Positions 1 to 18,356 of a stretch of DNA of 18,356 nucleotides are shown one piece after another; position 1 is the stretch's first letter, and each line of letters starts with the position of its first letter. Location: positions 2,056 through 20,411 of the forward strand of contig CAYUTF010000052.1 in NCBI GenBank assembly GCA_964447495.1, given 5' to 3'. The DNA is from an uncultured archaeon (GTDB lineage: Archaea; Asgardarchaeota; Lokiarchaeia; Sigyniarchaeales; SOKP01). The translations under genes were made by a program, and so were the position numbers. The notes under the pieces were generated by a model, which was given only the letters and a program-made list of their open reading frames with translations, was not told where the DNA came from and made no database searches.

Positions 1-346
1 TTCCGCAAACTGAATTGAGACGAATTTTCCCACCATCATAAGGCAATTCTTCTAGACCCCATAATAAGATTGGCTTTTTTATCTTTTTATTCAATTCTAA
101 TATTAAGTGTCCCAATGCAAAGGTACCGCTAATGCAAATTAATGCGTCTATTTGTCTCGCTGCTAATTGCTTCGCGGCTTTTTGAGCATCAGAGATCTCG
201 ATAACTAAATCTTCAATGAATTCCCAATTAACGTTTTCAATTGTTTCGAGATCTTGTCTAATTTGAGTATAAATCTGTCTCGCAGCTTCAAAATCAAAAG
301 TTTTACGAGCAATACAGACTACTCCAATATCAATTTCTTGTTTCAA
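1..346 (-). CDS. L-fucose/L-arabinose isomerase-family protein, N-terminal part (runs off the window edge); probable sulfoquinovose isomerase (SftI/SqvD-like)
   Basis: Not in the ORF track; translated by hand from TTG at 346: MKQEIDIGVVCIARKTFDFEAARQIY...DALICISGTFALGHLILEL...KPILLWGLEELPYDGGKIRLNSVCG, open to the window edge. RBS GAGGTGA at 352-358 overlaps the upstream stop codon. The GTF...PILLW..E...RLNS.CG pattern fits fucose-isomerase-like proteins. The SQ specificity is inferred from gene context. Confidence 0.75.
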   Translation of the reverse strand, partial: MKQEIDIGVVCIARKTFDFEAARQIYTQIRQDLETIENVNWEFIEDLVIEISDAQKAAKQLAARQIDALICISGTFALGHLILELNKKIKKPILLWGLEELPYDGGKIRLNSVCG

Positions 347-356
347 ATTTATCACC

Positions 357-1238
357 TCATACCATTTTCTCTAAGACCTTAATTGTCGCGGAAAAATCTT
401 CATTAGCATATTCTTTAATCCCTATATTATATATTTCTAATACCCTTTCTGCCCCCACTAAATTTAGGCCTAATTTTTGAGCAAAATCAATGATTAAATT
501 CATATCCTTATGCATATTTCTAAAGGAGAACTTTGGGCTGAAATCTCTATTTTTAATACTTTCAGCTTTCACGTCTAAATAAAAATTCTGACCTCCTCCT
601 GCAGCGATTCCTGAAACTATTTTATCATAATCAATCCCAGCCGCTTTAGCCAAAAGAATCATTTCATTAACACCATTTTGAATTATTCCTACTAACATAT
701 TATGACACATTTTCATGGCAAGACCTTTACCATTTTCCCCATAATAAATAATTTCTTCATTCTTTCCCATACATTCCAATATCAGTTTGATTTTTTGAAA
801 AGCCTCAAAATTACCACCAACATAAATCCCAAGATTCCCAGAAATAGCTGCGGCTTGACTTTTTACTACAGGTATATCCATCATAATGCTTCCAGACGCT
901 TTAACCTTTTTTGCTAATTCAATGGATACTGAAGGAGAAATTGTACTCATATCGATATATATCGTCCCATTTTTCATAAATGGAAGAAGCCCATTCACAA
1001 CTTCTTTTACATTATCATTAGTGGGAACCATGCTGATGATTACATCACAGTTTTCAGCAATATTTTGCAAATTATTACATGACGTTGCCCCCTCACTTGC
1101 TAATTTATCAACTTGCGTTTTATTTACATCATATACATATACGGGCCACTTTCCTTTTTTCAAAATATTACGGCACATATAAAATCCCATGGTCCCAATC
1201 CCAATAAATCCTATGACATACATTTTTTCCGCCTTCAT
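357..1238 (-). CDS. Beta-hydroxyacid dehydrogenase family (3-hydroxyisobutyrate DH/tartronate semialdehyde reductase-like); probable NADH-dependent sulfolactaldehyde reductase
   Basis: GFIGIGTMG Rossmann motif, Asp37 (NAD preference), IDMSTI, catalytic Lys in AMKMCHN, and F.P.F....MHKD C-terminal motif. The substrate loop is DIPVVKS instead of the usual DAPVSGG. Start overlaps the transaldolase stop (ATGA). Confidence 0.85.
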   Translation of the reverse strand: MKAEKMYVIGFIGIGTMGFYMCRNILKKGKWPVYVYDVNKTQVDKLASEGATSCNNLQNIAENCDVIISMVPTNDNVKEVVNGLLPFMKNGTIYIDMSTISPSVSIELAKKVKASGSIMMDIPVVKSQAAAISGNLGIYVGGNFEAFQKIKLILECMGKNEEIIYYGENGKGLAMKMCHNMLVGIIQNGVNEMILLAKAAGIDYDKIVSGIAAGGGQNFYLDVKAESIKNRDFSPKFSFRNMHKDMNLIIDFAQKLGLNLVGAERVLEIYNIGIKEYANEDFSATIKVLEKMV

Positions 1239-1903
1239 AATGAACCTAATTCAGTATCATCCCAAGCATCTTGGAATATTTTTAATCCTTTATCTGTGAA
1301 AGGATGTTCAAAACTAGCCTTATATACTTCAAATCCTGCGGTAACGATATCTGCCCCCATCACAGCAGCTTCAACTATTTGTTTACCATTTCTCACAGCA
1401 GCAATTATTATCTCTGTTTCAAAATCATAATTACGATATATTGCGATAATATCTGATATTAATTGGCTACAATCAACTCCTGTTGCTTCCTGCCATCCAA
1501 TAAACGGCGAACAATAAGCAGCTCCAATTCTACCTACCTGTAATGCTTGAGAAGCAGTAAATACTAATGTAACATTTACCTTAATTCCTTCTTTCGTTAG
1601 CTTATTAGCGGCGATCAACCCTTGTTCATTACAAGGTACTTTAATGACGAAATTATGTGATATTTCCGCAATCTTTTTTGCATACTGTACCATATCTTCT
1701 GTGGTAGAGAGGTGAGGATTGATTTCAACTGAAATTGGAAACTCTATACCGTCAAATTCTTTAGCAAATTCTCTAATTACAGAAAAGAATGGTTTACCGG
1801 AGTTTTTGATATGTTTAGGATTGGAAGTAACACCATTAATTTTCCAATTGTTTAATGCATATTTGATTTCATCAATTTTTGCACTATCTAAAAAATACTT
1901 CAT
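1235..1903 (-). CDS. Small-type transaldolase (TalC/FSA family); probable 6-deoxy-6-sulfofructose transaldolase (SftT/SqvA-like)
   Basis: FLDSA, GVTSNP, SVE, Schiff-base Lys88 in VIKVP, NVTLVF and HPFTDKGL motifs. It has SPFIGW where canonical enzymes have SPFVGR, plus NPK-H and AAVRN. RBS GGAGGA at 1909-1914. Confidence 0.9.
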   Translation of the reverse strand: MKYFLDSAKIDEIKYALNNWKINGVTSNPKHIKNSGKPFFSVIREFAKEFDGIEFPISVEINPHLSTTEDMVQYAKKIAEISHNFVIKVPCNEQGLIAANKLTKEGIKVNVTLVFTASQALQVGRIGAAYCSPFIGWQEATGVDCSQLISDIIAIYRNYDFETEIIIAAVRNGKQIVEAAVMGADIVTAGFEVYKASFEHPFTDKGLKIFQDAWDDTELGSL

Positions 1904-2029
1904 CTTTATCCTCCAATTTTGCTATAATTAAATATCTCACGAAAGTAAAAAATACATAAGATATATGGTTTTCTTCTTTAATCAATTATGTTTTACTATG
2001 CTCGATTTTATAATTAAAATTGAAATATA

Positions 2030-2045
2030 TTTAATCATGATTAAA
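2030..2045. promoter_or_regulatory. Perfect 16-bp palindrome TTTAATCATGATTAAA; candidate operator in a divergent promoter region
   Basis: Self-reverse-complementary, in the 1904-2059 intergenic region between divergent operons. Function is inferred. Confidence 0.35.
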
Positions 2046-2059
2046 CACAATTTGTATAT

Positions 2060-2551
2060 ATGATATCATTTCATGACAGTATGATTGAATATAGAAGTCA
2101 GCTAAAGAAAGGAATAATTCAGAAAGCTTACCGAGGATTAATGGAATATTTTGGATCGTTGAGATCATATTTTCACAAGAAATATCCCGATTATACTGTA
2201 TCAGGGAGTATTTATTTTGGATATATGGATATGACCTATTTTGCAGTCAGCCCACCTTTATTGAAAAATCGAAAATTGAAGATTGCGATTGTATTTCTGC
2301 ATAAAGAATTCAGATTTGAAGCGTGGTTGGGAGGTTACAATAAAACGATTCAGAAACAATACTGGGATTTGGTTAGGAAAAGAGGTTGGCATAAATACCG
2401 TATTCCATCAAATTTGAAAGGGATTGATTCTATAGTGGAACATGTTTTAGTTGACAATTCGGATTTTCGGGATTTAGATGCATTAACTATGCAAATCGAG
2501 AGAGGAACAATGAATTTCATAAAGGATGTTGAGGATTTTTTATCTCAATAG
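2060..2551 (+). CDS. Conserved hypothetical soluble protein
   Basis: 163-aa ORF with normal composition and a distinctive YFGYMDMTYF motif; first of three co-oriented genes. Confidence 0.75.
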   Translation: MISFHDSMIEYRSQLKKGIIQKAYRGLMEYFGSLRSYFHKKYPDYTVSGSIYFGYMDMTYFAVSPPLLKNRKLKIAIVFLHKEFRFEAWLGGYNKTIQKQYWDLVRKRGWHKYRIPSNLKGIDSIVEHVLVDNSDFRDLDALTMQIERGTMNFIKDVEDFLSQ

Positions 2552-2580
2552 TAAAGTACTACAAGATAGGAGAATAAAAT

Positions 2581-3357
2581 ATGCGAATAATAGATAGTCA
2601 TGCTCATATTTTCGATTCTACTGGCTATGTAGAAAATCTCATTAAAGCAATGGATGAGAATAATATTGAAAAAACTTGTGTAAGTGGATTAGGAAAACAT
2701 TTTAAGTGTATAGATAACCTGGGAATAAAGAAAGTTTTCGATGAGTATCCCGATCATTTTATTGGAGCTTATTATATCCGACCTGGATATAGTAAAGTCA
2801 GTGAAATTCACGATGCATTTGCTCAAGGATTTAAGATGCTAAAAATTACGCTACCCCAAAAGCCATATGATGATCCCTCTTACTTTCCCTTATGGGAATC
2901 TGCGGAAGAACTTAAACTACCGATTCTCTTTCATACTGGCGTGGTTACACTCATAAAACCCGCGAAGGAGGAATATATCTCATCCTGGTACATGCATCCT
3001 ATGAGAATCGAACCCATCGCTAATTCATTCCCTAAACTTAATATGATCATTGCCCATCTAGGAGTGCATTGGAACAAGGACGCGGCAGAGGTTATTAGGA
3101 TGAAAAAAAATGTGTATGCAGATCTCTCTGGAGCCCCAGAAGGTTGGAGAGTGAGAGCTGACAACATAGGTATGGATCATTATTTATGGTGGAAAGGGGC
3201 TTTTAAAAAAATTGTATTTGGAACAGATGTTTTTTATAATCAAATTTCTCAAATTCTTAATGAAGATAAAGATAGACTTGATAAATTAAACATTGACGAA
3301 AGTACACAAAAACTAATATTTTCTGGGAATATTTTAAAAATATTAGGTGAGAACTAG
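2581..3357 (+). CDS. Amidohydrolase family protein (Amidohydro_2-type TIM barrel)
   Basis: IIDSHAH (HxH), LFHTG, IAHLG, YADLS and FGTD metal-binding motifs; GGAG RBS upstream. Confidence 0.9.
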   Translation: MRIIDSHAHIFDSTGYVENLIKAMDENNIEKTCVSGLGKHFKCIDNLGIKKVFDEYPDHFIGAYYIRPGYSKVSEIHDAFAQGFKMLKITLPQKPYDDPSYFPLWESAEELKLPILFHTGVVTLIKPAKEEYISSWYMHPMRIEPIANSFPKLNMIIAHLGVHWNKDAAEVIRMKKNVYADLSGAPEGWRVRADNIGMDHYLWWKGAFKKIVFGTDVFYNQISQILNEDKDRLDKLNIDESTQKLIFSGNILKILGEN

Positions 3358-4206
3358 TTGAAAAAAAGAAGTGATGAAGTGCGAGCATTATTGGAACTAA
3401 TACCCGAAGATATCATCAAAAAAGCGGGAAACCATCTTATTGTATGTGAAAACTTAGAGGAATTACATCATCATTTTGCTCAAAGCATTTTCAGTGAGAT
3501 TCAATTAAATAATAGTGCTCATAACCCTACTAAATTAATTCTTCCTATAGGTCCAGTGGGACAATACCCAATATTACAAAAATTGATTGAAAAAGAAAAC
3601 CTTTCATTAGCACACTGTTGGTTCTTCTTCATGGATGAATATTGCGATGAGGATGGGTTTGCACTTTCTACGATCCATCCTTTAAGTTTTAAAAGAATTG
3701 CTAAAACGCTATTTTTAATTCCTTTAAAGGATAATTTTGGATTAAATGATGAACAAATAATCTTTCCAGGCGAAACAAATATTTCGAACATCTCAAATAT
3801 GATTGAAGATATTGGAGGGATAGATACATGTTACGGAGGAATTGGAATTCATGGACATATAGCTTTTAATGAACCCGCGCTCAATATTGCAGAATCTGAG
3901 CCTAGAAGAGTCCATTTAAACGATTTTACTATAACTATCAACTCTATAAGAGCACAAGTAGGAGGAAATATAGAAAACTTTCCAAAAGAGGCTTTCACGA
4001 TTGGGATGAAGCAAATATTAGGTGCACGCAGAATACGATTATATTGTAGAAACGGTACACCTTATGATTGGGCAAACACTATCTTAAGAATCGCTTTATT
4101 TGGAAAACCGGGGGATGATTATCCGGTAACTTACATTCGAAATCATCCCGATTATGTAATTATCACTGATTCTGATACGTTAAAAACTCCAGAAGTACCC
4201 TTATAA
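3358..4206 (+). CDS. Glucosamine-6-phosphate deaminase/isomerase (NagB-like) family protein
   Basis: FFMDEY, GGIDTCYGGIGIHGHIAFNEP, P..AFTIGMKQILGARRI and YPVT motifs. The TTG start directly abuts the upstream TAG. Confidence 0.85.
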   Translation: MKKRSDEVRALLELIPEDIIKKAGNHLIVCENLEELHHHFAQSIFSEIQLNNSAHNPTKLILPIGPVGQYPILQKLIEKENLSLAHCWFFFMDEYCDEDGFALSTIHPLSFKRIAKTLFLIPLKDNFGLNDEQIIFPGETNISNISNMIEDIGGIDTCYGGIGIHGHIAFNEPALNIAESEPRRVHLNDFTITINSIRAQVGGNIENFPKEAFTIGMKQILGARRIRLYCRNGTPYDWANTILRIALFGKPGDDYPVTYIRNHPDYVIITDSDTLKTPEVPL

Positions 4207-4243
4207 ATTATTGTTAAAAAATAGGCCAAAATTATAACACAAA

Positions 4244-5062
4244 TTAATCCTCATTAGGATTTTCAATGATATAAATGAAATTTTCACCTTTTATAACCCA
4301 CGATTCTAAAAATTCATCATATTTTTTGGAATCCCATATTTTATCGATATTTTTAATTCCATCGGACAATGAATCTAATAAATCTCTACTAACGGGATAA
4401 TTCTCATGGGATGGATAAATTTCTAAGCTATCACTCTTGTTATATAGATTAATTAATTTTTCTATGCTCTTTAGAATAATATGGTGCTCATTTCTTTCTG
4501 GTAAATACATTGCCCCATAATGAGCTGTGTCACCAGTAAATAGCTCTCCCCTATCTGATAATAGTGAAATTGATCCCGGTGAATGCCCCGGTGTATGAAT
4601 TACCTTTAATGAAATATCTCCTAACTTAAAGATATAATCTTCCTTAATCGGATGAATAATTGAGGCAGGCTTTAATTTAAATTCTTTTTTTTCATATTGT
4701 TTTATTACATCGTTAGGGCAATCTGTAAGAAAAGAAAGATCGAATTCTTTTGCAATATAATTAGCTTCTATTTCATGGATATATATTTCTTTAAATTCTT
4801 CATTGGCACCTCTATGATCAAAATGAAAATGAGTGTTTACCACAATAAGCTCTTTACTATTAGTCAAATTTGAAATAATTGGGCTTAATGGAAAAAGTCC
4901 ACATCCAGTATCAATTAACAGAGCTTTTTGACTACCTAGAATTAAATAGAGGTTAACATATTTAGTATAAAATCGTAAATCGAGTTTATCTAAACGTTCT
5001 CGAATAATATAAAGATAATCTTTATGTCTTATTACTTCATACCAATCTTTATTATCTTTCAT
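4244..5062 (-). CDS. MBL-fold metallo-hydrolase
   Basis: LIDTG, THFHFDH (HxHxDH), HTPGHSPG, LFTGD and PSH motifs. Confidence 0.9.
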   Translation of the reverse strand: MKDNKDWYEVIRHKDYLYIIRERLDKLDLRFYTKYVNLYLILGSQKALLIDTGCGLFPLSPIISNLTNSKELIVVNTHFHFDHRGANEEFKEIYIHEIEANYIAKEFDLSFLTDCPNDVIKQYEKKEFKLKPASIIHPIKEDYIFKLGDISLKVIHTPGHSPGSISLLSDRGELFTGDTAHYGAMYLPERNEHHIILKSIEKLINLYNKSDSLEIYPSHENYPVSRDLLDSLSDGIKNIDKIWDSKKYDEFLESWVIKGENFIYIIENPNED

Positions 5063-5179
5063 AGGAATTCTATTAATTGTAATTAAGATAGTATTTTTTT
5101 ATAATCTTTTAAAATAATAAAAAATATGAGATTAATAATTTAATAAATTTCTAAATTATTATAAAGAGTCGAATAAAAC

Positions 5180-6628
5180 GTGTCAGAATCAAATTCTAAT
5201 GAGATTTTAGACGAAAGTCCCGAGGATATGGAATTTCTCCCTTATGAACCAAGGATGAAACCGTCCAAACCTGATTCTCTCTCAGTAAAGAGGACTATCT
5301 TCATATCTTTTGCATTTTTCATCGTGTTATTAGCATGGTCTTATTTTAATTTTAAGGTTCCACTGTTACTTAATGATATATTAATTGGAAATCCATTTCT
5401 TGATTTGATTAAGGGATTAGTTATGGCAATAGATAATGTCATAGCGGTGATATTGCAACCTTACTTTGGAGATCTAAGTGATAGAACAAAAAGCAGATTT
5501 GGGAGAAGAATGCCTTATATCATTATTGGGACAACAACTTCAGTAGTGTTTTTTGTTCTCATTCCATTTGTTCAATTTTTTGCCGGATTGGTTCTAGTAA
5601 TTTTTCTCTTTGATCTTGCAATGTCGATTTATCGCTCAGCATCTATTGCAATTCTTCCTGATTATACCTCTCAGAAAGTATATTCTAAAGGAAGTGCGAT
5701 ACAACAATTTATTGCAAATTTAGGTGGTTTGGTTGGTTTTATCATTCCTATAGTTGCTGGTGCGATACCTGGGTTATCTGGAGTATTATTTGATGCAATA
5801 GGATTCATTATAGGCGGGACTTTAATGTTAGTATTATTAGGGATTCATGTGTTAACTGTAAAAGAAACTCCCACAGGAGATAAATTTTTACAACTATCAG
5901 ATAAAAAAATTGAAATTGATGTTGATACTTACAAAGCTAAAGAATCCATAGAAACGATCGGAGAAATACGTAAGAAAGGTAAAATATTAATCTCCTATAG
6001 GCAATCCATTAAAATAGTTAGAAATCATAGAGATTTTGCATATTTCCTTGCAACCATATTCTTTATGTATTTAGCTTTTGCCTCAGTTGAGTCTTTCTTT
6101 TCAAGTTTTGCAGTTCAATACATTGGAATTCCAGAATCAGCGGCAGCAACATTGTTTATAGCATATTCAGGACCCATGATTTTATTTGCTTACTTTGTGG
6201 GACTATTAGGACAATGGAAAAAAGTTGGAAGGAGGAATGCAATTAAAATTTATCTTATATGGTTAATTATTTCAGTTGCTATCATGGCGTTCTTTATAGT
6301 TCCTATGATTTATAAAAATCATCAACCCATTTTAGTAATGATCATGTTAGCATTAACTTCAATACCATGGATGGGCTTTATTGTTATCAGTTTTTCGATT
6401 CTCTGGGCATTAGCTCCAGAGGGGAAAAAAGGAATTTATACAGGCATTTATTACACTTTTAACCAAGCGGCATATGCTTTAGCTCCTGTAATTTTTGGCG
6501 GAATTCTCACATCGCTTTCCTTCCTTTCAGACTATCGCTATATTGTGATGTTTCCTTTCATTTTAATCTGTATATTGATCGCATTTCTTCTCTTTCTTCC
6601 AATCAAAAGCGGAGAAGTAAAAGAATAA
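5180..6628 (+). CDS. MFS transporter (GPH/oligosaccharide-type)
   Basis: About 12 hydrophobic segments; QPYFGDLSDRTKSRFGRRMPYI motif; GTG start. Confidence 0.9.
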   Translation: MSESNSNEILDESPEDMEFLPYEPRMKPSKPDSLSVKRTIFISFAFFIVLLAWSYFNFKVPLLLNDILIGNPFLDLIKGLVMAIDNVIAVILQPYFGDLSDRTKSRFGRRMPYIIIGTTTSVVFFVLIPFVQFFAGLVLVIFLFDLAMSIYRSASIAILPDYTSQKVYSKGSAIQQFIANLGGLVGFIIPIVAGAIPGLSGVLFDAIGFIIGGTLMLVLLGIHVLTVKETPTGDKFLQLSDKKIEIDVDTYKAKESIETIGEIRKKGKILISYRQSIKIVRNHRDFAYFLATIFFMYLAFASVESFFSSFAVQYIGIPESAAATLFIAYSGPMILFAYFVGLLGQWKKVGRRNAIKIYLIWLIISVAIMAFFIVPMIYKNHQPILVMIMLALTSIPWMGFIVISFSILWALAPEGKKGIYTGIYYTFNQAAYALAPVIFGGILTSLSFLSDYRYIVMFPFILICILIAFLLFLPIKSGEVKE

Positions 6629-6698
6629 AATCTTTTTCCTTTTTCTCTTTTCTATTAAAAAATAAACAGCCAAACAGTTATTTAAAAAATAGTTGATT

Positions 6699-7847
6699 TT
6701 AAGGGACTTCAATTAATTTTGATCGTGTTAATACTTCAATCTTACCGTTTCTGACCATCACATCATTTTCAATTCGTATTCCACCAATTCCTTGCTTGTA
6801 AATTCCAGGTTCAATTGTAAATACCATCCCTTCTTCCACTAAAATTTCTTTCCAATACTTTAAAGCATATTCATCTTTAGGTTTACGGCTTATTATCGGT
6901 GAATCATGCTCACTTAACCCCAATCCGTGTCCAAGAGAATAGGGCATAGAATAACCTTCGTTTTTAAGGATCTGCTCTACATAATCATGAATTTTCCAGA
7001 GAGGGACTCCTATATCTACCATTTCTATGGCACCTTCATATGTTTGCAATACAATCTCCAAAATTTTCTCTTGTTCTTTCGTTAAATTACCGAATTTAAA
7101 AGGCACGGTTATATCGGAGTGATAACCTTGGTATTTTGCCCCAAAGTCGATTAATGCTAAACCGGGTAAGGCAAATTTTTGATTGGTAGCAAAAGGATAA
7201 CAATGCATTTCATGAGCACGAGAAGAATTCGCTACTAGCGAATCAAATGCGATATCTTCAGCCCCATATTCTGCTATTTTTTGCCGTACAAGGAAGGAAA
7301 GATCATTTTCAGTCCCATTAGAAGAATTGTAGGCAAAATTTTCAATATCCTTTATTGCCTTATTTCCAATTTCAGCTGCTTTCGTAAGTTGTTTTAATTC
7401 AAAATCAGATTTTGTTGCTCGTAATTCACCTAAAATTGTGTCTAATTTTCTTGGTTCCTTGAAAAATTTGACATTTGAGATTAAAGCCTTCATTTTTATT
7501 ACAAACCCATAAGGAAAATTCTTACAGATGCCAATTATTGTTTTAGAATCTCCAAATTTCTTCTTGATTATTTCTTTAAGAATTAAAATAACATTGTATT
7601 CATAATTGCTAATATCAAATATCTCATCAGCCTCTGCATACTTCTCCGCTATTGACAGATCCCAAGGGATTAAAAAAGACTCTCCATTGGATGTAATTAA
7701 AACCATCCCATCAGAAGGTTGCCCCGATAAATAACGCAAGTTTATACTTGGTGAGTCCTCATAATCAGCAACAAATAATGCTTGAATTTCATTTTGCTGT
7801 AAAAAATTCACTAAAATATCATATTTTTCTTTGGATATCGATCTCAT
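6699..7847 (-). CDS. Xaa-Pro peptidase (M24B, prolidase/aminopeptidase P family)
   Basis: DFGAKYQGYHSDIT, GHGLGL.EHD, TIEPGIY and RIEND metal-ligand motifs. Confidence 0.92.
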   Translation of the reverse strand: MRSISKEKYDILVNFLQQNEIQALFVADYEDSPSINLRYLSGQPSDGMVLITSNGESFLIPWDLSIAEKYAEADEIFDISNYEYNVILILKEIIKKKFGDSKTIIGICKNFPYGFVIKMKALISNVKFFKEPRKLDTILGELRATKSDFELKQLTKAAEIGNKAIKDIENFAYNSSNGTENDLSFLVRQKIAEYGAEDIAFDSLVANSSRAHEMHCYPFATNQKFALPGLALIDFGAKYQGYHSDITVPFKFGNLTKEQEKILEIVLQTYEGAIEMVDIGVPLWKIHDYVEQILKNEGYSMPYSLGHGLGLSEHDSPIISRKPKDEYALKYWKEILVEEGMVFTIEPGIYKQGIGGIRIENDVMVRNGKIEVLTRSKLIEVP

Positions 7848-7956
7848 ATTTCAGCTCTTAATATAATATGCTTTTATTTATCAATAAAAAAAAGAAAAAA
7901 GGATTTCATTTATAATTAATTGATTGAATTTTAATCGATTCTACTTTAATTGTAAT

Positions 7957-9351
7957 CTAACTAGAACTCGTTTTTACTTTCTCTTTCCTTTCTTCATGGA
8001 GGATTATTAATTTCTGCTGCATTTCATTAAAAGTTTTAAGATTAATAGGATAGAAATAGAAAGAGATAGAAGCAATAATTCCCCCTAATAATGGAACAAG
8101 TGAAACTAATATCCTTAATCCAATAACAGCTGATTCGGGTTGCAATGAAGGATCTTCAATTTCTTGGTCAAATCCAGTATATACTTGTACTAAGATAATA
8201 GTTATACCTGAAAGAACCATAGATAGTCGAGCGATTAAAGTTAGAATTCCATTATAAGTCGCTTCTCGTCGTTTCTTTGTTTTCAATTCGTCATAATCAA
8301 TTGAAGCACTAATGGCAGGCTCTGTCATTAGCATACCACAGATTCCAAAACCAGGAATAATGGTGACAATGAGTAGTATAGTTAAATTATCTACAAGAAA
8401 TATTGGCCAAATTGTCAAGCTATAGAATATAAGCGCATATAATAATCCTAACTTAGGTCCTTTTTTTGCATACATCCATCTCCATAGTGGAACAGATGCT
8501 ATGATTCCGATTGCTACTCCAGCAGCCGCAAAACCTTCCATTCCTTCAGAAACAAGAAGATAATATTTTGCATACAATGGTAGAACCATTATTGTTAAAC
8601 CAAATGTAAAGTCTATTAGCATATAAGTTAAAGTAATTATCAAGAAAGATTTATTAGATAAGGTTTCTTTGAAAGCAGAAATGAAAGACAATGGTTTGTC
8701 AATTTGATACTCTTTCTTCTCACGGCTACCACGAATTGATAAGAGCATTGTTATGGGTATAAATAATCCTATTATTAAACCCGTCAAATCCCAATTTATT
8801 GCTGCTGCTAAAAGGGGTGGTATTAGGATTCCAATAAATGAAGATATAAAAGCAATTAAATCTTTAATTGCGACAACATTTGCTCTTTCTTTTTCCGTCT
8901 CATACATTTCAGTATATAATGCTGACCAGCTTGTCATACATAATGTAAAACCTAGATCAAAAAGAAATAACATTATTAGACAATGAACAAAGATTAATCC
9001 TTGAGCTGAACTTGGATAGGGAACCCACCATAAAAATATGAAACCTATGGTCATTGGGATTGTGCCATATATTATATATGGTATTCTTCTTCCTTTCTTT
9101 AAATGAAACCTATCCATGAGAAATCCTATTAACGGATCATTCACAGCATTCCAAATTCCATAAATTATCCATACTAATCCGAATAAGAGAGGATCTAACA
9201 TTACAACGGTTTCATAAAATAACAAAACACTCGCTGAGATCATATTATATGGAAGCGCTGATGGGACTGCACCAAGAGAATATAAAAGATGACCTCGGGA
9301 AGAATGAACTTTATCTACTGGATCTTTATTTTTCTTTCTCACATTTATCAA
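7957..9351 (-). CDS. MFS transporter, glycoside-pentoside-hexuronide (MelB/UidB-like) family
   Basis: WNAVNDPLIGFLMDR, GRRIPYI, IDYDELKTKKRREATYNG and C-terminal YPI motifs; about 12 TM segments; TTG start. Confidence 0.9.
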   Translation of the reverse strand: MINVRKKNKDPVDKVHSSRGHLLYSLGAVPSALPYNMISASVLLFYETVVMLDPLLFGLVWIIYGIWNAVNDPLIGFLMDRFHLKKGRRIPYIIYGTIPMTIGFIFLWWVPYPSSAQGLIFVHCLIMLFLFDLGFTLCMTSWSALYTEMYETEKERANVVAIKDLIAFISSFIGILIPPLLAAAINWDLTGLIIGLFIPITMLLSIRGSREKKEYQIDKPLSFISAFKETLSNKSFLIITLTYMLIDFTFGLTIMVLPLYAKYYLLVSEGMEGFAAAGVAIGIIASVPLWRWMYAKKGPKLGLLYALIFYSLTIWPIFLVDNLTILLIVTIIPGFGICGMLMTEPAISASIDYDELKTKKRREATYNGILTLIARLSMVLSGITIILVQVYTGFDQEIEDPSLQPESAVIGLRILVSLVPLLGGIIASISFYFYPINLKTFNEMQQKLIILHEERKEKVKTSSS

Positions 9352-9377
9352 TTTTCATATTTTTTTTAATTGAAAAA

Positions 9378-9412
9378 TTTGTACATTCAAATCTTATTTG
9401 AATAAGTACAAA
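9378..9412 (-). other. Intergenic inverted repeat (15-bp stem, 2-nt bulge, 3-nt loop) between the HPS-like gene and the transporter
   Basis: TTTGTAC-ATTCAAAT-ctt-ATTTGAAT-aa-GTACAAA; on the minus strand it is followed by TTTTT (9373-9377). Confidence 0.5.
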
Positions 9413-9423
9413 ATATAAATAAA

Positions 9424-10089
9424 TTATTTTTCTAACTTATTAATTAAGCTTTTGATTTCTTCAGCAACCATAGTTGGATTCTGTGCGTGAGTAATTGCTC
9501 CGCCCACTATAATAATGGCTATGGGAAATTTCATTATGGGTTTTATATCTATTGCTCTAATTCCTCCTGCAATAGCCAATTTTGGATGATTTGGTATTTT
9601 TGCCATGGATTCTATTTCTGTTAGGGGAGCTCTTCTTGAAGATTGACGATCTAATCCACTGTGAGCTAAGGCATAAGTTAGTTTTTTCCCTTTATAGTTA
9701 AGATCCATTATTTCCTTTAATCGCTTAATAGGAGAACGTGAAACAATCAAATCTGCCATAATCTCAACCTTGTATTCAAATGAAGCACGTAACGCCTCCT
9801 CGATTGTATTATCATAAGCATCAGCAAGAATAGAAATGATATCAGCTTTAGCTTTAGCTGCCATTTTTACTTCAAGATATCCTGCGTCTGCGGTTTTTAA
9901 ATCAGCACATATTATTTTATTTGGATAAGTATTTTTTAATGTTTTAACTGCATTTATGCCTTCAGATTTTATTAATGGGGTTCCTGCTTCTATAATATCA
10001 ATAAAAGGAGCTACTTGACGTGCAATATTTAAGGCATCTTCTATATCTTCAAGATCAAGTGCAACTTGTAATTTTGGAGTTGAGCTCAT
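9424..10089 (-). CDS. 3-hexulose-6-phosphate synthase / 3-keto-L-gulonate-6-P decarboxylase family (OMPDC suprafamily)
   Basis: LQVALD, IIEAGTPLIKSEG, ADLKTADAG (DxKxxD), HSGLD.Q, AIAGGI and IIVGGAIT motifs. Confidence 0.88.
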   Translation of the reverse strand: MSSTPKLQVALDLEDIEDALNIARQVAPFIDIIEAGTPLIKSEGINAVKTLKNTYPNKIICADLKTADAGYLEVKMAAKAKADIISILADAYDNTIEEALRASFEYKVEIMADLIVSRSPIKRLKEIMDLNYKGKKLTYALAHSGLDRQSSRRAPLTEIESMAKIPNHPKLAIAGGIRAIDIKPIMKFPIAIIIVGGAITHAQNPTMVAEEIKSLINKLEK

Positions 10090-10108
10090 AATTTTATCTT
10101 AATTTAAT

Positions 10109-11188
10109 TTATATTATATTTTCTTTAAACATTTTTTGATTTACTTCTACTCCAAGACCAGGTTTTTCTAAAGCTTTCACTATTCCATTAACACACCTAA
10201 TTGGTTCTTCAAGTACTTGAAACTCATCGGGGATAAACGGAAATTCGCACCAATCACACCGTGACGCCATAATGAAATGCAGATTGGCTGCTAAAATATG
10301 TCCAAAGCCAAATATGTGGGGTATGCAGCGAACACCCTTTACTTCTGCCATAGCATCAATCTTTTTCAGTTGTAAAAAACCCCCACTTCTACACACATCA
10401 GGTTGAACAATATCATAGCACCCTTTCGAAAGAATATCTTCAAATCGGAATATTCCCATATCATTTTCTCCCCCTGCAATCTCTATAGGGGATTGGCTTC
10501 TTAGAGCAGCGAGTCCGTTTAAATTATCAGATGGTAATGGTTCTTCTAACCAACAAATATTATACTTCTCACAAATTTTTGTTAACTTAACTGCTTCTCG
10601 TAATTGAGTATATGCAGAATTTGCATCTAACATTATATCGATATCAGGAAAATTATCGCGAACTTCTTTAATCAACTCCTCATCTTTTTTTAAACCTTTT
10701 CCGATTCTTAGTTTTACCGCTTTAAAGGCGCCTAAATCAATAGCAGATTGCACAACTTTTGCTACTGCTTTTGCTTTGTAGCTTCGAGGCATTGAAGCAT
10801 ACGCTCTTATTTCCTTTTTCATCCCTCCTAACAACTTATATATTGGTTGTTTAGTCGCTTTTCCAATAATATCCCATAAAGCTACCTGTATTACACTAGT
10901 CGCCATAGGAATCCCAAACATAATACGATTGCTATTATGGTATACAGTTTGAAAAATATCCTCCACCATAAATGGGTCTTTTCTGATTAGTAAATGTTTC
11001 AAAGATTCGTCAATAAGCATTTTTTGCCCGAGATTACTTAAGTTCCAATGCGATAATGCCCACCCTTCAACATCTTCATCTGTTTTAATATTTAAATAGA
11101 GACCAGTCACATTGAATGCAGGCATGGAACCAAGTTTGAGTTTGAAATCTAACTTCAATACATAGGTTTTAACATCAGTTATAATCAT
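10109..11188 (-). CDS. Mandelate racemase/muconate lactonizing enzyme family (probable acid-sugar dehydratase)
   Basis: ALWDIIGK...PIYKLLGG, KLRIG (KxR), metal ligands in LDAN/WLEEP/GGEN, QPD, PH and PGLG motifs. Confidence 0.9.
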   Translation of the reverse strand: MIITDVKTYVLKLDFKLKLGSMPAFNVTGLYLNIKTDEDVEGWALSHWNLSNLGQKMLIDESLKHLLIRKDPFMVEDIFQTVYHNSNRIMFGIPMATSVIQVALWDIIGKATKQPIYKLLGGMKKEIRAYASMPRSYKAKAVAKVVQSAIDLGAFKAVKLRIGKGLKKDEELIKEVRDNFPDIDIMLDANSAYTQLREAVKLTKICEKYNICWLEEPLPSDNLNGLAALRSQSPIEIAGGENDMGIFRFEDILSKGCYDIVQPDVCRSGGFLQLKKIDAMAEVKGVRCIPHIFGFGHILAANLHFIMASRCDWCEFPFIPDEFQVLEEPIRCVNGIVKALEKPGLGVEVNQKMFKENII

Positions 11189-11325
11189 ATTAGAATTTCA
11201 CTTAAACTATTTATTATGAATAATCATTCATAACTCAAATGATTAATTATGCAGTATAATTAAACTTTTAGACTAAGGTATATTTATTTCTTTTGAAATA
11301 AATTATTAAGAATAACTGGTCTCAA

Positions 11326-12357
11326 GTGTTTGATGCTCATAAATCAAAATCATCGGATAAAAATCCATTCGAAGAATTAGCAGTAGTATATGTATTATAT
11401 TTTGATGAAACTCATGGACACACTCCAATACTAATCTATCCAGATGATAGATATAAAAATGATAAAAAATTCATGAGACCAATTAAGTATCATCCTATAT
11501 GGTTTTTAGGTGGAGGATCCAATGCATTAGACCATATAGATTTAGAATATAAGGGATATACGTTCTTTGGAAAAAAATTCTTAACAAAGTCAAAAAGAAT
11601 AAAAAGACGCGCTGGTTTAGAAGATGAAACCCCTGAAACTATTGTAATAATTCTTTCATTACCTAATAAACTTGAAGTGTTTGGTGATGATTTAATTCAA
11701 GATTTAACTAAAAAAATTGAGAGTGAATTTGGAGACAATCTTTTTGAGATAATTGAATCTGAAATCGCCAGTAGTAGCTTAATAAAATCCCCTAAAATTT
11801 ATAAAATCATTGAAAAAGGGGATCCTATCAAAAATAAATTATTAAAAACTATAGATGATGCATGTAAGGATTTCTTTCGAAATGCTGTTAAAGATTTAGA
11901 TACATCTTCGATTAAGATGCAAAAAGCAATTGCGTATCTTGCTTTAAAGGGTATGGATATATCGCATATCGACAGCAGCAACTATAAAGATTCCTTTTCT
12001 AACATTAAATTATTTGATCCAACAGAAAAAAATAATATTAATGTACTGGATATAAACATTTTCTCCATTAAACAAATTACTCTCTCTGAGAATAGTAGTG
12101 AAATAGAAATATTAGTGAAAAATAATACTGACAAAGAAATAAATGGTATCATTGTCGTAATAACTCATGTGAAAGAATATTTTGAAAAGGAGATTATGAC
12201 TGAAAATATTGACGTATGGTTTCCAAATGAGGAATTAGTGTTTATTTCACCCATATTTCCTCAAATTGACGAATATCTCTTATTTATTATGAAAGAAGAT
12301 AGTAATGAGAAGCTTTTATCTAAAAAAGTTGATTTAAATGCTTTAAAAAAAAAATAA
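11326..12357 (+). CDS. Hypothetical protein; N-terminal uDENN/longin-like region and C-terminal beta-sandwich-like domain
   Basis: VYVLYFDETHGHTPILIYP resembles the FD...G....YP start of uDENN/longin domains. The C-terminal ~100 aa are beta-strand rich (IEILVKNNTDKEINGIIVVI...WFPNEELVF). The ORF is secure; the domain call is tentative. Confidence 0.6.
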   Translation: MFDAHKSKSSDKNPFEELAVVYVLYFDETHGHTPILIYPDDRYKNDKKFMRPIKYHPIWFLGGGSNALDHIDLEYKGYTFFGKKFLTKSKRIKRRAGLEDETPETIVIILSLPNKLEVFGDDLIQDLTKKIESEFGDNLFEIIESEIASSSLIKSPKIYKIIEKGDPIKNKLLKTIDDACKDFFRNAVKDLDTSSIKMQKAIAYLALKGMDISHIDSSNYKDSFSNIKLFDPTEKNNINVLDINIFSIKQITLSENSSEIEILVKNNTDKEINGIIVVITHVKEYFEKEIMTENIDVWFPNEELVFISPIFPQIDEYLLFIMKEDSNEKLLSKKVDLNALKKK

Positions 12358-12371
12358 GATGTTGAATATAA

Positions 12372-12860
12372 ATGTCAGATAATCCAATAATTCAAGAGGA
12401 TATAATAATAAGAAATTACCGAACTTCAGACTATAAGGCTACATTAGAAATTTTGAAAGACCTTCAAAAACAATTTGACATAGGTCTGGATGAACAAAAA
12501 TGGAAAGAATCATCTGGTTTAAGACAATTTAAACCTAATTTAAAAAGAATTACATTAATTGCCGAAATTAAATCCACTGGCGAAATAGTATCTATGGGAA
12601 TGCTAGAGGCTGTAAAAAATAACATAGGTCAATATATTGGTTATTTAAATAACTGGGTTACAAAAAAAGGGTTTATTGGAAAAGGAGTGGGAAAAATCCT
12701 CGCAGATAAAGCAATCCAAATCCTGCAATCATGGGGTTGTGAAAATGTCCGCATTAATATGGCATACGAAGGTGATAGAAAACTTATAGATGTTTTTAGT
12801 CATTTAGGTTTTCAGCCCATAATTATCGTACTAGAAAAGAAATTTAATAAGAATGAGTAA
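12372..12860 (+). CDS. GNAT family N-acetyltransferase
   Basis: IIIRNY...D start, acetyl-CoA motif A FIGKGVGKIL, and C-terminal F..LGF. Confidence 0.8.
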   Translation: MSDNPIIQEDIIIRNYRTSDYKATLEILKDLQKQFDIGLDEQKWKESSGLRQFKPNLKRITLIAEIKSTGEIVSMGMLEAVKNNIGQYIGYLNNWVTKKGFIGKGVGKILADKAIQILQSWGCENVRINMAYEGDRKLIDVFSHLGFQPIIIVLEKKFNKNE

Positions 12861-13057
12861 ATCTGAATAATTTCTTTTGTTTATTTATCTTTTTCTTCGC
12901 AATTAAGTTCAAAATAGTAAGAAATTTCAAGTTAGTTTTTCTAATCCTTAAAGTTAGCAAAAAATAAAATATATTTATTCTAAAAAATTGAAACTAATAT
13001 AATTATAAAATTTTTAATAAAAAATTTGAAAAAAAATAATTGAGGTAAACATTCAAA

Positions 13058-14500
13058 ATGCCAATTGGTATAAAAAGTTATGGAGCATATTTGCCAAAAT
13101 ACTTGCTCCCGAGAGATCTTATTGCGAAAGCTTGGGATTTTCCAAATGTTCCTGGTACAAAAGCAATTGCGATGGCTGATGAAGATAGTATTACCATGTC
13201 TGTGGAAGCGGGATTAGACTGCTTAGCAGGAATCGATCCTAAAACTGTCGATGGAATTTTCTTTGCTTCTACGACTCAAGTATATACAGAAAAGGATTCT
13301 GCCTCACTAATTGCTACTGTGCTAGATATGAGAGAAGATATAATAACTGTTGATTTTACAGATTCCACCAAAGCCGCTACTACTGCTCTTACGCGAGCGG
13401 TAGATACCATAAAAGCAAATAAGGATATAAAAAGCATTCTTGTCGTTTCTGCAGATACCAGAGCACCCGAGCCTTCCACAATGTGGGAATTTGGATTCGC
13501 AGATGGCGCTGCCGCACTTCTTGTGGCTGAAGAAGATAATCTTCCCTTATCTATCGAAGATTATTATTCAATCTCTGCAAATGTTACGGGACCTTGGAAA
13601 AGAGCAAATAAGGATAAATTTATTCGAACTTTCGAAGTTAAAATGGATGCGAAATTCTACGTAGAAAGTATCACTAAAGTAATGGCAGAAATACTTAAAA
13701 GAAATAATCTCAAACCTGAAGAAATCGATGCTGCAGCATATTACTATAATAACCCACGAATGCATGGACGAATCTCAAAAATTATGAAATTTGGACAAGG
13801 TGTTGCTCAAAATAGCCTATTCTTTCAAATAGGCGACACAGGTACACCTATGCCTTTCATGCTATTAATCGCGGCTCTTAGAAGACCTAAAGATGACGCA
13901 AAAATAATTATGACTGGCTATGGCGATGGTGCTGATGCTATCTTACTACAAGTACGCGATAAAGGCGCATTACGAGACCTTGGAAAATCACGATTAGGGC
14001 TTATTGGTCATCAAAAATCTATGATAATCACTAATAACTATAATAAATTTGTGGATTTCAAAGAATTACTTGAAAAAGATAGATACATCCGAAAAAGCTC
14101 CGCTGTGACCGTATGGAGAGATACTGCCTCGGTTTATAAATGGTACGGTGTTAAATGTAAGAATTGTGGAACAGTCCAATATCCTGACCTCTCTCGATCG
14201 TGTTATGTATGCAGAGCTGATGACCCATTCGAACATGTAAAACTTTTACTCCACGGAACGATATTTACTTACACCCTTGACCACTTAGTGGGTGGTGCGT
14301 ATCTTCAAACTCCCGTGCCTCGATGTGTTATCGATTTAGATGGCGGTGGTAGAGTTCTACTTAATATGACTGAAATCGAAAATCCTGAGGAAAATGTCCA
14401 TATTGGGATGAAAGTCGAGATGACCTTCAGAAAAGAACACGAAGGTGCCGAATTTAAAAATTATTATTGGAAATGTAGACCCGAAAGGGGGAGAAAATAA
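13058..14500 (+). CDS. KASIII/HMG-CoA-synthase-like domain fused to DUF35 (Zn-ribbon + OB-fold) domain
   Basis: GIKSYGAYLP, DEDSITM, FASTT, DGAAALL, IGDTG and GYGDGADA motifs. C-terminal CKNC...CYVC zinc ribbon and GTIFTYT...GGRV...IGMKVEMTFR...YYWK OB-fold. RBS GAGGT at 13042-13046. Confidence 0.9.
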   Translation: MPIGIKSYGAYLPKYLLPRDLIAKAWDFPNVPGTKAIAMADEDSITMSVEAGLDCLAGIDPKTVDGIFFASTTQVYTEKDSASLIATVLDMREDIITVDFTDSTKAATTALTRAVDTIKANKDIKSILVVSADTRAPEPSTMWEFGFADGAAALLVAEEDNLPLSIEDYYSISANVTGPWKRANKDKFIRTFEVKMDAKFYVESITKVMAEILKRNNLKPEEIDAAAYYYNNPRMHGRISKIMKFGQGVAQNSLFFQIGDTGTPMPFMLLIAALRRPKDDAKIIMTGYGDGADAILLQVRDKGALRDLGKSRLGLIGHQKSMIITNNYNKFVDFKELLEKDRYIRKSSAVTVWRDTASVYKWYGVKCKNCGTVQYPDLSRSCYVCRADDPFEHVKLLLHGTIFTYTLDHLVGGAYLQTPVPRCVIDLDGGGRVLLNMTEIENPEENVHIGMKVEMTFRKEHEGAEFKNYYWKCRPERGRK

Positions 14501-14506
14501 GGAGGT
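14501..14506 (+). promoter_or_regulatory. Shine-Dalgarno site GGAGGT for the thiolase
   Basis: GGAGGT ends 8 nt before ATG 14515 and directly follows the upstream TAA. Confidence 0.8.
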
Positions 14507-14514
14507 TAAAAAAA

Positions 14515-15732
14515 ATGGCAAGAAAAGGTATTAGTGATAAAGTAGCAATCATCGGCTGCGATATGACAAAATATGGTGAACTATGGGATAAAAGTCAATA
14601 CGACCTGCTCTTCGAGGCAGTTCAATCCGCGACAAAAGATGCCGGAATTACCAAAGATGAGATTGATGCGACCTGGATCGGTATATTTTACTTTTTTACC
14701 GGCTTATCCGGTGCAATGGTAGAAGATATATTAAAGCTAGATGGAAAACCCGCTACTCGTATAGAAAATTACTGTGCTTCGGGAATGGACGCTTTCAGAA
14801 ATGCAAGCTTCGCCATTGCTTCTGGTGCATACGATGTAGCTCTCGCTTGTGGAGTAGAGAAGCTCATGGACGAAGGTGGAAGTGGTTTACCCGGATTCAC
14901 TTTATTTGGGCATCCATTATACCCTACTCCATCAGCACCAGCTATGTTTTCGATGGCAGCAACAAGATGTTTCCACGAGTTTGGTTGGACAAAGGAGGAT
15001 TTAGCCCGAGTTGCGGTAAAGAATCATGACAATGGTTCCTATCATCCAAAAGCACACTTTCGAAGCAAGATTACAATTGAGGCTGCGATGAAAGCACCAA
15101 TGATTGCTGACCCTCTGGGCCGATTCGACTGCTGCGCAAAAAATTAGCTAATTAAGCTAATTTACGTAGTGTCAGACGGATCTGCCGCACTAATTCTTAC
15201 AACGCCCGAATTAGCAGAGAGTTATGCCCACGCAGATGACTACATTCTCGTAAAAGCAAATGCGATCTCATGTAGGACTAATTTCCCATGGTATGTTCCC
15301 GCAAACGGGCCTGGTGCCGACTTTACATCCTTTCCGTCCACAGTACAAGCTGCACAATATGCGTATAAAGAAGCAGGAATTACTGATCCTCGCAAGCAAA
15401 TTGATTGCGCAGAGGTACATGACTGTTTCACAATAACTGAACTAGTAAATTGCCAGGATCTACAATTTTGCGATCGTGGTAAAGCAGCTGAGGAATTAAA
15501 GAATGGAACATTTAACTGGGATGGTGAGACTGCTGTGAATCCGTCAGGCGGACTTAAGTCTTTTGGTCATCCTATTGGATCAACAGGCTGTCGTATGCTA
15601 ACCGAAATCACAAAACAATTACAAGGACGCGCAGAAGGTCGCCAAGTTCCCGATGCTAAGATTGGCTTATGCCATAACCTTGGTGGCGCATTTAGTGTGT
15701 GTTCTACGACCGTATTAAGTCAACGAGATTAA
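14515..15732 (+). CDS. SCP2-type thiolase (acetyl-CoA acetyltransferase family), interrupted by a 30-nt in-frame stop-containing insert; 395 aa if the insert is removed
   Basis: ORFs 14515-15147 and 15169-15732 are in the same frame and are the two halves of one thiolase. Motifs: ENYCASG (catalytic Cys), GVEK, KNH.NG..HP.AH, DCCA|(M/V)SDGSAA, EVHDCFT, NPSGG, GHPIGSTG, HNLGG. No other lesion was seen. Confidence 0.9.
15140..15169 (+). other. Candidate BHB-type archaeal mRNA intron (30 nt)
   Basis: 9-bp hairpin AAATTAGCT/AGCTAATTT; 3-nt bulges AAA (15138-15140) and AGT (15168-15170) flank a 4-bp helix GCGC/ACGT (one C-A mismatch); exon-exon helix 15122-15133/15171-15182. Excision restores DCCAMSDG. 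Confidence 0.6.
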
Positions 15733-15757
15733 ATTAAATTTTTTTTTATTTTATTTT
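15641..15757 (+). repeat. Direct repeat copy 1: thiolase 3' end, stop codon and T-tract
   Basis: 15641-15735 aligns ungapped to 17139-17233 at 84/95 identity; both copies are followed by TTTTTTTTATTTTATTTT. Confidence 0.9.
15739..15757 (+). terminator. Archaeal-type oligo-T terminator after the thiolase operon
   Basis: TTTTTTTTTATTTTATTTT just after the TAA at 15730-15732. Confidence 0.55.
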
Positions 15758-15883
15758 CTCCATTTTTTTATGCTGTTTTTTATTATTGTATATAATACAA
15801 TATTGAGAATTTCAATAATGAAAATATTATTTATCTCTTCAAACATTGGATCATTATAGACAATAATTAAAGAAGAATAAAGT

Positions 15884-16432
15884 ATGAGATGTATGTTAAA
15901 CAATTTAAAACCTTCCCTAAAGGAGTTATTTGTTGTTTATGGAATAGGACTGATAATAACTATCCTATCAGCAATTTTTTTCAGTATAAGAGGGTATCCT
16001 CTTGTTGCTACTGCCACAGAAGTTTTAAATATTACTACACCTCCATTATATATGATTTCAATTTTTCTTCCTTATGGAATATTAATAGGAGAACTAATAT
16101 GGATAAGGATGGAAAAAAAAGAGCTAAATTTTTTCATATTGATGTTTTTAGAATGTGTGATTATTGCCCTGTTGTCTTTTGCTCGATATATTATTAGGAT
16201 TCCGTTGAGCGGTCACGCAATTATATTATTTTTTTATTTACCACATCAAATTTTTAATAATAAAGCCCAGTATCAATTAAGACTTTTAATTGGAATAATA
16301 GTTCTTATTATCACCGTGATTTATAAATGGTTTCTCTGGAACGAGGTTGTTACTTTTTTACTAGGAGCAATAGCAGGAATCGTGTTATGGGTTCCAGGAT
16401 TCTTATATCGATTAAAAGAGGTTGAGAACTAA
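15884..16432 (+). CDS. Hypothetical integral membrane protein (about 6 TM)
   Basis: 182-aa hydrophobic ORF with a PLSGHA motif; the start may be Met 15893. Confidence 0.75.
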   Translation: MRCMLNNLKPSLKELFVVYGIGLIITILSAIFFSIRGYPLVATATEVLNITTPPLYMISIFLPYGILIGELIWIRMEKKELNFFILMFLECVIIALLSFARYIIRIPLSGHAIILFFYLPHQIFNNKAQYQLRLLIGIIVLIITVIYKWFLWNEVVTFLLGAIAGIVLWVPGFLYRLKEVEN

Positions 16433-16643
16433 GCTTCACTCCTTTTAACATTCAATTATGCATATTATATAAAAAATATGTAATGGATTAGTGATTCTTT
16501 TGGGTTTTACCCTTAATGAACATAACAATTTCCTTGTTTTTTTTGTTTATGTACATCTTCAGAATTTTTTCTAAAAACCTATTATCCAGAATTGTTAATC
16601 CTTATATGGATTTCCTCTTGTATCTTTCTAAAGATTATAGACA

Positions 16644-17057
16644 CTAAAAAGAGAATACTTTTATTTCTTTTTCTTTTTGTTCTTTTTCCTTTTGTTCTTT
16701 ATTATTGTTTTTATATAATAGCATTATCCCAAGAATGATAATGAGAATGTTAATGAGGAAATATATGATAAATAAGTTAAGGGAATGAAAGGAAATAAGA
16801 AAAAGGGGGCTAATCATTATAGAAGTTATTCCCACAGATAATAGAAACATCCCTCGATTTTTTCGTGTTTTTTTAGTTAGTATTGCTCCAAAAAAAAATA
16901 ATGGTAAAGAAATAAGAATAAGAGAGGAAGATTCGACGACCCTTTGGGGAAAAGAGATATCGCTATTCAAAATAACGATTCCTAAGTATAACAATATTAT
17001 GCTGATAATTATAATTATTATGCCAATTATGCGATTTGTTATTTGCTTGTCTCTCAC
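16644..17057 (-). CDS. Hypothetical membrane protein (4 TM) with KE-rich tail
   Basis: Four hydrophobic segments, GTG start, C-terminal KEQKEKEQKEKE. Low-complexity Ile/Leu composition lowers confidence. Confidence 0.55.
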   Translation of the reverse strand: MRDKQITNRIIGIIIIIISIILLYLGIVILNSDISFPQRVVESSSLILISLPLFFFGAILTKKTRKNRGMFLLSVGITSIMISPLFLISFHSLNLFIIYFLINILIIILGIMLLYKNNNKEQKEKEQKEKEIKVFSF

Positions 17058-17138
17058 AATTGATTAGAAGCTAAACTTACTTTTAACAATTCTGTCATAT
17101 TTTAATGCGATGAATTTAAATCCATTGCTTGGAAGTAT

Positions 17139-17252
17139 GCCAATTTCCTGATGCTAAGGTTTGGTTATGCCATAACCATGGTGGGGCCTTTAGCGTGTGT
17201 TTCACGACCGTATTAAGTCAACGAGATTAAATTCTTTTTTTTATTTTATTTT
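17139..17252 (+). pseudogene. Direct repeat copy 2: degenerate fragment of the thiolase C-terminus with stop codon and T-tract
   Basis: Translates as CQFPDAKVWLCHNHGGAFSVCFTTVLSQRD* versus RQVPDAKIGLCHNLGGAFSVCSTTVLSQRD* in the thiolase. An in-frame TAA at 17117-17119 lies just upstream. Confidence 0.85.
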
Positions 17253-17456
17253 TTTTTGATTTTTAGACTATTTAATTAGATTCTAAGTAATCTCAATAAT
17301 ACTAATGAAAATGAGTAGTAGTAAATGATATGTTTGAATTTATCCCTGTTGATTTTGCTGTTCATAATAACCTTCCAAGGCAATTAAATGCAGAACATTT
17401 ATCTTGGATTGTTAAAATGGAAAAAGTAGAGTATAAAATTGCTTTCAGCAAAGTGT

Positions 17457-17735
17457 TTAGGAAACCATAGGTGCTCTGACATTCTTTCGAGGTTTACTCT
17501 CATCATAATGCTTCTCTTTATATCTGGAATACAAACCTACAAAAATTAAAAAGATCGAAAAAATAAGAATAAATAACCAAAAAGTTAACCCTGTGAGCCA
17601 CCCTGCATAATTAGAAATACCATACATGATTGTAGAGAATGTTATACCCGTAAGGGCAAGAATGGAGCTAATTGCACCCCCTATCAAATCAACATAAATT
17701 GCTGCACGATCAGTGGTTATTTTATCTCGTGGCAT
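17457..17735 (-). CDS. Small hypothetical membrane protein (2 TM)
   Basis: 92-aa ORF, ATG start, two hydrophobic segments and a basic tail. Confidence 0.7.
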   Translation of the reverse strand: MPRDKITTDRAAIYVDLIGGAISSILALTGITFSTIMYGISNYAGWLTGLTFWLFILIFSIFLIFVGLYSRYKEKHYDESKPRKNVRAPMVS

Positions 17736-17901
17736 AATTCTAAATTTAGATATTTAAGTAATATAGTAATTAATTCGGTCAAAAAGTTTTCTTTTTCCTC
17801 TATTTAATAGATCATTTTTATACTAGTAGACTACAAAAAAATAAAGTTTAGTATTTGAAAAAACAAAATAAAAAAAAAAAAATTTTTGATTTTTCAAATG
17901 C

Positions 17902-18285
17902 TTAGTCAATTCCAAATCTTGTAGCAAGTTTTACGATAAGGAATATTATTATTGCTACTATTACAAAATTAATTGCTGCTGCAATGAAATTGCCTACTCC
18001 AAATGGACCAAGCTTGATATCCGCAATAGTGCTAAATCCGGGTATAAATAATCCAATGATAGGAGTTATTATATCTTGAGCTAACGAAAGGATTAATGCA
18101 TTTACCGCAAGACCAATAATAAAAGCAGCTGCAAGACCCAGAATTTTATATTGCTTTATGAATTCCAAAAATTCTTGAGCTATATTTTTTGGTTTCTCTT
18201 TTGGTTTTGGTGGTGCAGGAGTCAACAATTCACGAATTTTTTTTAATTCTGCTAACATATCATCTTCTTTTGTCATTTTAACCAC
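17902..18285 (-). CDS. mscL: Large-conductance mechanosensitive channel MscL family protein
   Basis: S1 helix EFLEFI, TM1 LGLAAAFIIGLA...SLAQDIITPIIG, TM2 GNFIAAAINFVIVAIIFLIVK-like segment. The start may be ATG 18276. An A-tract at 17860-17882 reads as a minus-strand T-tract terminator. Confidence 0.9.
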   Translation of the reverse strand: MVKMTKEDDMLAELKKIRELLTPAPPKPKEKPKNIAQEFLEFIKQYKILGLAAAFIIGLAVNALILSLAQDIITPIIGLFIPGFSTIADIKLGPFGVGNFIAAAINFVIVAIIIFLIVKLATRFGID

Positions 18286-18356
18286 ATTCTAGTTTTTTTT
18301 TAAATTAAAGATTAAGTATTTATCGATATTTCGATATATAACTTTTTTTTTTATAA

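Follow-up and report, generated by a model that had tools for sequence, protein, structure and literature searches.

A probable sulfo-transaldolase operon for sulfoquinovose in a Loki-type Asgard archaeon

Introduction

Sulfoquinovose, a sulfur sugar, is abundant in plants and algae. One route for its degradation, the sulfo-transaldolase pathway (sulfo-TAL, or sulfo-SFT), is described in two papers (PMC7491151, PMC11968277) for Bacillus aryabhattai / B. megaterium and Eubacterium rectale, with a gene set comprising SftG, SftI, SftT, SftR or SftD, SftX and transporters. The Priestia (Bacillus) megaterium sulfofructose transaldolase (BmSF-TAL; PDB 8bc2, 8bc3, 8bc4, 8c4i) has as its key residues D6, E61, K89, N111 and S133 together with a Trp/Ala/Arg 'WAR' motif, according to a section of PMC11659671 quoting Snow et al. 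2023. The sulfonate motif of sulfoquinovosidases is given in sections of PMC12780224 and PMC8006165 as Q/E-R-W-Y (Q288, R301, W304 and Y508), and the sulfonate pocket of the reductase YihU is Asn174 and Ser178 (PMC8006165).

Two reviews from 2026 (PMC12890257, PMC13436972) treat sulfoquinovose degradation as bacterial in the passages concerned, and in one of them the relevant passage states that no archaeal or eukaryotic pathway is characterised. Our literature search found no report of a sulfo-TAL sulfoquinovose operon in Asgard archaea. The operon described here, from a Loki-type Asgard archaeon, probably encodes reductive sulfo-TAL (sulfo-SFT) sulfoglycolysis of sulfoquinovose ending in 2,3-dihydroxypropanesulfonate (DHPS). 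A sequence-only reading had called it a probable sulfoquinovose sulfo-TAL operon in an archaeon-like genome, a view now supported by the transaldolase, the SftI match of the isomerase, the GH31 glycosidase and the archaeal genome.

Organization of the locus

The left edge of the window (the whole stretch of 18,356 nt that was analysed) holds the start of a four-gene operon on the minus strand, encoding a transaldolase, a reductase, an isomerase and a GH31 glycosidase. The genes overlap or abut (overlaps of 4 nt and 19 nt, and one 1-nt spacing), and there is no kinase or aldolase among them. The first gene (1235..1903) encodes a Trp-type (sulfofructose-type) transaldolase of 222 aa (Pfam TAL_FSA, 150 bits). 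The second (357..1238) shares 4 nt with it and encodes a 293-aa NAD-type beta-hydroxyacid dehydrogenase (Pfam NAD_binding_2 and NAD_binding_11), the proposed SftR-like sulfolactaldehyde reductase. The third begins 1 nt past the reductase stop and encodes an SftI-like isomerase (NCBIfam NF048012), of which the N-terminal 118 aa are in the window (2..355). The tight coupling of transaldolase, reductase and isomerase, in that order, had been noted from the sequence and is seen as three overlapping or abutting minus-strand open reading frames. The isomerase gene runs past the window edge and continues to the left beyond a scaffold gap of 100 N. The same 55-nt stretch stands on both sides of the gap, and the isomerase is therefore one intact gene of ~440 aa; the two parts tile unbroken on 12 full-length archaeal orthologues. 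The next operon gene, directly left of the window, encodes the YihQ-type GH31 glycosidase. The sequence-only reading had pointed to this flank for a sulfoquinovosidase, a transporter and DUF4867; the glycosidase is there and transporters are nearby, but DUF4867 (SftX, PF16161) has no match in the window's genome or in that of the related archaeal locus L004. The same search is positive in the Fusobacteriaceae genome that carries locus L035, a canonical bacterial sulfo-TAL cluster.

An AT-rich intergenic region of 156 nt (1904..2059) separates the operon from a divergent module on the plus strand and presumably contains the promoters of both the transaldolase operon and the DUF7000 gene. The module consists of genes for a DUF7000 protein (2060..2551; Pfam PF22526, 195 bits), whose L004 orthologue occupies the equivalent place, an Amidohydrolase_2 family protein (2581..3357; Pfam PF04909, 76 bits), and a NagB-like (glucosamine-6-phosphate deaminase-like) protein (3358..4206; NCBIfam nagB, 84 bits, under the cut-off). 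The NagB-like protein keeps the MDEY and GHIAFNEP motifs and has lost the TGGT loop. Searches with it return just generic clusters of the '6-phosphogluconolactonase / glucosamine-6-phosphate isomerase family'.

Two transporter genes lie further to the right. An MFS transporter (5180..6628, plus strand; Pfam MFS_1) has orthologues in L004 (83% identity) and L006 (64%) and may import the sugar or export DHPS. A GPH-family (MFS_2) symporter (7957..9351, minus strand; Pfam MFS_2, 193 bits) belongs to the family of E. coli YihO/YihP, sharing 23% of its residues with YihO (E 3e-18) and 21% with YihP; orthology to YihO/YihP was considered and rejected, identity of just 21–25% being a family-level match. 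The operon lacks an AEC-type exporter, the nearest copy being on another contig (C47) of the same genome.

The transaldolase

In a PDB search the transaldolase matches BmSF-TAL (8bc3) with 309 bits (E 1.4e-91) and the best ordinary transaldolase (1vpx) with 165 bits. A manual count over the alignment gives ~64% identity to BmSF-TAL (139 of 217 aligned residues). Residues D6, E61, K89, N111 and S133 and the WAR Trp and Arg of BmSF-TAL correspond to D6, E60, K88, N110, S132, W137 and R171, all of which are present, so that the catalytic residues, those orienting the sugar and those of the sulfonate motif agree between the two enzymes; the catalytic triad Asp6/Glu61/Lys89 (BmSF-TAL numbering) is kept within the TAL_FSA fold, and the WAR sulfonate motif is represented by W137 (SPFIGW) and AAVR171 (AAVRNGKQ). 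The aligned segments are MKYFLDSA, NPRH, SPFVGW and AALRNGKQ in 8bc3 and MKYFLDSA, NPKH, SPFIGW and AAVRNGKQ in the window transaldolase. The MKYFLDSA start, Lys30, Trp137 and Arg171 are thus all as first read from the sequence. Relative to BmSF-TAL, the protein lacks one residue after position 54 and has Lys instead of Arg at position 30; every one of the 27 archaeal loci has Lys30, as do 5 of the 11 bacterial loci of the sulfofructose type.

Ordinary TalC/FSA enzymes (e.g. 1vpx, 3s0c, 1l6w) are likewise TIM-barrel TAL_FSA proteins of ~220 aa with a Schiff-base Lys, but are 39–46% identical to the window transaldolase and have NP[ST]L, GR[LH]DD and R-x-x-x-H where it has NPKH, GWQE and RNGKQ. 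The site of Trp137 is occupied by the phosphate-binding Arg in 42/42 ordinary transaldolases and by Trp in none of them, whereas all 38 loci with a transaldolase at least 48% identical to that of the window have Trp; the Trp is therefore not a chance substitution. Phylogenetically, the sulfofructose-type transaldolases are split from ordinary TAL/FSA at 100/100 support. The window transaldolase is closer to the characterised sulfofructose transaldolase than to any ordinary TAL/FSA, and the grouping with the former rather than with TalC/FSA, on which the sequence-only reading depended, holds by both bit score and tree. The family, which numbers roughly 2,600 members, resolves at 50% identity into two full-length clusters plus fragments. 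The enzyme is proposed to move the C3 unit of sulfofructose onto glyceraldehyde 3-phosphate.

The isomerase, glycosidase and reductase

NF048012 (SftI) is the only NCBIfam match of the isomerase, with 49.6 bits for the part in the window and 182 bits for the part beyond the gap (L003:933-1955); the full-length L004 orthologue scores 230 bits over model positions 4–427 of 443. All of these are under the SftI equivalog cut-off of 700 bits. The SftI model is narrow, since the isomerase of the canonical L035 cluster also falls below the cut-off at 406 bits. Identity to bacterial SftI-type genes is 26–28% (L029, L031, L035, L037, L039) or 32% (L038), and a PDB sequence search with the isomerase gives no match. 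There is a weak match to Pfam Fucose_iso_C, and a predicted model of the L004 orthologue (pLDDT 85.6) superposes on L-arabinose isomerase with a TM score of 0.87 and on L-fucose isomerase with one of 0.80, in agreement with the earlier assignment to the fucose-isomerase family. By this predicted structure and the family match, the isomerase is a distant SftI-like subfamily of the AraA/FucI fold; the kinship with SqvD/SftI that had been claimed is retained as a divergent variant but not as plain orthology.

The six best PDB matches of the GH31 protein include annotated sulfoquinovosidases, E. coli YihQ and other YihQ-type entries (E to 3e-118), and the next match after the YihQ-type entries is YicI (E 5e-36). 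The operon's own GH31 gene is split by an assembly gap, and its two halves score 267 and 492 bits with the YihQ-type model PRK10426, and the L004 orthologue (79–80% identical) scores 773 bits against a cut-off of 553. Counterparts of the catalytic D405 and D472 and of Q288, W304 and Y508 are present. Arg301 of the sulfonate motif, found in all solved sulfoquinovosidases, is replaced by Gln278. The full Arg-Trp-Tyr triad occurs in none of the 15 archaeal GH31 homologues examined; nine have Gln at the Arg301 position, and the other six keep the Arg but have Phe at Tyr508. The triad is not required for activity, since another active GH31 sulfoquinovosidase, lacking the motif altogether, is described in a section of PMC12780224. 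A candidate for the expected GH31 sulfoquinovosidase is thus present at the locus as a YihQ-type gene, but one that is divergent from plain YihQ.

The reductase shares 32% identity with E. coli YihU and 51% with its positional counterpart in L035. K176 aligns with the YihU catalytic Lys171, and the protein has both the GxGxxG and the VYD motif. At the YihU pocket, Asn174 is replaced by His179 and Ser178 by Val183, a His/Val pattern common to the window and L035 reductases. The protein scores 157 bits with the YihU model PRK15461 (cut-off 348) and 195 bits with tartronate-semialdehyde reductase models. The fold, the catalytic Lys and the similarity to L035 favour the suggested role as a sulfolactaldehyde reductase, but it is not a plain YihU orthologue.

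Host genome and distribution

The window derives from a metagenome-assembled genome (MAG; 98.4% complete, 3.75% estimated contamination) that is archaeal and Asgard-like, encoding ribosomal protein S8e and an actin (442 bits). Neither the archaeal nor the bacterial SSU rRNA model has a match in this genome, and a profilin search also has none, although its control was silent everywhere too. The window's contig (C52) joins a 73.5-kb contig (C5) through a 55-nt overlap, and the window also encodes a fusion of HMG-CoA synthase with a DUF35-type domain, beside a thiolase; these three components act jointly in archaeal mevalonate synthesis. The named close homologues of the transaldolase are all from Promethearchaeota, Hodarchaeota or Hermodarchaeota MAGs, and the archaeal origin assumed at the outset is upheld. 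Related transaldolases also occur in Desulfobacterales, SAR324, Chloroflexota and Firmicutes. In the transaldolase tree some archaeal sequences adjoin the Firmicutes clade and others branch below it, and the AU test does not reject archaeal monophyly (p-AU 0.234). The suggestion that the genes probably came from bacteria is not sustained by these data; transfer 'from Firmicutes' and transfer 'from archaea' were both rejected as unsupported by the tree and this test.

Of 400 genomes of the phylum, 38 (about a tenth) have the Trp-type transaldolase. One of them, G138, is a single contig of 6.0 Mb, on which the transaldolase and isomerase genes lie 6 kb from each other. The isomerase is present in 35 of these 38 genomes and in 12 of the 362 without the Trp-type transaldolase. 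The 27 related archaeal loci are in independently binned MAGs, some on contigs of 122–504 kb, and their transaldolases are 66–85% identical; the transaldolase gene is adjoined by the isomerase gene in 21 loci and by the Amidohydrolase_2 gene in six, GH31 is present in 14 and the reductase in just four, and a conserved sulfatase is near the cluster in seven. L004 is syntenic with the window locus across 13 genes (59–91% identity). Among other genomes of the window's genus, 21 of 41 gave no transaldolase match, which fits an accessory rather than a housekeeping gene. The window transaldolase is nonetheless the sole TAL_FSA gene of its genome, and a second, housekeeping role is possible; some genomes (e.g. 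G173, G275, G151, G162) have both Trp-type and ordinary transaldolases. The NagB-like gene occurs in 26 of the 400 genomes, of which 26 have the isomerase and 22 the Trp-type transaldolase, and in a Planctomycete it directly follows a Trp-type transaldolase gene.

Proposed pathway and alternatives

Taken from homology and gene order, and set beside the observed coupling, protein families, conserved residues and distribution, the pathway would run as follows. The GPH/MFS transporter would import a sulfoquinovosyl glycoside, for example sulfoquinovosyl glycerol, from which the YihQ-type GH31 would free sulfoquinovose. The AraA/FucI-fold SftI-like isomerase would convert this to 6-deoxy-6-sulfofructose, and the Trp-type transaldolase, through a Schiff base on Lys88, would transfer the unsulfonated C3 unit to glyceraldehyde 3-phosphate, yielding fructose 6-phosphate and sulfolactaldehyde. 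The reductase would convert sulfolactaldehyde to DHPS, which would then be exported, while fructose 6-phosphate would enter glycolysis. Reduction of sulfolactaldehyde may re-oxidise glycolytic NADH and so act as an internal electron sink for a fermenting, syntrophic archaeon.

Several observations count against the sulfo-TAL reading: the Gln at position 301 of the GH31, the His/Val pocket of the reductase, the distant isomerase, Lys30 of the transaldolase, the reductase's presence in only 4/27 archaeal loci, and the lack of DUF4867. The sulfatase and NagB-like genes recur beside the clusters, and a different anionic sugar could therefore be involved. The operon would in that case degrade glycosides of another 6-sulfo sugar, for example sulfofucose or sulforhamnose, or else an amino sugar or one with a 6-O-sulfate, an explanation that we consider unlikely. 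The chemistry would be the same, with cleavage of the glycoside, isomerisation of aldose to ketose and a transaldolase cut that leaves an anionic C3 aldehyde. It would accommodate the missing triad in all 15 archaeal GH31 proteins, the distance of the isomerase subfamily from bacterial SftI, the sulfatase, the strict association of the NagB-like gene with the isomerase and the Planctomycete gene pair, but the transaldolase keeps every sugar- and sulfonate-orienting residue reported for BmSF-TAL, among solved GH31 enzymes the sulfoquinovosidases are by far the closest to that of the operon, an active sulfoquinovosidase can dispense with the motif (the same section of PMC12780224), and of the candidate substrates sulfoquinovose is by far the most abundant.

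The other two explanations have far less in their favour. That the transaldolase is an ordinary pentose-phosphate enzyme, with neighbours that serve an unrelated neutral sugar and a superficial likeness to sulfo-TAL, is highly improbable: although a nearly complete genome has no other TAL_FSA gene and such proteins are named simply 'transaldolase' in the sources, it has Trp in place of the Arg kept by all 42 ordinary transaldolases examined, is fully separated from them in the tree, co-occurs with the SftI-like isomerase, seems dispensable from the lack of any transaldolase match in 21 congeneric genomes, and elsewhere stands alongside an ordinary enzyme. Bacterial contamination of the bin, which would make the cluster uninformative on archaea, has a negligible probability. 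The MAG origin, the estimated contamination, the missing rRNA genes and the bacterial relatives of the transaldolase would agree with it, but the 27 independently binned archaeal loci, the synteny with L004, the 38 positive genomes of the phylum (one a single contig), the C52–C5 join and the HMG-CoA synthase/DUF35 fusion with its thiolase all argue for an archaeal locus. Reductive sulfoglycolysis of sulfoquinovose is accordingly the reading we prefer.

A wider version, which as a whole we hold to be rather doubtful, would extend sulfoglycolysis beyond bacteria and have about a tenth of the sampled Asgard species fermenting sulfoquinovose with sulfolactaldehyde as internal electron sink. The locus would be a two-entry system in which a NagB-like ring-opening isomerase/deaminase, with the amidohydrolase, DUF7000 protein and sulfatase, feeds anionic sugars of a second class (amino or sulfated) to the Trp-type transaldolase; the glycosidase would bind sulfonate without the Arg-Trp-Tyr triad, and the Firmicutes enzymes would be one offshoot of a family diversified among sediment anaerobes including Asgard archaea.

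If functional, a sulfo-TAL-type operon conserved in Asgard archaea would bring a whole domain into the sulfoquinovose cycle, and sediment Asgard archaea would be DHPS producers for sulfite-respiring partners. Asgard archaea are very hard to grow, and sulfoquinovose may be a concrete, selective substrate for their enrichment. For metabolic reconstructions, the 'transaldolase' of 38 of the 168 genomes with a transaldolase match is probably outside the pentose-phosphate pathway. The triad-less glycosidases and His/Val reductases may serve as natural variants for studying sulfonate recognition.

Comparison with known systems

The Firmicutes sulfo-TAL systems have the same four functions in one operon, and the reductive E. 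rectale variant likewise uses a beta-hydroxyacid reductase. They differ in their bacterial host and in having SftX (DUF4867) as part of the cluster, in both of which the archaeal operon is otherwise; the bacterial layout is illustrated by the Fusobacteriaceae locus L035, with the order transaldolase, reductase, SftI, DUF4867, transporter and GH31. Additional on the Asgard side are the divergent DUF7000, Amidohydrolase_2 and NagB-like module and the sulfatase. The E. coli sulfo-EMP (yih) system uses a kinase and an aldolase where the Asgard operon has a transaldolase, and YihS has a fold unlike that of the Asgard isomerase. The Asgard locus nevertheless shares with yih a GH31 of the YihQ type (C-terminal half, E 1.8e-116) with both catalytic Asp residues kept, a reductase of the YihU fold, and transporters of the GPH family.

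Organization of the operon

The window covers positions 2056–20411 of contig C52 in the host genome (G000), and its left end is a predicted operon of the sulfo-TAL type (the transaldolase route of sulfoquinovose breakdown) in an Asgard archaeon. Three ORFs are transcribed from the minus strand: a transaldolase (TAL; 222 aa; 1235–1903), a beta-hydroxyacid dehydrogenase (the reductase; 293 aa; 357–1238) overlapping it by 4 nt, and the first 118 aa of an isomerase (2–355) starting 1 nt past the reductase stop. The three tightly coupled genes of the sequence-only reading are therefore present, and a glycosidase is added as the fourth. A 100-N scaffold gap (L003:1956–2055, in the stretch to the left) adjoins window base 1, and since an identical 55-nt sequence lies on both sides of it, the isomerase gene runs on across the gap into L003:933–1955, which encodes the other 341 aa. 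The two isomerase parts share 18 residues and tile unbroken on 12 full-length archaeal orthologues. The sulfoquinovosidase that the sequence-only reading suggested seeking left of the window has a candidate there, a YihQ-type GH31 gene that overlaps the isomerase by 19 nt, runs off contig C52 after 316 aa and picks up again on contig C5; the two contigs share a terminal 55 nt (the first 55 nt of each, in reverse complement). Both 55-nt repeats look like unmerged assembler overlaps, with the isomerase and GH31 genes split on paper only. The gene overlaps and joined parts point to a four-gene, translationally coupled operon of transaldolase, reductase, isomerase and glycosidase. After the GH31 gene on C5 (L087:1109–1828, minus strand) is a gene for a 239-aa protein without clear family and with a weak Ribul_P_3_epim match, kept at the same position or nearby in the archaeal loci L004, L006 and L013 (55–82% identity).

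Predicted functions of the operon proteins

The transaldolase belongs to TAL_FSA (Pfam), falls under every NCBIfam TAL/FSA cut-off and is encoded by the sole TAL_FSA gene in the host genome (G000). Its best PDB matches are three Priestia megaterium sulfofructose transaldolase (BmSF-TAL) sequences (8bc2-4; E 1.4e-91, 309 bits), as against 165 bits for the best ordinary transaldolase and about 75 bits for FSA; counted by hand from the alignment, 139 of 217 aligned residues (64%) are identical to BmSF-TAL. PMC11659671, quoting Snow et al. 2023, lists catalytic D6, E61 and K89, sugar-orienting N111 and S133, and a sulfonate-orienting 'WAR' motif, and all residues quoted there have counterparts in the window protein (D6, E60, K88, N110, S132, W137 and AAVR171). 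Trp137, Lys30 and Arg171 are all seen as originally read. Position 30 is Arg in BmSF-TAL; Lys30 occurs in 27/27 archaeal but 5/11 bacterial sulfofructose-type (SF-type) loci. The 80 loci retrieved with the window protein comprise 38 of SF type (at least 48% identity), all with NP[KR]H, GW[QK]E and R-x-x-x-Q/H, and 42 ordinary ones, all with NP[ST]L, GR[LH]DD and R-x-x-x-H.

The sole NCBIfam family of the isomerase is SftI, the enzyme that isomerises sulfoquinovose in the sulfo-TAL pathway. In L004 the orthologue is intact and covers the SftI model end to end at 230 bits (cut-off 700), and a bacterial SftI from a canonical cluster is also below the cut-off (406 bits). As modelled by AlphaFold (pLDDT 85.6, pTM 0.89), the L004 protein has a predicted fold resembling L-arabinose isomerases (TM 0.87) and L-fucose/D-arabinose isomerases (TM about 0.8), in keeping with the fucose-isomerase-family, SqvD/SftI-related assignment made earlier.

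The six best PDB matches of the GH31 protein include annotated sulfoquinovosidases, E. coli YihQ and other YihQ-type entries, and the L004 orthologue exceeds the cut-off of the YihQ-type model PRK10426 (773 vs 553 bits). Printed alignments show counterparts of E. coli Q288, W304, D405, D472 and Y508, but the sulfonate-binding Arg301 is replaced by Gln278. The full Arg301-Trp304-Tyr508 triad is present in none of 15 archaeal GH31 proteins examined, nine of which have Gln301 (seven with Tyr508, two with Phe) and six Arg301 with Phe508, whereas the GH31 proteins of two bacterial loci, L035 (Fusobacteriaceae) and L039, have Arg-Trp-Tyr.

The reductase is 32% identical to YihU and retains the catalytic Lys, but the positions of the YihU pocket residues Asn174 and Ser178 (PMC8006165) are occupied by His and Val. 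It is 51% identical to the L035 reductase, with which it shares PVVKS and a K-x-C-H-N pattern. A sulfolactaldehyde-type reductase, as first proposed, is favored by this identity and the catalytic Lys; the YihU-like pocket does not carry over.

Distribution and linkage

The operon belongs to a system present in roughly one in ten of the species sampled from the phylum. Searching 400 phylum genomes for the transaldolase, isomerase and NagB-like gene gave a TAL match in 168 and none in 232, and the matches are sharply bimodal: the Trp type (Trp for the phosphate-binding Arg) in 38 genomes (64–100% identity, E ≤1.5e-95) versus ordinary TALs (≤42% identity, best E 2.7e-46). Several genomes have both. 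Within the window's genus, leaving out G000, the Trp type occurs in 10 genomes and an ordinary TAL in 10, with no match in 21. The isomerase is found in 47/400 genomes, namely 35/38 with a Trp-type TAL and 12/362 others, although these genomes are related and not independent.

Among 27 archaeal loci the isomerase is beside the TAL in 21 (one a fragment only), GH31 in 14 and the reductase in four; in seven others an AEC-type transporter lies between TAL and isomerase. Two archaeal loci (L006:10787–11839 and L008:7095–8147) have, between TAL and isomerase and placed similarly to the window's reductase, a fusion of a molybdopterin oxidoreductase domain (sulfite-oxidase/MsrP type) with a DUF4079 membrane domain. 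Downstream of its isomerase, one archaeal locus encodes a GH4 (NAD-dependent) glycosidase (L013:10166–11557) where other loci have GH31; this may be an alternative entry enzyme. Six GPH-family transporter paralogues are arranged in tandem directly upstream of the TAL in a Promethearchaeia locus (L005:445–9862).

Origin of the Trp-type transaldolase

A maximum-likelihood tree was built from 71 sequences. Besides the window protein and the 38 SF-type loci it takes in 14 of 120 Bacilli-type proteins, with 18 of the 42 ordinary TALs serving as outgroup; the other 24 and 119 close homologues from the protein search were left out. Trp-type TALs form one clade apart from ordinary TALs (100/100 support), with Chloroflexota and Planctomycetota sequences basal. 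The main archaeal clade has 24 rows (94/97); a Firmicutes/Fusobacteria clade (100/99) joins Desulfobacterales, SAR324 and two archaeal rows at 89/89, and two more archaeal rows have no resolved place. Forcing the 28 archaeal rows into a single group lowers the log-likelihood by 13.6 units, and the AU test does not reject that arrangement (p-AU 0.234). Transfer between domains has clearly happened, while the tree fixes neither direction nor number; of the proposed transfer from bacteria, the transfer stands and the bacterial source does not follow.

Other features of the window

A second sugar-related block (6699–11188, minus strand) encodes an M24 peptidase, a GPH symporter, a 3-hexulose-6-phosphate-synthase-like protein (198.7 bits, cut-off 200) and an enolase-superfamily sugar-acid dehydratase; the synthase-like and dehydratase genes are also in L004. 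An HMG-CoA synthase with a C-terminal DUF35-type zinc ribbon and OB fold (zf-ChsH2, OB_ChsH2; 13058–14500, plus strand) is directly upstream of an archaeal-type thiolase (14515–15732, plus strand), in a region of 38–41% G+C versus 26–35% in the rest of the window. A TAG (15145–15147) interrupts the thiolase, leaving two in-frame ORFs; it lies within an AT-rich insert, some 30 nt long, that has the direct repeat GCTAATT. The NCBIfam thiolase model is continuous over the break (positions 215 to 216), for which a small insertion, a pseudogene and an assembly error are possible explanations.

Substrate and comparison with known systems

Homology, conserved residues and gene linkage suggest a function for the operon, and sulfoquinovose glycoside catabolism to 2,3-dihydroxypropanesulfonate (DHPS) is the probable one. 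The sulfo-TAL operon of the sequence-only reading draws support from the TAL residues, the SftI-family isomerase, the YihQ-type GH31 and their linkage. That the transaldolase is a housekeeping enzyme, or that contamination is responsible, is very improbable. The G000 bin amounts to 3.8 Mb (98.4% complete, 3.75% contamination), and no rRNA genes were found in it; it encodes ribosomal protein S8e, matched among control genomes only in the four archaeal ones, and four actin-family proteins (best 442 bits to the eukaryotic actin model). Among the best 120 TAL homologues (74–88% identical) all organism-named ones are Promethearchaeota/Lokiarchaeota, Hodarchaeota or Hermodarchaeota MAGs, 27/38 SF-type loci carry an archaeal label, some on contigs of 122–504 kb, and gene order in L004 follows that of the window plus left flank across 13 genes (59–91% identity). 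The archaeon-like genome first described is borne out by these markers.

A related anionic sugar as the substrate instead is rather unlikely, though three features favor it: the incomplete GH31 triad, a divergent module and a recurrent sulfatase. The module (2060–4206) contains DUF7000, Amidohydrolase_2 and NagB-like genes, the last (3358–4206, plus strand) encoding a protein that keeps the deaminase catalytic motifs and has lost the TGGT phosphate loop. This gene is confined to genomes with an SftI-like isomerase (26/26 of those carrying it, among the 400), and 22/26 have a Trp-type TAL; in the other four (G178, G212, G270 and G271) it is near the isomerase without one, so the two proteins together may also supply another cleavage enzyme. 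A Planctomycete Trp-type TAL is directly followed by a homologue 54% identical to the window's. The sulfatase, with an N-sulphoglucosamine-sulphohydrolase-type C-terminal domain, is downstream of GH31 on C5 (L087:2462–3763, minus strand), and one lies within 10 kb of the Trp-type TAL in 7/27 archaeal loci (L004, L013, L014, L017, L018, L020 and L021; 61–63% identity). Against this alternative, PMC12780224 gives the sulfoquinovosidase motif as Q/E-RWY and describes one active GH31 sulfoquinovosidase lacking it, so loss of the triad is still compatible with that activity.

No report of sulfoquinovose breakdown in Asgard lineages or archaeal MAGs was found among the papers listed by a search of openly accessible main texts; the listed papers joining sulfoquinovose with Asgard concern archaeal N-glycans and N-glycosylation or have the terms in passing, and in passages of a July 2026 paper (PMC13436972) archaea appear only in connection with biosynthesis. 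The Fusobacteriaceae cluster L035 has the order TAL-reductase-SftI-DUF4867-transporter-GH31. DUF4867 (SftX), which the sequence-only reading suggested seeking left of the window, has no match in G000 or the genome of L004 by the same search that detects it in the L035 genome. Given its absence, the altered GH31 triad, the divergent module and the sulfatase, the substrate range may be wider than, or other than, plain sulfoquinovose. The operon is best classed as a variant of the known sulfo-TAL pathway.

Follow-up and report, generated by a model that had tools for sequence, protein, structure and literature searches.

A candidate bulge-helix-bulge mini-intron in a thiolase gene of an Asgard archaeon, and similar inserts in four further protein genes

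The stretch of DNA analysed here (18,356 nt, hereafter the window) carries a thiolase gene that is interrupted inside a conserved motif by 30 nt containing stops. The first-half ORF (14515..15147) terminates in ...GRFDCCAKN followed by a TAG at 15145-15147, while the second-half ORF (15169..15732) has a GTG start and the sequence SDGSAA...; Pfam detects Thiolase_N on the first half (E 9.1e-19) and Thiolase_C_1 on the second (E 2.1e-37). Within 15140-15169 the forward-frame stops are TAG at 15145 and TAA at 15149 and at 15153. The ORFs, the Pfam matches and a base count all confirm the reading of the initial annotation, namely a 30-nt stop-containing insert in an otherwise intact thiolase. The host genome (G000) is a metagenome assembly of 3.81 Mb in 223 contigs with 31% G+C, and its closest relatives are Promethearchaeota/Promethearchaeia, in agreement with the Asgard host that had been suggested. 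This genome has no second close copy of the thiolase, the next-best matches within it being only 33-38% identical.

With the read-through protein as query, we first examined 41 related genomes and subsequently the whole family (135 genomes). Most orthologues are uninterrupted, with a length of 1185 nt and two codons, Ala-Met, separating DCC and SDG; among the distinct intron-less alleles, 74 of 75 read DCCAM and the remaining one DCCAI. Met arises only when A15139 is joined to T15170-G15171, and 30-nt removals shifted by -1 or +1 produce Val or Lys. The junction DCCAMSDG, which had been predicted from cuts between 15139 and 15140 and between 15169 and 15170, matches these 74 uninterrupted alleles and is the top of 450 local candidates (position, length) under bulge-tolerant scoring. 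The bulge rule and the Met codon of the 74/75 intron-less alleles together define the end point of exon 1 in Table 1.

From these comparisons we consider it likely that 15140-15169 is a mini-intron of the bulge-helix-bulge (BHB) type, spliced from the mRNA by EndA and RtcB. We infer cleavage, ligation and the exact cut sites as follows. The thiolase gene would be transcribed with the insert included; the flanking coding sequence would pair and the insert would form a 9-bp hairpin, so that two 3-nt bulges face each other across a short central helix. The two-subunit EndA of the host would then cut behind the second base of each bulge, and joining of the exons by RtcB would restore both the frame and the conserved DCCAM-SDG, with the freed 30-mer probably being circularised.

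Table 1. Positions of the thiolase gene parts, of the predicted RNA elements and of the inserts in other genes. Plain numbers are window positions; C and L denote contigs and loci of the genomes named.
Feature	Position	Strand	Basis or remark
Upstream partner gene, HMGS-like fold fused to DUF35 zinc ribbon/OB	13058..14500	+	Pfam
Thiolase exon 1, from the start codon to A15139 (predicted 5' cut behind it)	14515..15139	+	ORF, Pfam Thiolase_N
Candidate mini-intron, 30 nt, 7/30 G+C, stops in all three frames	15140..15169	+	Missing from most orthologues
Thiolase exon 2; opens with TG of the Met codon (T15170-G15171), stop codon 15730-15732	15170..15732	+	ORF, Pfam Thiolase_C_1, orthologue alignment
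Exon-exon helix h, exon-1 strand	15122..15133	+	RNAalifold: helix kept in 10/10 alleles
Central helix H, 5' strand GCGC	15134..15137	+	Faces 15164-15167, 3 pairs and a C.A mismatch
5' bulge AAA, predicted cut between 15139 and 15140	15138..15140	+	Geometry; AA/A pattern (slash, cut) at most other sites
Intron hairpin h', 9 bp, 5-nt loop	15141..15163	+	Fold; pairs kept despite two-sided changes, 10 alleles
Central helix H, 3' strand ACGU	15164..15167	+	Faces 15134-15137
3' bulge AGU, predicted cut between 15169 and 15170	15168..15170	+	Geometry; first bulge base A at 9/10 sites
Exon-exon helix h, exon-2 strand	15171..15182	+	Pairs with 15122-15133, 10/12
Partner-gene insert carriers	L070-L073		G064, G065, G063, G068, another genus of the family
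MoxR-like AAA+ ATPase, two 30-nt stop-containing inserts	G000 C2:82983-83012, C2:82689-82718	minus	Loci L157/L159
RtcB insert, 29 nt, frame-shifting, codon 49/50	L175:1235-1263 (G015), L176:1233-1261 (G001)	minus	
ABC-transporter ATPase insert, 31 nt, frame-shifting, within ...LDEPT/TGVD...	G000 C22:2930-2960	minus	Loci L259/L260

The predicted structure is stable for its composition. The 81-nt stretch that contains it folds at -27.9 kcal/mol compared with -16.9 +/- 2.8 for shuffled sequences (z -3.97), and 0/200 shuffles fold as well. All nine pairs of the stem 15141-15149/15155-15163 are perfect, and the two strands of the central helix oppose each other as G-U, C-G and G-C followed by the C.A mismatch. 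An Rfam search of 14900-15400 returned no family at E up to 1. Inteins and group I/II introns were rejected on sequence alone, the insert being too short and containing stops. Every pair of the fold originally drawn by hand exists, but the minimum-energy fold shifts the central helix by 1-2 pairs (15132-36/15165-69). The exon-exon helix has 7-10 of 12 pairs (mean 8.4) in intron-less alleles versus 9-10 of 12 in intron-bearing ones (75 and 4 alleles, respectively). This helix arises largely from the coding sequence itself, and could account for the usability of the site without being a sign of selection for pairing.

The shifted helix bears directly on where the RNA would be cut. A competing register one base off (UGCG/CGUA) forms 4/4 pairs in the central helix and is favoured by both the minimum-energy fold and gapless scoring; under the same cutting rule it would excise 32 nt, with loss of the frame. 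At this site, designated 623 after its position in the reference (also site C), pairing in a register one base off is at least as extensive as in the productive register for each of the four alleles first examined; three of these alleles show a C.A mismatch in the productive register and the fourth (G024) has C-G there; in the alleles of relatives the productive register has 2-3 of 4 pairs. The bulge pattern across sites is mostly AA/A on the 5' side and A-N/N on the 3' side (slash marking the cut), to which the register first proposed conforms and the competing one does not. It is plausible for a relaxed motif that a well-formed 5' bulge and hairpin position the enzyme, as we infer here. The window intron displays the BHB motif in a relaxed form, whereas the central helix has 4/4 pairs at thiolase sites A, B, D and E, at ATPase site 312 and in RtcB.

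This difference between the energetically preferred and the productive register is one reason to consider that the insert is removed or skipped in another way, whether by ribosomal bypassing, by a different RNase and ligase, or by EndA acting in a different register (Val/Lys or a shorter loop). One orthologue does have Val at the junction position, and 30-nt excisions shifted by one base in either direction would stay in frame. We nevertheless judge such a route unlikely, because all site-C alleles keep the A ahead of the 5' cut and the TG behind the 3' cut that a Met junction requires, and because at other sites the canonical cut rule directly yields the orthologue sequence. Bypass elements, such as that of T4 gene 60 and the mitochondrial 'byp' elements of a yeast, are likewise short stop-containing inserts in intact frames, and they depend on take-off and landing codons that match. 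The thiolase insert offers no such pair: the take-off codons ahead of the stop lack a matching in-frame landing codon in both G000 and G015, and a programmed translational bypass element was rejected on this ground.

Splicing by EndA and RtcB at the Met junction is further supported by other alleles of the same site. At site 623 an insert is likewise found in G015 (30 nt), in G024 (31 nt) and in G147, which belongs to another genus (29 nt), as well as in 11/75 metagenome loci. The sequences of these inserts differ widely, all form the hairpin, and the differences in length are due to single bulged bases in the stem. RNAalifold identified two-sided changes in 6/20 pairs for four alleles and in 7/19 pairs for 10 distinct alleles, with the hairpin and the exon-exon helix kept throughout; inserts at the same site with compensatory changes, named in advance as strong support, were thus found. 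No metagenome locus of at least 99% identity spans the junction, and the best one (98%) begins downstream of it.

The initial annotation had treated the insert as a rare single case, and this part of its reading did not hold: the insert is one of many in the lineage. Ten sites in five genes are occupied, and all 29 examined instances are 29-31 nt long. The genes are the thiolase (five sites), the HMGS-like partner, the MoxR-like ATPase, the ABC ATPase and RtcB, and G000 itself contains at least four inserts. For the thiolase, 13 inserts were detected in 10 of 105 matching genomes, at reference nt 274, 282, 347, 623 and 893, with three in the gene of G015 and two in that of G016. Frame-shifting inserts of 29 or 31 nt occur at thiolase sites A and B, at site C in G024 and G147, in RtcB and in the ABC ATPase. 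Since many inserts shift the frame, they must be removed and not read through. The thiolase match in G085, a one-contig genome (L067/L076), covers only residues 182-395 and is preceded by unrelated DNA; this gene may be truncated, fused, or interrupted by something much larger.

The four other genes were found to be interrupted in different subsets of genomes. The protein of the upstream partner gene has Pfam matches only to ACP_syn_III and two DUF35 domains, with no HMG-CoA-synthase match, and its insert (30 nt, two stops, at nt 68) is present in 4/102 matching genomes. Both inserts of the MoxR-like ATPase have canonical BHB geometry and surfaced through the structure scan of G000; they are absent from most of 106 matching genomes, with one of them present in each of G017, G127 and G128. 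The ATPase insert at C2:82983-83012 is identical in 19/30 bases, with conserved ends, to the site-893 thiolase intron of G022 and G015, a likeness that hints at movement between genes. Insertion into the ABC ATPase was discovered through a paralogue alignment across the junction and confirmed by orthologues: 5/9 loci have the insert and 4/9 read straight through, the insert being common to G133, G132, G139 and G018 and missing in G021, G131, G127 and G020. RtcB had been picked in advance as a conserved test gene, and its insert, with a central helix of 4/4 pairs and a hairpin of 8/8, occurs in 2/41 matching genomes of the genus. The ligase message of an insert-bearing RtcB would itself need the ligase, and an intron in this gene suggests, speculatively, feedback control.

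For 22 instances we scored the motif over all 450 position-length combinations available locally, with positions -6 to -3 of exon 1 pairing with positions -6 to -3 of the intron, a hairpin from intron position +2 to -7, and cuts behind the second bulge base. The junction consistent with the orthologues ranks top in 13/22 instances by the truth set of the script; the window allele raises this count to 14, as its top candidate gives Met like the orthologues and the placement by the aligner gives Val. At least one instance is ranked first at 7/8 scored sites, five further instances are second or third, and for RtcB the top-scoring candidate yields the right product in 2/2. Covariation in the central helix accompanies synonymous exon changes at thiolase site A (T:A versus C:G) and at ATPase site 576 (C:G versus T:A).

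Whole-genome structure scans for BHB geometry with a bridged reading frame, using a mirror-image topology as control, gave 228 motif hits versus 228 control hits and 364 versus 372. At a minimum of eight hairpin pairs the figures were 930 versus 823, places with the bulge pattern numbered 21 versus 16, and cut-offs on hairpin energy did not separate the real motif from the mirror control. The thiolase and ATPase inserts are among the hits, but given the lack of an excess over control, structure alone is weak evidence in this A+T-rich genome. A paralogue census, in which predicted spliced proteins were blasted against the ORFs of the same genome, detected 22 clean junction-spanning places versus 13 in the control, and inspection left the thiolase and the ABC ATPase as the sole convincing cases. 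The case for splicing is built on comparative evidence.

Selection on the thiolase provides a separate line of such evidence. Between G000 and G015, which have an insert in common, dN/dS is 0.044 (dS 1.7); two further insert-sharing pairs have values of 0.018 and 0.087, and the insert-bearing allele of G000 compared with an insert-free allele gives 0.040. With the inserts removed, 10/10 insert-bearing thiolase genes are full length with 0 internal stops. Evolution has been constrained with the insert in place, which implies that the insert must be eliminated before or during expression. The relaxed selection that would mark a pseudogene had been put forward as a possible outcome, and the range of 0.02-0.09 among insert-sharing alleles instead points to strong purifying selection.

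These values, equal to those of intact alleles, make it very unlikely that the insert is an inactivating one, produced by slippage or by a tiny mobile DNA element, and that the thiolase is a pseudogene. Every frame of the insert has a stop, as inactivation would have it, and several sites are flanked by short direct repeats (5 nt at site 623 of G015) that resemble target-site duplications. The repeats arise because the central helix is palindromic and the bulges are A-rich. Against inactivation, none of the 10 insert-bearing genes has another defect, the gene of G015 being otherwise perfect despite three inserts, and diverged genomes are occupied at the same site with compensatory changes in the hairpin. 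Nor was a multi-copy identical element found: a search of the 135 genomes for the intron pattern shared by site D and the ATPase recovered only three known copies, one intron type in 3/135 genomes, and looser local patterns gave chance hits. A miniature transposable element was rejected as a candidate on this count, on the sequence differences among sites and on the selection acting on the host genes.

Less probable again is a genuinely split gene: each half would have its own translation start, that of exon 2 being the GTG at 15169, and the two products would combine into a thiolase. Exon 2 does start with GTG here and with ATG or TTG in other site-C alleles, but ATG and TTG are found there because the junction residue is Met. 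The G147 allele has CTG, 15169 is not preceded by a Shine-Dalgarno-like run, and at other sites the exon boundaries come without a start codon. Such an arrangement would need four fragments for the thiolase of G015 and a 49-residue fragment in RtcB, and would leave the conserved hairpin and the exon pairing without a role. An artefact of assembly or sequencing, which a metagenome assembly of 223 contigs might invite, is scarcely credible, because a 588-nt contig from an independent DNA run (X2) covers 14949-15536, insert included, with 0 differences, the DNA-level check that had been called for, and because related inserts occur in many differently named assemblies.

The machinery that a spliced mini-intron would require is encoded in the host genome. 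G000 has two EndA paralogues (PF01974 twice above cut-off) and one RtcB (PF01139 once), and several of its tRNA genes carry BHB-type introns. A His with a catalytic role in EndA is retained in the first paralogue, whose nearest PDB chain is 3p1z_B ('tRNA-splicing endonuclease', E 8e-36), and replaced by Ser in the second, for which 1a79 gives the best alignment. The presence of two paralogues suggests a two-subunit enzyme, and they would be the alpha and beta subunits of an EndA with broad specificity. Non-canonical introns are described in PMC5829648 as being cut only by the (alpha-beta)2 and epsilon2 types of EndA, and a 2026 preprint on Asgard tRNA introns gives two EndA paralogues for 44/60 Asgard genomes. 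Contigs from RNA libraries (three runs, X12-X14) cover 14642-14990 and 15177-15732 of the window, and none bridges the insert site.

Three other features of these genomes were observed in passing. A cluster of 16 tRNA genes on the same strand occupies 13 kb of G000 (C80:10-13035), tRNA genes elsewhere being scattered, and may belong to a mobile element, a virus or a contaminating contig. Aragorn reports a tRNA-SeC at C19:39251-39343 of G000. Two thiolase-family paralogues (G007:C21:120066-121262 and G013:C177:6727-7923) have an in-frame TGA, for which selenocysteine or a broken gene are both possible.

Taken across the five genes, we lean towards a broader reading, held with less confidence than that of the window insert: that in the Asgard family Promethearchaeia uniform tRNA-type introns of 29-31 nt have repeatedly colonised protein genes, up to three per gene and including RtcB, and that mRNA splicing is routine there. 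Should these inserts be spliced, BHB introns would extend beyond stable RNAs and be able to spread across genes of the proteome, and the question of how Asgard tRNA-type introns arrive could be put to the test in protein genes, a second and far larger class of hosts, where the reading frame provides an independent check on each intron boundary. Splicing would also mean that gene callers systematically break or mis-annotate Asgard genes, among them the thiolase and two ATPases here and RtcB in relatives; interrupted protein genes could be far more frequent in Asgard archaea than is recognised. The lineage nearest to eukaryotes would, on the same condition, already tolerate an intron-exon structure and obligatory mRNA ligation by RtcB.

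Among known systems, HAC1/XBP1 of eukaryotes is a case of a short, frame-changing mRNA intron that is handled without the spliceosome: an endonuclease cuts it out and RtcB joins the exons. The ligation chemistry still in use in eukaryotes for XBP1/HAC1 is the same as that proposed here, and RtcB and XBP-1 are both mentioned in the abstract of PMC8718801. The HAC1/XBP1 system differs from the inserts described here in using Ire1 and another recognition motif, and in acting as a regulated stress switch. Within the archaea, the cbf5 pre-mRNA of Crenarchaeota is given in PMC2738675 as the sole archaeal pre-mRNA with confirmed splicing as of 2009. A cbf5-type intron as such was rejected for the window, in which the host gene is a thiolase and the relatives are Promethearchaeota. 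As with the cbf5 intron in the account of PMC2738675, some lineages have the insert and others do not; that account concerns one gene, with one intron, in a different phylum, whereas here there are 10 sites in five unrelated genes, at most three per gene, 29-31 nt long and with predicted splicing.

Our literature search found no report of BHB introns in protein genes or mRNAs of Asgard archaea, although further papers could exist. The hosts in the 2026 preprint are tRNA genes; its available text uses 'protein-coding' once, for neighbour genes matching tRNA loci, and 'mRNA' never. The likeness to the tRNA introns it describes is nevertheless close, in that the motif and the enzymes are the same, gains have been repeated and independent, and position is limited to exon sequence that is able to build half of the motif.
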